In this document: one piece after another, positions 1 to 64,000 of the stretch
Layout: each line of letters starts with the position of its first letter
Numbering within the stretch: position 1 is the stretch's first letter
From: a virus
Lineage: Duplodnaviria; Heunggongvirae; Uroviricota; Caudoviricetes
Direction: 5' to 3' (one strand)
Length of the DNA: 64,000 nt
Virus record (IMG/VR): IMGVR_UViG_3300042009_000026
Coordinates: 64,001 to 128,000 of that record
Notes under the pieces: generated by a model
The model's database searches: none
The model's input: only the letters and a program-made list of their open reading frames with translations
Told to the model about the DNA's origin: nothing
Made by a program: the position numbers and the translations under genes

Positions 1-245
1 AACTGATAGAACTTACCATCAGATTTATGGTAGAACAGATACTCACCACTATCAACAGGCATTGCTACCGTATTATTGGGCCCTGCCTTTTCTGGTATGG
101 GTACGGGTTTTGTGACTTCTCGGGTAACTCGTTGGAATGAAGGATCTTCCATCAATAGCACTATAGTCTGTCTTCGAACATATGGTGCATTTGATGGAAG
201 ATCGGTAAGAGGTGGACTGAAACTATTCGCTGGTTGTTCCAGCAA
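1..245 (-). CDS. Partial hypothetical protein running off the left edge
   Basis: Manual translation: minus frame open from about 245 to position 1 (…LLMEDPSFQRVTREVTKPVPIPEK…FYHKSDGKFYQ); start uncertain. Confidence 0.35.
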   Translation of the reverse strand, partial: MLEQPANSFSPPLTDLPSNAPYVRRQTIVLLMEDPSFQRVTREVTKPVPIPEKAGPNNTVAMPVDSGEYLFYHKSDGKFYQ

Positions 246-651
246 GTTGAGTGTCTTTACTGACGACGTAGTTAATGGCGGCTGCCATTTGCGTAAGGTC
301 TTCAAAGATGAGTCCACCATATTTAGAAACAAGTTTCTTGATCTGTGTGTTTGATTTGATCTGGTGTTCATTCCAGACCAAGTCACCAATTTCCATGAAC
401 ATTACAAACAATGGCTTTTCCGATTGGATGGCCAGTTCTGTAAGTTCTGCTACCGAATACATTCCGATTGCAGCTGGTGTAATAACGAAGACGTTAGCCG
501 AAGCTTCTTCTTTAGCTCGATCTTCACGAGCTGCATCTTCTGGTTTCCAATCAGCTACAACAGGATTGAAATATGGAACGGTCAGTAATGGAATCAATTG
601 ATTCCGGTAATCTGGCCCTGCACAGGTACCACCTAGAAATACTTCATTCAT
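223..651 (-). CDS. Nucleoside 2-deoxyribosyltransferase-like protein (Nuc_deoxyri_tr2-type)
   Basis: VFLGGTC…YFNPVVADW N-terminus and G-x-YSxAE motif typical of the family. Confidence 0.65.
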   Translation of the reverse strand: MNEVFLGGTCAGPDYRNQLIPLLTVPYFNPVVADWKPEDAAREDRAKEEASANVFVITPAAIGMYSVAELTELAIQSEKPLFVMFMEIGDLVWNEHQIKSNTQIKKLVSKYGGLIFEDLTQMAAAINYVVSKDTQLAGTTSE

Positions 652-737
652 CGTTTGGTCACTCGGTAGCCTTTATTTATTGCATCCACTCTGGCGAATG
701 GACGATAGTTATTCCGACCTATGCCGATACGAATCAT
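648..737 (-). CDS. Possible 29-aa small protein (MIRIGIGRNNYRPFARVDAINKGYRVTKR)
   Basis: Manual translation; its TGA overlaps the ATG of the next gene (ATGA). Confidence 0.3.
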   Translation of the reverse strand: MIRIGIGRNNYRPFARVDAINKGYRVTKR

Positions 738-771
738 TTCGTTACCAGGTTCATTGGTGATGGACTCTACT

Positions 772-1284
772 TTAAGCTGCCGCAGCAGGCGGATAATTGG
801 TCGAACGAGTAAGATCACGTTCTAGCTCCGTTTTCTTTGGGTTGACAACCGGTTTAGTCGGTCGTTTAAAGACACGGTAAGCATCGACACCAACTTGGAT
901 GACATTACGTCTCCAAGCAGCGACTTCCAATACACGCATAGCTTCGTAAAGAATGCGGTCAACTTCTGCTCGGTCGATTTTTACCTGTGTAGGTACACCA
1001 TTGATGACCTGGGTAATTTCATACCTTTCGCAGAGAAAGTCGTGTAACGTAGTAGCCTGTGAGTATTCACCCAATGTAGGGATCAGTAGTTGGAACAGAA
1101 AAGGAACAGACGCGCCATCTGTCAGAAAGCCTGTGGGGATATCGACATACTTGTCTGAGTTTTCCTGTCCGATGTAATAACGAAAGCCTGGTACTGTACG
1201 GTAATAAGTCTTCCCTAGAATCCGACTAGCTTCTGGATCTAGTGTTAATTGTTCTTTTGCCGTGAATCGAGTAAATGTACTCAT
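772..1284 (-). CDS. DUF1353 family protein
   Basis: IPTGFLTDGASVP and ATTLHDFLC motifs; AAGGAG RBS. Confidence 0.8.
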   Translation of the reverse strand: MSTFTRFTAKEQLTLDPEASRILGKTYYRTVPGFRYYIGQENSDKYVDIPTGFLTDGASVPFLFQLLIPTLGEYSQATTLHDFLCERYEITQVINGVPTQVKIDRAEVDRILYEAMRVLEVAAWRRNVIQVGVDAYRVFKRPTKPVVNPKKTELERDLTRSTNYPPAAAA

Positions 1285-1313
1285 TAGTATATCTCCTTGG
1301 TTAACATACGATT

Positions 1314-1343
1314 ACGGCATAAAGGCCATCCCGAAGGACAGCC
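1314..1343 (-). terminator. UUCG hairpin followed by TTTATGCCG
   Basis: Minus strand GGCTGTCC-TTCG-GGATGGCC; G-U pairs work only on this strand. Confidence 0.7.
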
Positions 1344-1465
1344 CTTAAGAGGTGACAGCTACAGAAGGATCACTTCTAGAAGACTCTGATACAGAGTACC
1401 CGGCGAGTAACTGGTTGGTGTTAAGGCGCGTATGTCCTCAACTATACTATTACCCAGCCAGTATT

Positions 1466-3268
1466 TTATTTCGGAGCTTTGAATTCAGTCAACGAATGAG
1501 TCATCCATCGCAATAGACCATCTGCAGTCGGTTGCAGGATATGGGTGTATGCTTGGTTGTATTCATAGAAGGCTGCCTCGAAGTCCTCACCGTACTTATG
1601 AAGCTTCTCAAACATTTTGTATACCGAAGGTGGTGCATTAGTTGCATCTGCCTCACGATAACGTTTACCGCCTTTCTCGTAGTGTTTACCTTCAACACCA
1701 AAGATCTTCCAGATACGTAACAGATGCTCATCCCAGAGTTCTTTCTTGAGCTCGACTAGATCCAAGAATGTTTGTGCTATCTTTTTAATGGAACGCTTAT
1801 CCAGAGGTGGTAACGTTTGCTTTACACTAGGCTTAGCAATTTCTACTTCCGGATGTTTAACATGGAACTTGAAATCAACTTCTTTAAGTAGTTGATCAGC
1901 ATGTGTTGGATCTTTTTCCCAGCCATGAGCGAAGAGATAACCAATAACCTCGTTGACTGGCTTAAAGCCTTCATCGAGGAACTGCTTCCCTTTTGTCTTA
2001 TGTTCTTGCGAATCACTACGGATGGTATCAATGATCGAGTGATCGAACTTAGTCAGGTTACCTGGAAAAGAAACCTTGATTGGTTTGTCTGAGAAAGATT
2101 GCTGTTTAAGCCAACTGTCATTCATGAATGTAGCAGTGATGAGCTTCTTAGCGTTCTGATAGTTGTGATCTCCTTCTACGGTCAAGTCTTTAGGTTTATG
2201 TCGAAAGAAACCACCTAGCTTACTTTCCAGAGAACTGAAGTTCTCATTTGCCACTAAATCATTTTCTACCTGGGATGGAATAAATTCTTCCTTGGAGATT
2301 TCTTTGCCTCCAGTGAATGAACGTTCCATGTAAATGACAGCTGCTAAACATGCACCTTCGAATTGACGATAAGCTGCGATAACATCAGGAGAACCTTGTC
2401 CGAACAATTTACGGTATACAGCACCCAACAGTTCTTTCCAAGCTTCGTTATTGTAACTCTTGCTTTGTGCACCATTATCCACTACGGCAGTATAAGCGTC
2501 ATGGAAAGCTGGAATCAGTTGGTCAATAGATTTACCTGCATCTTCCCAAATAAGCTGTGCATCTTTAAGTGCTTTGGCGATGGCATTAGCAATGCCTTCA
2601 ACCTCATCGACACCAAGAGCTTCTCTGCTTTCATCAGTAGCTTTACCTGAGAGTAGGCTAGTCTTACTGCGGACTGGGTTCTTGATGATCTCAGTAACTG
2701 GTTTGAGATCCGGCAGAATAGCTTTAAGCTTGTCAAATGCGTCATCAGATAATTTCGGTGGGCTTAGTAGAGCAGCAGCTGGTTTGACCTGCTTTACATT
2801 AGTGAGGATAGCTTGGATTTGTGCATTCTGGAACTGTGCATTAATAGCACCTGTTTCAGCGATAGTCTGCTCGATCTTATCTAGGTTGATTCGATCTGAC
2901 AAATCACCCACTTTAACTTGGCCGGGTTTATGAGTTTGTTTATTCAGCCAGTCTTTGCTACCATAGGTCTTTTCGAGGGTCTGCAGTAGATGTACACCCT
3001 TAGCTTTATTGTTGCCATCGATCTCAACATAATCACTACCGCGATTATGCATCTTGAAAAACTTACGAATGGGTTCAATAATACTTTCTTGCGAATGGGT
3101 CAAGTCCTCCATCATCTGCGGATCTTGGATGGTATGCTCAGTGCAATGACTTTCATCATCGCTACCCTCAGTAGGGACCTGTGGACGGTGTGCTGAATTT
3201 TCGCGGGAATCATCTTCATGCATCGGGGGTTCACTGTCGGTGGCGCCCATCCATTCATATACATTCAT
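1466..3268 (-). CDS. Internal head/virion protein (phiKZ gp303/gp162-like family) with two tandem modules
   Basis: Acidic propeptide-like N-terminus, S/A-x-E motifs, YMERSF-type motif, position next to nrdB as in phiKZ. Confidence 0.55.
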   Translation of the reverse strand: MNVYEWMGATDSEPPMHEDDSRENSAHRPQVPTEGSDDESHCTEHTIQDPQMMEDLTHSQESIIEPIRKFFKMHNRGSDYVEIDGNNKAKGVHLLQTLEKTYGSKDWLNKQTHKPGQVKVGDLSDRINLDKIEQTIAETGAINAQFQNAQIQAILTNVKQVKPAAALLSPPKLSDDAFDKLKAILPDLKPVTEIIKNPVRSKTSLLSGKATDESREALGVDEVEGIANAIAKALKDAQLIWEDAGKSIDQLIPAFHDAYTAVVDNGAQSKSYNNEAWKELLGAVYRKLFGQGSPDVIAAYRQFEGACLAAVIYMERSFTGGKEISKEEFIPSQVENDLVANENFSSLESKLGGFFRHKPKDLTVEGDHNYQNAKKLITATFMNDSWLKQQSFSDKPIKVSFPGNLTKFDHSIIDTIRSDSQEHKTKGKQFLDEGFKPVNEVIGYLFAHGWEKDPTHADQLLKEVDFKFHVKHPEVEIAKPSVKQTLPPLDKRSIKKIAQTFLDLVELKKELWDEHLLRIWKIFGVEGKHYEKGGKRYREADATNAPPSVYKMFEKLHKYGEDFEAAFYEYNQAYTHILQPTADGLLRWMTHSLTEFKAPK

Positions 3269-3311
3269 TGGCTTTCCTTGATGTGTGTTGTGATGTATAG
3301 GATTGAGACAA

Positions 3312-3346
3312 CATAAGGCTTCCCCTAAGGGGAAGCCAATATGCCG
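3312..3346. terminator. Hairpin terminator with CATA/TATG flanks
   Basis: GGCTTCCCC-TAA-GGGGAAGCC right after the nrdB stop. Confidence 0.75.
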
Positions 3347-3354
3347 TTGTGCCG

Positions 3355-4575
3355 TTATACCGAAAGTTGTTCTTTCGGTTGATAATTCGCCAACTTTGTC
3401 ATGTCATAACCAGGAATAGTAAACTCGAATACAGCATGTTCATTCCGACGCGTCAGCAAGTTAGTCATGTAATCGCCTTTCTTCTCTTCTTGTGCCGAAG
3501 ATTGAGTAGCAGACAACTGAATGTACTTGGTCATGTAAGGCAGTGGGTTCTTCTCAGGCCACTCGAATGGGAAACCAGCAATCTGCTCGAAGTCCCAATC
3601 GAAACGGAAGAAGATGTCATCTTTGACGTTCAAGAACTCTGCAGCAGCTTTAGCATTGAACAGAACCCATTGGATCAGAGACTTGGCGGTAACACCCGTC
3701 AGTTCCCGACCTTCGGAGAACAGGTACAATGCCCATTCAATTTCAGTACGGATGATTTCCCACAGCAAGCGAACGATCTTATCTTTGCATTGTTCGTAAG
3801 CAGTACGCCCACGTTCTGTTGCAAGCTCCGAGCGGAGTACATGTTGACCGAACTGTGCATGGATCTCGAATTCGTCTACAGCGATCTTCTGGACAGCCTT
3901 AGTGATCTGCTGGAACATACCAGTACGACCAATAGCGAATGTCACAGCGAACGATGCCATGAACTGAATACGTTCCAAGAAGTACAGAGCAATCAGGAAC
4001 ATGAAAATGTCGTTGTAGGTTTCTTGGCAGTTCTCTACTTGACCCAAGCCATACTTCAATGAGGTCTCATGGGCTTTAGCCATTACCTCAGACACAATCT
4101 TCATGCGACTATGTGCTTCTTCTACCTTGAGGATCTCTTCACGGATTTCATCAGGGTCATCGAACGAACCACGAACGATTTCGGAATATGTCAGTGCATG
4201 GACACATTCGTTTTCGGAGATACGGTTGTAACCGGTCCAGATACGACCATCAGTAATGACGTTACCCAGGATAGTTACGATCGAACGAGAGGCTACGGAA
4301 TCCGCTTCCCATTGCCATGCCAGAGTTTTGATCATCATGTCGTAGACAGATTTCTCGGCATTCTTGAATTCGGCGTTACAGGTAAAGAAATCGAACTCCA
4401 GTTCGTCCCAGTCCAAGTTACGCAGACGTTTGTACAGTGCCCATGCTTCAGGGTGGTTATGTGTGATCGAATCCAACAGACCCGGATCTTCGCCCAAGAT
4501 GATGTTGTAGGAACCATAGTCCCCTTTACTCAGGTTAAAGATCTTTGGTGCGATATCAGCTACAGTGCCAGTCAT
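3355..4575 (-). CDS. nrdB: Ribonucleotide reductase class Ia beta subunit
   Basis: EADS, ECVHALTY (E-x-x-H plus radical Tyr), LERIQF, DEFEIH, C-terminal QEEKKGDY. Confidence 0.93.
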   Translation of the reverse strand: MTGTVADIAPKIFNLSKGDYGSYNIILGEDPGLLDSITHNHPEAWALYKRLRNLDWDELEFDFFTCNAEFKNAEKSVYDMMIKTLAWQWEADSVASRSIVTILGNVITDGRIWTGYNRISENECVHALTYSEIVRGSFDDPDEIREEILKVEEAHSRMKIVSEVMAKAHETSLKYGLGQVENCQETYNDIFMFLIALYFLERIQFMASFAVTFAIGRTGMFQQITKAVQKIAVDEFEIHAQFGQHVLRSELATERGRTAYEQCKDKIVRLLWEIIRTEIEWALYLFSEGRELTGVTAKSLIQWVLFNAKAAAEFLNVKDDIFFRFDWDFEQIAGFPFEWPEKNPLPYMTKYIQLSATQSSAQEEKKGDYMTNLLTRRNEHAVFEFTIPGYDMTKLANYQPKEQLSV

Positions 4576-4624
4576 TTGTTTCTTCCAATTGGGGATTGTG
4601 GGTGACCGAAGTCACCCGTTCTAT

Positions 4625-6910
4625 TTAGAGGGAGCAAGCGCCGCTGGCACAACCAGCATCTTCAATTGTGTTGGAGAACGCAGATACACCACCGTTCAGA
4701 TCTGCACCAGCTACAATTTCCACGTTGTGGTAGTAACGAGTCTTTTGACCACGGTAGTTCATGTACAACCAATCATCGATTAGTTCGTTCGAGTAGATAT
4801 GCTCTTGGCCTGGAAGAATACGACGGAACAGATCCGCCGAGAGACCACCATCAGTCCACTTCTGGATTACACAGTAACCATCGATCTGACGACGTGTTGG
4901 GATTTCCCAAGCCAGTTCGTATTCGTACTCAGGGTTGTCACCGTAAGGAGCAGCCCATTGAATCGAGATAGCGTTGTCAGTCTTAATGATCGTCAGAGCA
5001 CGAACAGCGTAAACCGAGTTAGCGCCACCCAGTGCTTTCGATGATGCTTCGCCAGGCATGAATGCAGCCAGTACCGAGTGAGCGATACCACCTTTGGCAA
5101 TAATGCGTGCACGCAGTGGTTCCCAATCTTGCAGGTTCTTAAATCCACCTTCAACGATCGTGTCAACGTTACGGTTGTAGGTATCCAGTGGGAGCCAGCC
5201 CTGTGGCCACTTGGTCTTGTGCATCCATGGGGCAACGCCACGTTCATCAGCAATTCGCAGAGAAGCATTGATGAGGCAGTACATGTGCATTTCTGCAATG
5301 CGGTGCATCTCATGCAAACCTTCTTCAGACGAGTACTTCAGTTTGTTACGTGCCATGTGGGTAGCCAGACCCATGATACCAACACCAGCAGAACGACGAG
5401 CCTTAGCAGTCATCTCCAAGTGAGGGAATGCATATTCGGAGTTGTCGATGCAATAGTCGATCATCTTCAACGCATAGTACGCTACTTCTTGGTAACGCTC
5501 TTGCGTGTAGATGTTATTAACTACAATTGCAGCCAACGAACAAGTAGCAATCTCACCACGACCATGGTCTTCCGAAGAGTGCAGGTCTTGCATCGAGTAG
5601 TACGGTGCAGTTGGTTGGCAGATTTCCAGGCAGAGGTTAGACGACAGGATCGGATCAAGGAACGGCGTATGACGGTTGATCTCAGTCATGTTTGCCCAGT
5701 AGGCAGTACCGGTCTCGATACCTTCGTTCAAGGCAGTCAGCACGATCTTACGAGCGTTAACGTAGACTTTCTTGAAGCTTGGGTCTTTCTCGTATTTCAA
5801 ATACAGGTCGATGAACTTACCAACTTCACCACTGTAGAATGCTTCGTGTAGATCTGGAGCAGTGAACACGTTCCAGGTCATCATCTCTTTGTTGTTTGCA
5901 ACCAACCACGCAGTAAAGGTATTGGTCATCAGAGCGTAGTGCAGGTCACGGTTCTTCTTGTCATCCGTCGACTTAGGGTTACGCAGACGAGAGATAACTT
6001 CCACTTCTGGATCGTACACGTTGTAGTACAACGAGATTGCACCACCACGACCGTTCTGTGTGTTAGCACGAACAGCTTTACCTTGAGCAGCAATATACGG
6101 CAGTTTACCTTGGTGCTTGATCAGACCACCACGGACTGGGTCATTGATCGAACGAGTGATCAAGTTAACGCCGATACCAGCAGCTTTCTGTGTCATCACG
6201 TTAGCAATGTAGTCACCTACAGCCAACGATACGCCATTGTCACCCGAAGCGAACAGGCAGCACGAAGCAAAGCCACGGAGTACAGTGCCCAGGTTTACAT
6301 AATTCGGAGTTGGAGCAGACAATTCACGTTGAGAGAACATCTCGTAGAAGTTACGGACGTGTGTCATGCGGGTTTCAGCCGGCTCTTTCTCGGAGAGAGC
6401 CATAGCCATACGCATGTATGTGAACTGTGGAGTTTCGTATTCTTTTTTGGTTACCCGATTCATCAGGGAATACTTCTGACGAATGTGGTGTAGTGCAAAG
6501 TGTGGCGAGTCCATATCAAGATCATGCTTGAGCATCTTCTCGATCTGAGCATATTCACGGGTGGAGTAATCTAGCTTCACCATGACTTTGTCTTTACGCA
6601 TCCGAGTGTGGAGCGTCTTCAGAGTTGGAACACCTTCAGTGCCATAGATCTTCTTACGGATCAATACAGCATACAGTCGACCTGCTGCAACATAAGCGGA
6701 CCAAGTCCCGATATCCAACAGCTTATTGATAAGTGCTTGTTGGAAATCTTGAGAGTATACCTTCTCTGGCATTTCTGCTACGACGTCCATTACGACGCCT
6801 GCCCAATCGATGTCGATCAGGTTCTTCGAGAACCATTCACCCCAGCCGTTTGCTTTGTGTGGCATGAGCGGTTCTTCAGAGCCATCCATCTTGATAAAAG
6901 TCTTGATCAT
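4625..6910 (-). CDS. nrdA: Ribonucleotide reductase class Ia alpha subunit
   Basis: APTPNYVN, ASCCL, SSNLCLEIC active site, C-terminal CASGACSL. Confidence 0.97.
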   Translation of the reverse strand: MIKTFIKMDGSEEPLMPHKANGWGEWFSKNLIDIDWAGVVMDVVAEMPEKVYSQDFQQALINKLLDIGTWSAYVAAGRLYAVLIRKKIYGTEGVPTLKTLHTRMRKDKVMVKLDYSTREYAQIEKMLKHDLDMDSPHFALHHIRQKYSLMNRVTKKEYETPQFTYMRMAMALSEKEPAETRMTHVRNFYEMFSQRELSAPTPNYVNLGTVLRGFASCCLFASGDNGVSLAVGDYIANVMTQKAAGIGVNLITRSINDPVRGGLIKHQGKLPYIAAQGKAVRANTQNGRGGAISLYYNVYDPEVEVISRLRNPKSTDDKKNRDLHYALMTNTFTAWLVANNKEMMTWNVFTAPDLHEAFYSGEVGKFIDLYLKYEKDPSFKKVYVNARKIVLTALNEGIETGTAYWANMTEINRHTPFLDPILSSNLCLEICQPTAPYYSMQDLHSSEDHGRGEIATCSLAAIVVNNIYTQERYQEVAYYALKMIDYCIDNSEYAFPHLEMTAKARRSAGVGIMGLATHMARNKLKYSSEEGLHEMHRIAEMHMYCLINASLRIADERGVAPWMHKTKWPQGWLPLDTYNRNVDTIVEGGFKNLQDWEPLRARIIAKGGIAHSVLAAFMPGEASSKALGGANSVYAVRALTIIKTDNAISIQWAAPYGDNPEYEYELAWEIPTRRQIDGYCVIQKWTDGGLSADLFRRILPGQEHIYSNELIDDWLYMNYRGQKTRYYHNVEIVAGADLNGGVSAFSNTIEDAGCASGACSL

Positions 6911-7227
6911 TACAGTGCCTTGTCAGTCTGTTTGTGGAATTGAGAAGTCAGATACTTAAACATAGTTTTAGGCTGTCCAGTAATTCTCAATTTTACCTTT
7001 CTGGGAAGATTTTACTTCCCCTACGCATAGTATGTTAACAGCACTGCTAAGAGCAAAGGAGGAAGGCTTTTATTCTGCTTTATACATCCCTAGAGGCTCT
7101 TAGAAACAAACCATGGTATACCCTTTGCTCTCTTCCTTATTCTTCTTTTAAACCCCTTCCAAGGGCTTAGAAGTTTAATTACCAGTACACCGTAAGTTAT
7201 GTATCCAATACCACAAGAGGGATAACA

Positions 7228-7602
7228 ATGGCTATCTATATACCAAAGCCAGAACCAATAGAAGTATATCAATGGTTAAAGAATGGTGACATACCAGGAG
7301 ATGGTGTGATCAACAACATTAATAGTGGGGCAGTTGTAGGTCGACATATTACTTACGGTAACTTCACTGGTGGACAACTTTGCCACACATGCAACAAACG
7401 AATGGATGCACATGGTACTATTAAGCAACGTATAGAGGGTTTACCTTACGTTATCTGCCCAGGAGACTGGGTGAAGTTCCATCGTGATCACAAGAAGAAG
7501 ATTATCGGTTATTCCGTAATCACGGCGAAGGTATTGCACACGTGGTATGTAGACCTAGCAACAATCCCACAAGAAGAATTGCCTAAAGGAATCAAGAAAT
7601 GA
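7228..7602 (+). CDS. Hypothetical protein (Cys/His motif CHTC…H…C)
   Basis: ORF with GAGG RBS; stop overlaps the next start. Confidence 0.7.
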   Translation: MAIYIPKPEPIEVYQWLKNGDIPGDGVINNINSGAVVGRHITYGNFTGGQLCHTCNKRMDAHGTIKQRIEGLPYVICPGDWVKFHRDHKKKIIGYSVITAKVLHTWYVDLATIPQEELPKGIKK

Positions 7603-8384
7603 ATCCAGTATATGACATCTTTAATGACATTGCTAACCGCATGCGCACTACCGAGTATGGCGAAGAGTTTATCTCGAACTGTGTAACACTGAAAGGTGCC
7701 TCAGGTAAAGACCATGAGTTGTCTATTAACCAAGCACAACTACTACTCGGTGTATTGGAAGGAACCCATAGTTTCCTGGCCACTTATAACCCACTCGAAT
7801 TCCTGATCTTCTCTTATCAGTTCCAAGACAAGATCAAAGCGAAGTATCTGGCTGTACAATATCAGATCATCTATGACCATGAAGACGATACTATTTTCGT
7901 ATCTGGTGTAATGCGCCATCCGATGACAGTTAAGACTCATCCGGAATATGTTGAAGGTGCACATATCCCAGTTGAAACATTCCAAACCACTATCCCTGAT
8001 GTTGGGTTGTACGGTAGTCTGGCATTGATCAATTGTATCGCTGCACAGAATGAAAAGTTTGCTCCCATCAAAGGTAGTTTTGGGGCTTCATTTGTTTACG
8101 AACTGAAAGATGGGCAACAGTCTATCAAGAAGTATGAGCCAACTGAATTGGATGAGATCGGTATTGATGAAGCCGAGATCCAAGGGGCAATTGGCAATGC
8201 AGTTAAGAAGCTAGCCTCAGGCGGTAACCATACACGTTTTGCTCATCGGATGACCCCTGAAGAATTAGCAGACTATGCTGAATCAGATCGCATTCCATTC
8301 GGTGAGGATGAAGAAGGCGATGAAAATGATCCAGGTTTGTATGTAGGTGCCGATGGTGAACCTACCCCATTCATCCATCCATGA
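7599..8384 (+). CDS. chmB: Probable ChmB (gp2-like chimallin-interacting shell-pore protein)
   Basis: Synteny only (between nrdA and DHFR, where phiKZ-like phages carry gp2); about 200-aa folded region plus acidic tail; sequence similarity not verified. Confidence 0.45.
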   Translation: MNPVYDIFNDIANRMRTTEYGEEFISNCVTLKGASGKDHELSINQAQLLLGVLEGTHSFLATYNPLEFLIFSYQFQDKIKAKYLAVQYQIIYDHEDDTIFVSGVMRHPMTVKTHPEYVEGAHIPVETFQTTIPDVGLYGSLALINCIAAQNEKFAPIKGSFGASFVYELKDGQQSIKKYEPTELDEIGIDEAEIQGAIGNAVKKLASGGNHTRFAHRMTPEELADYAESDRIPFGEDEEGDENDPGLYVGADGEPTPFIHP

Positions 8385-8396
8385 GGAATGTTGACA

Positions 8397-8879
8397 ATGA
8401 AATTAGTACTGATAGCTGCCTTCAGTAACGATGGAGGCATTGGTCGTAGAAACAAACTCCCTTGGAAATGCCCTAATGACATGGCATACTTCCGTAAGAT
8501 CACTGTAGGTGAAACACATGCGTGTGTGATGGGTCGTAAGACTTGGGAATCTCTACCCCCTAAGAAACTCCCAGGTCGTAAGTGCATCGTGCTTTCTTCC
8601 CAACCAATCGATGATGATCGGTGCATTGGCGTTAAGTCTTTCGATGAGGCTAAAGCCGTAGCCAAAGACATGGGTTTAAAGAAGCTGATCATCATTGGTG
8701 GTAGCACTTTATTTAATGAGTATTACGACAAATGCGATGAGTTGCACCTTACGCACATCCATGAAGAAGTGACTGACTGCGATACATTTTTTAACCCAGT
8801 ACTGAAGCCACAACGCTGGCGCCTAGTGGAATCTGTTCTACATCCTGATTGTACCATCAATCGTTGGTTGCGTCGATAA
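8397..8879 (+). CDS. folA: Dihydrofolate reductase
   Basis: IAAFSNDGGIG…LPW…DM, VMGRKTWESLP, LPGRKCIVLS, IIGG; ATG 8397 fits the GAGG spacing better than 8388. Confidence 0.97.
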   Translation: MKLVLIAAFSNDGGIGRRNKLPWKCPNDMAYFRKITVGETHACVMGRKTWESLPPKKLPGRKCIVLSSQPIDDDRCIGVKSFDEAKAVAKDMGLKKLIIIGGSTLFNEYYDKCDELHLTHIHEEVTDCDTFFNPVLKPQRWRLVESVLHPDCTINRWLRR

Positions 8880-8886
8880 CTAATTT

Positions 8887-8916
8887 AGCCTATCCTTCGG
8901 GGTAGGCTTTATGTCG
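8887..8916 (+). terminator. UUCG hairpin terminator followed by TTTATGTCG
   Basis: AGCCTATCC-TTCG-GGGTAGGCT. Confidence 0.8.
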
Positions 8917-8920
8917 CATT

Positions 8921-8945
8921 TAAACTATTTAAAGGCCTATATTAC
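8921..8945 (+). promoter_or_regulatory. phiKZ-type early promoter (CTATATTAC)
   Basis: TATTAC at 8940-8945 in an AT-rich gap upstream of ORF 9034. Confidence 0.7.
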
Positions 8946-9033
8946 TTTCCTGGATATAAGAGTTGTATCTCTGTCCAAAGAACATTATAATGACTGGGTA
9001 AGCAAGAAGCTTATTCAACCTAAGGAGTGGTAA

Positions 9034-9633
9034 ATGAAACATCTTCAAGTGTTTATGGGTTTGGTACAGGACTTCATCCATTCTGGTGAACGTTATGTAA
9101 CCGGCATTTCCACCGTGGGCGGTGAGTACACTTACACGTATGATCCCGATACACGCGAATTCCTGGCTGTTGAAGACGGTATTGTGAAAGCACAATACAA
9201 CGACTTCACCAACAAGTTCACTCAGTCCTTCGATAAGGAAGACATCCTCTGCGCCATCGAATCAATGGCAGATGTTCTGTCTGAGTTGACTGGTGAGCAC
9301 TATGACAAGATTATTGACCGTGAGGCACTGAAGCCTGCTCCACGTGTCAAACCAAAGAAGGTAGCCGTTGGTACTCTCTTAGAAGAAAAGATCAAAGCAC
9401 TTGTAAAGAAAGCTCCAAATGGCTTTAACATCGGGATCGGTGGTTATCAGCTTACCTACCGCCCAGAGAAAGATTATTTCACCATGCTGGTTGATAACAA
9501 GATGCTGGCGCAATTGAACATATTGAATTCAGCCGGGTGCTATCATTTCCCAGATGCTGATTATCCAATTGTCAGCAAAGTAATTGATGAAGCGATGACC
9601 ATTTGCAAAAAGGTAACAGTCGTTCTTAACTAA
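9034..9633 (+). CDS. Hypothetical early protein, two copies of a ~80-aa module
   Basis: AGGAG RBS; internal repeat; paralogous to 9687-9935. Confidence 0.8.
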   Translation: MKHLQVFMGLVQDFIHSGERYVTGISTVGGEYTYTYDPDTREFLAVEDGIVKAQYNDFTNKFTQSFDKEDILCAIESMADVLSELTGEHYDKIIDREALKPAPRVKPKKVAVGTLLEEKIKALVKKAPNGFNIGIGGYQLTYRPEKDYFTMLVDNKMLAQLNILNSAGCYHFPDADYPIVSKVIDEAMTICKKVTVVLN

Positions 9634-9686
9634 TTAAACTAAAGACTACTTTTCGGAGTAGTCGATTCCACCCTAAGGAGCAAGTC

Positions 9687-9935
9687 ATGTCGACTATCGA
9701 AAAAGTAAAAGCAAGCATCGTAGCCCTGACTGAAAAGGCTGGACACAGTTTTAACATTCCGCATGATAATTACTCAATCGAGTATGATGCGGTTACACAG
9801 AGGTTCGCTATTAAAGGACCTACTGGTATGTTCATACACAAACTTAAATGCGGTTCAGGGTTCACTACTTTCCCTGACGAACAGTTGGGTAAAGTAGATG
9901 AGGTAGTACAAGCCGCTAATCAGTGGTTTGTCTAA
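9687..9935 (+). CDS. Hypothetical early protein, paralogue of the upstream gene
   Basis: AAGGAG RBS; shared KA…FNI…Y…Y…F…FPD pattern. Confidence 0.8.
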   Translation: MSTIEKVKASIVALTEKAGHSFNIPHDNYSIEYDAVTQRFAIKGPTGMFIHKLKCGSGFTTFPDEQLGKVDEVVQAANQWFV

Positions 9936-9988
9936 CGACATAAAGGCTACCCTTCGGGGTAGCCGCTATGCCTTATTTTTTTTTTGTT
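9936..9988. terminator. Bidirectional UUCG terminator at a convergent junction
   Basis: GACATAAA-GGCTACCC-TTCG-GGGTAGCC-GCTATGCC then a T-run. Confidence 0.85.
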
Positions 9989-9991
9989 TCG

Positions 9992-12148
9992 TTACATGGT
10001 AATTGTCGGGCTATACCGGTTAGTACGCACTTTACGAGAACGTTCATCCTTAACCTGACGAATCATTGCATCGATACCAACGCCAGCTTGTTCATCCATG
10101 TTAATGTGACGGGACAATGCACGGAGTTTCAATTCGATCTTAGCCGAGACCATTGGGTTCTTCTCCCCTTTCATCTCATCAATCAATGCATCGAATTCTT
10201 TCTTAGCTTTGGATTCATTATCGTTGCGATACACTTCAACCTTAGTCAGTTCACGATCAGACAGTTGTGCCTTCGAGAAGATGATGTTAGAATTAATACC
10301 ATAGTAAGAAAGGTTCTGACCTTGGATACATACCCAGTGTGCTAGCAGCATAGAAATTACTAAGTCATCATGATTACCGCGACTGTGGTCGATACGACCA
10401 TTACGGATAGTCAATGCGAGGATCTCTGTAATCAGCAAGTTACAATGCATACGACGGGAACCATAATCCATAGAACTCGGTAGAGAAACCATGTACAATG
10501 AGTCACGTGAGTAACGACCGCTACCTGCAGTGTTGAAACCGAAGAAGCGTTTGAAACGGTCATAGAACGTAGGCGAACGAGCAGACATCGGAGTTTGGAT
10601 ATCACGGAACTCTGTTTCCAGAATAGTAGCATCATCCACAATCCGGTTAAAGATACGTTTGAATGGATCGATACCAGCCCGATGCAATGCAATCACGACA
10701 TAGTCAATAATAGCCATACCCATCGACTTACGTTCTGGAACGAATGTAATGTTAGGGTACTTGATCAGGATAGCTGCCAAGAAGGCAGACAACTGTGGAA
10801 TGTTCGTTTCATTGTATCGTCCAGTTGCAACAACGTCATGTGTTTCAACGTCGATGATAACCATACCCGTAGAGTCGTTGTCTTTACCTAAGAGTTCCGA
10901 GGGGTCGATGCCCATTAGGTAACGGCTTGCAGCCATTCGGGTTTCCATGTGTTCACGTGAGATGAACCAACGAATAGTGTAACCTTCCGGAGTGATCTCT
11001 GTCCATACAGGTTCCTTCTCGGATTCCTTAATGCGTTTCTTCTGTTCTTGTGTGATAGGTGAACCTTCACCACCAACTGTCCAGATATTGAAATAATCTC
11101 GGTCAGCGATCTCACCGTACTGTGCAGATTCCCGCAGAGTCTTGAACAACCATTCATCAGAACGTCCCAATTGTCGGTGGTTGAATGCACCGTAAATCAG
11201 AGGCTTCAGACCAGACGAAGTTTTCTCAACTACTTTGTGTAAAGTCTTTTGGTCGGCTAAGTCAAACCAGGCCTCAGTCCATGGAGCACCACCGGTCAAG
11301 AACTTGTGAGCAAACTCACCATCACGTGTAGTAATGTTACCAGCAGTTGTAGTGAACACGTTGCCGTATGGTTGGCCTTGTGCTGCAGCTTCTTCACGTG
11401 CCGCAGAACCAGATGCCAGAGCTACCGGTAGGGAAAACTCGATTAAGTTGATGTACGCTAATTCGTCGAAGTGCATGATAGGTACGGTCAAACCTCGACC
11501 GAGCTTATCTGCAGCGATCTTATCATTACGACCTACTGCCGACTTGTACTTATTACCCAGACGGATACAGGTCATCATGTCTTGGTTATCGACGTCAGCG
11601 AAATCTTTAGAATGGATATACGCTGGCAATAGATCCATCATAATCTTCAGACGTTCAATGTTCGCGTTCTTCAGCTTCGTATCTTTCGTAATCAGGTTGA
11701 TTACGGTGTTCTCACCCCAGATGTACATCATGCCGGTCATCAGTACGTCCGTAGATACAGACTTACCTGTTTGTCGAGGCTGCAGTAGTCCGAAGTCTAC
11801 GTGGTTAAAGAAAGACCAGAACAGTGCAATGTTACCTCGGTTAGCCCGGAATGGAATCGGGTTGTTACCGGAGGTAGGAGGGATTCGTGCAATCTCTCTG
11901 AAATAATACCAGGGGTTATACTTGGCTTCAAGCATAACCTTCATCTTTGTTGCATCATCCAGATTAGGGTCATATGGATCGACACCTTGGAGTTCTGGTT
12001 GGAACAAAGCTAAGCAGAAGTCAGAGTTCTTGATGCCCATCTTTTTGTAGAGGGCTACTAATTTCAAGAAAGATTCGTTTTTGGTTTTAGTGTCAGCGAT
12101 TGCAGAAGGGAACTTTTTCCAATCTTCAATAAATAAAATAGTGTTCAT
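9992..12148 (-). CDS. terL: Terminase large subunit (phiKZ gp25-like)
   Basis: Walker A QPRQTGKS, Walker B MHFDE, nuclease MGIDPS and HDDLVIS. Confidence 0.93.
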   Translation of the reverse strand: MNTILFIEDWKKFPSAIADTKTKNESFLKLVALYKKMGIKNSDFCLALFQPELQGVDPYDPNLDDATKMKVMLEAKYNPWYYFREIARIPPTSGNNPIPFRANRGNIALFWSFFNHVDFGLLQPRQTGKSVSTDVLMTGMMYIWGENTVINLITKDTKLKNANIERLKIMMDLLPAYIHSKDFADVDNQDMMTCIRLGNKYKSAVGRNDKIAADKLGRGLTVPIMHFDELAYINLIEFSLPVALASGSAAREEAAAQGQPYGNVFTTTAGNITTRDGEFAHKFLTGGAPWTEAWFDLADQKTLHKVVEKTSSGLKPLIYGAFNHRQLGRSDEWLFKTLRESAQYGEIADRDYFNIWTVGGEGSPITQEQKKRIKESEKEPVWTEITPEGYTIRWFISREHMETRMAASRYLMGIDPSELLGKDNDSTGMVIIDVETHDVVATGRYNETNIPQLSAFLAAILIKYPNITFVPERKSMGMAIIDYVVIALHRAGIDPFKRIFNRIVDDATILETEFRDIQTPMSARSPTFYDRFKRFFGFNTAGSGRYSRDSLYMVSLPSSMDYGSRRMHCNLLITEILALTIRNGRIDHSRGNHDDLVISMLLAHWVCIQGQNLSYYGINSNIIFSKAQLSDRELTKVEVYRNDNESKAKKEFDALIDEMKGEKNPMVSAKIELKLRALSRHINMDEQAGVGIDAMIRQVKDERSRKVRTNRYSPTITM

Positions 12149-12241
12149 TTTAAAGTCCTTTTGAGGGAGTGAGGCTGTAGCGGTATAAAAGATTTTGACC
12201 CCACCCCAGCTAGGATACGTGTATAAGTCATAGAATTACGG

Positions 12242-12273
12242 CATAAATGGCTACCTAATGGCAGCCACGTATG
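12242..12273 (-). terminator. Imperfect hairpin with CATA/TATG flanks after the gp26-like gene
   Basis: GGCTACC-TAAT-GGCAGCC; the minus strand continues ATTTATGCCG. Confidence 0.55.
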
Positions 12274-12278
12274 TTTTA

Positions 12279-13958
12279 TCAAACGAGTTGTTTCAGCGGT
12301 ACAGCGGTCATTGCAAGTTGCAAATCGGTACCAACAGTACGACGAATCCATTGGATGTAAACCAATTCACCGTCGTTAGTCAGATCGTTGTTTACCTTCA
12401 GAACATCGTTCCATTGGGACAGAGCGTACTCGTAAACGTTGTGCAGGAAGTGCACTCGGAAGTGAGTAGGCATTGGAGCAACTACTTCAGACTCTGGGTT
12501 GATCAGAGGCTCAGCAGCGTAGTACATCTTCTGCAACCACAGTTCCTTAGTCTGCATCCCGTTACCGAGACGGAGGTTCCATTGGTTGGTTTCAATGAAC
12601 TCAACGTTGGCTTTCAGACCACGACCATACGGTGCACCTTGATCAGGACGGAACAAGACTTCCCAATCAGCGCCGTTCATGCCAGCTTGCAGCAAGGACA
12701 CTTGAACGTTCGATACAAAGCGAACAGGCTTAAATACCCCGTCTACTTCATTGAGGTTCAATGCATACGTCAAGTCTTGGATGAAGCCATAACCTTTCGG
12801 ATCGAATGGACGGGAAGTCATACCCAGTTGAACATGCGGGGTGACATTCCAATAACGTTCACGGTCCTGGTTGTACAGCCAGAACTCCAATCGGTAGCCA
12901 ACTGTTTCGTTGACCCAAACTGGATACACGAACAGACGACATTCGTAAGCACCTTCAGCCGGAGTAGTACGAGCGATATAGCTCATGGTAATCTTACGAT
13001 CAGTGGTTGGGTTAAGACCATAAGAGATCTCATCCAATGCCAGTTGATACGTCAGAGTCATACCAAACTCTTGACCAACTTCGGTTGCTACGTAATTCCG
13101 CAGACCCAGTAATTCCATCGCACTACCATTAATAGCCTTACGATCTTTCTTACCATCACGGTAATGGACCAGGCCAGTCATTGGCAGAGATTCAACAGCT
13201 ACGTTCAGAGGGAACTCAACGATCTTAGGATCGGAGGAACTGATCCATGCGGAATCAATAGAGATACCTTTAACGTAACGTTTCGATGTGTCGGGTTGAC
13301 GAATAGCTTGAGAGTTCACAACTACCAACTGTGCTACAGAAAGCTGTTTACCATTGGCAGCGTAAGCCACCAAAGTAACCCGTTCGCCATCTGGCAGGGA
13401 TACCGAAGTATAACCGGCCATAGGTACGGTAACGCCATGTTGATAAGTAGTGCCTGGCAACATACCTGGCAGCACTGCAACTTCTACTGGAATCATTGGA
13501 CCTAAGTAGTTACCCGAACCGTCATAGTACTCAGAAATTACAGTACCGTAAGTCTCAGAGATATCGCTACCTTTAAAGACTTGGTAAGACTGAACTTCAG
13601 TACCATAAAAATGACAACGGAGGTCAGGTGTAAAAGTATGAGGTGTAACCGTTTGATCCAAGAACATACGGAAAGATTCCGAGCTGTAACCTGGACCTGT
13701 TGCAATCAATACGTTCTCTGGACCATCTGGGTCAGGAGCAACGGGATCAACCCAGAGCTCCAGTTCAGACATACCTGTGGTTTCATCCACAGACTTTACA
13801 CGGAAAACGCCTTGGTCCCAATCGCGAACAGCATCATTCACGTTGGGGATAAACTTGTTAGTTTCACCAGGGAAACTAACGATCTCCGTTCTGTTCCAAG
13901 TCCAGAACCCCCGTTGAGGGTCCAGGAAGGCAGATCGGGTAAATGGGGTGAAGGCCAT
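12279..13958 (-). CDS. Virion structural protein (phiKZ gp26-like)
   Basis: 559 aa, beta-rich; synteny terL-gp26-gp27-gp28-sheath-tube. Confidence 0.7.
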   Translation of the reverse strand: MAFTPFTRSAFLDPQRGFWTWNRTEIVSFPGETNKFIPNVNDAVRDWDQGVFRVKSVDETTGMSELELWVDPVAPDPDGPENVLIATGPGYSSESFRMFLDQTVTPHTFTPDLRCHFYGTEVQSYQVFKGSDISETYGTVISEYYDGSGNYLGPMIPVEVAVLPGMLPGTTYQHGVTVPMAGYTSVSLPDGERVTLVAYAANGKQLSVAQLVVVNSQAIRQPDTSKRYVKGISIDSAWISSSDPKIVEFPLNVAVESLPMTGLVHYRDGKKDRKAINGSAMELLGLRNYVATEVGQEFGMTLTYQLALDEISYGLNPTTDRKITMSYIARTTPAEGAYECRLFVYPVWVNETVGYRLEFWLYNQDRERYWNVTPHVQLGMTSRPFDPKGYGFIQDLTYALNLNEVDGVFKPVRFVSNVQVSLLQAGMNGADWEVLFRPDQGAPYGRGLKANVEFIETNQWNLRLGNGMQTKELWLQKMYYAAEPLINPESEVVAPMPTHFRVHFLHNVYEYALSQWNDVLKVNNDLTNDGELVYIQWIRRTVGTDLQLAMTAVPLKQLV

Positions 13959-13960
13959 CG

Positions 13961-16681
13961 TTAAGTCCTCGTGATGTAGATGGAATGTGAAAGATCCGGC
14001 ATCTCACGGAGACCCAGCTTCAGTACTCTCACAAAGAAGTCATACTGTTGGATGTCTAATCCTTGCGCTTCCGAATACCAGTGTGGATAGACCATGACAT
14101 GGTTCTTGTTGTAATCACGGTTTAAGATGTCGAAAGGTTTTAACCACTCGTATTTCTTAACAGCATTCGCAACGTCGATGTCGGTATAGAATCCATTCAC
14201 AATGGGTGGAACCAGCGTACCTTTAATCAGGTCAGTAAGAATCTTGCAAGCATACGCACTATAAACAAAGTAATGCGTTTCAATCTTATCTGAATCAGGG
14301 CGAATACGCGCAGGGAAATACTCGGTCATGTAATCGCTGACTTGTTTATCCTTAACATCATCAGCTGCACGAGCAACACCATCAGGATCATAAACATCCC
14401 GGAAGGTAACTTGTGGAGTTTGGATTTGATAAGGAGCACCATTCCGTTCATCACCAATTGTCATGTCTGCAAAGTCTTCATCAAACTCTACATCCGCAAA
14501 GTCACGGTAGTGGCCATCTACAACAATCCGTTGCATCTTGTGCGTGTGGACATCGTAAATATTGTTAGCTGATAATACACCGTATTCGACGAAGCCGAAT
14601 TCAGTAGGTTTGTGCATGGTGAATTGAGTAGAACAGAAACCGGTACCACGAATGATAACCGTGTTGATGTCGTTCAGATATTCCAAGTTGTTTAGTACGA
14701 CCTGAGTCTCTTGGAATGTAGCACCAGGGATAATGGCGTAATCAAGATCCTCTACCAAGGTACGGCCATTGCGGCCATTTTCATCTGCCAGGATTACATC
14801 CAATTGACCGAATGGAATATCCATCAGTTCTTCTGTTTCTTGACCTGACGATAATGACACGTGACGGAAGCTGAACTTGATAATGCCATCGTTCTTATTG
14901 AAACGACGGACATCCAGGAAGAAACGATTAGAACGACGAATCAAACCTTGCCACGCTGTTGCCGCTACAGTCCAACGGAAAACAGGAACATCACCTGTTT
15001 CATCTAAGAAGCCCCAATCATGACGGTTAGGTAAATCTGTGATGTCTTGCCATTCACCAGTAGGTACACTACCCCAAATAGGGTTGACATAAACTCTGAA
15101 CTCATAGCCCCCTGGAAGCTCGACAGGATTGACCCCATACACACCTTCCAAATTGTTGCTAGCGATGCCTGTGATGGCTTCTACGTATGCACAGGTACTA
15201 TTGCGCACGTAGTAACGTGAACCACCTGTGTGATAGAACCATTCTAACAGTAAACCTTGTGCATCGTACTCGAATACCGTGGCATTCTCCCAATAGCAAT
15301 AAGCTAAATCGGCAACACGGTTCGTTTGTTCCATGTACACTTTAGCTGGGTTATTTGCTAACAGGTGAGCTGACTCATGATAACCGAATACATCACCCGC
15401 AAAGTTCTGAGCTTCTTGCTTACCGGCGTTTGTTTTCGTTGGGTCTTGGAATGCGATTGGGTAGATAACATTCGGACTAGCCGACATGAATCGAACGTAA
15501 GCTGCTTTCTCCAGATTAGCTGCATGCCACAAAGGCATAGAATCAGCACCGGTCATAGCCCGGATAATGTCTGTATCTTTAAGACGATACAATTCTTGGA
15601 TACGGGAACTATCAGCAACCAATGGACGTTCGTTACCAGAACGACGATGATACATCCGGATATACATCGGATCAGACGTAGCCCATTTATCAGACGGCCA
15701 CCGAGGATCAGTGCCTACTCGTGGATCTTCTGGGTGACTAGCGATCATGGATTGAACACGACCTACTGGAATAGACCAATCTTGGTGTGTAACCTGACGC
15801 ATCCACTTGCCATCATTGTGGTGATAGCTAACGCCAGAATAACGACTTAATGCATTATTGTTTTTACACAAGAACACAGCGATGTCATCATGGAATTCAA
15901 TCGTAGTAGCTGGCTGCGCTTTAGGCATGTGGATCAGATATTTGTTCACCTCGTCCAATGTCGAAGTAAACGTCGGACTGTTCAGAAGCGGGTACTCTTG
16001 TACGCGATAGATCGAACTATCCAGAACCCACTCACAGTAATCCCCTGGTCCAGCCGTTACTAAAGAAATCTCTTGTACCAATCGACCGTTAACCCAGCAT
16101 AGTGGAAAACCACCTTTTTCAGCTAACAAGTCTTGCATCTGTACCTGGAACTGTCGGAGTTCGGCAGTTGTATTAGGACGGATGGAATGGGCTTCAATGA
16201 AATTACGAGTCGACTGGTCGGAGCGCTTGCTTTGGAAGAAAGCGTTTTGGTAAAAGTGCAGGTATGGCTGGTGTTCATCCAAATCCGGAAATAAAGGAAG
16301 GATCTTTACAGCAACCATTAAGTTTTGATTGGTGGTTAGCATTACCCAGGTTTCTGCCCGAGAATACTGAATACCACTGTCAACATAGACTTCGCCAAGC
16401 ATCTTGTGATGAATAGCTAAATTCTCTAGTGACATCCATTGGTTGTAAACCTTTGGGAGAGCCAAGTGGGATGGAACCACTTGACCGATTTGATACACAT
16501 GGAACCAATCCCGTTCAGACTCGTAAGGCAGTACATACCGCTCACCATCAACTACGTAATTACGGCGAGTACCGTAACGTGGCGTAAGTTGACGAAGCTT
16601 GTATTGAAACTGCCGATCTTGCCCGAGGTTACACCAAACGTTATCAATCGCGTAGCGCAACAGATAGTCGTTCATTGTCAT
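13961..16681 (-). CDS. Virion structural protein (phiKZ gp27-like, probable baseplate/tail component)
   Basis: 906 aa; YAIDNVWC…QDRQF N-terminus; synteny. Confidence 0.7.
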   Translation of the reverse strand: MTMNDYLLRYAIDNVWCNLGQDRQFQYKLRQLTPRYGTRRNYVVDGERYVLPYESERDWFHVYQIGQVVPSHLALPKVYNQWMSLENLAIHHKMLGEVYVDSGIQYSRAETWVMLTTNQNLMVAVKILPLFPDLDEHQPYLHFYQNAFFQSKRSDQSTRNFIEAHSIRPNTTAELRQFQVQMQDLLAEKGGFPLCWVNGRLVQEISLVTAGPGDYCEWVLDSSIYRVQEYPLLNSPTFTSTLDEVNKYLIHMPKAQPATTIEFHDDIAVFLCKNNNALSRYSGVSYHHNDGKWMRQVTHQDWSIPVGRVQSMIASHPEDPRVGTDPRWPSDKWATSDPMYIRMYHRRSGNERPLVADSSRIQELYRLKDTDIIRAMTGADSMPLWHAANLEKAAYVRFMSASPNVIYPIAFQDPTKTNAGKQEAQNFAGDVFGYHESAHLLANNPAKVYMEQTNRVADLAYCYWENATVFEYDAQGLLLEWFYHTGGSRYYVRNSTCAYVEAITGIASNNLEGVYGVNPVELPGGYEFRVYVNPIWGSVPTGEWQDITDLPNRHDWGFLDETGDVPVFRWTVAATAWQGLIRRSNRFFLDVRRFNKNDGIIKFSFRHVSLSSGQETEELMDIPFGQLDVILADENGRNGRTLVEDLDYAIIPGATFQETQVVLNNLEYLNDINTVIIRGTGFCSTQFTMHKPTEFGFVEYGVLSANNIYDVHTHKMQRIVVDGHYRDFADVEFDEDFADMTIGDERNGAPYQIQTPQVTFRDVYDPDGVARAADDVKDKQVSDYMTEYFPARIRPDSDKIETHYFVYSAYACKILTDLIKGTLVPPIVNGFYTDIDVANAVKKYEWLKPFDILNRDYNKNHVMVYPHWYSEAQGLDIQQYDFFVRVLKLGLREMPDLSHSIYITRT

Positions 16682-16687
16682 CCCCTG

Positions 16688-17623
16688 TTAAACATATTGT
16701 TCTTTAACTGCATGACCGACGAGGTCAATAAAGTTACGAATGTCGTTAGCACGACCTACCTTTTCAGCTCGCTCAGTAATTTTGGACTTACGGTATGAGC
16801 GATCGGACACTGCCGTATACAAAATGGCAATCCATGTTGGCAGATGTTCTAGTGACATACCGACGTTGTCGGAAGCATTAGTACCATACCACGATGCTTT
16901 TAATAGAACGTGGAGGTCCGCGAATTTCAACTTACCCATGCTCAATGTACGAGATTTCGTACTGAGTTCTGTAGCCAGATCTTCTGCATTTTCTAGGGCA
17001 CCAATGGTGTCCTGCATGTCTGGATCTACCAGGTTTAGAATGAAGTCAAGCGGTACTGAGGTAATGCGGGAGATGATCGGTGCGAAACGTACACGGTCAT
17101 GACCTGGCTTACGCAGTTCTGGCGACAGCATTGCTTGGTAGTACAAAGCAGCAATAACACGCAACACCATTTCAGATTCTGGACGAAGGGTGTATTTCTG
17201 TACGAGAGTACCAGAGATCCAGTCCATGAAAACTTTGGCAGGGAAATCAGTAAGGCGTGCGAAGGCACTAGCGCCGTTCAGCATTAACTTGTGAGTCAGT
17301 GCTACCCGTACGCATTGCAGTTGCCAATCGTTTGCAGCAATCAGTCGTGTCACGCCGGTGCGTTCATCGTAACGCATATACTGACGACCATCCACTACTA
17401 AACGTGGACTGCGTTCGTCGCCGAGATTTACGATGTGTGCGAAGTTCGGAATGTCGTCGTGTTCTTCACGTGGGGTCACATAACCAGTGTCGACCAGAGT
17501 TTCATTTAATACAGTTTGCATTGGCGGTAACGACAAGGTGATTTCAGCCTTGTGAATTGCACGTACATATTCTTCGGGTTTGTTCAGACGACCTAGGGTC
17601 GTTTGGTATGGCAGAATGACCAT
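16688..17623 (-). CDS. Virion protein (phiKZ gp28-like)
   Basis: MVILPYQTT start after an AAGGAG RBS (better than the TTG at 17668); synteny. Confidence 0.65.
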   Translation of the reverse strand: MVILPYQTTLGRLNKPEEYVRAIHKAEITLSLPPMQTVLNETLVDTGYVTPREEHDDIPNFAHIVNLGDERSPRLVVDGRQYMRYDERTGVTRLIAANDWQLQCVRVALTHKLMLNGASAFARLTDFPAKVFMDWISGTLVQKYTLRPESEMVLRVIAALYYQAMLSPELRKPGHDRVRFAPIISRITSVPLDFILNLVDPDMQDTIGALENAEDLATELSTKSRTLSMGKLKFADLHVLLKASWYGTNASDNVGMSLEHLPTWIAILYTAVSDRSYRKSKITERAEKVGRANDIRNFIDLVGHAVKEQYV

Positions 17624-17679
17624 TCCGTATCTCCTTTTTAGGGGGTAAAAAATAACTTCGATGGTCAATTATAATTAAT

Positions 17680-17710
17680 ATCTATGATTGACCGTTAGTT
17701 TACACTCATA
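17680..17710. promoter_or_regulatory. Candidate divergent late promoters (TATG cores)
   Basis: TATG at 17683-17686 (+) upstream of the sheath gene; CATA at 17707-17710 (TATG on -) upstream of the gp28-like gene. Confidence 0.45.
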
Positions 17711-17749
17711 ACATCGAGTTCAAAGCTCCATACTTGGGAGAAACAAAAG

Positions 17750-19846
17750 ATGTCTTATACCAACGCTGTCCCTAAGGTAACCTTTAATGGTATCCGGGAC
17801 TTGAGTCGTCGGGCGTTCCAACGGCCACCGGTCACGTTCGCTCAACATACTCCATTGCTGCGTCTCTTCACCGAGACCGGCCCAACAGAAACTACTTATG
17901 TCGGCAACGATGAAGGTGGCTTCGCAACTATCTACGGTGAAAGCTCGCTCGCTCCTCGCAGCAAGTTCTTCAACCAGCAGTCTCTTCTGGCTCTCCAGTT
18001 CCTCAGCGAAGGTAACGGCTTCTATGTGAAGCGTTTGACTCCGGAAGATGCGGGTAACTCTGCACGTATTATCGTGGCACTAGAAATGGTCCACGACTAC
18101 GTTGATCAGACGATTACGCAGCTTGGCGGCTTCAACTATCCGAATGCGGTAACTGATCTGTCGGCAAGTCCTTTGGCAGCTGGTGATAACCAAGTTGAAG
18201 GCTACCGTGCACGTATCATCCTGATTCGTGATAATGATTCGGAAGTTGGTACTCAGCGTATTCTGCCAGGTGAAATGGTTTCGACCATCGATAACTCGCA
18301 GTCGACTGTATACCCGCTATTCGAATTGCCTGCTGCTTTCTTCGGTGCTCAAGGTAACAACCTGGGTATGCGTATCTGGTGTACTTCTACAGAAGATCCA
18401 GATGGCTTCGACGAAGTGACTGCTGAGCGCTTCAAGACTCGTATGTACCGCGTTCAATTCGTGGAACTACCAGTCGTAGGTAATACCCCAGTTATCGTGA
18501 AAACTGCGATGGATGAAGATTTCGTTAACGTATCTTTCGACCAAGGCGTTTACTCCGATACCTACAACATGGACTACACTATCGACGACGTACTGATCGA
18601 TAAGTATTCTGATGACGGTTTTGAGTCTGGCTTGTCCGTTCTTTATTCCCCATTCAGTCAGTGCTATGTTTACCGTGAAAACGTTAAGCTGGTTCAGGAA
18701 TTGATCCTGGCTGCTGAACAAGCTGTTAACCCAGCAATCGCCGGCTCTGTTACCAGTGCCTCGCAAATCGACTTCCTGACTATGATCGCGGAAGACGGTG
18801 ATGCTTACCAGTCCATTCAATTGGAAGGTGCAATGGGTGGCGGTGTTACTCTCGGTAAGAATGCAACCATCTACGCTTCTGGTGGTGATGACGGTACGAC
18901 TTCTCTCGCTGAATACAACAAGCTTGTTGACATCGAGAACATGAACTTCGGTAAGCTGGGTAATGACCAGTACGAAAACATTGCACACTACCAGTTCGGC
19001 GTTCTATACGACACCGGTCTGCCAATGGAATCTAAGTTCCGTGCAATCCAGGTTCTGGCTGCTCGTAAAGACGTACAGTACTTCTTCACCACGTTCGTTG
19101 ATGGTGAGACTCGTCTCCTGTCGGCATCGGAAGAAGCTTCTCGTTGTCAAGCACTGATCACCCGTTTACAAGCTTACCCAGAATCGACTCTGTTCGGTAC
19201 CCCGGTCTGCCGAGCGATGATCTCGCTGCAAACTGGTAAGCTGATCGGTGGTGGTAATGGTCTGCCTAAGTATGTTCCTCAACTGCTGGACATCGGTGTC
19301 AAGTGGGCTCGGTATGCTGGTATGGGTACGGGTATCCTGCGTGAAGGCTTCGAGATGGACGTATCTCCGAACAACCGCGTAACACTGGTCAAAGATCAGA
19401 ACGTTAAGTTCTTCGGCGAACGTACACGTGCACAGCTGTGGGCAAACGGTGCAACTTGGTCGCAATCTTACGATCAACGTTCTCAGTACTACCCTTGCCT
19501 GCGTTCGGTTTACAAAGACGATACTTCGGTATTGCTGTCGCCGATCACAGTCAACATCTGCTGCGACCTTATCCGTCTGATCCACAAGGTTCACGCGGAC
19601 TTCTCTGGTAACGCTTTCCTGTCGAAAGAACAGTTGATCGAGCGTACAGATGAACGAATTCTGGAGCTGACTCGTGAGCGCTACGGCGATCGCGTTGATG
19701 TTATTCCTCGTTCGTACATCTCTGCCATGGACGATAACAACGGTACCAGCTGGAGCTGTGAAGTGACTGTTGCGGCTAACAACCCGCACACCACTCTGAA
19801 CTTCAACCTGACTACTATCCGTCGGGAAGCCAATACCCAGGCGTAA
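17750..19846 (+). CDS. Tail sheath protein (phiKZ gp29-like)
   Basis: 698 aa; NGIRDLS…FAQHTPL N-terminus, GGDDGT, YDTG motifs; strong codon bias. Confidence 0.88.
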
Positions 19847-19883
19847 GCCTGGGATTGTCCCCTATTAGCAAGAGGTCCATAAA

Positions 19884-20753
19884 ATGGCAAAGCGCTATTC
19901 CAACCCGTACGCTCCGCGCTCGGGCTACGGTGCCAACGCTTCTGAGAACATGATGAACTTGGCGCAAGCCGGTACGTTCGTCTTGGCTCCGGACTTGGCT
20001 AACCTGGCTTCGAACACCCCGTACGTGTCTCGTAACCTAATCGCTATTCTGTTAGAAGCTCCACGTTTCTTCCGGTATGCGGCTAACCAAAACCAACTGA
20101 TCGCTTCCCTGAAAGCACTGATCGAGAAACACTGTCGTACCATCGATGGTCTGAACCGTACAGTTACTGCAGAATTCGCTGACGCTCCTGTCGGCGGTGC
20201 TGGTGAAGTTATCTCTGCCGTTTCGAACGTTACTCGTGCTACCTCTCGTCCTTCGCTGGGCGCTTGGGAACTACAAGGTCGTACCATCCAGCACTTCCTG
20301 GAATGGTGGATTCTGTATGGCTTGGGTGATCCGAACACCAAAGTTCCATTGATTGTTTCCGATGGCATGGTCCGTCCAGAACACTACAACCAAACCTTCG
20401 CGGGTTGCACAGTACTGTTCATCGAACCAGATCCAACTATGCAGGACGTCGTATCTGCTTATCTGTGCACTAACATGCAGCCAACCACTACTGGTGATTG
20501 GTCGAACCGTAAAGACGTTTCTCAGATTGGTCAGAACCTGGAACTGACTATCGAATTCACCGCACTGACCGATACCTCTGCTGGCGTGAAACTCTACGCT
20601 CGTGAGATTCTTCAGTCGATGGACCTCAGTGGTCTGAATCCGAACGACATGCAAATGTGGACTGAGAAGATTTCTGCGGATGTACTGAACCAACGTAATG
20701 GTATCACCGATCAGCTTGCTGAAGGTGCTAACAACCGTCTTGGTATTGCCTAA
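19884..20753 (+). CDS. Tail tube protein (phiKZ gp30-like)
   Basis: 289 aa directly after the sheath; [23 protein letters not shown]. Confidence 0.8.
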
Positions 20754-20763
20754 GGAATAAGCG

Positions 20764-20940
20764 ATGGCTACTACGTCACCAACGCCTTCTACCCCAACAG
20801 GTCAGAAGGCTACAGCTGAAAAGAAACCATTCTCGGTATTCCTGGGAGTGGATGTAGCAAATGCTGGTTTCGGCTTTAATGATGACTTAGCAGCCGCCGC
20901 AGCAATGCGTAAAGCAATGCAAGGTCAACAAAAGAAGTAA
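20764..20940 (+). CDS. 58-aa protein absent from the ORF track (MATTSPTPSTPTGQK…MQGQQKK)
   Basis: Manual translation; AAGGA RBS; lies between the tube stop and a terminator. Confidence 0.65.
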   Translation: MATTSPTPSTPTGQKATAEKKPFSVFLGVDVANAGFGFNDDLAAAAAMRKAMQGQQKK

Positions 20941-20980
20941 TTGCTGCAACCACCAGTTCCTCCCAAGGTGTCAGACATTG

Positions 20981-21010
20981 CCCTTACCTTCGGGTAGGGG
21001 TTTTATGTCG
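20981..21010 (+). terminator. UUCG terminator followed by TTTTATGTCG
   Basis: CCCTTACC-TTCG-GGTAGGGG (bulged stem). Confidence 0.75.
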
Positions 21011-21014
21011 CATT

Positions 21015-21039
21015 TAAAAGATCTAGAAGACTATATTAC
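21015..21039 (+). promoter_or_regulatory. Early promoter (CTATATTAC)
   Basis: TATTAC at 21034-21039. Confidence 0.7.
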
Positions 21040-21071
21040 AATCGTGCAATCCATCCTAGGAATAATTTATT

Positions 21072-21494
21072 ATGTCTTTTACTCGAAATGACCTGATCGA
21101 ACAATATCACAAAAGCCAATTCGAATCGAACATTCCTGCCGATCGGTTTATCCTGTCAGCTGGTTCTGCTTTGGTTATGTATCGCATCCGTGATGTTACG
21201 GACGATCTGGATGTTGATACCGATGAGGAGAATTACCAGAAGTTGGTAGCTGCGGGTTACCCTGTCATTGATGATGGGTTCCCTCGTGTGCGTTTGAATG
21301 ATTGCACGGACGTACATTTGATACCAACACCATGGGTAGAAACAATGCCGGTTGATGGCGTGTGGTGTTACACGCTGGAAGATCTGCTTGTGCAGTATGT
21401 CAAACTGGCAGGACATCCAGACCGTAATCCTGGAAAGATAATGCGGGATTTGGAAACGGTAGCTAAACTGAAAAAGCTTATTGCCAGTCGATAA
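21072..21494 (+). CDS. Small nucleotidyltransferase-fold protein
   Basis: LSAGSALVMY…TDDLDVD (GS plus DxD) and a later TDVH third-Asp strand. Confidence 0.65.
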   Translation: MSFTRNDLIEQYHKSQFESNIPADRFILSAGSALVMYRIRDVTDDLDVDTDEENYQKLVAAGYPVIDDGFPRVRLNDCTDVHLIPTPWVETMPVDGVWCYTLEDLLVQYVKLAGHPDRNPGKIMRDLETVAKLKKLIASR

Positions 21495-21552
21495 GCTAAA
21501 AAGACTGGGTTGCCTAATTAGGTGACCCATTCAATCCACTAAAAGGTTCGTT

Positions 21553-22731
21553 ATGCAGATCAATCAAAGCGTCATGGAAATCCCTGGTGTTATCACGCGT
21601 GACCAGTTGTTCAATCTCCGGATTGCCCTTGTACAGTTGTATAAGGCCCGTATTTACGCAGCTCAAGAAGTCCCTACATCTGTACACGGTTTGCAGTGCC
21701 ACTTCCGTGAGGATGATGCATTCCTGCTCCACCTGATGTACAAGAACAAACTGGTATTCAGTTTCCACCCTACCAGTAAAATCATTGAATGGGACCCAGA
21801 GACACTTGATGGTGTCATTGATTTATCCTGCACTGGTAGTGCGGATGACATGGGCTGGGCTCTTGTTGCATTGTTCGACAATATTTATCGCGAACATGCT
21901 GGCTTCAATTCTTATGTTTACGAAAACATGACAACCCCTACAACTCGTCGTAATGTGAAAGCATTCTACGGTTTGTTACATGCAGTTGCCAAGCTTAGCA
22001 AAGACCCACTCTTGGGTGATTATGAAACCAGATTGGTTCGTAAGGGTAATGGTTATGCAGTTGTCGATAAGAATGATTTAATCATTTTTCAGGTCACCCC
22101 CAGTACATTCAGCTTCGGTATGGGTTATCTCGAGAATGCTGAGATTGATAAAAATATCGATAAATTGATTACTAAGTATCGGCCTTGGGCTATTGCTCTT
22201 CGTAAGAAGTATAGCTTCCAAGCTGATCAACTGCGTCAGCTTCTTCGTAATGCTTGGGATGCCAAGTGTGAAGTCTTTAATACCGCTAGGAACGCTGTTC
22301 GTAGTTCCCCAGTGGGCTACATTAATTTCAAAACAGAATGTGCCTATACGCTGAATAATGGAACCGTCATCTGCTTCTATGATGATTCTATCACGATCAA
22401 ATACAATCGTGGTGGCCAACATATCGGTAACGTGGCGTTTTACCCAAATAAGGTACACCCACATATCGATACTTCGGTATTGGATTACATGCGGTCGCTT
22501 GTAATGGATACATGCTCGCTTAGAGATGATCTTGCACATGCTGTGCATGCTTATGCCAAAATGATCACTGACCAAGTTGTTGGTGAGATTGAACAAGCTA
22601 CTCTGAAGAAGCTCAATCTTCCTTTGGATGTTGGCCGTGTCTATTATGAAGCTTACATGACGGCTCGTGCAGCAGGCTATCGTGAAGACTTCGAAGCATT
22701 CGTAAACCTCATTAAACAAGTACAAGGATAA
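21553..22731 (+). CDS. Hypothetical protein
   Basis: 392-aa ORF in an early cluster. Confidence 0.75.
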   Translation: MQINQSVMEIPGVITRDQLFNLRIALVQLYKARIYAAQEVPTSVHGLQCHFREDDAFLLHLMYKNKLVFSFHPTSKIIEWDPETLDGVIDLSCTGSADDMGWALVALFDNIYREHAGFNSYVYENMTTPTTRRNVKAFYGLLHAVAKLSKDPLLGDYETRLVRKGNGYAVVDKNDLIIFQVTPSTFSFGMGYLENAEIDKNIDKLITKYRPWAIALRKKYSFQADQLRQLLRNAWDAKCEVFNTARNAVRSSPVGYINFKTECAYTLNNGTVICFYDDSITIKYNRGGQHIGNVAFYPNKVHPHIDTSVLDYMRSLVMDTCSLRDDLAHAVHAYAKMITDQVVGEIEQATLKKLNLPLDVGRVYYEAYMTARAAGYREDFEAFVNLIKQVQG

Positions 22732-22736
22732 GACAA

Positions 22737-23078
22737 ATGAAATTCGCTAGCATTGCACTGATCGTAGCTATGGCATTCTCCGCAGCAGCGCAAGCAGAAG
22801 AGATCCAACAACCAGATATCAATCCTGATACTCTGGCTGAACTCTTCATGACTTCCACACTGGTTCAGTGTGATGCTAACGCTTGTTGGGATGCCGTAAC
22901 CAATGTCGACCATGAGATGATTATGGATGGCGCTGGTTATGCCGTTGTTTATAGTGATCCTGCTCTAGCCCGGTTGAAGTTGACTGTGAAAGAGTTCGAT
23001 CGTTATAAGCCGTATGTACTGAGTCTCATGATCGGTGTTGCTGCCGAATTGGGTGCTCCAGTACAGAAAGACATCTAA
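22737..23078 (+). CDS. Exported protein with a Sec signal peptide
   Basis: MKFASIALIVAMAFSAAAQA|EE; CxxxxC. Confidence 0.75.
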   Translation: MKFASIALIVAMAFSAAAQAEEIQQPDINPDTLAELFMTSTLVQCDANACWDAVTNVDHEMIMDGAGYAVVYSDPALARLKLTVKEFDRYKPYVLSLMIGVAAELGAPVQKDI

Positions 23079-23104
23079 CTATAACTACTCCTAGGGGAAA
23101 CCCC

Positions 23105-23512
23105 ATGATTGTAGCTGAAGATATAAAGACTATACTTCAAGGACAATCTGTGCCGCATGTGGTGCAGATGGCAGAAGAACTAGGATTCCCTATAACTACT
23201 GAAGAAAGTCTGTACGAGTTTATTGCGGACGTCGCTAATAAGACACACGCAATTACATGCCAACCGAAAGACATGCAGCTATCGGATACGGTGGAGCATG
23301 TTGTCTATGAAATCAGCTATTACTGGTTTCGTCTGATGAATCCAAATAAAGAAAGAACTTACATGATGGATCAGTTGTATGCTGACGTCAAGTATGAACT
23401 TCGGTTCCGTCCGAAGGGTTCGATCTATTCTTTGGTTGGGAATGATATTACATTCCCCATTGGGCTATACAAAGCAGTGATGACCGATCCAGAAGTCATA
23501 GACGCTACTTAA
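23105..23512 (+). CDS. Hypothetical protein
   Basis: 135-aa ORF followed by a terminator. Confidence 0.7.
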   Translation: MIVAEDIKTILQGQSVPHVVQMAEELGFPITTEESLYEFIADVANKTHAITCQPKDMQLSDTVEHVVYEISYYWFRLMNPNKERTYMMDQLYADVKYELRFRPKGSIYSLVGNDITFPIGLYKAVMTDPEVIDAT

Positions 23513-23513
23513 C

Positions 23514-23560
23514 GGCATAAGCCCTCTCCTTCGGGAGAGGGCGCTATGTTGTTTTCTTTT
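23514..23560. terminator. Bidirectional UUCG terminator, identical over 37 bp to 35188-35224
   Basis: GGCATAA-GCCCTCTCC-TTCG-GGAGAGGGC-GCTATGTT. Confidence 0.88.
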
Positions 23561-24807
23561 TATCGAGCGTAGTGGTTCTTAGTCAGAGTACGGAGAGTAA
23601 TGTAAAGCATCACCCCAGTACGAGTCGCGGCCAATACGGCTTTGTTACGGATACCTGTGGCATCAGCAACAATCTTCTCACCTACATCCCGAAGATACAA
23701 TACTCGTGGGTCTGAACTACGAGAAGCCATTAACTTAGAACGGACTTTGAGAATCAATCCTTCCAAGTCATTCGATCGTTGGATCTGTGTACGCTCAGAT
23801 TGCATCTGGTCAAACACGTATAGCAAACACTCTTCCAGCATCTTGTCGATGTGTCCATGCTTTGGCTGGGTAATATTTCGGCAAATATAACGAAGGGTAT
23901 CTTCAAACGGTTGCGGTGGCATGGAATCAACCATAGCTCGTTCAATAATACCTAACAGCTCTGGACGAATAAAGTTGGCTTCGTTAGTAACAATCTCTTT
24001 GCCGTAGCGGAGATATGTAGCGAAGCCAGTAACTTTGTCTTTGAGGAAAGAATCTCCATCAGTAGACATACCCATCTCAGAAGTGGAAATAACACGACCA
24101 CCTTCTTTGAGGACCTGGATGTAAACGGAATAGATCTTGTTGATCACTTCACGAATTCGGGATTGTGTATCTGTTACAATCCGAGAAGACCAATAATCAG
24201 TCAGAGAGTTCTTAGCGCCAAAGATGTGATCACTGTAGTTGGTATCAGGACCGATAATCGATAAGCATCGATCTCGAATCAATGCGTGCCATGAACCTAG
24301 ACGCCGAATGTCCCACTTGTAGTTAAGAGACATGAACGTGGCTTCAGCAACTTCCCGCTTAGCAGGATATTGGAAACGACGACTCAGCAACGAGGTAAGG
24401 TATTTGATGTGCAGGAGAGTAAACAATGCAATCATTGTTTCATCACGCAAGTTACCTGGGAGTTGTGTGTTCTCCATTAACTTACGACAAAGGAAAGCTG
24501 GGATGTGGTTAAATGAATCTGAATTCACGTTGTGTGAAGGGTCGATCACATCTAACTTGAGGAAGTCATATTGGAGCAAATCATCGTTAACTTGCAGAAC
24601 TTCGTCATACCACTGTTCACGATCTGATGGATGCCAACGGATAGGGTTAACCCCCAATAGTGCGCCACCAAAAAAAGCCGAGTGGTCAGCATTCTTGTTC
24701 ATGAACCGAGTAACGAAGTTGATCACACGCATACAAAAAGCGCGGTCTAGTTTAACGTCTACGAAATGCTTTTCCAGCAAATCGAAGATAGTGGTTGTTT
24801 CGTGCAT
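23560..24807 (-). CDS. Conserved virion/core protein (phiKZ gp32-like)
   Basis: FFGGALLGV motif; start at 24807 after AGGAG; synteny. Confidence 0.65.
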   Translation of the reverse strand: MHETTTIFDLLEKHFVDVKLDRAFCMRVINFVTRFMNKNADHSAFFGGALLGVNPIRWHPSDREQWYDEVLQVNDDLLQYDFLKLDVIDPSHNVNSDSFNHIPAFLCRKLMENTQLPGNLRDETMIALFTLLHIKYLTSLLSRRFQYPAKREVAEATFMSLNYKWDIRRLGSWHALIRDRCLSIIGPDTNYSDHIFGAKNSLTDYWSSRIVTDTQSRIREVINKIYSVYIQVLKEGGRVISTSEMGMSTDGDSFLKDKVTGFATYLRYGKEIVTNEANFIRPELLGIIERAMVDSMPPQPFEDTLRYICRNITQPKHGHIDKMLEECLLYVFDQMQSERTQIQRSNDLEGLILKVRSKLMASRSSDPRVLYLRDVGEKIVADATGIRNKAVLAATRTGVMLYITLRTLTKNHYAR

Positions 24808-24838
24808 TGGGAGGTCTCCTAAATTCAAATGATTGGAC

Positions 24839-24864
24839 TGCAATCAATCTCAGATCTATATTAC
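24839..24864 (+). promoter_or_regulatory. Extended early promoter
   Basis: TGCAATCAATCTCAGATCTATATTAC. Confidence 0.75.
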
Positions 24865-24892
24865 TGTATTGATATTCATTGAGGAATTTGTT

Positions 24893-25204
24893 ATGGAACC
24901 GATTACGGTTGCAGTTGTTGGTGATGATCCACATGCTTTACGCGTGCTTGCTAAACTCCATGAACTCGACCCTAGCAAGATTATTGTAGTAGGCGCTGCA
25001 CCTGTGAACTATGCTCGTCCATTCGAGTCGTCTCCATTCTGCACAGACCTGGTGGATAACATGTATCCGCATAAAGCCGGATTCCTGAACATAACGCCAC
25101 AAGAAGACATATCGTTCGTTCATGAACGAATGCTTAAACTGTTGCGCCGTGGTGGTGTAACGATCAAAACCCCATCAACTGATGATTCCCCACAGCGGGG
25201 ATAA
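24893..25204 (+). CDS. Hypothetical protein
   Basis: ATG 24893 after GAGGA; downstream of the promoter. Confidence 0.65.
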   Translation: MEPITVAVVGDDPHALRVLAKLHELDPSKIIVVGAAPVNYARPFESSPFCTDLVDNMYPHKAGFLNITPQEDISFVHERMLKLLRRGGVTIKTPSTDDSPQRG

Positions 25205-25258
25205 ATACCTGGCATCATCTAGTATGAATGTCTTATTCACAACAACGAGGAATACCCG

Positions 25259-26152
25259 ATGTGCAATAACTTGGAAGCACTGCAAAAGCTGATCGACGAG
25301 TCTTTGGTTTTGGACGGTGCTACTGGCTTGACTCTTACCGGTTGGACTGACGAAGATCGTTATGACCACCGTGGTTCTGTAATCAATCGTGTTACCACCC
25401 AATATGGTATTTCTTGTGGTGGTATTACTATCACCCCTGGTGGCAGTAGTGGACACATGGGTTTCGGTTTCCGTGATACACGCGAAGAAACCAAACCTGT
25501 CACTATCGATCAAGTTCGTGGTGTATTGGTTACCGCTCTGGCTACATCGCAAACTGACCAGGGTCGTATTCTGGCTACTGGTCTAGCATCGATCGTAGAG
25601 AAGCTTACAGCTAATTGTTTCCATCCGATTTCGTATGACCTGGCAATCGAAGCAGCTAGCGATCCTACCATCCATGTAACCATGACCAATGGCATGCAAT
25701 CGATCCATCTCGATACCAAACCAGTTGAGGACTTTGCACAAGCGATCAAACTGGATCTGGATGTTCCATACGTTCTGGGTCAAGGTTTCGTGAGTGTTCT
25801 AGCTGGTGAATCTGATCGTGGACATTCCCCTACTGGTCTGTCGACTTTGGTTGATGGTAAGTGGATTCGTCATACCGGTATCTCTAGCTATACTCTTAGC
25901 GAAGATGATAAACCTAATGTCGATGTTTTGGAAGTCGATGAAATCATTACCTTGGTTTCTGAAGAACGTCGTGAACTCACCGCCAAGATTCTGATTGCAA
26001 TCATCAAGCAATTGAATACCCTGGGTGGCTTTACTAACATCTATCAGGTCAACATGTCCCATGGCGAATATCGTGGTGGCAAGCCTGCCATTGTTGTCCG
26101 TCTGGTGAATGCGCAACTGCGTAAGAACTACAGCTTGGAATTCCAGGCGTAA
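25259..26152 (+). CDS. Hypothetical protein
   Basis: 297-aa ORF, GAGGA RBS, phage-type codon bias. Confidence 0.8.
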   Translation: MCNNLEALQKLIDESLVLDGATGLTLTGWTDEDRYDHRGSVINRVTTQYGISCGGITITPGGSSGHMGFGFRDTREETKPVTIDQVRGVLVTALATSQTDQGRILATGLASIVEKLTANCFHPISYDLAIEAASDPTIHVTMTNGMQSIHLDTKPVEDFAQAIKLDLDVPYVLGQGFVSVLAGESDRGHSPTGLSTLVDGKWIRHTGISSYTLSEDDKPNVDVLEVDEIITLVSEERRELTAKILIAIIKQLNTLGGFTNIYQVNMSHGEYRGGKPAIVVRLVNAQLRKNYSLEFQA

Positions 26153-26157
26153 TAAGT

Positions 26158-26190
26158 TGGGGACCTTCGGGTCCCCAGCTATGTCATTTT
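26158..26190 (+). terminator. UUCG terminator followed by GCTATGTC and a T-run
   Basis: TGGGGACC-TTCG-GGTCCCCA. Confidence 0.8.
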
Positions 26191-26231
26191 TCTTTTATCC
26201 TCTGTAGTCCAACTATTACGGAGCTAACACA

Positions 26232-26999
26232 ATGTACAGACGTTGTGAAAAGCCTGCACCCATTACGACCATTGATCTTAGTGTGTACGGCAACCCATGT
26301 GACATTTATCAAAATATGCTGAACCGGATCGATGCACTGCGTCGGTTACAAAGTCAGTGGCCACGATGCGATATTAGTCGTTTCGATGTGCAGTTCCAAC
26401 TTTCTGATGCCATGACCTATTACTTCACTATTTTGGATAAAGCCAACGGTGAGCGGTACGAGTGGTCTGTCCGGAAAGAGTATCCTAATGAAACTCCTGT
26501 GCATGCATTTGAGCGTGATTACAATGAATCAGCCCTACGGTACAACTCAGGTGTAAGACGTGCATTAGATGATCACCTAGAAGGCTTGCAGGAACAATCT
26601 CTGAGTGCTCTCTATCGAATGGAAGAAACAGATACAGGTTATCGGGTATTCCGTCCAATTATGGGTAGCTTAGGCGTAGTTCCTTTCGATTTGACTTTTG
26701 TTGGTACCACTGGTCCTTTACCTACCAATGGTGTCATCCATCCAGATATCTGGGATTACATCGGTACTATTCCTGGCGAGGCTGGTCGGGCTATTGCTCG
26801 TATGGTTACTCGACTGATTAAGCTAGGGGTGATGTTCAATAAAGCTGAACGCGTTATTGTTAAAGATTATCGCAGTATTGTTCTAGAAGGTTATGCCTAT
26901 CGCAATGCTGAAACCCACACCGCTGTCAAACTGACACTTCAAGAACTTGCTGTTCCTGATAGTGACCTTATTCAATACCACCAATACTTCACGGAGTAA
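26232..26999 (+). CDS. Hypothetical protein
   Basis: 255-aa ORF; GGAG RBS; TATTAC at 26214-26219 upstream. Confidence 0.75.
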   Translation: MYRRCEKPAPITTIDLSVYGNPCDIYQNMLNRIDALRRLQSQWPRCDISRFDVQFQLSDAMTYYFTILDKANGERYEWSVRKEYPNETPVHAFERDYNESALRYNSGVRRALDDHLEGLQEQSLSALYRMEETDTGYRVFRPIMGSLGVVPFDLTFVGTTGPLPTNGVIHPDIWDYIGTIPGEAGRAIARMVTRLIKLGVMFNKAERVIVKDYRSIVLEGYAYRNAETHTAVKLTLQELAVPDSDLIQYHQYFTE

Positions 27000-27001
27000 T
27001 T

Positions 27002-27424
27002 ATGATCTCTATCGATACAACATTCGCTGAAATTGCAACTGAATTAGATTGCCCAGTTAATGTAGCCAAAGAAGTTATCCGCAAACTGTTCCTAACATCG
27101 AGTAGTATTCCTCTACCTGATGCTTTCCGAGTTAACTTGGCACAACCAGTGGAATATTCTGGCCAGGTGAACTTCTCATCCATTCGCCTGACTGTTCAGA
27201 TGCGTGGTTGGGGTGGTAATAAGGTCGTAGACAAGGCAACGTTGCTGGTTTACATTAAAGAGTCTGCAAAGGCCCTTGTAGACCTTCAGGTATGGCATGC
27301 CTATAATGGTCCTAAAGCTCCAGCTGCTACTGGGACTAATCCTGAACCAGTATGGGTTCCTCATTACCCACCTCAAGGTATCTATGCAGTTTACCCGCCT
27401 TCGATTGCACCGGATACACCATGA
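27002..27424 (+). CDS. Hypothetical protein, HTH-like N-terminus and Pro-rich tail
   Basis: FAEIATELDCPVNVAKEVI. Confidence 0.65.
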   Translation: MISIDTTFAEIATELDCPVNVAKEVIRKLFLTSSSIPLPDAFRVNLAQPVEYSGQVNFSSIRLTVQMRGWGGNKVVDKATLLVYIKESAKALVDLQVWHAYNGPKAPAATGTNPEPVWVPHYPPQGIYAVYPPSIAPDTP

Positions 27425-27460
27425 CATATTAGCCTTCCCCAACGGGAAGGCTTTATGCCG
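27425..27460. terminator. Hairpin terminator with CATA/TTTATGCCG flanks
   Basis: AGCCTTCCC-CAAC-GGGAAGGCT. Confidence 0.8.
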
Positions 27461-27464
27461 TCAC

Positions 27465-27490
27465 TGCAAAAAATCTGAAATCTATATTAC
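27465..27490 (+). promoter_or_regulatory. Extended early promoter
   Basis: TGCAAAAAATCTGAAATCTATATTAC. Confidence 0.75.
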
Positions 27491-27523
27491 TACTGAGAAC
27501 TTACTCACCTAAAGGAATTTCTC

Positions 27524-28282
27524 GTGGACCAATATACCCGTGTCAACTTTGATGACTTGATCGTTCGTGGTGTTACCCATGAGCAAATCAATCGTGTTGG
27601 TTATGACATCCTCGATTATGAACACCCTACCATTCTGGATAACAAAGTTGTTATGGATTGGTACTACAGTGAAGTCCAGCCAAGCTTGTTGTCAACTAAA
27701 CGTGTCGGTATCGTGGCTAATCGTAAAGTCTTGCATTGGTTGGTCTGTGGTGAGGACAATCTTGCTGGCCCAGCATGGGTTCATGATGAACTGGCTAAAT
27801 GGATCATCGCTGAAGCACATGCCAAAGAATCGTGTCTGAAAGGACTCAACAAGATTACCGAGTTGATGTACCGTAAGATCGGTGCAGATATCCGTGGCAA
27901 AGAAGCAGTAGCATTGATCGAAGGTCCTCTGGGTGTTGTGATCTATCGTGCCCCTCGTTGGCGCGAATCGAATGACGATACCGGTGAGAGCATCACTCAT
28001 GAACAACTGGCCTTCCTGCTGGAAGATTATGTTCCGGCAACGGTACTACCTCATGTACTCAGCCAAATCAGTGCATATGTCAATACCTGGAATGAAATCT
28101 ACGGTGGTCCAGTCGAACTGACGGCGTTTACCAAGAAGGTCGTCGCAGGACAACACTGCTATGTCGTAGTTGGCAATGCCGGTGGTGCGGTTGACTTCAA
28201 GTTCAGTTATTGCGATGCGGTGCATAAAGATACCCTTCACCCATCGAAACACACTCAGTCCATTCTCAAGGATTTCAAATGA
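27524..28282 (+). CDS. Hypothetical protein
   Basis: GTG start after AAGGA; 252 aa. Confidence 0.75.
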   Translation: MDQYTRVNFDDLIVRGVTHEQINRVGYDILDYEHPTILDNKVVMDWYYSEVQPSLLSTKRVGIVANRKVLHWLVCGEDNLAGPAWVHDELAKWIIAEAHAKESCLKGLNKITELMYRKIGADIRGKEAVALIEGPLGVVIYRAPRWRESNDDTGESITHEQLAFLLEDYVPATVLPHVLSQISAYVNTWNEIYGGPVELTAFTKKVVAGQHCYVVVGNAGGAVDFKFSYCDAVHKDTLHPSKHTQSILKDFK

Positions 28283-28755
28283 GTAATTCGCAGTTTAAGC
28301 GGGAAGAAGCAAAGTACCATAACGAGCAGTATGAAGCAAAGCGTTTTCGGGAACAAAACAATCTTCCTGAATGGGCAGATGTTGGGCGCCATATTTTTGG
28401 TAATCGTAAGCTAGATGTTTCCGAAGTAGAAGAAGTCAAGATCACTGAGGCTACCGAGTCAAAGGTTAGTCAGCAACAGGCTGTAGGACGAGCTGATCGT
28501 CAACCTGGTGACGTTGTAGTGATCGGAGCAGGTCAGACTAGCTTTGGGCGCGCAGCGATGCGTGTAACGGCTCAGGCGCTTGCGAATGAAACTGCGAAGC
28601 GTATCGCTTTTGCTACTCCAGAAATGATGGGTGAACTCGGGCGACAACAAGCTCGGGAAGAAATGGCTATCATTTGCCAAGATGACCTGACTGAAGCCAA
28701 ACAATTGGCGGCTGCACTATCATTAGCTGGTGGGAAATATGACAAAAGTTTCTAA
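28279..28755 (+). CDS. Hypothetical protein
   Basis: ATGA overlap with the previous gene. Confidence 0.75.
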   Translation: MSNSQFKREEAKYHNEQYEAKRFREQNNLPEWADVGRHIFGNRKLDVSEVEEVKITEATESKVSQQQAVGRADRQPGDVVVIGAGQTSFGRAAMRVTAQALANETAKRIAFATPEMMGELGRQQAREEMAIICQDDLTEAKQLAAALSLAGGKYDKSF

Positions 28756-28918
28756 AGGTAAACTTCATTACCTAAGATCTCTTTATCCATACAGCCGGAT
28801 AAACCGTATCCAGCATTTCATAACACGCTTAGTTGGCAAGCACCGATCAAACCGTGAGCTGCAGGCAACATTTAGCATGTATGATGGTTGCAGGCATATT
28901 AACTGGGATGAATTGTAG
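28739..28918 (+). CDS. Small basic protein (MTKVSKGKLHYLR…)
   Basis: N-terminal motif shared with the next two ORFs. Confidence 0.55.
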   Translation: MTKVSKGKLHYLRSLYPYSRINRIQHFITRLVGKHRSNRELQATFSMYDGCRHINWDEL

Positions 28919-29169
28919 TGGCTAGAGTATCTAAAAGTAAGTTCCGCTGGTTGCGGGATGAGTACGCACACTGGGCCTATATGACCCGCCTACAAAAACC
29001 TTTTCGTTTTAAAGTAACACAGGAGAATAAAAAATTGCTGTCATCTATTCTGGATGAAGATCTCGAACTCGGCGAAGCTATGGTAATTCGCCATATGCCA
29101 ATGACTGATGAAATGATCGCTGCATTTGGTTGCCCTAGTCGTGTAGAAGAGAATACCGATGCCCAATAA
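28918..29169 (+). CDS. Small basic protein (MARVSKSKFRWLR…)
   Basis: Start overlaps the previous stop; shared N-terminal motif. Confidence 0.6.
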   Translation: MARVSKSKFRWLRDEYAHWAYMTRLQKPFRFKVTQENKKLLSSILDEDLELGEAMVIRHMPMTDEMIAAFGCPSRVEENTDAQ

Positions 29170-29437
29170 GATCTCGAAAGCAACCCGTATCCATTTGCTG
29201 AGTGTCATGCGTGAATTGGCACATAATGCACGTATCGATGAATACGTTGTACAGCACATGCTTAAAGCGAATCCTAAGATATGGATTCAGAAAGCCCGGC
29301 AACATGTGGCAGCACAAAAAGCCCACCGTCATGACGTGCGTAGATGGCCCATAGGTTATCCTAAACAGAGTCTACCTATGGGTGGTGGTTTTCGTCGGGG
29401 TGAGTTCACCGTGTTCTCAGGTCACCCTACCTCATGA
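29159..29437 (+). CDS. Small basic protein (MPNKISK…)
   Basis: Overlapping ORF; ends GGGFRRGEFTVFSGHPTS. Confidence 0.6.
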   Translation: MPNKISKATRIHLLSVMRELAHNARIDEYVVQHMLKANPKIWIQKARQHVAAQKAHRHDVRRWPIGYPKQSLPMGGGFRRGEFTVFSGHPTS

Positions 29438-29604
29438 TGCAGCCAGAACACAAACAGTGTGACCTGGTAGAAACGGTTGGTCATATTCGTGAATGCCCTA
29501 AACGTATAGCGCATGTACGGGATGTAATTTGTGGCGCAGTGCGCTCATTGGCACTCGAAGAAATCGCGCGCCGGCGCATCAGTAATTCTATTGAAAGGAA
29601 GTAG
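29434..29604 (+). CDS. Possible 56-aa protein
   Basis: Manual translation; ATGA overlap with the previous stop. Confidence 0.4.
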   Translation: MMQPEHKQCDLVETVGHIRECPKRIAHVRDVICGAVRSLALEEIARRRISNSIERK

Positions 29605-29669
29605 AACTTCGATAGAAGTAATTTTACTATTTAAAAGCATTTTCTTAAAAAGAAATGTATATAAATAGT

Positions 29670-29713
29670 AATAGTATATGGGGGGACCCTCTGGGGGGGC
29701 CCCATATACTATT
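29670..29713. repeat. 14-bp perfect inverted repeat with a G-rich spacer inside an AT-rich gap
   Basis: AATAGTATATGGGG…CCCCATATACTATT. Confidence 0.85.
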
Positions 29714-29750
29714 TCCTTATACTTAGTAATCAATAAAACAGGAATTTGTA

Positions 29751-29891
29751 ATGAAGATCAACCCTACTGTGCGCGACCTCAACGCGCGTATTCAAGACGG
29801 CTTAGACCGTGGTGACAAACTCGAACTGATCATCTGTGCTGATGGTTACATGTATCTTAGCCTAGTAGGTGCCGCAATTGAATCTGAGTGA
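29751..29891 (+). CDS. 46-aa protein (MKINPTVRDLNARIQDG…)
   Basis: Manual translation; CAGGA RBS. Confidence 0.5.
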   Translation: MKINPTVRDLNARIQDGLDRGDKLELIICADGYMYLSLVGAAIESE

Positions 29892-30660
29892 TCTCCGTAC
29901 ACTTCTCCGTGAAACACTCTCCGGTGTTTCAGAAATAACATCTATCCATAATAGCCAATTGTTCGGCTATGCCACTCGTTCAGATCAAGTGTCTTATTGT
30001 GCAATTGAATATTCGATCGAGAACAGTGCAAATCTCACCGGTACTTCCAATATTGCAGCTGCATTGATCTTCGATAACTTCTGTAATCGCGATCTAGAAG
30101 AACTTGGTAATGTGGATGTCGAATCCAACTATGCCGAAAAGCATCGACTGTGTATTGAAACACACAAAGCCATTCTCAAAGCAGGTTATGTCATCAAAGC
30201 TTGTGTGAATCATACACATCCTACTGGTAACCTGGTTCGTACGGAATACTATCGCCATACTGGTGACGGTTGGACAGGTAGCTCACTGCGGGTAGTTTAT
30301 ACACCATCCAACTTCGTACCACCTGAAGCGATCTTGGTCCGTAATAAACAGGGTGAACCAGATAGCCAGGTTTATTACACACCCGGCTACGAAGATGGAC
30401 AGTTGGTTTATTTGGGCTGTTCTGAACTGGATGGTCGTAATAACCGTTCGATCAAGATTAACATGATTGATGGCAAGGTCTTTCAAGGCATGGTCCTTAC
30501 CTGTGCACATGAAGCCCGATTGAAAGGCCTAGGTGTAGAATGGGTATATTCGGTAACTCAATCCGAAAGTATAGATGGATGTAAACTCGAATACATCGCA
30601 AAACTGAACTGTGGGGCGTTAGTCAATATCGTCATTACGGATTATAGCTGGTCTAACTAA
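29869..30660 (+). CDS. Hypothetical protein
   Basis: 263-aa ORF. Confidence 0.7.
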   Translation: MPQLNLSDLRTLLRETLSGVSEITSIHNSQLFGYATRSDQVSYCAIEYSIENSANLTGTSNIAAALIFDNFCNRDLEELGNVDVESNYAEKHRLCIETHKAILKAGYVIKACVNHTHPTGNLVRTEYYRHTGDGWTGSSLRVVYTPSNFVPPEAILVRNKQGEPDSQVYYTPGYEDGQLVYLGCSELDGRNNRSIKINMIDGKVFQGMVLTCAHEARLKGLGVEWVYSVTQSESIDGCKLEYIAKLNCGALVNIVITDYSWSN

Positions 30661-30723
30661 AAGTACTATCAATCCTGGTAGTATGTAACACTGACGCAAT
30701 TCATTCTTGATAAGGTAGAAAGC

Positions 30724-31665
30724 ATGTTCGATATCAAAACTCGCATTTACTTCTGTGGCGGCGGCTCGACTAACGTTGGCGCTATGTACGACGCTACTGG
30801 CGAGCATGTATGTTTCCTCGATTCGTCTTCCGCTAACCTGCTGACCAATCCCGTCCCTGAAGATCGTTTCTACAAGATCCCTGGTACTGATGGCGCTGGT
30901 GGTAACCCTGCTTACATGATGCCTTTCGCTCGTAAGCATGCTCCTGAAATGATTGCCCGCTTCCCAGCTGGTGCTTGCAACATCGTAGTCATCACTGGTG
31001 GTGGCGGTAGTGGTAATACCATCGGCCCGAATATTGTAGATCAGCTGCTGAAACAAGGTCTGCCAACTATCGTGATCCTGATTGCCGGTACGGATTCTAC
31101 TCGTCGTATCCGTAACACCACGAACTGCATCAAGAACCTGGAACTGGTTTCTCAGAAACATCAGCTGCCTGTCGTAATGGCAACTGTATCGAACGTTAAT
31201 GGTGAAGCTCAGGCTGACCAAGAAGTTCTGTTCCTGTTGGATGCTCTGGTTGCATTGACCGACCAGCAAAACGAACGTCTGGATACCATGGACGTGATGA
31301 ACTGGTTGCAATACAACAACGTGTGTGCGGTAGATCCAGAACTGGTATCGCTGCAAGTGGTTACCACTCGTGCTGAAGCAACCGCTATCCTGGAACCTAT
31401 CTCGGTAGCTTCCCTGTATACCGACCCGGCTAAAGATGTGCCATTCGGTACTCCATTCGTCCGTACTGTTGGTATCTGCCCGAACGAAGCTAAGCTGCCT
31501 TCGGATCAACTGCACTTCATCATTAACAGTGTAGGTATCACCTCGGTTATGGACAAGCTGGAAGAAGAACGGGTGAAAGTAAATACCGTTCAAGCTGGCT
31601 TCCGTACTCGTCGTGCCATCGTTACTGTCGATGACATTAGTGAAGATGGTTTCATCGCTGACTGA
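30724..31665 (+). CDS. phuZ: PhuZ/TubZ phage tubulin
   Basis: KTRIYFCGGG, GAGGNP, tubulin signature GGGGSG, LDTMDV T7 loop, EPISVASLYTDP, DQLHFIIN, acidic tail. Confidence 0.95.
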   Translation: MFDIKTRIYFCGGGSTNVGAMYDATGEHVCFLDSSSANLLTNPVPEDRFYKIPGTDGAGGNPAYMMPFARKHAPEMIARFPAGACNIVVITGGGGSGNTIGPNIVDQLLKQGLPTIVILIAGTDSTRRIRNTTNCIKNLELVSQKHQLPVVMATVSNVNGEAQADQEVLFLLDALVALTDQQNERLDTMDVMNWLQYNNVCAVDPELVSLQVVTTRAEATAILEPISVASLYTDPAKDVPFGTPFVRTVGICPNEAKLPSDQLHFIINSVGITSVMDKLEEERVKVNTVQAGFRTRRAIVTVDDISEDGFIAD

Positions 31666-31670
31666 TAATA

Positions 31671-31698
31671 GGGGAGCTTCGGCTCCCTTGTTTATTTC
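31671..31698 (+). terminator. UUCG terminator with a T-rich tail
   Basis: GGGAGC-TTCG-GCTCCC-TTGTTTATTT. Confidence 0.8.
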
Positions 31699-31715
31699 GT
31701 ATCTCGGAGTTTTAG

Positions 31716-31955
31716 ATGTCTGTAACAATGGCTTCTGTATTTGTCACTGTCCACCTGTTTGGTTTTGCTTCCACTAATAAGTCTTATGAAAAATATGACA
31801 ACTGGAATCAATGCGTTAACTCGCTAGAGATCCAGGAAGCGAAGTTCCATAATAAACCTAATCACCAGATTACTTTTGATCGGGAACGTGGTTACTTGGC
31901 CATCAGTGATCATCAGGCAAAGACATTGCAGAGGCATCAATGCCAAAAGGAATAA
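31716..31955 (+). CDS. Small protein with a hydrophobic N-terminus and two Cys
   Basis: GGAG RBS; WNQC…CQ. Confidence 0.6.
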   Translation: MSVTMASVFVTVHLFGFASTNKSYEKYDNWNQCVNSLEIQEAKFHNKPNHQITFDRERGYLAISDHQAKTLQRHQCQKE

Positions 31956-31956
31956 C

Positions 31957-32457
31957 ATGATACCCAATATCCGAAGTCGTGCGATTCGTACCACATTGAT
32001 GCACATTTCTTTCAGAAATAATCTTGAAGGAGTATGGCGACCACAGCCACCAGCTGGAATTGAATTAGTAGCTGGGAAATACCCAGAGCCTAATACACCA
32101 AGAATATCGGTAGCCCCTGATATCATCGGTTGTTTCCATGGTGTTTATCCAAATGTCAGTAAGTTCTTTGAAGAAAAGAAATTCCCTTATATGGATTTTA
32201 CTGTATATGAGCCGGTCTTTGAGGGGGGTGAAAGAATATGGACACCAGAGACCCTAACTAAACATAAATTGGTTTGGGATGCACATGTCACGAAAGAACA
32301 TGCCATCTTAGATGCAGTTAAGATGAAAATAGTTGGAGCTGTTCGAATCTACAATACAGATAACGAACCAACTATTATGATCCATCCATTTGATGACCCA
32401 GCTGAACCGAAACAAAGTATCGGCCCTATTGCTCACCGAATTGCGTGGTTAAGATGA
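31957..32457 (+). CDS. Hypothetical protein, possible ADP-ribosyltransferase-like fold
   Basis: LMHIS…EPNTPRISVAPDIIGC…WDAHVTKEH; ATG 31957 after AAGGA. Confidence 0.6.
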   Translation: MIPNIRSRAIRTTLMHISFRNNLEGVWRPQPPAGIELVAGKYPEPNTPRISVAPDIIGCFHGVYPNVSKFFEEKKFPYMDFTVYEPVFEGGERIWTPETLTKHKLVWDAHVTKEHAILDAVKMKIVGAVRIYNTDNEPTIMIHPFDDPAEPKQSIGPIAHRIAWLR

Positions 32458-32927
32458 AAACAGTAACTTGGTTATCCAAGAACTGGATGTCAGTAGACCA
32501 ACGTAAAGCAGTCGTAATTTCCATCGGTGATCCAGGTGAAGACATTCCCTCCTTTGCGGTTGATCCAATTGACTTGTTAAGAACCGAGTGCCATGACATT
32601 CCTAATGGGATTGCCATCGAAGATCTTGATTTGAGCTATCGTCAGTTCGACTGGACTCATGCCAGAAGAATATTGCAATTCGAACATCGCCACAAAGATC
32701 AAGATATTATCGTACACTGCCATGCCGGTATTAGCCGGAGTAAAGCAGTGGCATTGTATCTCGGTAGTTGTTGCAAACGAATCATCGATACATCTAAACC
32801 ATGTAACTTCGATGGTTCATATCTTGGATACAACGAACACATCTATCGCCAACTAGAGATCACGCATTGTGACCTGCAGTTAAGTGGTGGACAAGTAACA
32901 CTGATGGACATGTTGAAGAAATCTTAA
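32454..32927 (+). CDS. Cys-dependent (CX5R) phosphatase of the PTP/DSP superfamily
   Basis: IIVHCHAGISRSKA P-loop; VISIGDP; ATGA overlap. Confidence 0.85.
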   Translation: MKTVTWLSKNWMSVDQRKAVVISIGDPGEDIPSFAVDPIDLLRTECHDIPNGIAIEDLDLSYRQFDWTHARRILQFEHRHKDQDIIVHCHAGISRSKAVALYLGSCCKRIIDTSKPCNFDGSYLGYNEHIYRQLEITHCDLQLSGGQVTLMDMLKKS

Positions 32928-32951
32928 ACGAATTTAACTCGGAGTAAGACC

Positions 32952-33524
32952 ATGCGTGATATCGCTCGTAATTTCCTGATTGATCTGGTAGCAATTTCGT
33001 CTCACCTGCGTATTGCTGTGTTCAATGGCAAGAAGTCGCACATGTTTGATATTGTTAAAGCTACTGGTCTGACCGTAGAGCGTATCGAAGATGTTCTGGT
33101 TAAAGCACTGGAATCAGATTTCCGTGACCAGCAACTGGAGTTGTTGTCTTCGCAGATCATTTTCAGCGACTCACAAGAGCGAGCTCGTAAACCATCCGAA
33201 GCGATGCTGTACGAAGCGCCATATCCACCACTCCGTATCGTAGCAGCATTGACCGGTAGCCATATCGAACATTTGCGGAATTACCATAGCAATCCACTGA
33301 GTCGTTCTATGATTCGTGCATTCATGGATGCACAATTCACTCAACCTGTATTCGAATGGGTCCAGTCGAATATTGATAACGCGATCGATATTGGGTTGGA
33401 GGAATTTCAAGAGGGGCCAACCCATATTGGTCGTGGCATCGGTATGACTACTGAAAAAGTTAAAGAACTCATTTCTCGTTCGATGGGTATCCGACCTGAT
33501 CAAGTCAATATCCAAACAATGTAG
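32952..33524 (+). CDS. Hypothetical protein with two HTH-like motifs
   Basis: FDIVKATGLTVERIEDVL and THIGRGIGMTTEKVKELI. Confidence 0.7.
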   Translation: MRDIARNFLIDLVAISSHLRIAVFNGKKSHMFDIVKATGLTVERIEDVLVKALESDFRDQQLELLSSQIIFSDSQERARKPSEAMLYEAPYPPLRIVAALTGSHIEHLRNYHSNPLSRSMIRAFMDAQFTQPVFEWVQSNIDNAIDIGLEEFQEGPTHIGRGIGMTTEKVKELISRSMGIRPDQVNIQTM

Positions 33525-33531
33525 GTGACAT

Positions 33532-34020
33532 ATGTCAAAGCAGATGGAGCGACTAGATACATTAGTTGCCGCTGATCTGGGTTTGGCACAAGCACCGATT
33601 ACCATGATTCTCAAACATGCCACACGATTCCCAGATGCTGTTGATGGATTCGTCTTTGCGTTGGAACACAACGGATTGATTCATTATGACATCGCGGAAG
33701 TGTGGCGTTCGGTAAATGGGATGCGAGTGCGAGTTCCTCGATTCAGATCGCATCCAGTGATCGAGGAAAGACTCAGACTACGGCAATATAAGCGTTGGTA
33801 CGTCATGGGGAACGGAAGACTCTTTCCGGTGCAGACGGCCAAATACGAAGATCTCAAAGATCAGTTCTATTTCTTAACGGATAGTGACCCCACCTATCGG
33901 ACAACAACTATTCTTACCGAGGAATGTATGTTCCTGCGTAAGAAGCCTTTGCTGTTCCACCGTCTACCAAGACCGGCCTGGAGCAATCTAATTTTGATAA
34001 AAGGGAAACAACATGCATGA
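33532..34020 (+). CDS. Hypothetical protein
   Basis: 162-aa ORF, AGGT RBS. Confidence 0.7.
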   Translation: MSKQMERLDTLVAADLGLAQAPITMILKHATRFPDAVDGFVFALEHNGLIHYDIAEVWRSVNGMRVRVPRFRSHPVIEERLRLRQYKRWYVMGNGRLFPVQTAKYEDLKDQFYFLTDSDPTYRTTTILTEECMFLRKKPLLFHRLPRPAWSNLILIKGKQHA

Positions 34021-34279
34021 CGATATACCAGTAGACGACGTTGATGATGTTTTGGCCTTCGCTAATCGACTAGCTACCGAATATCCGAATCGGTTAATGA
34101 AAACAGAAGAAGCATTTATTTCTACTACCCCTATCCAAGTTTGCGTTTGGGGTGGCGATGGCGATCTTATGGCCAACATCGATATTTTGACTGGGAAGGT
34201 TTCCATTTGGATTGGTGAAATCATCGACATTGAACATGAACTGGACAATGCTCTTGATCAAGCTGAGGATGGACGGTAA
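34013..34279 (+). CDS. Small acidic protein, paralogue of the next gene
   Basis: LAxxYP…TP…VW..DG…IDI…DIE pattern shared. Confidence 0.75.
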   Translation: MHDDIPVDDVDDVLAFANRLATEYPNRLMKTEEAFISTTPIQVCVWGGDGDLMANIDILTGKVSIWIGEIIDIEHELDNALDQAEDGR

Positions 34280-34704
34280 TGAACCACATGCATTACATCT
34301 GGCAGAAGGCAGCACTGCTGGCTAGTCAGTATCCAGAAGGAATGAAGTACCGTCGTGAAGATGGTACTGCACTTTCAATTACTCCGAAGTTAATTGTTCT
34401 TTGGGATGCCGATGGCAACAACTCAGCCCATGTAGATATCGAACAGCAAGAAGTTATCTGCATGAGTTGTGATCCATGTGACATTGAAGATTGGATCACA
34501 TTGCGTCTACAAGCAACAACGTATGAAAACCTTATTAAGCAGGCGGAGAAAGATGGCAACAGTTATTTTGAGTGGTGCAGCAATCTCGCAAGTCAAGTTG
34601 CTGCAACAGGGCGCTTGGCTTTGGGGGAATCACTACGAGTTCAACCACAAGGGCGAAACGATAACAGTGATGCTGCAGAGTCGCCGGTGTTATATCTACG
34701 GTGA
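34279..34704 (+). CDS. Hypothetical protein, paralogue of the previous gene
   Basis: TAATG overlap; shared pattern. Confidence 0.75.
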   Translation: MNHMHYIWQKAALLASQYPEGMKYRREDGTALSITPKLIVLWDADGNNSAHVDIEQQEVICMSCDPCDIEDWITLRLQATTYENLIKQAEKDGNSYFEWCSNLASQVAATGRLALGESLRVQPQGRNDNSDAAESPVLYLR

Positions 34705-34717
34705 ACAACGGAAGGCA

Positions 34718-34825
34718 ATGATCTCCATCCCGCGCCGAACCATCGAGGGAATTCAAAACCTCAATGAAGAAGACGTGATTAGCCTACTTAAGCGTGCGCG
34801 CGAACTACAAGGTGAAATGCAATGA
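34718..34825 (+). CDS. 35-aa protein (MISIPRRTIEGIQNL…)
   Basis: ATG after GGAAGG; the 3' part of track ORF 34469-34825. Confidence 0.5.
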   Translation: MISIPRRTIEGIQNLNEEDVISLLKRARELQGEMQ

Positions 34826-35187
34826 CAACAGTAATTACCAAACAAGACTGCTACATCTGGTGGACCAATCAACGCGATGCTGAAAATGCTCAGTTTGCAG
34901 ATCGTACTAACTGGCCGGAAGAACTGGAAACTGAACTGAGTTCCCGAATGGGACGTGCTGGCCGTGGGAGTCTTTGGATTCCATACAGCTGGAGTTCATC
35001 TGATCTTGGGGTTGAATGGGATGATAATAACCCTATGTTTAATGCGTTGGGTAATCATTACGGTGGCATTGTTTTCCGTCGTGAACATCTGCCTTTGTTG
35101 ACTGGATTCGCCGGGCTCATTACTGACTTCGATATGAACCAGATCCAAGGGCAATGGTACAACTACGACTACGAAATGCAACCATAA
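34822..35187 (+). CDS. Hypothetical protein
   Basis: ATGA overlap; followed by a terminator. Confidence 0.7.
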   Translation: MTTVITKQDCYIWWTNQRDAENAQFADRTNWPEELETELSSRMGRAGRGSLWIPYSWSSSDLGVEWDDNNPMFNALGNHYGGIVFRREHLPLLTGFAGLITDFDMNQIQGQWYNYDYEMQP

Positions 35188-35230
35188 GGCATAAGCCCTC
35201 TCCTTCGGGAGAGGGCGCTATGTTTTTTTT
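35188..35230. terminator. Bidirectional UUCG terminator (copy of 23514-23550)
   Basis: GGCATAA-GCCCTCTCC-TTCG-GGAGAGGGC-GCTATGTTTTTT. Confidence 0.88.
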
Positions 35231-35268
35231 TGTTAGACCAGTTCTTTGACCATCATGATGATGTTCCT

Positions 35269-36081
35269 TTAAGGGGCAGCCATGATTGTACGGATGTGAT
35301 GACGGTTACCTTCTGGATCATTAAAGTTCCGAGAGATCTTACGCCATTTTTTCAGTTGCTCATCATACAGGTCGTTTGCTTCCGACCATTCGTAGATCTT
35401 GTCTTTATAGACACCAAGCTCTTGACCATACCGCAGTTGCGCATCACCCATCTCTACAAACGTGGTGTTGTAGATCCATGCTTTAACAGCATATTCCACT
35501 AACTTACTAAATGCAGGAATAGCTTGAGGACGAATGTTTAACAGCTCATCATCATTACCTAACCGGCAAGAGAGATAAGCAGAAGGTGACGGAACGTAGA
35601 TATAACGAACCATTACCGTGTTGTGGTTGATCAGGTTGATGTAAGATGTTTGTGCTACCGGGATACGGCGAGCAGCATCTAATACCTTCATTGTTTCAGC
35701 ACCCATAACCGATTGGTTATAGTTCATGGCATACCCAGAGTTCTGATAGCCTAAGATACCGAAATGGATATCGAATACTTGAACAATAGGACGCTGCTGG
35801 GTATACTCATCAGGGATGTAATAAACGATGGTGTATGGATCAACATATTCCTGCTTAACAGGAAAGTCCAACGGGATGTATGTTTTTGTGCCACCGATCA
35901 AATCGATGTCGGGCATAATACGCCCTTCGATCACTTCTTCTCGAATACGTGCTTCCAATGAGAAAGCAGCACCACATGTAGCTTCAGCGGCATACATATC
36001 GCGATTCCTGAACGCATCGTTCAGAATCTGGTGCGGGATTCGAAATTTAAGATCACTCAGGGCTTTAGTGATGGCGTTCAT
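35269..36081 (-). CDS. Conserved core protein (phiKZ gp42-like)
   Basis: MNAITKAL…IPHQIL N-terminus; isolated minus-strand gene at the syntenic position. Confidence 0.6.
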
Positions 36082-36176
36082 TCTCAGACGTCCTATAAAG
36101 CGTTTTAAAAGGGTTTTCTCTGTAAAGGAATACCAGAGGTCGGTATAATATACGGAGGGGCTTACAAACGATTACA

Positions 36177-36198
36177 CCAAATTTCAGATCTATATTAT
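36177..36198 (+). promoter_or_regulatory. Early-promoter variant
   Basis: CAAAATTTCAGATCTATATTAT. Confidence 0.6.
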
Positions 36199-36209
36199 AT
36201 TTTTGTATA

Positions 36210-36614
36210 ATGAAGAGGGTACAGAAATTGTACATGAAGCAAGGTGACGTCTTATGTTGGGATATAAGCCACATCATGGGATTGCTCAAAGAACATCCAG
36301 TTACGTCATTGGTTGTCTCCAGAGCTATTCGATTCCATCACCACAATACGAGTCTAGCAATACCTAATCCGTATTTAGATTCGATAATAGATGACTTCAT
36401 CTGTCATGCGATTAATTCGTTTGAAGAAGTGATGGTGGCCGAGTTTAATCCACAACGCATTACCCCTCAAGAACATACTTGGTTCAATATGAATCAAGCT
36501 GCCCGGAAAGAGCTGTGGAACATGTTGCGTCCACTGGCTTACAATTATGCTGGGTCGATGGTCAATTACGCACGAGTTGGCGGAGTGATCTATCTATACG
36601 CACAAACCAATTAA
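36210..36614 (+). CDS. Hypothetical protein
   Basis: 134-aa ORF; start may be the internal ATG. Confidence 0.65.
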   Translation: MKRVQKLYMKQGDVLCWDISHIMGLLKEHPVTSLVVSRAIRFHHHNTSLAIPNPYLDSIIDDFICHAINSFEEVMVAEFNPQRITPQEHTWFNMNQAARKELWNMLRPLAYNYAGSMVNYARVGGVIYLYAQTN

Positions 36615-36625
36615 ACGGAGATCTC

Positions 36626-37549
36626 ATGTCTGACAAAAAGTTTGTACTCCTGGATACTCGACATCAAGTCAAGATCATCTTGGATTACTTAACCCATATT
36701 CAACAGCAGCAGCCACTCGTGGGCTTGGTGCAACCGACCAAAGGGTTGGCTCTCAATCTGGTTCAAACAATCGTAGCGGAGAAGATTGAACAGCGTGATA
36801 AAGGTATCCCAGATGGCATGGGTACAGATTGGGATGTTGCACGCGCAGCATTGCTGTTCGGGACTACACCGGGACAAGTCCTCCATCGTCAAGTTAAATT
36901 CGTGGAACGCATCCTCGAAAATAATTTGATCTATTCCATCTACGACGATATGGATCGTCAGATCAATGCACATGAAAAGTACACTACCTACAATAGTTGG
37001 GAAGTCGTCAATACTGGTTCGATGCTGGGTTTGGTTGAACGAGGTGATGCACGGATTCTGCATTGGGAAATGCTCGAAGATGCCCAGGAAGACAAATACA
37101 TTACTCTGGATCTCGGAAGAGTATTCGAAGCAGTGTTGGAGCAATTCACCAAGAACTTCGGTCCTTACCCGGATTCGCAAATTGATGCGATGATCATCGA
37201 AACCATGCTGGCTGTCTACCCACAACTCGTACGTGTAGACAAACGTCAAGAAGTAGTTAACTACGACATGGCTGCAGCATATGGCGTACCGAATCTGTCG
37301 GTGTGGATTGAGAAGTACATTCGTGAAGTGTTGGTAGCATTCCATGTTCCAGCATTCGAGCGTTACTTCACACCAGGTGTGAAATACGAATGTAATTACG
37401 CATTGCATCGCTTGACTATCCGTGAGCACAAAGAAGAAACAATTGAAGTTGATTCAGATGCAGATCTGGCTCGACAACTAGTGCGTGGTGATTACTTGCC
37501 ACGAGAAGAACGTGAGCGTGCTGAAAAGTATCTCATGGAAAATCAATAG
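36626..37549 (+). CDS. Hypothetical conserved protein
   Basis: ATG 36626 after GGAG. Confidence 0.8.
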   Translation: MSDKKFVLLDTRHQVKIILDYLTHIQQQQPLVGLVQPTKGLALNLVQTIVAEKIEQRDKGIPDGMGTDWDVARAALLFGTTPGQVLHRQVKFVERILENNLIYSIYDDMDRQINAHEKYTTYNSWEVVNTGSMLGLVERGDARILHWEMLEDAQEDKYITLDLGRVFEAVLEQFTKNFGPYPDSQIDAMIIETMLAVYPQLVRVDKRQEVVNYDMAAAYGVPNLSVWIEKYIREVLVAFHVPAFERYFTPGVKYECNYALHRLTIREHKEETIEVDSDADLARQLVRGDYLPREERERAEKYLMENQ

Positions 37550-37575
37550 AGCCCCCATGTGGGGCTTTATGCCGT
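37550..37575 (+). terminator. Hairpin followed by TTTATGCCG
   Basis: AGCCCC-CATGT-GGGGCT. Confidence 0.65.
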
Positions 37576-37578
37576 GAG

Positions 37579-38082
37579 GTGCAAATGAATCAATATGTAG
37601 TGCCATTCGAGAATGCCGTGGCAATGTTCTCGATACCAGACTTCTATGGTTTTAATGAACCGTATTATCTGGATATCGCCATGGAGTTCAATGGCGAGCT
37701 TGATAAGCTAACTGATCTAATTGCTAATGCCATTGTCCAAAGGAATGTAAACGAGCCCGAACAGTTCCGTGAAATGGTCCATATGGGCTTAGGTTATATG
37801 GGAATAGATCCAGACGAAGAAGTGTTCTATAGCAAGATGGTACAACACATTCGAAGTATCTGTCTGAAGTGTTCCATCCATATCTTCGGCAATGATCTGA
37901 AACTTATTGACGCGATTGAAGACGCTGATTGGGTTAATGTAATTTACCGAGAAACTTCGGAACCACAACTATGCTTTATACAGCAGCCCAACGATACGAC
38001 AAGCTCGCCTGGTTCCCTGGCTATGGCCTTGCCCGTAAGTTACACGATCGGGTCTATGGGAAATCAACCCATAATGAAATAG
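37579..38082 (+). CDS. Hypothetical protein
   Basis: GAGG RBS; 167 aa. Confidence 0.7.
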   Translation: MQMNQYVVPFENAVAMFSIPDFYGFNEPYYLDIAMEFNGELDKLTDLIANAIVQRNVNEPEQFREMVHMGLGYMGIDPDEEVFYSKMVQHIRSICLKCSIHIFGNDLKLIDAIEDADWVNVIYRETSEPQLCFIQQPNDTTSSPGSLAMALPVSYTIGSMGNQPIMK

Positions 38083-38096
38083 GACCTGGGGGATTC

Positions 38097-38459
38097 ATGG
38101 ACGATGTGTTTGAGTGGGTATTAGAAGCTCATTCACATTTTCTAGAAACCGGAGAGATCCTACAGCTACATCATGTACCGCGCTTGACCAAATACAACAA
38201 GAATGCTTTGGCGTATGAGATCGAGTTCTTAAAGATAGCTGTGTCCTTATGGAAACGGTTACCGAGAACTATTGGGACGATATTCCCTGTGAATCTACAG
38301 GGGAATCACATTGTACTATTATTAGGATATGATCCGAACCATAGAGACTTATCGATGCCCCCGGCTATCGTGAATGTCAGCCCAGAACAGTTCCTTCGGC
38401 CCAGCAAGAAAGTACGTGGCGGTAAACAGGATATGAAAACTATTGAAGGTGCCCCATGA
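38097..38459 (+). CDS. Hypothetical protein
   Basis: ATG 38097 after GGGGGA. Confidence 0.65.
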   Translation: MDDVFEWVLEAHSHFLETGEILQLHHVPRLTKYNKNALAYEIEFLKIAVSLWKRLPRTIGTIFPVNLQGNHIVLLLGYDPNHRDLSMPPAIVNVSPEQFLRPSKKVRGGKQDMKTIEGAP

Positions 38460-38980
38460 TCCCAATGACCCAACAAAACTTTATCCCGGATAATGTAGCT
38501 GTCCGGGTTTCTTTCGATGCAGTGCGTATCCCCATCGATAAGATGGTGAGCGTTCTCGAAGGGACTTCCAACAACACACCGTATCCGATGGAAGAAGATT
38601 CTATCCGTACGATCCTGTACGAGTGTTTGAATGAATACCTACAGTTCTCATTGCCCAATGTTCCGAACGGCCAGAACTGTTCTTTCGAACATTATCTAGA
38701 TGATCGGTTCAAAGCTCTGTCAGGCATTCTAAACCCTCCTGAGCTTGAAGGGTATCCACCGCCTGATAAACGGATGATGATGTTCCTGAACGCGCAATGG
38801 GCGATGGCCGTAGGGGAATTAGGACGACAACTCCTACCGGGTATCCGTGATCTCAATGCACACAACCAAGACATAGAACAAATCCATATGTTCAGGTTAG
38901 ATGACCACCGCACAGGCATGTATGTGTTATCCGGTGTTCTCTATGACGTGGTAGATGCAGAGACGGAAGAAGGGCTATGA
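38456..38980 (+). CDS. Hypothetical protein
   Basis: ATGA overlaps at both ends. Confidence 0.75.
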   Translation: MIPMTQQNFIPDNVAVRVSFDAVRIPIDKMVSVLEGTSNNTPYPMEEDSIRTILYECLNEYLQFSLPNVPNGQNCSFEHYLDDRFKALSGILNPPELEGYPPPDKRMMMFLNAQWAMAVGELGRQLLPGIRDLNAHNQDIEQIHMFRLDDHRTGMYVLSGVLYDVVDAETEEGL

Positions 38981-39321
38981 CCCATTGCCTCCACACATAT
39001 CCAATCGGTATGTTTGGGCACATTGATGTACCAGGCCATACAAAAGAAGCCATCGGTATTAGCCATTGGATGTTCTCAACGGCAATCCAGAATTGTATGC
39101 CTGATCGCTTCGTCCCAGTCCAAGATGAAATATGGTACGCATTAGAACATTATTTAGGTGATCGGTTACATGACATGCCTAACAATCTTTTGCAGTATGT
39201 TGAGGCACAAAGCTTTAACTACCATTACAATGTGATAAATTACTTCTGTCAACTCAATCCAGTAGAGCACATACCTACACCCGATAATCAGCTGGGGGTG
39301 GCTATCGTCGTCAAGGAATAA
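38977..39321 (+). CDS. Hypothetical protein
   Basis: ATGA overlap. Confidence 0.7.
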   Translation: MTHCLHTYPIGMFGHIDVPGHTKEAIGISHWMFSTAIQNCMPDRFVPVQDEIWYALEHYLGDRLHDMPNNLLQYVEAQSFNYHYNVINYFCQLNPVEHIPTPDNQLGVAIVVKE

Positions 39322-39322
39322 A

Positions 39323-39703
39323 ATGAAACTCAATGAACCACAACTGATCTATTCCGTAATGGAGTCTAGCGCAGGATTAAGATTCGCCGCTCGTTTTCTG
39401 AATGAGTCTACCCATGATCCCGATAAAGATAATTGGGATGAAAGTGGAGTCCCATTGCGCAGGGCACTGGTGAATAAGTTCCAAAAACTAGTGATGGATA
39501 TATTCTGCGATGAATTATTCATGGAGACTATTTTAGAGTCCCCTGAAGAAGACCTGACCCAAGACATGCTGGATACATTTGAAATCTATCAAGAGTTCAT
39601 CACAATGTTTCCGCATTACGATGTCATCGGTATTGTGCCAATGAATCTGGCTGGAACAGTTGGGTTCATAATTCAGGACAAACCTATGAGAAAACACTCA
39701 TAG
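39323..39703 (+). CDS. Hypothetical protein
   Basis: AAGGA RBS. Confidence 0.7.
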   Translation: MKLNEPQLIYSVMESSAGLRFAARFLNESTHDPDKDNWDESGVPLRRALVNKFQKLVMDIFCDELFMETILESPEEDLTQDMLDTFEIYQEFITMFPHYDVIGIVPMNLAGTVGFIIQDKPMRKHS

Positions 39704-39713
39704 GGAATATCCA

Positions 39714-40130
39714 ATGGCATTAATCACTGACATTGCTGAAGGTACTCGGGTAAGCTTTGAAGTTTACCCAGTTGCTTATCTAGCCAATGAATTCAAAGAC
39801 GTAACACTAGAAGGGATTGTGACACCAATGGTTGCTCGTCAACTGGGTCATGATCTGGATACGGCACACCAAAACGTATACCCTACATTGGTAGCTGCTG
39901 GTCTGTCGGTCCCTAACGATGCTCGTCAATACAACTACGCTTACATCTCGTTTGCTAGTGGTGAGACTATTTTCGTTGGTGTACCTTGGATTCGTGCAGG
40001 AACAGTTGTATCGTCGAATGGTCAAACACTGAGTCTGGTCTTCCAGAACTTAGATGATCGTAGACGTCGTCGGATCTTGGAAGCAGTTTCCGCGATCAAT
40101 GAAACACCTAGTTCTCAGACATGGGAATAA
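39714..40130 (+). CDS. Conserved core protein (phiKZ gp49-like, beta-barrel)
   Basis: VSFEVYP…HQNVYPTL…VGVPWI; position upstream of the polymerase. Confidence 0.6.
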   Translation: MALITDIAEGTRVSFEVYPVAYLANEFKDVTLEGIVTPMVARQLGHDLDTAHQNVYPTLVAAGLSVPNDARQYNYAYISFASGETIFVGVPWIRAGTVVSSNGQTLSLVFQNLDDRRRRRILEAVSAINETPSSQTWE

Positions 40131-40133
40131 AAG

Positions 40134-40162
40134 AGCCTCCCCTGGTGGGAGGCTTTATGCCG
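40134..40162 (+). terminator. Hairpin followed by TTTATGCCG
   Basis: AGCCTCCC-CTGGT-GGGAGGCT. Confidence 0.75.
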
Positions 40163-40172
40163 GAGTAATTAA

Positions 40173-40502
40173 ATGCTATTACGTGAACACACCATCAATA
40201 TTGAATTGTTTGATATCAAATACACCTACGCTAAACTCAAACAGGTATTGGAACATAAGCTGAAAAAAGAGATTACCGATGGCGCACCTAAGATCATTTG
40301 GTGCATCAACGAAGATGCAACTCGTGCAGTAGTATATCGAATTGGTACGGATCAGTTCTCGCTTTATACCGAGGTAGCGAAGCAAGCTCATCCACAAGAC
40401 TGGGCATGGATAGATGAACGTTTTGGCCCGGATGATCTTCATCACCTAGCTAAGTCTGATGCTTATTTGGGATTGAAGCATCTTTATGCGGAGTCTGTAT
40501 GA
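40173..40502 (+). CDS. Hypothetical protein, paralogue 1 of 3
   Basis: KYT…IIW…IG…L pattern. Confidence 0.7.
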   Translation: MLLREHTINIELFDIKYTYAKLKQVLEHKLKKEITDGAPKIIWCINEDATRAVVYRIGTDQFSLYTEVAKQAHPQDWAWIDERFGPDDLHHLAKSDAYLGLKHLYAESV

Positions 40503-40876
40503 AAGCAGCAACTAAAGTCGTTACTCTGGAACAAACTGGATATACCAAGGAACAATTGTCTATCGTCTTCGAACAGTTAAAAGGTTATCCCCCGCCACCA
40601 TTCGGAATGGTTACGATCTTCTGGGTACTCTCCGGTTTTGGTAATCGCTTTATCAACATCTGGATTGGTGATGAGCAATTGGAATTACCTGTTACCCATA
40701 CAACTCTGTTACAAACAACTACAGATTTCCAGAATGCATTCAGAGAAGTAGTGGGTGAAGATCCCCCACTCAATGAAGTTCTGGTTAAACTTGCTATCTA
40801 CGATGTCAAACGTACCCTCAAGTGGCCACTGGTTGCTTACTATCAAAGTAAGATCAGCGAACTGGCGAACTTTTAA
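40499..40876 (+). CDS. Hypothetical protein, paralogue 2 of 3
   Basis: GYT…IFWVL…RFINIWIG…LELP…LAIYDV. Confidence 0.75.
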   Translation: MKAATKVVTLEQTGYTKEQLSIVFEQLKGYPPPPFGMVTIFWVLSGFGNRFINIWIGDEQLELPVTHTTLLQTTTDFQNAFREVVGEDPPLNEVLVKLAIYDVKRTLKWPLVAYYQSKISELANF

Positions 40877-41377
40877 ATGAACATCATGATTCCACCATGC
40901 ATGTTACCACATCGTCGTAAGACTAAAGAAGAAATACGACACGAAGAAAAAGTAACTATGGCTAACAAGATTATGAATTGTCTTGCTCGTCACCAACCAA
41001 AAAAGAAACGGAAAAAAGAAATGTCCCAGTTCGAACCCAAATCAGTAGTTGTTTCACAACGAGAAACTAAATACACTCCGACTGAGATCGGTGAATTCCT
41101 ATATCACCACACTGGTCGTCAACCAGCGCGGCTGGAAGGGCTTGTTATTACCTGGCATCTTGGTGAACTTAACTCACGCCAAATCAACTTCAAATGTGGT
41201 ACAACGTTAGATCTAACTTTGCCTGCAGAAATACACTATAAAGAAGATCCGGCTGTTGTAGAGAACTGGCTCTGCGATGATATTGAATCTCTGGCTTTCT
41301 ATGATGTGTGTCGTTTGATAGCTTTCTATCTGACAGAAGTTTATAAGCTGAAAATCCAGTCTCTGTGGGAACGATAG
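40877..41377 (+). CDS. Hypothetical protein, paralogue 3 of 3, with a basic N-terminal extension
   Basis: KYT…ITWHL…RQINFKCG…LTLP…LAFYDV. Confidence 0.75.
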   Translation: MNIMIPPCMLPHRRKTKEEIRHEEKVTMANKIMNCLARHQPKKKRKKEMSQFEPKSVVVSQRETKYTPTEIGEFLYHHTGRQPARLEGLVITWHLGELNSRQINFKCGTTLDLTLPAEIHYKEDPAVVENWLCDDIESLAFYDVCRLIAFYLTEVYKLKIQSLWER

Positions 41378-41432
41378 AATAATACTGACTACCACAACAC
41401 TCTGTGAATGTTTGTTGATGTGAAACTCTTGA

Positions 41433-41459
41433 AGTGCTACTTCGGTAGCACTATTTTTT
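41433..41459 (+). terminator. Canonical UUCG terminator with a U-tract, just upstream of the polymerase gene
   Basis: AGTGCTAC-TTCG-GTAGCACT-ATTTTTT. Confidence 0.85.
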
Positions 41460-41492
41460 CCTGAGTATCCGTCGACGCCTACAGAGGTGTAT

Positions 41493-43640
41493 ATGGCGCT
41501 ACCAGAATTACCTAATCCTTTTATGTTGCCTACCAGTGCGTACAAACGCGATCTGGACATCATTGAAGGGGCTATTGCCGACAATGCAAGGTACTTGCAA
41601 TTAATGACCCTGGCTGATTACGATCGGTGTGCAGTCTGGGTACGGGAACAGTTCCGTAAAGACGGGAAATTCCCACTGGTCGATCCTAAGACATTTGTTC
41701 TCGATAAGAACATGAATGGTGATCGGTCTAAGAAAACAACTTCGTTTATGGGTTTTATCAAACGAGTTGAGAAACAGAATCTATTGTTGTCGCCATCGTT
41801 GACAGCATACCTGCCAGAATCTGTTCGCCAATCTACTCACGCTATCTACATCAAAGAAGGTGTAGCTAACCGTAAGAAGGTTAAGGGCCAGCAAATGGCA
41901 GCAGAACAAGATGGTGACTTTGAACTTGCTTCCGTCCGTAAGGGTGAGCAAGAGAACTTCAAAATTAACAATAACTCCTACTCAGGAGCTACGGTTAGCG
42001 CCGCCACTATTCTGTACTACAAGTCTACACACTCTTCATTGACTTCGACCTGCCGTGTTGCAACGTCGTATGCTAACGCTAACAATGAAAAGTTCTTGAT
42101 GGGTAACCGTCATTATTACAACCCAGAAATCACCAAGGCAAATCTGGTATCGATCATTAACAACACAGACTACAATCTGCTGCAAATAGCGATCGATAAG
42201 TACGAACTGGTTTACCCTACCGCTGAAGATGTAGTAGAGATGTGTCTCTACTCGACTAAGCACTACTGGCAGAACCGTGTGTTTACTCAACACATCCGTC
42301 AGATGGCTATGGGCATGACCCCGATCCAACGTGCAGCTGTTATGTACGTAGGTGATCTGTATCACTTGAACAAGCATAACCCAATCCCTACCCGTCGGTT
42401 CCTGGAATCGATTGCACAGATTGGTGACAACACAAACACCATGACTCAAGAAGAATACGATAGCATTCGAGATGGTGACTTGAAGCTGTTGGTTAAGTTC
42501 CTGTGCTTCGAACAAGTACGTGGTCGTTCTGATGAACGTTTGGCTAATGAGAACCCTGAAGTCTTTGATTTGCTGCGCTCAACCTGTAAAGTGGTTGTAG
42601 ACGGTCTGGACTATCATCGTGATCTGATCAATGCGTTGTATCTGACTAAGAACATTCCTCACTCGATCCATGCATTCAAAGACTCGTATCGTCGTGCCGC
42701 AGTTATCTCCGACACTGACTCTACTATGTTTACGATGCAGTTCTGGGTAGAAGAGTTCCATGGCCGTATCTGCTTTACTCCAGAAGCTAAGCGTTTGGTG
42801 TTTGGTCTGGTGTTTCTGGTGTCTGAAGTTGTAATGCACATCTTGGCGATTCAATCTGCCAACATGGGTGTAGGTGAAGATAAGCTTCGTCTACTAGCGA
42901 TGAAGAACGAATACTACTTTGCTGTGTTGTCATTGACAACTCGGTCGAAGCACTACTTTGCATCTCAGGATGCGGTAGAAGGTATCATGTTCGAAATCTC
43001 TCGGATGGAAGTTAAGGGTGTGGGTCTACGAGATTCTAAAGTTCAGCCTTTCGTTAATAAGAAGGCTAAGAAACTGATGGGTCACATCATCGATTGTGTG
43101 AAGACCGAAACCCCTATTGACTTGCCAGCAATCTTGAAAGACATTGCGGATATGGAACGTAGCATTTATGTTTCTGTTCGTACAGGTAAATCGGAGTATC
43201 TGACTACAGGCCAGTGCAAACAAGCATCGGCATATAAGTCGGAAGAAGACAACGACACGTATAAGAAGTATTTGTTCTGGAAAGATGTGTTTGGTCCTTC
43301 GTATGGGGAAATCGCTAAACCTCCTTACTCGTTCTACAAGATCTCTTTGACCGCATCTAACCGGACGAAGATGAATGAGTGGTTCGATAGTATCGAAGAT
43401 AAGCGACTGGGCATGCGTCTGAAAGAATGGGCATTGGCTAACAACAAGACTGGCTTAACGTCGGTTAACGTTCCTGCTGGTATTGTCGAGAACATGGGTG
43501 TACCAGAAGTGATTACCCGTGTTGCTGACGTTCGTACTATTATCTCTAACACCATGGGTGTGTTCTATCTCATCATGGAATCCTTGGGGATCTTCTTGAT
43601 CGATGCGAATAACTCCCGACTGATCTCGGACTTCTATTAA
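41493..43640 (+). CDS. Family B DNA polymerase, polymerase-domain subunit of a split enzyme (phiKZ gp50-like)
   Basis: Motif B KINNNSYSG, motif C VISDTDS, KHY, EVKGV; no ExoI-III motifs seen. Confidence 0.88.
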   Translation: MALPELPNPFMLPTSAYKRDLDIIEGAIADNARYLQLMTLADYDRCAVWVREQFRKDGKFPLVDPKTFVLDKNMNGDRSKKTTSFMGFIKRVEKQNLLLSPSLTAYLPESVRQSTHAIYIKEGVANRKKVKGQQMAAEQDGDFELASVRKGEQENFKINNNSYSGATVSAATILYYKSTHSSLTSTCRVATSYANANNEKFLMGNRHYYNPEITKANLVSIINNTDYNLLQIAIDKYELVYPTAEDVVEMCLYSTKHYWQNRVFTQHIRQMAMGMTPIQRAAVMYVGDLYHLNKHNPIPTRRFLESIAQIGDNTNTMTQEEYDSIRDGDLKLLVKFLCFEQVRGRSDERLANENPEVFDLLRSTCKVVVDGLDYHRDLINALYLTKNIPHSIHAFKDSYRRAAVISDTDSTMFTMQFWVEEFHGRICFTPEAKRLVFGLVFLVSEVVMHILAIQSANMGVGEDKLRLLAMKNEYYFAVLSLTTRSKHYFASQDAVEGIMFEISRMEVKGVGLRDSKVQPFVNKKAKKLMGHIIDCVKTETPIDLPAILKDIADMERSIYVSVRTGKSEYLTTGQCKQASAYKSEEDNDTYKKYLFWKDVFGPSYGEIAKPPYSFYKISLTASNRTKMNEWFDSIEDKRLGMRLKEWALANNKTGLTSVNVPAGIVENMGVPEVITRVADVRTIISNTMGVFYLIMESLGIFLIDANNSRLISDFY

Positions 43641-44440
43641 TGGATTTTGAAACTGTACATCCTTTACCGCTGGACATTCGTGAACGTGTTATAAAAGAAC
43701 TACGGCGTATTGAGACAGATTACAATGTAACTGTCTTGTATGCGTGTGAGTCTGGTAGCCGCGCATGGGGTTTTGCTTCCACTAACAGTGATTTCGATGT
43801 ACGGTTTGTTTATGTGCCGAAGATTGATTGGCACATAGACCTGGATCGTCAACGTAACGTGATTGAGTCACAAATCCCTGAATACGATCTGGATGTCAGT
43901 GGTTGGTCATTGGGTAAAACGTTGGGCCTGTTGCGTAAGTCCAACCCAGCTCTGCTGGAATGGCTAGGTTCTCCACTGGTATACATGCATACCCAGGAAA
44001 GAGAAACGCTGAAAGAATTGGCCCTCCGTCAATTCAATCCTGATGCTGCATTCAATCACTATCGGAATTTGGCAAGTGGTACGTGGAAACGATTCATCTG
44101 GGATCATGACGATGTCATTTACAAGAAGTACTTCTACGCACTACGCCCATTGTTTGCACTCGAATGGGTATTGAAGTATCGAACAATGCCACCAACTGAA
44201 TATGAACAGTTAGTAGCCGACTATTCTCCATCACCAGCTCTACAAGTAGCATTGGATGAATTGATGGAACTAAAGCGAGCAGGCTACGAAACTCGCGTTG
44301 GTCCACGCATTGCTGTATTGGATAATTTCATCTGGACTCGCTTGGCTGAGCTGAAAGATGTTGACGTTGAACCACCAGAAAGACCTGACGATGAACTATT
44401 GAATGAGTTCTTCCGCAAGACTGTCCGCAAATACGATTAA
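43640..44440 (+). CDS. Pol-beta superfamily nucleotidyltransferase (Nuc-transf/RlaP/NrdC.11-like)
   Basis: YACESGSRAWGFASTNSDFDVRFVY, DVSGW, KSNPALLEWLGSP, KKYFYALRP. Confidence 0.9.
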   Translation: MDFETVHPLPLDIRERVIKELRRIETDYNVTVLYACESGSRAWGFASTNSDFDVRFVYVPKIDWHIDLDRQRNVIESQIPEYDLDVSGWSLGKTLGLLRKSNPALLEWLGSPLVYMHTQERETLKELALRQFNPDAAFNHYRNLASGTWKRFIWDHDDVIYKKYFYALRPLFALEWVLKYRTMPPTEYEQLVADYSPSPALQVALDELMELKRAGYETRVGPRIAVLDNFIWTRLAELKDVDVEPPERPDDELLNEFFRKTVRKYD

Positions 44441-44445
44441 TCTAG

Positions 44446-44470
44446 GGCTCACCTTCGGGTGGGCTTTATG
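44446..44470 (+). terminator. UUCG hairpin followed by TTTATG
   Basis: GGCTCACC-TTCG-GGTGGGCT. Confidence 0.75.
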
Positions 44471-44478
44471 AGGGCTTT

Positions 44479-44874
44479 ATGAATTTCGATGTGATCTTTA
44501 AAGTTGGCGAAGTATGTAAATGGCGTTGTATGGTATCGGAAGAATGCCTTGACCCAACAACAGGTATCACTACGGCAAAGTGGTATGACGCTATTGTTCA
44601 TGAAACATTCGGTTCTGCAATGACACTGTACATTGTCAATGACCATGGTGAATCTAAACCCGTTCCTCACTACGATGCAGGCGAATGGAAAGGTTGCTCG
44701 AACATTGGTATTCTCAATCCTGAACTGGCTACTGAGCGCATGCGTGCTTATGTTCAGAAGAAGATCAGTAACCAAAAAGCCGATCATCAACGCCAAATGA
44801 ACGACCTCCGTAATGAAATGCGGGCGATTGACATCAAAGGCTTCGAAGAAGAAATACCCACCAACCCCATTTAA
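44479..44874 (+). CDS. Hypothetical protein (FKVGE beta-barrel-like start, coiled-coil end)
   Basis: GAGGG RBS. Confidence 0.7.
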   Translation: MNFDVIFKVGEVCKWRCMVSEECLDPTTGITTAKWYDAIVHETFGSAMTLYIVNDHGESKPVPHYDAGEWKGCSNIGILNPELATERMRAYVQKKISNQKADHQRQMNDLRNEMRAIDIKGFEEEIPTNPI

Positions 44875-44889
44875 TGTAAGAGGTATGCC

Positions 44890-45993
44890 ATGCAACATTC
44901 AGACGACTACGAACCAACAGAAGCCGAAGAATGGGCTGCTGGATATGAACACCTCGACAAAGTCTACGCAGAAGAACAAGCAGTCTTGTTATCTTCACTA
45001 GCGATCAATCATAATCTCAAGGAAAAAGGTCTCATGCAAGTCATCAATACCGTAATCGATAATTCCCAATCCGCTGAATTCGCTGCCATTTCAGCTAACC
45101 AAATGCTCGCAACCAATGAAGCCCCTGCACCAGATGACGATGGTGGCGTGTGGTTCGAAGGTGCTGATATGGAAGCTATCCTGTCACAACCTACACAGGA
45201 ACTCCAGTCGGCAAAGGTTCATGAAATTCTTTCTTCGGGTGCTGTACATACACCAAAAGATCCTAGCTATAACACTGAAGGTCCATTCACTCCGCCTGCA
45301 GAAGTTATCGGCATGTCCGATGAGAAGCAATTCAGTGGCACCGATCTCGCTGCTGCTTTCTTGGAAGCTAAAGAAAAACTGGGTGGTGATGCTGTAGTTA
45401 TGGACTCTCTGGAGGATGTAGTAGCCGCTACCGCTACTAATTCCACCATTAAGCCTCCAACCAAGAAACAATTGAAGGCTCAGAAGCATCTGCAAAAGAA
45501 CATGCAGTCCTACATGAAGAAAGCGCAAAAACAAGCGCAGACTCAGCATATCCTGAACAAGCTGTACACTCACTCGATCCGTACTCCGGAACAAGCACGA
45601 CAAATCCATGCAGCACAGTTGGCTAAAGCAGAGATCATCGAGAAACTCGGTCAGCGTCAAGCTGATGCATTCTTCGCAGCCAAGCCTGAAACCAAATGCC
45701 ATGACTTCTTCCCGAAGCCGACTATCGAAGCTAACCCTACTCTGATGACTTCGGTACAAGGTGAATCCCGTACTCTTGCACAAGTCTACGAGTACTTTAT
45801 CTACAAGCATTTCATGTTGCTGACCAAGAAAGCAGAAACTCCATTCGAAGGTGATCTGAATACATCTGTCGATTGGGCTAATGCCGAAGTCAAACCTTAC
45901 GTTGTTTACGAAGAGGACGCACCAGTTGAAGAAGCACAAGCCGAAACCACAGAAAGTACGTACTCCGAAGAAGACGAAAAAGAAGCTGCTTGA
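44890..45993 (+). CDS. Acidic, largely low-complexity hypothetical protein
   Basis: 367 aa; AGAGG RBS; acidic ends with a K/Q-rich helix. Confidence 0.8.
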   Translation: MQHSDDYEPTEAEEWAAGYEHLDKVYAEEQAVLLSSLAINHNLKEKGLMQVINTVIDNSQSAEFAAISANQMLATNEAPAPDDDGGVWFEGADMEAILSQPTQELQSAKVHEILSSGAVHTPKDPSYNTEGPFTPPAEVIGMSDEKQFSGTDLAAAFLEAKEKLGGDAVVMDSLEDVVAATATNSTIKPPTKKQLKAQKHLQKNMQSYMKKAQKQAQTQHILNKLYTHSIRTPEQARQIHAAQLAKAEIIEKLGQRQADAFFAAKPETKCHDFFPKPTIEANPTLMTSVQGESRTLAQVYEYFIYKHFMLLTKKAETPFEGDLNTSVDWANAEVKPYVVYEEDAPVEEAQAETTESTYSEEDEKEAA

Positions 45994-46030
45994 TACCTAC
46001 CATCACCACACCGGTCCTGGTAGTGGTTCA

Positions 46031-46183
46031 ATGATAGCAAGTAAAGTCTGGGGTAGTATCAAACGTGCGCAGGTTGGTCACAAAGAACGTACATTCTCTG
46101 AATCTATGGATCGTGCCAGCAGGTTGCCAACTTCTGGAATCTTTCATCCAGAATACGAAGCTCATGACTGCTTGACCATTTAA
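46031..46183 (+). CDS. Possible 50-aa protein
   Basis: Fills the gap before the terminator; weak RBS. Confidence 0.3.
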   Translation: MIASKVWGSIKRAQVGHKERTFSESMDRASRLPTSGIFHPEYEAHDCLTI

Positions 46184-46186
46184 CAG

Positions 46187-46220
46187 CATAAAGCCTTCCC
46201 CTAGGGGAAGGCACTTATGT
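46187..46220. terminator. Bidirectional hairpin with CATA/TATG flanks
   Basis: GCCTTCCC-CTAG-GGGAAGGC; TATG overlaps the minus-strand stop. Confidence 0.8.
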
Positions 46221-47294
46221 CAGTTCACGGATTAGGTCTTCGACGTCTTTAATCAAACGTTGCATCATTGGTGAGCTTCCATTCATCTTAAGTGTTTGCG
46301 AATGAACAGACTCACGGAGTTCATGTAGAATTTCGTTGGTCTGTGTTCTATCGTAACTAGGTGCTTGCTTTAAGCTGTCTACTAGATACTTGATGAAAGG
46401 AACTCGTGCTAATGCCAGTGCCCACTCATTCTGTACTGTCACAGGTCCCTTGGGCAGTTGTAGGACTTCATACAAAGAATCCTTCAGCAGCATAGGGGTC
46501 ATCTGTGCAAGCTCTACCACCATCCCTGTACGCATTGTTCGTTGACTCAATGTATTCTTGGCCATGTTATCAGTAACAGGTGTTAGGTCAGGAATATAGA
46601 AAGGATGCGGTAATGGATATTTAGTGGCGGGGAGTTTATAAGCCATGCGCGACAAGCGGTTGAAATAAGCAATCTCCAAATAGGATTCCAAGCAATTAAC
46701 CAACGCATAGGAACCAATGAACTTGTACATGTTGATCTCTTCAGGTTCTACAGTGCCAAAGTTCTGAAACACCCAATGTCGGTATTGAACCAACAGCATT
46801 GGAATATTAATCAACAAAACACCATAGCCTTTACCTGGAGTACGATTGTTCATAATGGGCAGGTTGATATCACTACGTGAATGATAGAGGTATCGTAAAG
46901 GTTTTAGATCTCGCCAACTGGCCTTAAGGTTAGTCGTAGGGAATCGTTCGATAGATGAGATAACCACTTCTTCACACTGTGGACCGAGTGTGGCTCCTGT
47001 CGTAAATATCTTTCCTCTATTAATAGCATCACATAGACCCAGAGTACGGATTAAGCCTCTGGCTTGATCTTCAACTTTCTTTGCCCACGCTGCATCATCA
47101 CTCCGAAACTCCAAAACGAAATGTCTGATAATCATGGCTACTAGATTTGTACTGTCCACTATCTTGGGGAAACGCCGATAGTAGTTTGTTACGTCCTGAA
47201 TCTGCTGCTTTACTTGCCGCTGGATATAGGGACGTTTGGGATCATACGTGACCCCCTTGCTACCAATTGGGTCTTCGCGAAATAATGCGTACAT
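46215..47294 (-). CDS. Virion/core protein (phiKZ gp52-like)
   Basis: MYALF…; lone minus-strand gene two genes upstream of chimallin. Confidence 0.6.
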   Translation of the reverse strand: MYALFREDPIGSKGVTYDPKRPYIQRQVKQQIQDVTNYYRRFPKIVDSTNLVAMIIRHFVLEFRSDDAAWAKKVEDQARGLIRTLGLCDAINRGKIFTTGATLGPQCEEVVISSIERFPTTNLKASWRDLKPLRYLYHSRSDINLPIMNNRTPGKGYGVLLINIPMLLVQYRHWVFQNFGTVEPEEINMYKFIGSYALVNCLESYLEIAYFNRLSRMAYKLPATKYPLPHPFYIPDLTPVTDNMAKNTLSQRTMRTGMVVELAQMTPMLLKDSLYEVLQLPKGPVTVQNEWALALARVPFIKYLVDSLKQAPSYDRTQTNEILHELRESVHSQTLKMNGSSPMMQRLIKDVEDLIRELT

Positions 47295-47307
47295 GTTAAA
47301 TGTCCAT

Positions 47308-47333
47308 TGGAAAAAAAGTCAGATCTATATTAT
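47308..47333 (+). promoter_or_regulatory. Extended early-promoter variant
   Basis: TGGAAAAAAAGTCAGATCTATATTAT. Confidence 0.7.
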
Positions 47334-47365
47334 TAATTTGCTAATCCCAGCTGTAAGGATTCTCA

Positions 47366-48625
47366 ATGTTTACTAACGCTTACAAATTGGCATGTGCTAC
47401 TGGCTTTAAAGGCACAGAACAGGATTTCATCGCCGCTCTTCGCCACGCCCCCAAAAAGGAAAGCAACATGGACTACGGTCAAACCAAACTTTCGTCTGAC
47501 TCCCCTCGTTGTGACTGCTCCGGTTGCAAACCGGCTAATCACAGTACAGCCATGCTGCCTCCAGTATCCATCTCTAAAGAGGAACACCCGATGCAAAACA
47601 TTTCCCCTGATAACTTCATGGCACTGGTCAATTCCCTTCTCAGTGGTGGTCAGCTGCCTCGTTCCAGTGTAACTCCTTCTCTGAGTGAAGCACGTCAGAA
47701 TATGTCAGGTGATATGGGTATGCACTACGCCCCAAATCAACAGTTTGCTGGCGAGCCAAAGAACTATGAGATTCCTGAAAAGATTATTGCATCTGGTCAA
47801 CACTCGACCATTCACAATTTCGTAACACTTAAAATGATTCCAGCTTTCCTGCAGAAGCTGGCTGATGCTATCAATGCATACAGTGGCTTTGATCTGATCC
47901 GTGAACAACGTAAGATCATTGCCCGTCTGAGTAAGCTGATGTCTTACCAGGCTCGTCCAATGAGCATCATTCCAACTGCGATTCATGATGAATTCGAAAT
48001 GAGCATCTATAAGCATTACATTGCTCAGCAGATCTGTTCGACTAATCTTAGCGTAGAAGAAGGCACTAAACGTGTCATCGCCGCACAAGACGCCTTGGAT
48101 GCCCGTCGGGAAGCTTGCCGTATTAATGAAGAGAAGCAAGCAGAAGCTAAACGTGAAAAAGAAGTGCGTACTGCTGCCCAAGATGAACTGGCTGACGTAT
48201 TGAAAGACATGGGTAAGCTTTCCGCTACTGAATTGTCCTTGCGTCTGCGCGGTATTGCCGAACAGGTTAACCCTACTCCAGTTGTTGTGCAGGACAGCAG
48301 CAATCAAACGGTAGCTGCACCAGCAGTAACTGCCAAGGATGCATATAAAGAAGTCCTTGATTCGGTTGATCCAAAGCACTCTGATATCAAGATCAGCCTG
48401 AACCCAGGTAACAGTCGTTCTCTGGATGAGATCATTCCGCCACACATGCGTTTGTTCGGTGCACAGACGCCTCCGCTCACTGCTGAACAGATCTCCAGTT
48501 TCCTGTCTGGTGGTACATTCACTCATGACGGTCGTCGTGGTACTATCGGCCTGCACGATCTGCATCCAATGGATGGCCCTATGGGTCAAGGTATGATGTC
48601 ACACCACTTCGCTAATCAGGATTAA
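47366..48625 (+). CDS. Hypothetical protein upstream of chimallin (gp53 position)
   Basis: 419 aa; AAGGA RBS; AYxxAxxxGFxGT motif, CDCSGC, central coiled coil. Confidence 0.75.
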   Translation: MFTNAYKLACATGFKGTEQDFIAALRHAPKKESNMDYGQTKLSSDSPRCDCSGCKPANHSTAMLPPVSISKEEHPMQNISPDNFMALVNSLLSGGQLPRSSVTPSLSEARQNMSGDMGMHYAPNQQFAGEPKNYEIPEKIIASGQHSTIHNFVTLKMIPAFLQKLADAINAYSGFDLIREQRKIIARLSKLMSYQARPMSIIPTAIHDEFEMSIYKHYIAQQICSTNLSVEEGTKRVIAAQDALDARREACRINEEKQAEAKREKEVRTAAQDELADVLKDMGKLSATELSLRLRGIAEQVNPTPVVVQDSSNQTVAAPAVTAKDAYKEVLDSVDPKHSDIKISLNPGNSRSLDEIIPPHMRLFGAQTPPLTAEQISSFLSGGTFTHDGRRGTIGLHDLHPMDGPMGQGMMSHHFANQD

Positions 48626-48633
48626 AATACTGA

Positions 48634-48795
48634 CAGCTATCATTTAATACAGGAGATTGCCGAAAGGTTCTCGAATGGTTAAGTGTATGGCCCGCACCTT
48701 AGGCGAGTTCACTTAATAGTGTTTGTTGTGTGCTATTATATAGCAGACAAACTCGTCTGAAACCTTAGCGCTTATTGCGCTGTAGTTATAGCCTG
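48634..48795 (+). ncRNA. Candidate structured RNA element upstream of the chmA promoter
   Basis: Four hairpins inside a closing stem, found by eye; expression unverified. Confidence 0.4.
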
Positions 48796-48797
48796 AA

Positions 48798-48825
48798 TGG
48801 AAAAAATCTCAGATCTATATTACTA
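48798..48825 (+). promoter_or_regulatory. Extended early promoter of chmA
   Basis: TGGAAAAAATCTCAGATCTATATTACTA, identical to 59095-59122. Confidence 0.85.
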
Positions 48826-48897
48826 CATTGAATCTACTCAGCAATTGAATAGACTCTTCTCTTGATCAAGAAAACGAATTCGTAAAAGGAAAGCAAC

Positions 48898-50796
48898 ATG
48901 TCGGTAAATTCTAGCAAACCAGCAGCACTGAACGTTCAGCCTACCCAGGCAATCGCTGCTCCAGTAGTAACTCCACAACCACAACCTGCTCAGGTAACAC
49001 AAACAATGCAACCAGCTCTCCCAGTTTCCAATGGTATCGGTGGTCTGAACCGTACCTTCAGCCGTTCCGGTCGTGCCGATGGCAACGATGCCCGCACCAC
49101 CAAAGCTTTCGTAGCTTTCTCTGAAGCTCAGAAAGAAGCAATCGAACAGCAAGATCTGTCGGATACCTTCCACCTGTTCCGTTTCGATCGCACTGCTCAC
49201 CAAGTAGCAATGGCATCGATCCTGGTACTGAAGCTGGTTGATAACCGCGGTACTCCAGCAATTCTGGTTAAAGCTCTGCCGATCGTCGATTCGTCTGCAG
49301 TCGTCAAGCCGAAGACTTTCCAGATCGCTAACGGTTTCAGCACTTTCGATAAGTTCGAAGCCAAGCCTGATTCCGGTGACATCTTCACCCCACTGTACTG
49401 GTCCCGTGTTGTTGCCCATGTTCGTTCCGTAACTGGCCACGCAACCGCTACCGTTTACAATGCTGGTCCACAGGACATTCACGCTGAGTTCGATTTCGAC
49501 GACAAGATCGCCGTACGTAACCTGCTGATCAAAGCAGTGAACTCGGTTGAAGATACCATGGCTCGCCTGAGCGATGAGCGTCCATTCTCCCTGGCTACCG
49601 ACATGCAATCCGCTGACGAAATCCTGGCGGCTACCATCGACTATACTGGTACTCCAGTTGAATCGAATACCGGTATCCCTCAGCGTGCTGATATGGTCGT
49701 AAGCCTGCAGCGCCGGAAGAAGCATGGTCAGCAAACTCAAGAGAACGAGTACTACGATGCTGATTCTCAGCTGAACTCGGTTTCGATGTTCGTCGATCTG
49801 GAATACTCGCCTCAGCAAGTACAACAAGTCTTCGGCATGCCAGCTGGTCCACTGCCACCTCCGTTCATGCCAGCTCTGGTAATCACTGCTGTTAAGCAAG
49901 CGAACTGGATCATGGCTAACACCCCAGAAATGTACTTCTTCGCTCTGGGTAACGCTTACCGTGCAACCAACGGTCAAGGCTGGGCTAAACAGTTCCTGCC
50001 AACCATCGGTCGCATCAAAGATCCACGTGACATCGGTGCTGTTGGTTATCTGTCCCCTACCGGTCTGAAAGTTGAGACCAAGTCGGAAACCTTCACCGAG
50101 CAAGACTTCGCTGGTCTGATGTTCTCCCAAGTTCAGCAGAACCCAGTAGTCATGATCGACCTGAACCGCATGGGCGATAACTCGTTCGTGGAAACCATGA
50201 TCCTGGATTCGATGGGTGGTCCGAACGAGCAAGCTGCTAAAGCTGGCCTGATCCGCATCCTGTGCAATCTGTATGGTCGTGAGAACTTCACCTCGCTGTT
50301 CGATGTGACCAACGAGTGGCTGTTCCGTCCGTACGGCACCGACTTCCACCTGGGCTACTACCCAGATGAGAACGGTGAGAAACGTGACCGTCGTGATCTG
50401 GATACCCTGTACGCACTGAACGCATGTGATGGTGTTGTTGCAGAGTTCATGGACTGGTACGCTGCCAAGTGCAACCCGAACGTCCACGCTGAAGTCCGTC
50501 TGAAGAAGTCGGAACAGTACGACAAGCAATACCTGGGCAACGTGACCTATGCTGGTCGTGTTACTCGTGCCATCATCAACCCTAAACTGGTTGCTGCTAT
50601 GGACGCTGCGCAAGTGAAAGCTGGCATCGCAGTTACCATGGACAATATCGGTTCGGTGTTCGGTGGTCAGCGCTTCCAGGGTAACGTTGGTCTGGTTGGC
50701 ATGAACGTTCAAGGCATTGCCTCGGTCGCTTCCTACATCCAGAACCAAAACGTCTACGCTCCGGCAGTAGGCGGTCAGACTGGTCTGATGTACTAA
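48898..50796 (+). CDS. chmA: Chimallin, major phage-nucleus shell protein (phiKZ gp54-like)
   Basis: 632 aa; low-complexity N-terminal extension; aromatic C-terminus; extreme codon bias; immediately upstream of the nvRNAP beta-prime gene. Confidence 0.88.
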   Translation: MSVNSSKPAALNVQPTQAIAAPVVTPQPQPAQVTQTMQPALPVSNGIGGLNRTFSRSGRADGNDARTTKAFVAFSEAQKEAIEQQDLSDTFHLFRFDRTAHQVAMASILVLKLVDNRGTPAILVKALPIVDSSAVVKPKTFQIANGFSTFDKFEAKPDSGDIFTPLYWSRVVAHVRSVTGHATATVYNAGPQDIHAEFDFDDKIAVRNLLIKAVNSVEDTMARLSDERPFSLATDMQSADEILAATIDYTGTPVESNTGIPQRADMVVSLQRRKKHGQQTQENEYYDADSQLNSVSMFVDLEYSPQQVQQVFGMPAGPLPPPFMPALVITAVKQANWIMANTPEMYFFALGNAYRATNGQGWAKQFLPTIGRIKDPRDIGAVGYLSPTGLKVETKSETFTEQDFAGLMFSQVQQNPVVMIDLNRMGDNSFVETMILDSMGGPNEQAAKAGLIRILCNLYGRENFTSLFDVTNEWLFRPYGTDFHLGYYPDENGEKRDRRDLDTLYALNACDGVVAEFMDWYAAKCNPNVHAEVRLKKSEQYDKQYLGNVTYAGRVTRAIINPKLVAAMDAAQVKAGIAVTMDNIGSVFGGQRFQGNVGLVGMNVQGIASVASYIQNQNVYAPAVGGQTGLMY

Positions 50797-50808
50797 GACT
50801 AGACTAAT

Positions 50809-50979
50809 GAGGTTAACTGGAAAGTACCATGCGAAAGCAAGCGTAACAATTCGGTGAAACCTCTTTAGATCAACCAGTTGGTAAATTGGTGTATTGCCAA
50901 AGCGTCACGATAAAGAGCGGAGGTTAAGTTTCGTGAACGACAATGCATCAGTCCAGGCTCCGTTGGTGGACTGGTTGAT
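50809..50979 (+). ncRNA. Candidate structured RNA (junction plus kissing loop) downstream of chmA
   Basis: Nested stems, a GAAA tetraloop and 7-bp loop-loop complementarity; ends at a UUCG terminator. Confidence 0.55.
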
Positions 50980-50993
50980 AAGTTAGATAGGAA

Positions 50994-51029
50994 TGGCTCC
51001 CTTCGGGGAGCCACTCTTATTTCTTTTTT
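50994..51029 (+). terminator. Canonical UUCG terminator with a U-tract
   Basis: TGGCTCCC-TTCG-GGGAGCCA-CTCTTATTTCTTTTTT. Confidence 0.88.
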
Positions 51030-51052
51030 GTTAATTTGTATCGAGGTATGAA

Positions 51053-52573
51053 TTGGGTCTACATGCTGAAATTGTCGATCACGATCAGCTACTAGCAAGC
51101 CAACGAGGAATCGTAAAGTTTGCTAACGACTACAATGCATCTAATACTGAATCGAAAGAAGAGTTCCAACGAGCTCTGTATTCTCACTTCGATAACGTAG
51201 ATGCCATTGAAGTATCGGCTAGCTGTGAGTGTGGTCATATGGACGAGGCTTATGACCTCGGCGTTGTGTGCAGCAACTGTAGTACACCTGTCGTATCCAC
51301 AGCAAGCCAACCGATTGTTCCATCCATGTGGATGCGTGCACCAGAAGGCGTTCGATCGATGATCTCTCCGGAGTTGTTGATCATGTTGCTGGGACACATG
51401 CAGGGCAAGGAGTTTAACTTCCTAGCGTACTTCATGGACACGACGTATCAATTTGATGCTAATACCATTTCCTCTCGCGAAACAGATCGCAAGGTAAAGC
51501 GACTGCTGCAACAAAACATCCCACGGGGCCTGAACTATTTCATCGACAACTTCGATGCAATTATCAAGTTCTGTATGGACTGCGGTATCATCGGTACGGG
51601 TAAACACGAGTTCTATGAATTCCTGGTACAGAACAAGCATGCCTTGTTCCCAACAGCTATCCCGATTCCAACCAAACTGTGCTTCGTCGTAGAGTCCACT
51701 ACATCTGGTTCTTATATCGACAAGCCTATCGGTCCTGCGATCGATGCTGCTCTCACTATGGGTGGTATCCAGCATAGTCCGATTCCACTGAAGCCAATCA
51801 CAGTACAGAACCGTACTGCGAAAGCATTGTTGCTCATGGCTACATTCCATGAGAACTATAACAAACAACGGATCGCTCAGAAACCTGGTCTGGTTCGTCG
51901 TCATGTTCTCGGTGGTCGTCTGAACTTCACTGCACGAGCGGTAATTACATCGATCAGTGCACCGCATCGTTATGATGAACTCCACATCCCATGGGGTGTA
52001 GCGTGTCAGCTGTTCAAGTATCACATCTTGAATAAGCTCAAGCGGCAAGGCATGACTACAATGGAAGCCTTGGGTTTCCTGTATTCAAATGTGCTGCAGT
52101 ATAACGACCGGTTGAACAGTATCTTCCTGGAACTTATCGCAGAAGCGAAAGAGATTGGTCCAGCAGCTACCTTCCACCGAAATCCAACTCTGCAGCGTGG
52201 TTCTACTCAGCAGTTCTTCATCACGAAGATCAAGACAGACCTGACCGATAACTCGATCTCGATGTCCGTGCTGTGTTTGAAAGCGCCTAACGCCGACTTC
52301 GATGGTGATCAGCTCAACCTGACTCTGATGCCGGATAACTATCTGACTGACGCTACTGAACGAATCGCTCCACACACGTGGGTATTGTCTATTGATGATC
52401 CACATGAAATCTCTGGTAACCTGGAACTCCAAGGCCCGGTAGTGGAAACGATCGTAAACTATGCGCACGAAGATTATCTGGGTGCACCACCTGAAGCGTA
52501 TCGACATCTGTTAGATGAACCATGGACAGAGTTCGTGCCATTCAAGCAGGCTCAATATGAATTCACTGGATAG
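51053..52573 (+). CDS. Non-virion RNA polymerase beta-prime-like subunit with the catalytic motif (phiKZ gp55-like), uninterrupted
   Basis: Zn finger CECG…CSNC, HRNPTLQRGS, APNADFDGDQ; TTG start. Confidence 0.95.
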   Translation: MGLHAEIVDHDQLLASQRGIVKFANDYNASNTESKEEFQRALYSHFDNVDAIEVSASCECGHMDEAYDLGVVCSNCSTPVVSTASQPIVPSMWMRAPEGVRSMISPELLIMLLGHMQGKEFNFLAYFMDTTYQFDANTISSRETDRKVKRLLQQNIPRGLNYFIDNFDAIIKFCMDCGIIGTGKHEFYEFLVQNKHALFPTAIPIPTKLCFVVESTTSGSYIDKPIGPAIDAALTMGGIQHSPIPLKPITVQNRTAKALLLMATFHENYNKQRIAQKPGLVRRHVLGGRLNFTARAVITSISAPHRYDELHIPWGVACQLFKYHILNKLKRQGMTTMEALGFLYSNVLQYNDRLNSIFLELIAEAKEIGPAATFHRNPTLQRGSTQQFFITKIKTDLTDNSISMSVLCLKAPNADFDGDQLNLTLMPDNYLTDATERIAPHTWVLSIDDPHEISGNLELQGPVVETIVNYAHEDYLGAPPEAYRHLLDEPWTEFVPFKQAQYEFTG

Positions 52574-52793
52574 ACTTAACAAATATGAACCCTACACAAC
52601 AGGGTACGTGGTGTTAGGAGACCGATGGAATAGATGGTGGGTACCTGCAATGATTCTGGGCCGTGTAAATGGTCATCGAAGAGTTGTTGATTGTGATGGT
52701 AATCACTGGTTCATTGATGTCGAAGAACAATTCAGTCTGACCCTACCATGGCGTGGTAAGCGAACCAACTTATACTCCATGAGCAAAATCTAA
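52557..52793 (+). CDS. Small beta-rich (SH3/Tudor-like) protein
   Basis: ATG 52557 after AGCAGG; Trp-rich strands. Confidence 0.5.
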   Translation: MNSLDRLNKYEPYTTGYVVLGDRWNRWWVPAMILGRVNGHRRVVDCDGNHWFIDVEEQFSLTLPWRGKRTNLYSMSKI

Positions 52794-52807
52794 AGAGGAA
52801 CAGGCTT

Positions 52808-53416
52808 ATGATGCAGGCACATGGTGTCGACCTTTTGGACATCTGTGCAGGTGGCCATTTGGATATGAATACTCAGTCTTGGCTGGGTGACAGATCTGAT
52901 GCACTACGTGCAACAATCTCTACAACAGCACAAAGCTTCTTCAACCAAGCAGCATCTCTGTATACCATGATTTCCACGAGCGATGCGGTGCAAGCCCTAC
53001 GTAACCTCACGGTGAAAGTAGAAGGTGCATGGCAGACCAATGTGATCTCGTATCTGCAGACAATCGATCAAGTGCAGTGTGCACCGATTGTAATGCAACG
53101 GTATATCATGGCTCAACCCGATATTCGTCAGATGTATCTGAACGGTGAAGTATCTGGTTATGGCGAAAGCTATGAGAACCTGCATGGTGATAGTGTCGGT
53201 GCGAAGCATTATGATTGGCGTCAAGTCATGAGTGGCATCGTTACCGTATCCGATGATAGCTTCCAGCACACCACTTATGTGGAAGATACCAGAGATGATA
53301 CAGAACTGACTGTATTCGAGAAGGTGGATATCCTGCGTACTTGGAACGTAGTACAAACTGCGCTGAGCGCTGCTGAACAAGATCCGACATCGCCTGAAGG
53401 GCTGATGCTGGGTTAA
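52808..53416 (+). CDS. Conserved core protein (phiKZ gp59-like; gp59 recalled as import factor Imp3)
   Basis: 202 aa; AGAGGA RBS; synteny. Confidence 0.55.
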   Translation: MMQAHGVDLLDICAGGHLDMNTQSWLGDRSDALRATISTTAQSFFNQAASLYTMISTSDAVQALRNLTVKVEGAWQTNVISYLQTIDQVQCAPIVMQRYIMAQPDIRQMYLNGEVSGYGESYENLHGDSVGAKHYDWRQVMSGIVTVSDDSFQHTTYVEDTRDDTELTVFEKVDILRTWNVVQTALSAAEQDPTSPEGLMLG

Positions 53417-53420
53417 ACAA

Positions 53421-53452
53421 CATAATGGCCTATCCTTCGGGATAGGCTTTTT
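53421..53452 (+). terminator. UUCG terminator
   Basis: GCCTATCC-TTCG-GGATAGGC-TTTTT. Confidence 0.85.
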
Positions 53453-53463
53453 GAGGGCTTAAT

Positions 53464-53745
53464 GTGGATCTGAAATATTCGAATCGTTTGGAACTGTTCG
53501 TTCATCAATCAGATGGTCGTCCCGTTTCTTTGGACCTAAGTAAACTAGATCAACCAGAGCGAGCTAGTATGCGCGATAGTGTTCGCACTTACAAAGTAGA
53601 TGGACTCGAACTGATCTGTGAACGTACCCATGCCGGTAATTGGCAACTCAGTGAAGCTATTAATGGTAAAGGATTCATCAATGACATCCTAGCCGTTACA
53701 GAAGACATGAAACTTCATGCAGCTATTCGAGGTATCGATGTTTAA
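53464..53745 (+). CDS. Hypothetical protein, paralogue of the next gene
   Basis: DQPE…K…IC pattern. Confidence 0.65.
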   Translation: MDLKYSNRLELFVHQSDGRPVSLDLSKLDQPERASMRDSVRTYKVDGLELICERTHAGNWQLSEAINGKGFINDILAVTEDMKLHAAIRGIDV

Positions 53746-54139
53746 TCCGATCAAACCCATATACCAAATCGGTATGGAAGATGGCGGTGGTTCGATCCAT
53801 TGTAATCGTTATGAAACACCCAAACCAAAACCTGAAAAGCTAATTCAGCTACGTTTCCATGAAACCTACCAATGTTGGGTAACAGGTGAACAAGGTGCAC
53901 TTTATCTAGCTTTCGGTGATCAGCCAGAACCAATGGTGGATGAAGGCGATACAGCCGTTATCAAAATACGTGACTACGTAATTGAATGTAAGAAACTGCC
54001 TGGTACCGTGTACAGCATTCGCTCCATTAAAAGCAAAGATGGTGCCGTGTTCAATACGCTACAATTGGTCCATAGTGATCCACTAGTTAAAATGCTTCGC
54101 GCTTCTATTCTTGTACCGGTCACAGACTTGTACAAATGA
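53738..54139 (+). CDS. Hypothetical protein
   Basis: ATG 53738 after GAGG; DQPE…K…IEC. Confidence 0.7.
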   Translation: MFNPIKPIYQIGMEDGGGSIHCNRYETPKPKPEKLIQLRFHETYQCWVTGEQGALYLAFGDQPEPMVDEGDTAVIKIRDYVIECKKLPGTVYSIRSIKSKDGAVFNTLQLVHSDPLVKMLRASILVPVTDLYK

Positions 54140-54636
54140 TCGTTGAGATTAATCAACATGGCCGGGAAACATATGTGATGCACCAGAACCCTGGCTCACT
54201 CTCAATCAAATTCGCAGATCAAAAGGAACATCGCATGACCGAACCAACTGCAACCGTACCTACTCCAGCGACTAAACGTGGCCCTCGTACTTTTGAAGGC
54301 GAAAGCTTTGCCCTGGTCTACAACCCTGAAACCGGTCATTACGATCTGGCATTCGAAGGCAAGAACTTCCCTATCCGCTTCCAAGCTCCAGAATCGTTCA
54401 GTGCGCTGATCAAACCGTTGGCCGCTGGCATGAAGCATAAGTCAGGCCGTCATGAGTTCACGCTAGAATTCGAAGATGATCGTCTGGTGGAGATTACCAA
54501 CGATAGCAATGATGGAGATGCAGCTTCTCCTGTCAAACGTACTGCGTCGGTAAGCGTTGCATTTAATTCCCCGATCAAAGAGTGGATTCGTGTTCTCCTG
54601 GAACTGCCTGTTGAACGGGCGTTGCGCACCAAGTAA
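54136..54636 (+). CDS. Hypothetical protein (alternative in-frame start at 54235)
   Basis: ATGA overlap at 54136; AAGGA RBS before 54235. Confidence 0.7.
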   Translation: MIVEINQHGRETYVMHQNPGSLSIKFADQKEHRMTEPTATVPTPATKRGPRTFEGESFALVYNPETGHYDLAFEGKNFPIRFQAPESFSALIKPLAAGMKHKSGRHEFTLEFEDDRLVEITNDSNDGDAASPVKRTASVSVAFNSPIKEWIRVLLELPVERALRTK

Positions 54637-54642
54637 TACATC

Positions 54643-54675
54643 GGGGACTTCGGTCCCCAACCCTTGTTTTTTCTT
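54643..54675 (+). terminator. UUCG terminator
   Basis: GGGGAC-TTCG-GTCCCC then CCCTTGTTTTTT. Confidence 0.7.
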
Positions 54676-54716
54676 TCGGCTTACTCTATGACTCAATAAG
54701 AGAATAGGGTAACATC

Positions 54717-55124
54717 ATGGCCGAAAAATATATCCCGACGATGAGCGTCAAAGGTTGGATCGACCATCCTGAAGATAAGGCGGATTACATTATCTCCTGC
54801 TTTATGGAATCGAACTACTCGATGTCTGTGCTCCATCGTGACCAAAATATCTCACTCCAATATCTGTTGAAGATCTATGCTAACCGGATGTTAGATCTGG
54901 AAACGCGACTGCAAGATGAACTTGATGCGAAACTAAAAGCATCGTTTAACGAACAGTCTAGTGCAAACGTTACGGTTGTAGAAGATCCTTCAACCCCTAA
55001 CCAATACACTATTAACTTCACCGGCTATGTAGTGACAAATGAGAAAACTTTCACTGTGGGTTGGATGGTACAATTCCAAGACTCACGTGTACTCAAAATT
55101 GCCAAACTGAACAATGGAGTTTAA
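54717..55124 (+). CDS. Conserved core protein (phiKZ gp62-like)
   Basis: IPTMSVKGW…SMSVL…ISLQYL; synteny. Confidence 0.6.
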   Translation: MAEKYIPTMSVKGWIDHPEDKADYIISCFMESNYSMSVLHRDQNISLQYLLKIYANRMLDLETRLQDELDAKLKASFNEQSSANVTVVEDPSTPNQYTINFTGYVVTNEKTFTVGWMVQFQDSRVLKIAKLNNGV

Positions 55125-55126
55125 CC

Positions 55127-55633
55127 ATGACTGAAGCTACTTCCCTGGAACAAGAAGAATCGCAAAACACGCGTATCCGTAATCTGGAAAAGCGCGTTGA
55201 TATGCTGGAACAACGCCTTCTGGTAACCGATGGTGCCCTAGAGAAGATTATCCAACTGGTACGTACATCGGAATCCAATCGTACACGTAACATCATGCGG
55301 GTACTGTCAGATGTGTTCCATGGCGTGTCCGATCAACTTGGCGCAATCTCCAACGTACCGACTGCCGAGCAGTACGGTGTACAACGTGTAGAGCCAGGTA
55401 CTCCTGGTACTGTCGTAGTTACTCGTAAAGGTAATGAATACACTTTCGCTAATGCCGAAGAACCAGAAACCCTGATCAATCAAGGCACCGATATTCTGGT
55501 AGAAGTGTTCAACAAACAACAAGTCCTGGCTGATGGGGATACCGGTTGGTTCTCTCTGTTCCTGGATGACAAGAAGAGTGAAACCAATGGAATTCCAGCA
55601 ACCGAAAGTTCCCCAGACCAAGTCGGCGCGTGA
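55127..55633 (+). CDS. Hypothetical protein with an N-terminal coiled coil (gp63 position)
   Basis: ATG 55127 after GGAG. Confidence 0.7.
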   Translation: MTEATSLEQEESQNTRIRNLEKRVDMLEQRLLVTDGALEKIIQLVRTSESNRTRNIMRVLSDVFHGVSDQLGAISNVPTAEQYGVQRVEPGTPGTVVVTRKGNEYTFANAEEPETLINQGTDILVEVFNKQQVLADGDTGWFSLFLDDKKSETNGIPATESSPDQVGA

Positions 55634-56231
55634 AGAACGTATAGCTCGGGAACTTGGTGAGCGTCCAAAGGAATATGCCACTAAGATTCTTGCTGCCGTT
55701 GAAGAGCATTTGCCGACTATCAATGAATCAGCTTTCGTTAAGCAAGTAGTTCCATTGCTTGAAAAGATTCTTGTTCCCGCCAATCGCAAGGCGTATCAAC
55801 GCTTTGTAGTTGACATGATGATGCCACTCAAAGTAGTGGATGACCAAGACAGAACTAAGGTACTGCACATCGTACCTGCTTTGTCCCGTACACCCCGTAC
55901 TACAGTCCCTCAAGCGGATGGTGGTTTATCTGTGGGTGATGTCATCCACAACATGAACCGTTATCGGGATCTGCATCGAATCGATTTGATTGACGATACC
56001 ATGCGAGGTTTCTTGCAGCGTATTACAATCTTACCAGATACCATCGACGATATTCTTTTACCTATTCACCGTATCTTACAGGTGTACGGCAGAGAACTCG
56101 ATGTTACTGCAGATGCCAATAACCCATTGGGTAAAGATTCACTTCCTCCGTCAGCGGATGTCAGGGGAGAGTTAGTCTCTACTCTGTCTCCGCCATCCAG
56201 CTGTTTTACTGACGAAGAAGATGAAGACTGA
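55587..56231 (+). CDS. Conserved hypothetical protein (gp64 position)
   Basis: AFVKQVVPLL…LKVVDD…LHIVPAL. Confidence 0.7.
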   Translation: MEFQQPKVPQTKSAREERIARELGERPKEYATKILAAVEEHLPTINESAFVKQVVPLLEKILVPANRKAYQRFVVDMMMPLKVVDDQDRTKVLHIVPALSRTPRTTVPQADGGLSVGDVIHNMNRYRDLHRIDLIDDTMRGFLQRITILPDTIDDILLPIHRILQVYGRELDVTADANNPLGKDSLPPSADVRGELVSTLSPPSSCFTDEEDED

Positions 56232-57360
56232 TAGAACCAAATCGCCAGGCGTCTTTCGTTATCTAAGTTTAGGCGATGTCCATCTCGGGCATCGTTCTAC
56301 TCCCGCTAGTTTGATTATCCGTAACTTAGAACTTACAATTACGGATGAACTATTAAAAGAAGTAGACATGTTGATCATTACAGGTGACCTGTTTGATCGA
56401 CAGCTGAACAATGGTGATGAAGTCGTACACCAAATCAACCGTTGGATTACATTGCTGATGCTGCGTTGTGCAGCGTACAAAGTGATGATCCGTATTGTTG
56501 AAGGTACACCAAGCCATGACCGTGAGCAATCACGATTCTTCACTGAGCAAAAAGTCAACGCAAATATCGACGTTGATCTGCATTACACCAAGAATCTGTC
56601 CATCGAATACATCGAGCGATTAGATTCATATTTCCTTTATGTTCCTGATAAGCATAATCCGTCTACTGATGTGACACTGCGAGAAGTGAAGCAACAGATG
56701 GCTGAGTTAGGTATTGAGCAAGTAGACTTTGCAATTATGCATGGTGCTTTCTCTTATCAGCTGCCAGCTATCGTTCCTGAGCCGACGCACAACGAAGAGG
56801 AATACCTCAAGTTAGTCAAACATCAAATCCTAATCGGGCATGTTCATTTAATGACCATTCACGAAAGGATTCTGGCAGCCGGTAGTTTTGATCGGATCTG
56901 TCACAATGACGAAATAGCTAAGGGGATGTTTAAAGTTTCCGTTAAAGAAGATGGAACATGGGAACGAGTGTTCATTGAAAACAGAGGGGCTAAGAAATAT
57001 GTCACTCTAGAATGTCATGGCATGGATACCAAACAACTGAACTTTGCGATTCGTGAATTCATCAAGGAACTGAATAAAGGTTCTTCAGTGCGTTTGCGTT
57101 GTAATCCGAATGACGTAGCCAATGGTGACATTGATACGTATCGTCGCGAATTCCCTCAGTTGGACTGGCAAATCACAGTCGACAAAATTGAATCTAAAAA
57201 GAACTCGGTAGCCGAAACGTTCCAAGCTTTTGATATGGCTCAGTTCAAAGCAATCACCCGAGATTCTATCAAGGAACTCCTGGTACCAGCATTGGCTAAG
57301 TTTGCTCCTGATGAGGCAGCTATCATGCGATGCCTCCAACGACTGGATGGCTTAGCCTAG
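56221..57360 (+). CDS. sbcD: SbcD/Mre11-like metallophosphoesterase nuclease (phiKZ gp65-like)
   Basis: GDVHLG, GDLFD, GTPSHD, MHG, GHVH. Confidence 0.9.
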   Translation: MKTDRTKSPGVFRYLSLGDVHLGHRSTPASLIIRNLELTITDELLKEVDMLIITGDLFDRQLNNGDEVVHQINRWITLLMLRCAAYKVMIRIVEGTPSHDREQSRFFTEQKVNANIDVDLHYTKNLSIEYIERLDSYFLYVPDKHNPSTDVTLREVKQQMAELGIEQVDFAIMHGAFSYQLPAIVPEPTHNEEEYLKLVKHQILIGHVHLMTIHERILAAGSFDRICHNDEIAKGMFKVSVKEDGTWERVFIENRGAKKYVTLECHGMDTKQLNFAIREFIKELNKGSSVRLRCNPNDVANGDIDTYRREFPQLDWQITVDKIESKKNSVAETFQAFDMAQFKAITRDSIKELLVPALAKFAPDEAAIMRCLQRLDGLA

Positions 57361-57369
57361 AGGCATTAA

Positions 57370-58203
57370 ATGGACATCATCGAAAGAGACGTAGGTCAGA
57401 TACCGGTCAGTATCGGCACCTCTCTTGCATTCGAAGGTTTACTGGGAATTCACCCTAACCAACCCGTGCAACCGACTAACGTCAAAACCATTCAGACCAT
57501 TTGGATCAATATCCGTACACTAGCGCGAAATCTGTTTCAGGCTGTGCCGACAGAGAAAGCGTTAGAGATGGATTACACAAACTCTGTGCAAGTGCTATTG
57601 AACGAGACACAAGTTCTCCCAGTGGCATTAACACAACATGGGTACACAGGAAAGATCCGTTACTACCTAGCTTCTAAAGATGCAGTCAAGTGGGCATTCC
57701 CCAAGGCTAACTTCAAAGAGCTTAAGTCGCCTAAACAAATTGCTTATGACATGTTCGAACGTTTCGTTAGTATTGAACTTTATCAACAGATGAAGGCTGC
57801 TAACATGGATGTAATGGAGATTGATCGTAAGCCTAAAGCCGGTGAAGGTATTGTAGCGCTGTTGACCCACTACCCACATGAGCTATTGTGGAAACCACAG
57901 TTCAGCCGTCTGTTGTTGTTAGAGTCCCATACAGGGAAACTCAAGACATACAACACGTGGTATACGAAACTCAACGGCATCAGCGAAAACGAATACCCAA
58001 TGCCATTCACCGAGTTTACACTACAAGTGTTCGGGGATGGCGAATTAATAGCTCCGCAACAACCACGTAAGATCTTAACAGAGCTCAAGCAGCTTTCTAA
58101 GGATAAGAAGTGGACAGGCATTACAACTCCAGACAAACTCTATCACGATATCATGAGTTCGTCGAAGGAACTGAAAGACCTGTATAAGCTGCTTAGGAAA
58201 TAA
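57370..58203 (+). CDS. Conserved core protein (phiKZ gp66-like, possible PIN/5-prime-nuclease-like fold)
   Basis: SIGT, INIRTLARN, LLESHTG; synteny. Confidence 0.55.
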   Translation: MDIIERDVGQIPVSIGTSLAFEGLLGIHPNQPVQPTNVKTIQTIWINIRTLARNLFQAVPTEKALEMDYTNSVQVLLNETQVLPVALTQHGYTGKIRYYLASKDAVKWAFPKANFKELKSPKQIAYDMFERFVSIELYQQMKAANMDVMEIDRKPKAGEGIVALLTHYPHELLWKPQFSRLLLLESHTGKLKTYNTWYTKLNGISENEYPMPFTEFTLQVFGDGELIAPQQPRKILTELKQLSKDKKWTGITTPDKLYHDIMSSSKELKDLYKLLRK

Positions 58204-58292
58204 TACTGAGCAGCACAATGTTACGAGACTACAATCTGCATGCGCATGCAGTCAACTAAAAGAAAACAAACATTCCGATCGGAGTAATACCC

Positions 58293-59042
58293 ATGTCCCA
58301 AGGTAACATGCCAGCACCAATTCTGAACGCATTCTCGGTCATGTCGACCTGGTTGTATGCACCTCCTGTTCAGGGTTCTACCAAACGTCCATCGATCCGC
58401 TTTGCTGTTCGTGGTAACGTTCCAACGATCTTCACCAAGACCGGGGTAGATGGCGATGAGAACCATGGCAAGATCGACTTCCGCATGGATCTCGCAACCT
58501 TCGCTGCGGCAATGCATTACATCAAGCAACTCGTGAACAAAGTTGAAGGTGTTCCAACCAAACGTATTTTCATCTATCAGGACGACTTCCTGGCAGGTAA
58601 GAAACTGGACAAAGTGATTCCTCTGTCCAAGTGGGAAATCGGTCGTTCACAAGACGGTCGTGTGTACATGGCGGTACTGTCTACCAAGACCAGCCGTCCA
58701 CGTATCCCATTCTACTTCGGCCCATCCAAGTATCACTCCATCCAGAATGGCGATGGTTCTGAGATCACCCCGGTAGAAATGTCTGAAGCTTACGCAATGG
58801 GCTTCATGGTTCCTGCTGAAGCAATCGTCTACAACCTGATGGTAAGCTCGTTCGATGAGAATGCCAAGAACGTTGCCAACCCAGCCAACTTCGGTGGCGG
58901 CAATAGTGGTGGTGGCGGTGGGAATCGTGGCGGCAACTTCGGCGGTGGTAACCGCGGTGGTGGCAATAGTAACTACAGCGGAGGTAACTCCTCCCCTGCC
59001 CCAATGGCAGACGCCGGTTTCGGCGATGTAATGGATTTCTGA
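58293..59042 (+). CDS. phiKZ gp67-like protein (recalled as Imp6); SSB-like layout with a Gly/Asn/RGG tail
   Basis: Folded N-domain, GGNRGGNFGGGNRGG tail ending DVMDF; synteny. Confidence 0.65.
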   Translation: MSQGNMPAPILNAFSVMSTWLYAPPVQGSTKRPSIRFAVRGNVPTIFTKTGVDGDENHGKIDFRMDLATFAAAMHYIKQLVNKVEGVPTKRIFIYQDDFLAGKKLDKVIPLSKWEIGRSQDGRVYMAVLSTKTSRPRIPFYFGPSKYHSIQNGDGSEITPVEMSEAYAMGFMVPAEAIVYNLMVSSFDENAKNVANPANFGGGNSGGGGGNRGGNFGGGNRGGGNSNYSGGNSSPAPMADAGFGDVMDF

Positions 59043-59050
59043 TAAAGTAA

Positions 59051-59082
59051 AGGGCGTCCTCATTTGAGGATGCTCTATGCCC
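59051..59082 (+). terminator. Hairpin followed by TATGCC
   Basis: AGGGCGTCCTC-ATTT-GAGGATGCTCT. Confidence 0.7.
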
Positions 59083-59094
59083 CAACTGCGGGAC

Positions 59095-59122
59095 TGGAAA
59101 AAATCTCAGATCTATATTACTA
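59095..59122 (+). promoter_or_regulatory. Extended early promoter of the gp68-gp70 operon
   Basis: Identical 28-mer to the chmA promoter. Confidence 0.85.
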
Positions 59123-59149
59123 TCTGGCTAATCAGAAGAAGGAATAAAT

Positions 59150-60724
59150 GTGCAGCTAATTGTTTCGGGAATCCAGGGGTCAGGCTTCACTGAAGTCACC
59201 GCTGAACACCAAGGTCAGAAACTGGCATTCACCACAAAGATCTATTGCAAGGTAAAGCTCGCAGAACAACAACGTGTCTTTAAGGAGATCAACAGTTATT
59301 GGGAATTCCTCGGTGCAGCACCGCAACAGAAAATCTGGGAATCGTATCAGAAGATCCATGAGATTCTGAACATGTCGCTGGATTCGGTACGAGTAGCAAT
59401 GTCGCTAAGACATTATATTCGTGAGATGTATACACACATGCCAATGAACGGCATGCGTCGTTGGTTGTCGACTATGGGTAACTTGTTTATCCCAGTTGAA
59501 ATCGAACGTATCATCACAGCTGAGTCCCGTTACAACAAGAAAGATCAAACCTATCTCGAACACGAATATATCAACCTGGCTACTGTTTCGTTGGCTATCC
59601 GTCCGATGATCCCGGTCTTTGGTGAATATCTCGAAAGCAGTTCCGAGTATGACCATAACAAAGAAACGGAAGTGTTGGGTCTGCTGCATGATTGTGAAGT
59701 AGCAAACTGGCCATTGAATGAAGTGGGTCCTCATGGCGAGGAAGTTGATACTGCATTCGATAAGCTGGCTGGCTATGTACAGTTCTGTGTGGAAGATGAA
59801 CCAACTACTCTCGGTCGTTTGTGGCGTGGGATGTCTTCGGTAGAGGTACCAGTGCATCTGCGATCCAAAGTTCTGGTTCGTCGATTGACGATTGTCCCCC
59901 TGGACGATATCACCTCGTTCTCCATTGTAGCGAATGCGTATCGTTACGTGCGTTCTATCATTAACCCGAATGAACGTACAACTGCAGAGCGTGTGAATGA
60001 AAAGAAACCTGAGTCTGGCGGAGATGAAGATGAGAAGACTTCCTTCCTCGAAGCTCACAAGACAAAACATCGGGTGCCACCAGGTGACATCGAAGCTTTC
60101 AACCTGGACACTTACGATCATGTCAAACTCGCCCAACGGGTTGACCCTACAGTTGATCTGAAGAAACTTCAGTTGTGTCTCAACGCAATGAAGAATGTTC
60201 AGAACGTAGCAATCAATCCACACCAAGTAAAGATCGCCCAATGGGTGATGGCAAAGGCATTCCCAGCTAAAGCGTTCTACCATACTAACAAGATGGCTAC
60301 GAACAACATGCTGGCGACTTCCCAAGCTCTGCTCTGGCATTGGGGCTTCCTGGACATCGCGGTGTTCCAGCAAGTTGAATTGTTGAAGCAAGGTGAATCG
60401 GGTTCTCAGTTCCAACTGGGTTCTACTCGAACGAACTCTCGAATTCCGAATCGTTATAAAGACGAACTGAATGAGCTGTTCCCTCACCAAAAGGCGCCAC
60501 AGTATACCAACGCTGGTGTACCAATGCGTACTGAGAATATGGCAGGCTCTGCAATCAGTACTGCCACCGCATCTATCCATGCTTCCAATTGGATCTATCG
60601 CGGGCCGGATGAGCTGTATAAAGAAGCTGGTCAAGTTACCAACAACCATGTACTCGTAATTCCGCAGACCATCAAAGCTACGTTGACAGAACTCGTTCTG
60701 CATCTGGGCCGTCTAAACAAGTAA
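59150..60724 (+). CDS. nvRNAP fifth (sigma-like) subunit, phiKZ gp68-like
   Basis: Resembles the recalled gp68 along its length (QQRVFKEINSYW, VQFCVEDE, LLWHWGF, ELVLHLGRLN); GTG start. Confidence 0.9.
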   Translation: MQLIVSGIQGSGFTEVTAEHQGQKLAFTTKIYCKVKLAEQQRVFKEINSYWEFLGAAPQQKIWESYQKIHEILNMSLDSVRVAMSLRHYIREMYTHMPMNGMRRWLSTMGNLFIPVEIERIITAESRYNKKDQTYLEHEYINLATVSLAIRPMIPVFGEYLESSSEYDHNKETEVLGLLHDCEVANWPLNEVGPHGEEVDTAFDKLAGYVQFCVEDEPTTLGRLWRGMSSVEVPVHLRSKVLVRRLTIVPLDDITSFSIVANAYRYVRSIINPNERTTAERVNEKKPESGGDEDEKTSFLEAHKTKHRVPPGDIEAFNLDTYDHVKLAQRVDPTVDLKKLQLCLNAMKNVQNVAINPHQVKIAQWVMAKAFPAKAFYHTNKMATNNMLATSQALLWHWGFLDIAVFQQVELLKQGESGSQFQLGSTRTNSRIPNRYKDELNELFPHQKAPQYTNAGVPMRTENMAGSAISTATASIHASNWIYRGPDELYKEAGQVTNNHVLVIPQTIKATLTELVLHLGRLNK

Positions 60725-60739
60725 TCAAGAGGTAGATCA

Positions 60740-62413
60740 ATGTACAACACCATGGCAGGTATGGGCAAACCTAATGTTCGTATCGGTAACCTCGTTCTGG
60801 TTCAATCCGGTACTTATCAAGAGCAACACATGCGTCCGTTCCAAATGAACGTGACTAATGATGCGATCAATGCATTGCATTCTGCTACTCGGGGCGGTAT
60901 GAACCTTGGTGTATCTGCAGTGCAAGATATTGCCGGTACTATCGTCAGACCTGCAGCCATGACCGAAGGTGTCGTTGGTATCTGTGGTGATGGTTGGCAG
61001 TCCCGTCGCTTCCGTGGTTTCGTTCGAGTGCACGAAGAGCATCCGATCATCAAAGCCACAGCCACTCAGCGTATCTTCTTCATCTATAGTGACCAGTGTG
61101 ATGTGTCCTATGGTAATCTCCTCGATCCGAACATGCGGGTGTATTTCAACTCCGAAACTGTAATCGCAGAAGAAACCAAACAAACTGCAATGGGTCTGCA
61201 GAAGTTTGCGAAAGTGGTATCTGCAAACCAAATCGTAACTCCAGTTGATATGATGGCTGGTAACAATGGTCTGTTCAGTGCCCCTAGCTCTCACCTGATT
61301 CGTCCTGAAGATATCTTCTCGATCGGTCAGACTGGTGCAATCGTAGAGCGTCTCCAGAACTCTGGTCGCTTCGCTGGTACGATCAACCGCATGCATGATC
61401 ACCGGACTATGGTTGGTGAGTGTGGTGCTTATCAGTATTCTCATCGTCAGGATACTTCCCCAGTTCGTTATGTGTCGAACACTCTGAGTGCATTCCAGCA
61501 TTCCGTTCGTGAAGCCGACATGCTGGGTGATGATCAGTTCGGCAATACTGCAGCTAACTCGAAAGAGCATCTGTATGGTGAAGCTCAGTCGTATGCAGCC
61601 AATACCAATATCCATAGCAATAGTTTCCTGGCTCTGTTGAAAGAACGTGCCGGTTATATGGAACGTGGCTATGTGACTTGGGGTGAGCTGTGCATGCTGT
61701 TCCCTGAGTTGGTTCAGCAGCATGGTTGTGCACAATGGGCCATGGACAATGGTCAGTCGATGCGTAAGGTTAACCACGCGCAAGATTCGATGCACTTCCA
61801 TGGTGCAGACATGACTTCCATCGCGGCGTCTACTCTGGCTCAAACCATTCCATCTCTGATGATGGATACATTCCTGCGACATGTAAGTTTCGCAGTAACC
61901 AATGGTGACATGCCTGGGCAGTATCGCTTCGAGTTCCATGGTGAAGGTATCAAGTCGATCATGGAAGGTGTGGATATGCGTCCATATCTCGTAGAGTTCG
62001 AACGGCGGCTGGCAACAGATTGCCTGAACACTATCTCGATGAACAACATGATTCCATTCCAGCTATCCATGTCTTCTGACCTGGCTGGTGATTCGGTAAT
62101 CGATATCTCGCTCCAAGGTGAATCGATCATTCGCTATGTGGCGCCAACTTTCACTGATGGTCTGTTCGCTCCGATCATTACTCGTGACGCTACTAAAGCA
62201 AGCACGATCGCTAACGACATGCTGTATCTGGTGTCTGAAGTCGTACCAAATGCTCCAAAGGCATCTGCACTGCAAGCAATGGCTCAAGGCGGCGCAATGC
62301 AAGAGCAGTTCATGGTTACGCCGTACAATCACCCAACCATGCCTTCCGCTCAATATAACCCGACTCAAATTCAACAAGGTGCTCTGAATGCTATCTCTTT
62401 CGAAGGTCTATGA
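60740..62413 (+). CDS. picA: PicA/Imp1 nuclear-import factor (phiKZ gp69-like)
   Basis: 557 aa directly after gp68; QSGTYQEQHMRPF, GWQSRRFRG, LIRPEDIF; synteny. Confidence 0.8.
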   Translation: MYNTMAGMGKPNVRIGNLVLVQSGTYQEQHMRPFQMNVTNDAINALHSATRGGMNLGVSAVQDIAGTIVRPAAMTEGVVGICGDGWQSRRFRGFVRVHEEHPIIKATATQRIFFIYSDQCDVSYGNLLDPNMRVYFNSETVIAEETKQTAMGLQKFAKVVSANQIVTPVDMMAGNNGLFSAPSSHLIRPEDIFSIGQTGAIVERLQNSGRFAGTINRMHDHRTMVGECGAYQYSHRQDTSPVRYVSNTLSAFQHSVREADMLGDDQFGNTAANSKEHLYGEAQSYAANTNIHSNSFLALLKERAGYMERGYVTWGELCMLFPELVQQHGCAQWAMDNGQSMRKVNHAQDSMHFHGADMTSIAASTLAQTIPSLMMDTFLRHVSFAVTNGDMPGQYRFEFHGEGIKSIMEGVDMRPYLVEFERRLATDCLNTISMNNMIPFQLSMSSDLAGDSVIDISLQGESIIRYVAPTFTDGLFAPIITRDATKASTIANDMLYLVSEVVPNAPKASALQAMAQGGAMQEQFMVTPYNHPTMPSAQYNPTQIQQGALNAISFEGL

Positions 62414-63812
62414 AGGTATCCTGAAGTCCATGCAATATGACGTGGACGAAACAGGACTGGTGAGCATCCTCACCCCGACAGGTACCAAGGCCGAAGCAAC
62501 GGTAGGTGGTGCACGTCTGGTAGTTCCGACTCAGAAGCGTCTGCGTGATGGCTTCACGGAAGACCTGCAACCCTATCATCCATTGTGCGAGAGTCTCTCT
62601 CGCCGTGGTACTTCTCCAGTACTGCAGCACATGCAGCGCTCGGTAAAACAACATCTGGGTTTCCTGGTGTCGTTCCTGGCTGATGCTCTGGTTAAGATGT
62701 CCCTGAATACCAGCATCCATAAAGACCTGCCGCCAGACATGTCTGATGTACTGATGAAGCTTACCGGTGTAACCGATAAGACTCAGGCAATTCTGGATAA
62801 GTTGATTCCAGCTGCACATAAGCAGAACAAGCTGATCACGGTCTATCTGAAAGGTCCTGGTACATTCCAAGGCCAGAAGGTTAATCGGATTGCTGTAATC
62901 CGTTTCCCGATCTTGGATGAACTGGATAATGATGCTGATAAGGACATGGTCCTCGGTGTTAAGATCCCAGCGAAGCAGCGTAAGGTGATCTCTGGTCTGT
63001 TGCGTCTGATCGTTCCTTTCGGTGATAGCCCTGAGGAATATTCGGCTGGTACCATCAGTCGTGTAGCTCCATTCTTCACAGCGTTCCTGCAGGCATATCA
63101 CAAGATCGCAACTCGCATGAATCAATCCATCAATCGTTTCGCTGGCCCTCTGGCATTGCCTCTGAAACCAATCGAACTGTTCCCACTGGAATGGATCGAT
63201 CAGTTCGCAAGCATCTATAACCAGATCCCATCGCTGAATGGTAATGATGGTGGTACTGATGAAGTAGCTGAAGAAACTCAAGCAGCACCTCAGCCACAAC
63301 AGCGGCAGCAGCAGAACCCAGTAATGACTCCGACCCTGAGTGGTAACATGCCTCAGATCGCGAACATGTTCGCACCGCAGCAAGCGAACACAATGGTTCC
63401 ACAGCAGCAACGACCAGCAGCAGCTTCTGCTCCACAAAACCAGAAGCCTAAGCAAACCGTAGCTGATCTGATGCGTGGTAGTGCTCCTCAGATGCCGCAG
63501 ATGCAAGGCTATATGCAACAGCCTCAACAAATGTATCCGCAGCAGCAATATCCACAACAGCAGATGGTCAACCAATATGGTCAGATCATTCAACAACCAA
63601 TGATGCCGCAGATGAATAGCGGTGGTCAAGCTCAGCTGCCATGGGTAATGCAACAGCAGCAACAAATGCAGCCACAGAACCCGTACATGCAGGTGTTCAC
63701 TCAACCACAAATGCAGCAGCAACAGCCGCAGATGATGCAATACGGTCAATATCCACAACAGCAAATGTTCCAACAACCACAACAAGTCCAGTACGGAAGT
63801 AACGGACTGTAA
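62388..63812 (+). CDS. phiKZ gp70-like core protein with a Q/P/M/Y-rich C-terminal third
   Basis: RLVVPT, YHPLCES motifs; synteny; low-complexity tail. Confidence 0.75.
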   Translation: MLSLSKVYEGILKSMQYDVDETGLVSILTPTGTKAEATVGGARLVVPTQKRLRDGFTEDLQPYHPLCESLSRRGTSPVLQHMQRSVKQHLGFLVSFLADALVKMSLNTSIHKDLPPDMSDVLMKLTGVTDKTQAILDKLIPAAHKQNKLITVYLKGPGTFQGQKVNRIAVIRFPILDELDNDADKDMVLGVKIPAKQRKVISGLLRLIVPFGDSPEEYSAGTISRVAPFFTAFLQAYHKIATRMNQSINRFAGPLALPLKPIELFPLEWIDQFASIYNQIPSLNGNDGGTDEVAEETQAAPQPQQRQQQNPVMTPTLSGNMPQIANMFAPQQANTMVPQQQRPAAASAPQNQKPKQTVADLMRGSAPQMPQMQGYMQQPQQMYPQQQYPQQQMVNQYGQIIQQPMMPQMNSGGQAQLPWVMQQQQQMQPQNPYMQVFTQPQMQQQQPQMMQYGQYPQQQMFQQPQQVQYGSNGL

Positions 63813-63841
63813 CGGCATATTGGGAGCCTTCGGGCTCCCAA
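63813..63841. terminator. Bidirectional UUCG terminator
   Basis: CGGCATA-TTGGGAGCC-TTCG-GGCTCCCAA. Confidence 0.85.
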
Positions 63842-63844
63842 TTG

Positions 63845-64000
63845 CTATTTAAATTTTCTACTCATATAGAGTCGAACGATGTTATCGATCTGGTTTTGAT
63901 TCGGTCTAATTAGAACAGGTCGAACCAATGGGTTACTTGGGTCTCGCATTTCTTTAGCGAATTGATTCGGGTTAGTCATTCCATTCATTCGCAGATGAAT
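63845..64000 (-). CDS. C-terminal fragment of a minus-strand gene, possibly T4 gp53/LysM-like baseplate protein
   Basis: Manual translation IHLRMNGMTNPNQF…LIRP…IVRLYMSRKFK-stop. Confidence 0.45.
   Translation of the reverse strand: MHLRMNGMTNPNQFAKEMRDPSNPLVRPVLIRPNQNQIDNIVRLYMSRKFK

Follow-up and report, generated by a model that had tools for sequence, protein, structure and literature searches.

What does the non-coding DNA behind the shell protein gene of a nucleus-forming jumbo phage contain, and what might it be for? Chimallin (ChmA, the nuclear shell protein) is the signature gene of these phages, and few messages are made as early or as abundantly after infection. The window analysed here is a stretch of 64,000 nt from a 317,367-bp record of a phiKZ-like Pseudomonas jumbo phage, in which direct terminal repeats are present. 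Its chimallin gene (48898..50796, plus strand) matches Pfam PF25677 (E = 8.8e-294), and the encoded protein is 88% identical to that of Psa21, 86% to that of D6, and about 44% to that of phiKZ. By this measure, Psa21 and D6, both phages of Pseudomonas syringae, are the closest relatives in culture. The next gene (51053..52573, plus strand; Pfam RNA_pol_Rpb1_2) encodes the N-terminal beta' subunit of the non-virion RNA polymerase, homologous to phiKZ gp55. It starts with a TTG that aligns with the ATG of phiKZ gp55 and has a GAGG ribosome-binding site at 51042-45. The chimallin stop codon (50794-96) and the polymerase gene are separated by a gap of 256 nt (50797-51052), where an earlier, sequence-only reading had placed a structured RNA. 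The coordinates and sequences quoted in that reading all proved correct on re-check, as did the position of the gap between the two genes, but its length had been given as 255 nt. The whole gap has a minimum free energy of -84.6 kcal/mol, which corresponds, relative to shuffled sequences, to z = -4.5 for the plus strand and -3.0 for the minus strand. It consists of three separable pieces, described below as domain 1, domain 2, and the terminator.

Unlike the neighbouring genes, the gap still aligns with phiKZ-type phages in blastn searches. We built a covariance model (R1) from the homologues and used it to search about 60 chimallin loci and ten whole phage genomes. The model, the covariation, and the folds delimit domain 2 as a conserved three-way-junction RNA module of about 110 nt (50869..50979, plus strand). 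R1 gives the window 110.9 bits (E = 1e-27), but the window sequence was in the training alignment and the independent support thus comes from the count of covarying pairs and from the matching independent folds. The ten other distinct copies score between 103 and 130 bits, and those of Phikzvirus and Pawinskivirus between 121 and 130 bits. The carriers nearest to the window are L014 (an uncultivated phage with 95% chimallin identity) and L056 (a metagenome contig). The others are phiKZ, PA7, PA02, FBPa36, and W10-2 in Phikzvirus, and PA1C, PS119XW, BRkr, phiHQ, and HPP-Temi in Pawinskivirus and its relatives. The chimallins of Phikzvirus and Pawinskivirus share only about 44% identity with that of the window. 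There is a single copy per genome, invariably located between the chimallin stop codon and the UUCG terminator, and no second copy was found in the window, in its genome, or elsewhere in any genome searched. R1 did not find the module in Psa21, D6, RVTF4, PhiPA3, 201phi2-1, Phabio, Noxifer, and twelve other uncultivated relatives. When the filters were turned off (for PhiPA3, Psa21, Phabio, 201phi2-1, and other uncultivated relatives), the search returned only a partial arm in the 3'UTR of PhiPA3, which resembles the long arm P2 described below and has the matching internal-loop motif, the rest of the module being missing. Pattern scans revealed one true new member (L056) and one chance match (L055) in the metagenome collection, only PA7 and the L014 genome in IMG/VR, and six matches in the bacterial genome collection, none of which fitted R1.

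Single-sequence folds of five homologues and RNAalifold produced matching layouts, in which a closing helix (P1), a long arm (P2), and a hairpin of 3 bp (P3) meet in a three-way junction on the plus strand. P1 is a helix of 10 bp (50869..50878 with 50970..50979) that includes the ATCAAC/GTTGAT pairing drawn by the sequence-only reading, and seven of its eight modelled pairs changed on both sides between lineages. It is followed by the junction strand J1/2, UGGUAAA(U) (50879..50886), whose first seven bases are invariant in three alignments (A2, A5, and A6). The P2 arm (50887..50950) is supported by covariation and by RNAalifold. Its outer helix, P2a (50887-96 with 50941-50), changed on both sides at 8 of 10 pairs, and its inner helix, P2b (50903-10 with 50931-39), at 5 of 10, so the long arm and the inner helix proposed earlier are both backed by strong covariation. 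Between them lies an asymmetric internal loop of 6 nt against 1 nt, with CCAAAG (50897-902) opposite A50940. The apical loop (50911-30) holds a block, AAGAGCGGAGGUUAAG (50913..50928), that includes AGCGGAG (50916-22) and is identical in the window and in all copies from Phikzvirus and Pawinskivirus. Finally, P3, CCA[GGCUCCGUUGG]UGG (50953..50969), has 3 bp (50953-55 with 50967-69) enclosing a loop of 11 nt that includes CUCCGUU (50958-64). All of its 17 nucleotides are invariant across the 11 distinct sequences.

The stems hold in relatives, and their pairs covary across these 11 distinct sequences. The modelled partners pair in 98.1% of the alignment cells, compared with 28-54% when they are slid by one to three columns, and the covariation score was reached by none of 500 shuffles. 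Changes on both sides were observed in 20 of the 38 pairs, in a sample whose diversity amounts to roughly two deep lineages plus minor variants and in which many compensatory changes trace to one long branch. The lineage of the window is the second of these and the source of most of the covariation. Compensatory changes are also found within lineages, at columns 3/106 and 19/78 in the phiKZ group and in P2a of L056. When the window is compared with phiKZ, 40 of 46 unpaired columns (87%) and 26 of 62 paired columns (42%) are identical; the nucleotide identity is 57% for chimallin and 55% for gp55. Loops that stay constant while the stems drift and compensate are the hallmark of a folded RNA with a function. 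Domain 2 is a genuine conserved structured RNA.

The homologues also changed parts of the earlier drawing, which had a closing helix and three arms. It is replaced by the three-way junction, and two of the drawn stems are not supported. In the first (CAGTT/AATTG), CAGT forms the inner end of P1, and the string GGUAAA stays unpaired and unchanged in every homologue. In the second (CAGTCCA/TGGACTG), the CCA/TGG core (50953-55/50967-69) stands as P3, but the outer pairs compete with P1 and P2, and PA1C is unable to form them. We also tried to fit a kink-turn to the internal loop of P2. The likeness lies in the asymmetry of the loop and in PA1C, PA7, and PhiPA3, which read CCA-GA opposite GA beside P2a. 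However, the tandem sheared G-A/A-G pairs are not conserved: the first tandem G is an A in the window, L014, L056, HPP-Temi, and phiHQ, so that A-A replaces G-A at the first position in the window (50900-01), and phiKZ reads GU, giving G-U. The kink-turn was rejected.

The sequence-only reading had noted that the loops of the long arm and of the last hairpin are complementary, and they are: AGCGGAG (50916-22) can form 7 bp, including one G-U, with CTCCGTT (50958-64), at -11.3 kcal/mol. Both strings are invariant in 11 of 11 distinct homologues. The three loop changes seen in relatives all fall outside the paired heptamer; they include a G for UU downstream of AGCGGAG in L014, whose loop is 1 nt shorter, and an A-to-C change upstream of it in L056. 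A chance match of these loops in one sequence has a probability of about 0.06 by a rough estimate. Since the two loops and P3 are invariant, covariation is silent on both. We regard a kissing contact between the loops of P2 and P3 as plausible from their complementarity and conservation. The geometry is plausible as well: P2a and P2b have about 10 bp each, and a sharp bend at the asymmetric loop between them would return the apical loop to the junction, next to the very short P3.

The gap contains only two open reading frames, one of 30 aa on the plus strand and one of 77 aa on the minus strand, and neither is conserved among homologues, in agreement with the earlier statement that it has no credible coding sequence. 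The minus-strand frame has a frameshift or a stop in L014, L056, and phiKZ, and the plus-strand frame, which crosses the conserved block, has lost its ATG to an ACG in PA7 and PA1C. Both were rejected as genes. ARAGORN identified no tRNA or tmRNA genes in the window and six related loci. A self-splicing intron or another excised element was also rejected: no joined form is present in RNA contigs from three phiKZ infection studies, and the element is intergenic rather than inside a gene, which further disfavours this reading. These contigs span chimallin, the spacer, and gp55 unbroken and without a splice joint; being assemblies, they cannot show ends, strand, or level. One raw-read RNA run was examined and had no phage reads.

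Nor does the element match any Rfam family, and the sequence-only reading had not recognised a named family in it either. The best matches of the gap in Rfam 15 have E = 0.33-4.4 and 16-19 bits, with family thresholds of 34-115 bits, so that none reaches the gathering threshold. The best of these (E = 0.33) is spurious and lies on the terminator hairpin, and the remaining ones are there or on short strings. The spacers of phiKZ, PA1C, and Psa21, searched with a permissive threshold, had nothing better than the matches of the window, and none of the aptamer and ribozyme models matched even at E = 10. Purine-type aptamers and hammerhead-type ribozymes are built as compact three-way junctions that a distal loop-loop contact locks and whose junction strand is invariant. 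Domain 2 resembles the purine riboswitch aptamer and natural hammerheads in its closing helix, two arms, interacting terminal loops, and conserved junction. It is unlike them in that its arms are of about 20 bp and 3 bp, which requires a sharp bend of P2, and in that it has neither the hammerhead core motifs nor an expression platform. We found no publication describing this RNA, and the main texts of the phiKZ dRNA-seq, Grad-seq, and ONT-cappable-seq studies are silent on it (PMC8244752, PMC10914365, PMC8545117). Domain 2 thus represents a new family within a familiar general kind of RNA.

Other phage RNAs occupy a similar place. The 3'UTR_PHIKZ298 of phiKZ (about 100 nt) and the ncRNA1 and ncRNA2 of PAK_P3 are located, as domain 2 is, between a stop codon and the intrinsic terminator of the gene, lack their own transcription start, and recur conserved in related phages (PMC8545117, PMC10914365). 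They were seen as discrete species on Northern blots (PMC8545117, PMC10914365). Their sequences are unrelated to domain 2. The junction of domain 2 is also more elaborate than anything in these RNAs, and its conservation far deeper.

Is domain 2 part of the chimallin message? It ends about 5 nt upstream of an intrinsic terminator (50985..51029, plus strand) made of a two-tier stem, a UUCG loop, and then CUUUUUU (-23.7 kcal/mol, z = -5.6). All close relatives (Psa21, D6, L014-L021, and L056) have a near-identical terminator after chimallin, even where domain 2 is missing, and its stem shows compensatory changes in L015 and L056. The UUCG terminator of the sequence-only reading is thus real and conserved, and the structured region is non-coding and sits between the chimallin stop codon and this terminator. 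Upstream, the early-promoter-like motif TATATTAC (48816..48823, plus strand) lies 75 nt before the chimallin start codon. The window contains six copies of it, all on the plus strand, compared with 1.8 expected. It may be an early promoter of the virion polymerase. It is absent from the gap between chimallin and the polymerase gene. We infer from the presence of this motif upstream of chimallin, and from the lack of a copy in the gap, that domain 2 is co-transcribed as 3'-UTR sequence of the chimallin message, and the earlier 3'-UTR reading fits the same pattern.

The polymerase gene begins close to the terminator, with only about 25 nt between the latter and the ribosome-binding site, and no promoter-like motif was found between the terminator and the start codon. 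The gene thus most likely owes its expression to polymerases that read past the chimallin terminator. For phiKZ, early and middle promoters are reported for PHIKZ054, which was placed in an operon of six genes (PMC8244752). For the homologous beta' gene of 201phi2-1, published work identified no promoter, and the closest early one lies about 3 kb upstream (PMC11512511).

Domain 1 had been drawn together with domain 2 as one unit, a view that we abandon because domain 1 is an orphan insertion. It is a stand-alone hairpin with a GAAA tetraloop (50804..50868, plus strand; -22.1 kcal/mol, z = -4.7). Its GAGGUU/AACCUC helix and UGC-GAAA-GCA hairpin stand as drawn, but the TGG/CCA pairing is missing from the fold. 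The insertion has about 65 nt, in the place of which about 5 nt are found in the nearest relatives, L014 and L056. There were no homologues of domain 1 in IMG/VR, where four matches to an 18-mer have unrelated flanks, and none in a short-word BLAST search of 2.2 Mb of related phage DNA from six related genomes. Domain 1 is, as far as these sequence comparisons go, a recent hairpin insertion private to this phage. The repeat GAGGTTAA that had been noticed in domain 1 (50809-16) and in the long-arm loop (50920-27) is real.

What, then, might domain 2 do? The best explanation, to which we give an even chance of being right, is that it is a tertiary-locked handle in the 3' UTR of the chimallin message and that it binds a common factor. 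The module would be transcribed from the early promoter of chimallin, and most transcripts would end at the conserved UUCG terminator about 5 nt downstream of it, a minority passing the terminator into the promoter-less gene of the polymerase subunit. In the folded RNA, P1 would close the junction and P2 would bend at its 6-nt/1-nt loop, so that the apical loop swings back to the junction, where AGCGGAG would pair with CUCCGUU in the loop of the short P3 and the invariant A-rich strand UGGUAAA would probably pack on the loop-loop contact. This compact fold would provide a specific handle at the 3' end of a very abundant early mRNA, and the module may outlast processing as a 3'-UTR-derived RNA. 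The partner of the handle would be a protein present in every one of these infections, encoded either by the Pseudomonas host or by the core genes of the phages, and the binding would protect or mark the chimallin mRNA rather than control the terminator. The level of chmA mRNA in phiKZ is unchanged when its translation is blocked by antisense oligomers, unlike that of several bacterial mRNAs (bioRxiv 10.1101/2024.07.31.605949), which hints at a protective role.

We searched for a phage partner by comparing all 1,141 ORFs of at least 60 aa in the genome of this phage, using tblastn, with three genomes that have the module (PA7, PA1C, and G005) and three that do not (Psa21, D6, and PhiPA3). None of the 1,141 ORFs follows the distribution of the module across those six genomes. 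If the module has a protein partner, this should hence come from the host or from the core proteins of the phage. Forty invariant unpaired bases are more than a generic stabiliser should require, a point against the proposed role. D6 and RVTF4 lack the module and others have unrelated ones, from which it follows that its function is either dispensable or replaceable.

Other explanations deserve to be weighed against a protective or marking handle. One, which we regard as doubtful, is that the chimallin 3'UTR serves as an expression slot for RNA 'morons', aptamer-like modules carried on the earliest and most abundant transcript, and that domain 2 is one of them and captures a Pseudomonas factor. 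Candidate targets would be a component of the ribosome, an RNase, or an RNA-sensing defence protein. The loop of P2 holds a perfect Shine-Dalgarno string (GGAGGU), and P3 holds a string resembling an anti-Shine-Dalgarno (CUCC). If this were true, an arms race would lie behind the exchange of modules between phages, and domain 2 would represent a new class of RNA-based host-takeover or anti-defence elements.

The sequence-only reading had also proposed a switch that controls readthrough into the polymerase gene. Domain 2 would then sense a signal, tune the UUCG terminator, and set the amount of polymerase beta' mRNA made from the chimallin promoter, which we consider improbable. The location is suggestive, with the module 5 nt before a terminator that precedes a promoter-less essential gene (PMC11512511). 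The loop of P3 also holds GGCUCC, a hexamer of the 5' arm of the terminator, which could pair with the 3' arm in the window, phiKZ, PA1C, and L056, and P3 can be extended at the cost of P1 in the window and in phiKZ. However, PA1C cannot form this extension, GGCUCC is also found in terminators of phages without domain 2 (D6 and PhiPA3) and is hence non-specific, and the local UUCG hairpin should win over a distant pairing of 6 bp. We found no conserved antiterminator helix and no domain 2-specific pairing with the terminator. When tested as a riboswitch, the 3' strand of P1 had no complement in the terminator, which stands alone in D6 and RVTF4.

The comparison of relatives weighs most against such a switch. 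D6, RVTF4, Noxifer, L038, L042, and L045-L048 keep the layout of a terminator followed by the polymerase gene without the module; the module-free spacers of D6, RVTF4, Noxifer, and several uncultivated phages have 52-102 nt. Unrelated inserts occupy the site in Psa21, L015-L021, PhiPA3, and 201phi2-1. The unrelated structured inserts include that of Psa21 (435 nt), one in L015 and L017-L021, one in L016, and a type sharing CCUAAAUACUGG in 201phi2-1, L039, and L041. A switch is thus disfavoured, since the terminator and the promoter-less polymerase gene persist in module-free relatives. The put RNA of HK022 is a processive antitermination RNA, and the likeness to it is that of a folded RNA upstream of a terminator that is passed to express downstream genes. 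In contrast, here the terminator and the downstream gene are unchanged in module-free relatives, the polymerases are phage multi-subunit enzymes, and no link was found between domain 2 and readthrough.

The module and the terminator might instead accumulate after termination or processing as a trans-acting sRNA, with the loops as seeds against host or phage mRNAs. The layout of stop codon, structured RNA, and terminator is that of known 3'-UTR-derived sRNAs (PMC8545117, PMC10914365), and two invariant single-stranded stretches, of 16 and 11 nt, might act as seeds. Yet these two stretches could pair with one another, which fits an internal contact more readily, and the rest of the 64-kb window holds no complementary site of at least 12/15 nt. 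The phiKZ small-RNA screens, in their main text, also report no such RNA at this position (PMC8244752, PMC10914365, PMC8545117). We see only a small chance that this is the role of domain 2.

It is very improbable, in our view, that the module is a passenger without benefit to the phage, in a permissive 3'UTR site whose inserts are exchanged by recombination between co-infecting phages. The site does look permissive: it holds from 0 to about 450 nt of differing modular content among phages with 85-95% identical chimallins, domain 1 is a clean insertion, and PhiPA3 retains only the P2-like arm. But 20 compensatory pair changes and 87% identity in unpaired positions, next to flanking genes with 55-57%, require long purifying selection, and the module is single-copy and was found nowhere else in any genome. 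Least probable of all is a new class of small-molecule aptamer or self-cleaving ribozyme on the chimallin message, for which the compact junction with its distal loop-loop lock and the extreme conservation of the unpaired bases would speak, but no Rfam model matches even at E = 10, no expression platform is tied to P1, close relatives do without the module, and the RNA contigs, which could not show a cleavage-defined end, give no hint of one.

The comparison with phiKZ also indicates which part of the RNA is conserved. The phiKZ-type chimallin 3'UTR RNA, found in Phikzvirus and Pawinskivirus, has 330-390 nt (47529-47922 in phiKZ, NC_004629), and its 3' domain is homologous to domain 2. The junction strand, both loops, and the position from stop codon to UUCG terminator are identical to those of the window, whereas the sequences of all three helices differ and the orphan domain 1 is only in the window. 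A 5' domain of about 210 nt is present in phiKZ, PA1C, and PhiPA3, but not in the window, L014, and L056. The conserved 3' domain thus stands alone in the window, which defines the invariant core. A deeply conserved RNA with a probable tertiary fold on the chimallin mRNA points to an unstudied RNA-level control, or manipulation of the host, in a heavily studied model. The short form found in the window delimits about 110 nt as the conserved unit and thereby provides a minimal construct, and close relatives with and without the module serve as natural controls.

The slot in the chimallin 3'UTR that the three-way-junction module (domain 2) fills in this phage holds other elements in some of its relatives. 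201phi2-1 and three uncultivated phages have in common a second type of module, distinct from domain 2 (chimallin loci L036, 4316-4540; L039, 4325-4518; L041, 4343-4588; L035, 2104-2247), in which the hairpin loop CCUAAAUACUGGNUAAA and, 5' of the terminator, the stretch ACCAGUUARRUCUGGAC are both conserved. This module appears to be a second RNA family occupying the slot. A third type of insert, starting with a GG(C/T)AGGGTGCGC...GCCCTGCC hairpin, is found at 4780-4900 in both L015 and L017, and also in L018, L019, and L021; the relatives that carry it have 86-89% chimallin identity.

The 515-nt chimallin 3'UTR of PhiPA3 holds an arm (L010, 4431-4486) matching the long arm P2 of the domain 2 module (E about 0.004), with the same GCCAGAGCG / ACGAC internal loop and a different apical loop, and its 5' part is similar to the 5' domain of the phiKZ-type RNA. 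This combination points to module shuffling.

The small 'hypothetical protein' genes placed inside the chimallin 3'UTR of Psa21 (MZD04_gp057; L001, 1681-1923) and of HPP-Temi (CDS0382 and CDS0381; L005, 1263-1370 and 1516-1704) overlap its structured RNA and are probably spurious gene calls. The PS119XW copy of the module (L008, 1459-1565) differs from that of PA1C only in lacking one base of the P2a 3' strand; this deletion disrupts the register of the helix and may be a sequencing error.

In the window, the AACCUC of domain 1 (50858-63) is complementary to GAGGUU at three sites, which are candidate pairing partners: domain 1 itself (50809-16), the P2 loop (50920-27), and, over 5 nt, the ribosome-binding site of the polymerase beta' N-terminal gene (51042-46). 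This three-way complementarity is peculiar to this phage. The polymerase gene has a TTG start codon (51053), versus ATG in phiKZ gp55.

Upstream, a hairpin-rich stretch (48634-48795) lies immediately 5' of the chimallin promoter-like motif, and structured non-coding DNA is therefore present on both flanks of chimallin. TATATTAC occurs six times in the window (1.8 expected), always on the plus strand (8938, 21032, 24857, 27483, 48816, and 59113), and probably serves this phage as the core of its early (virion polymerase) promoter.
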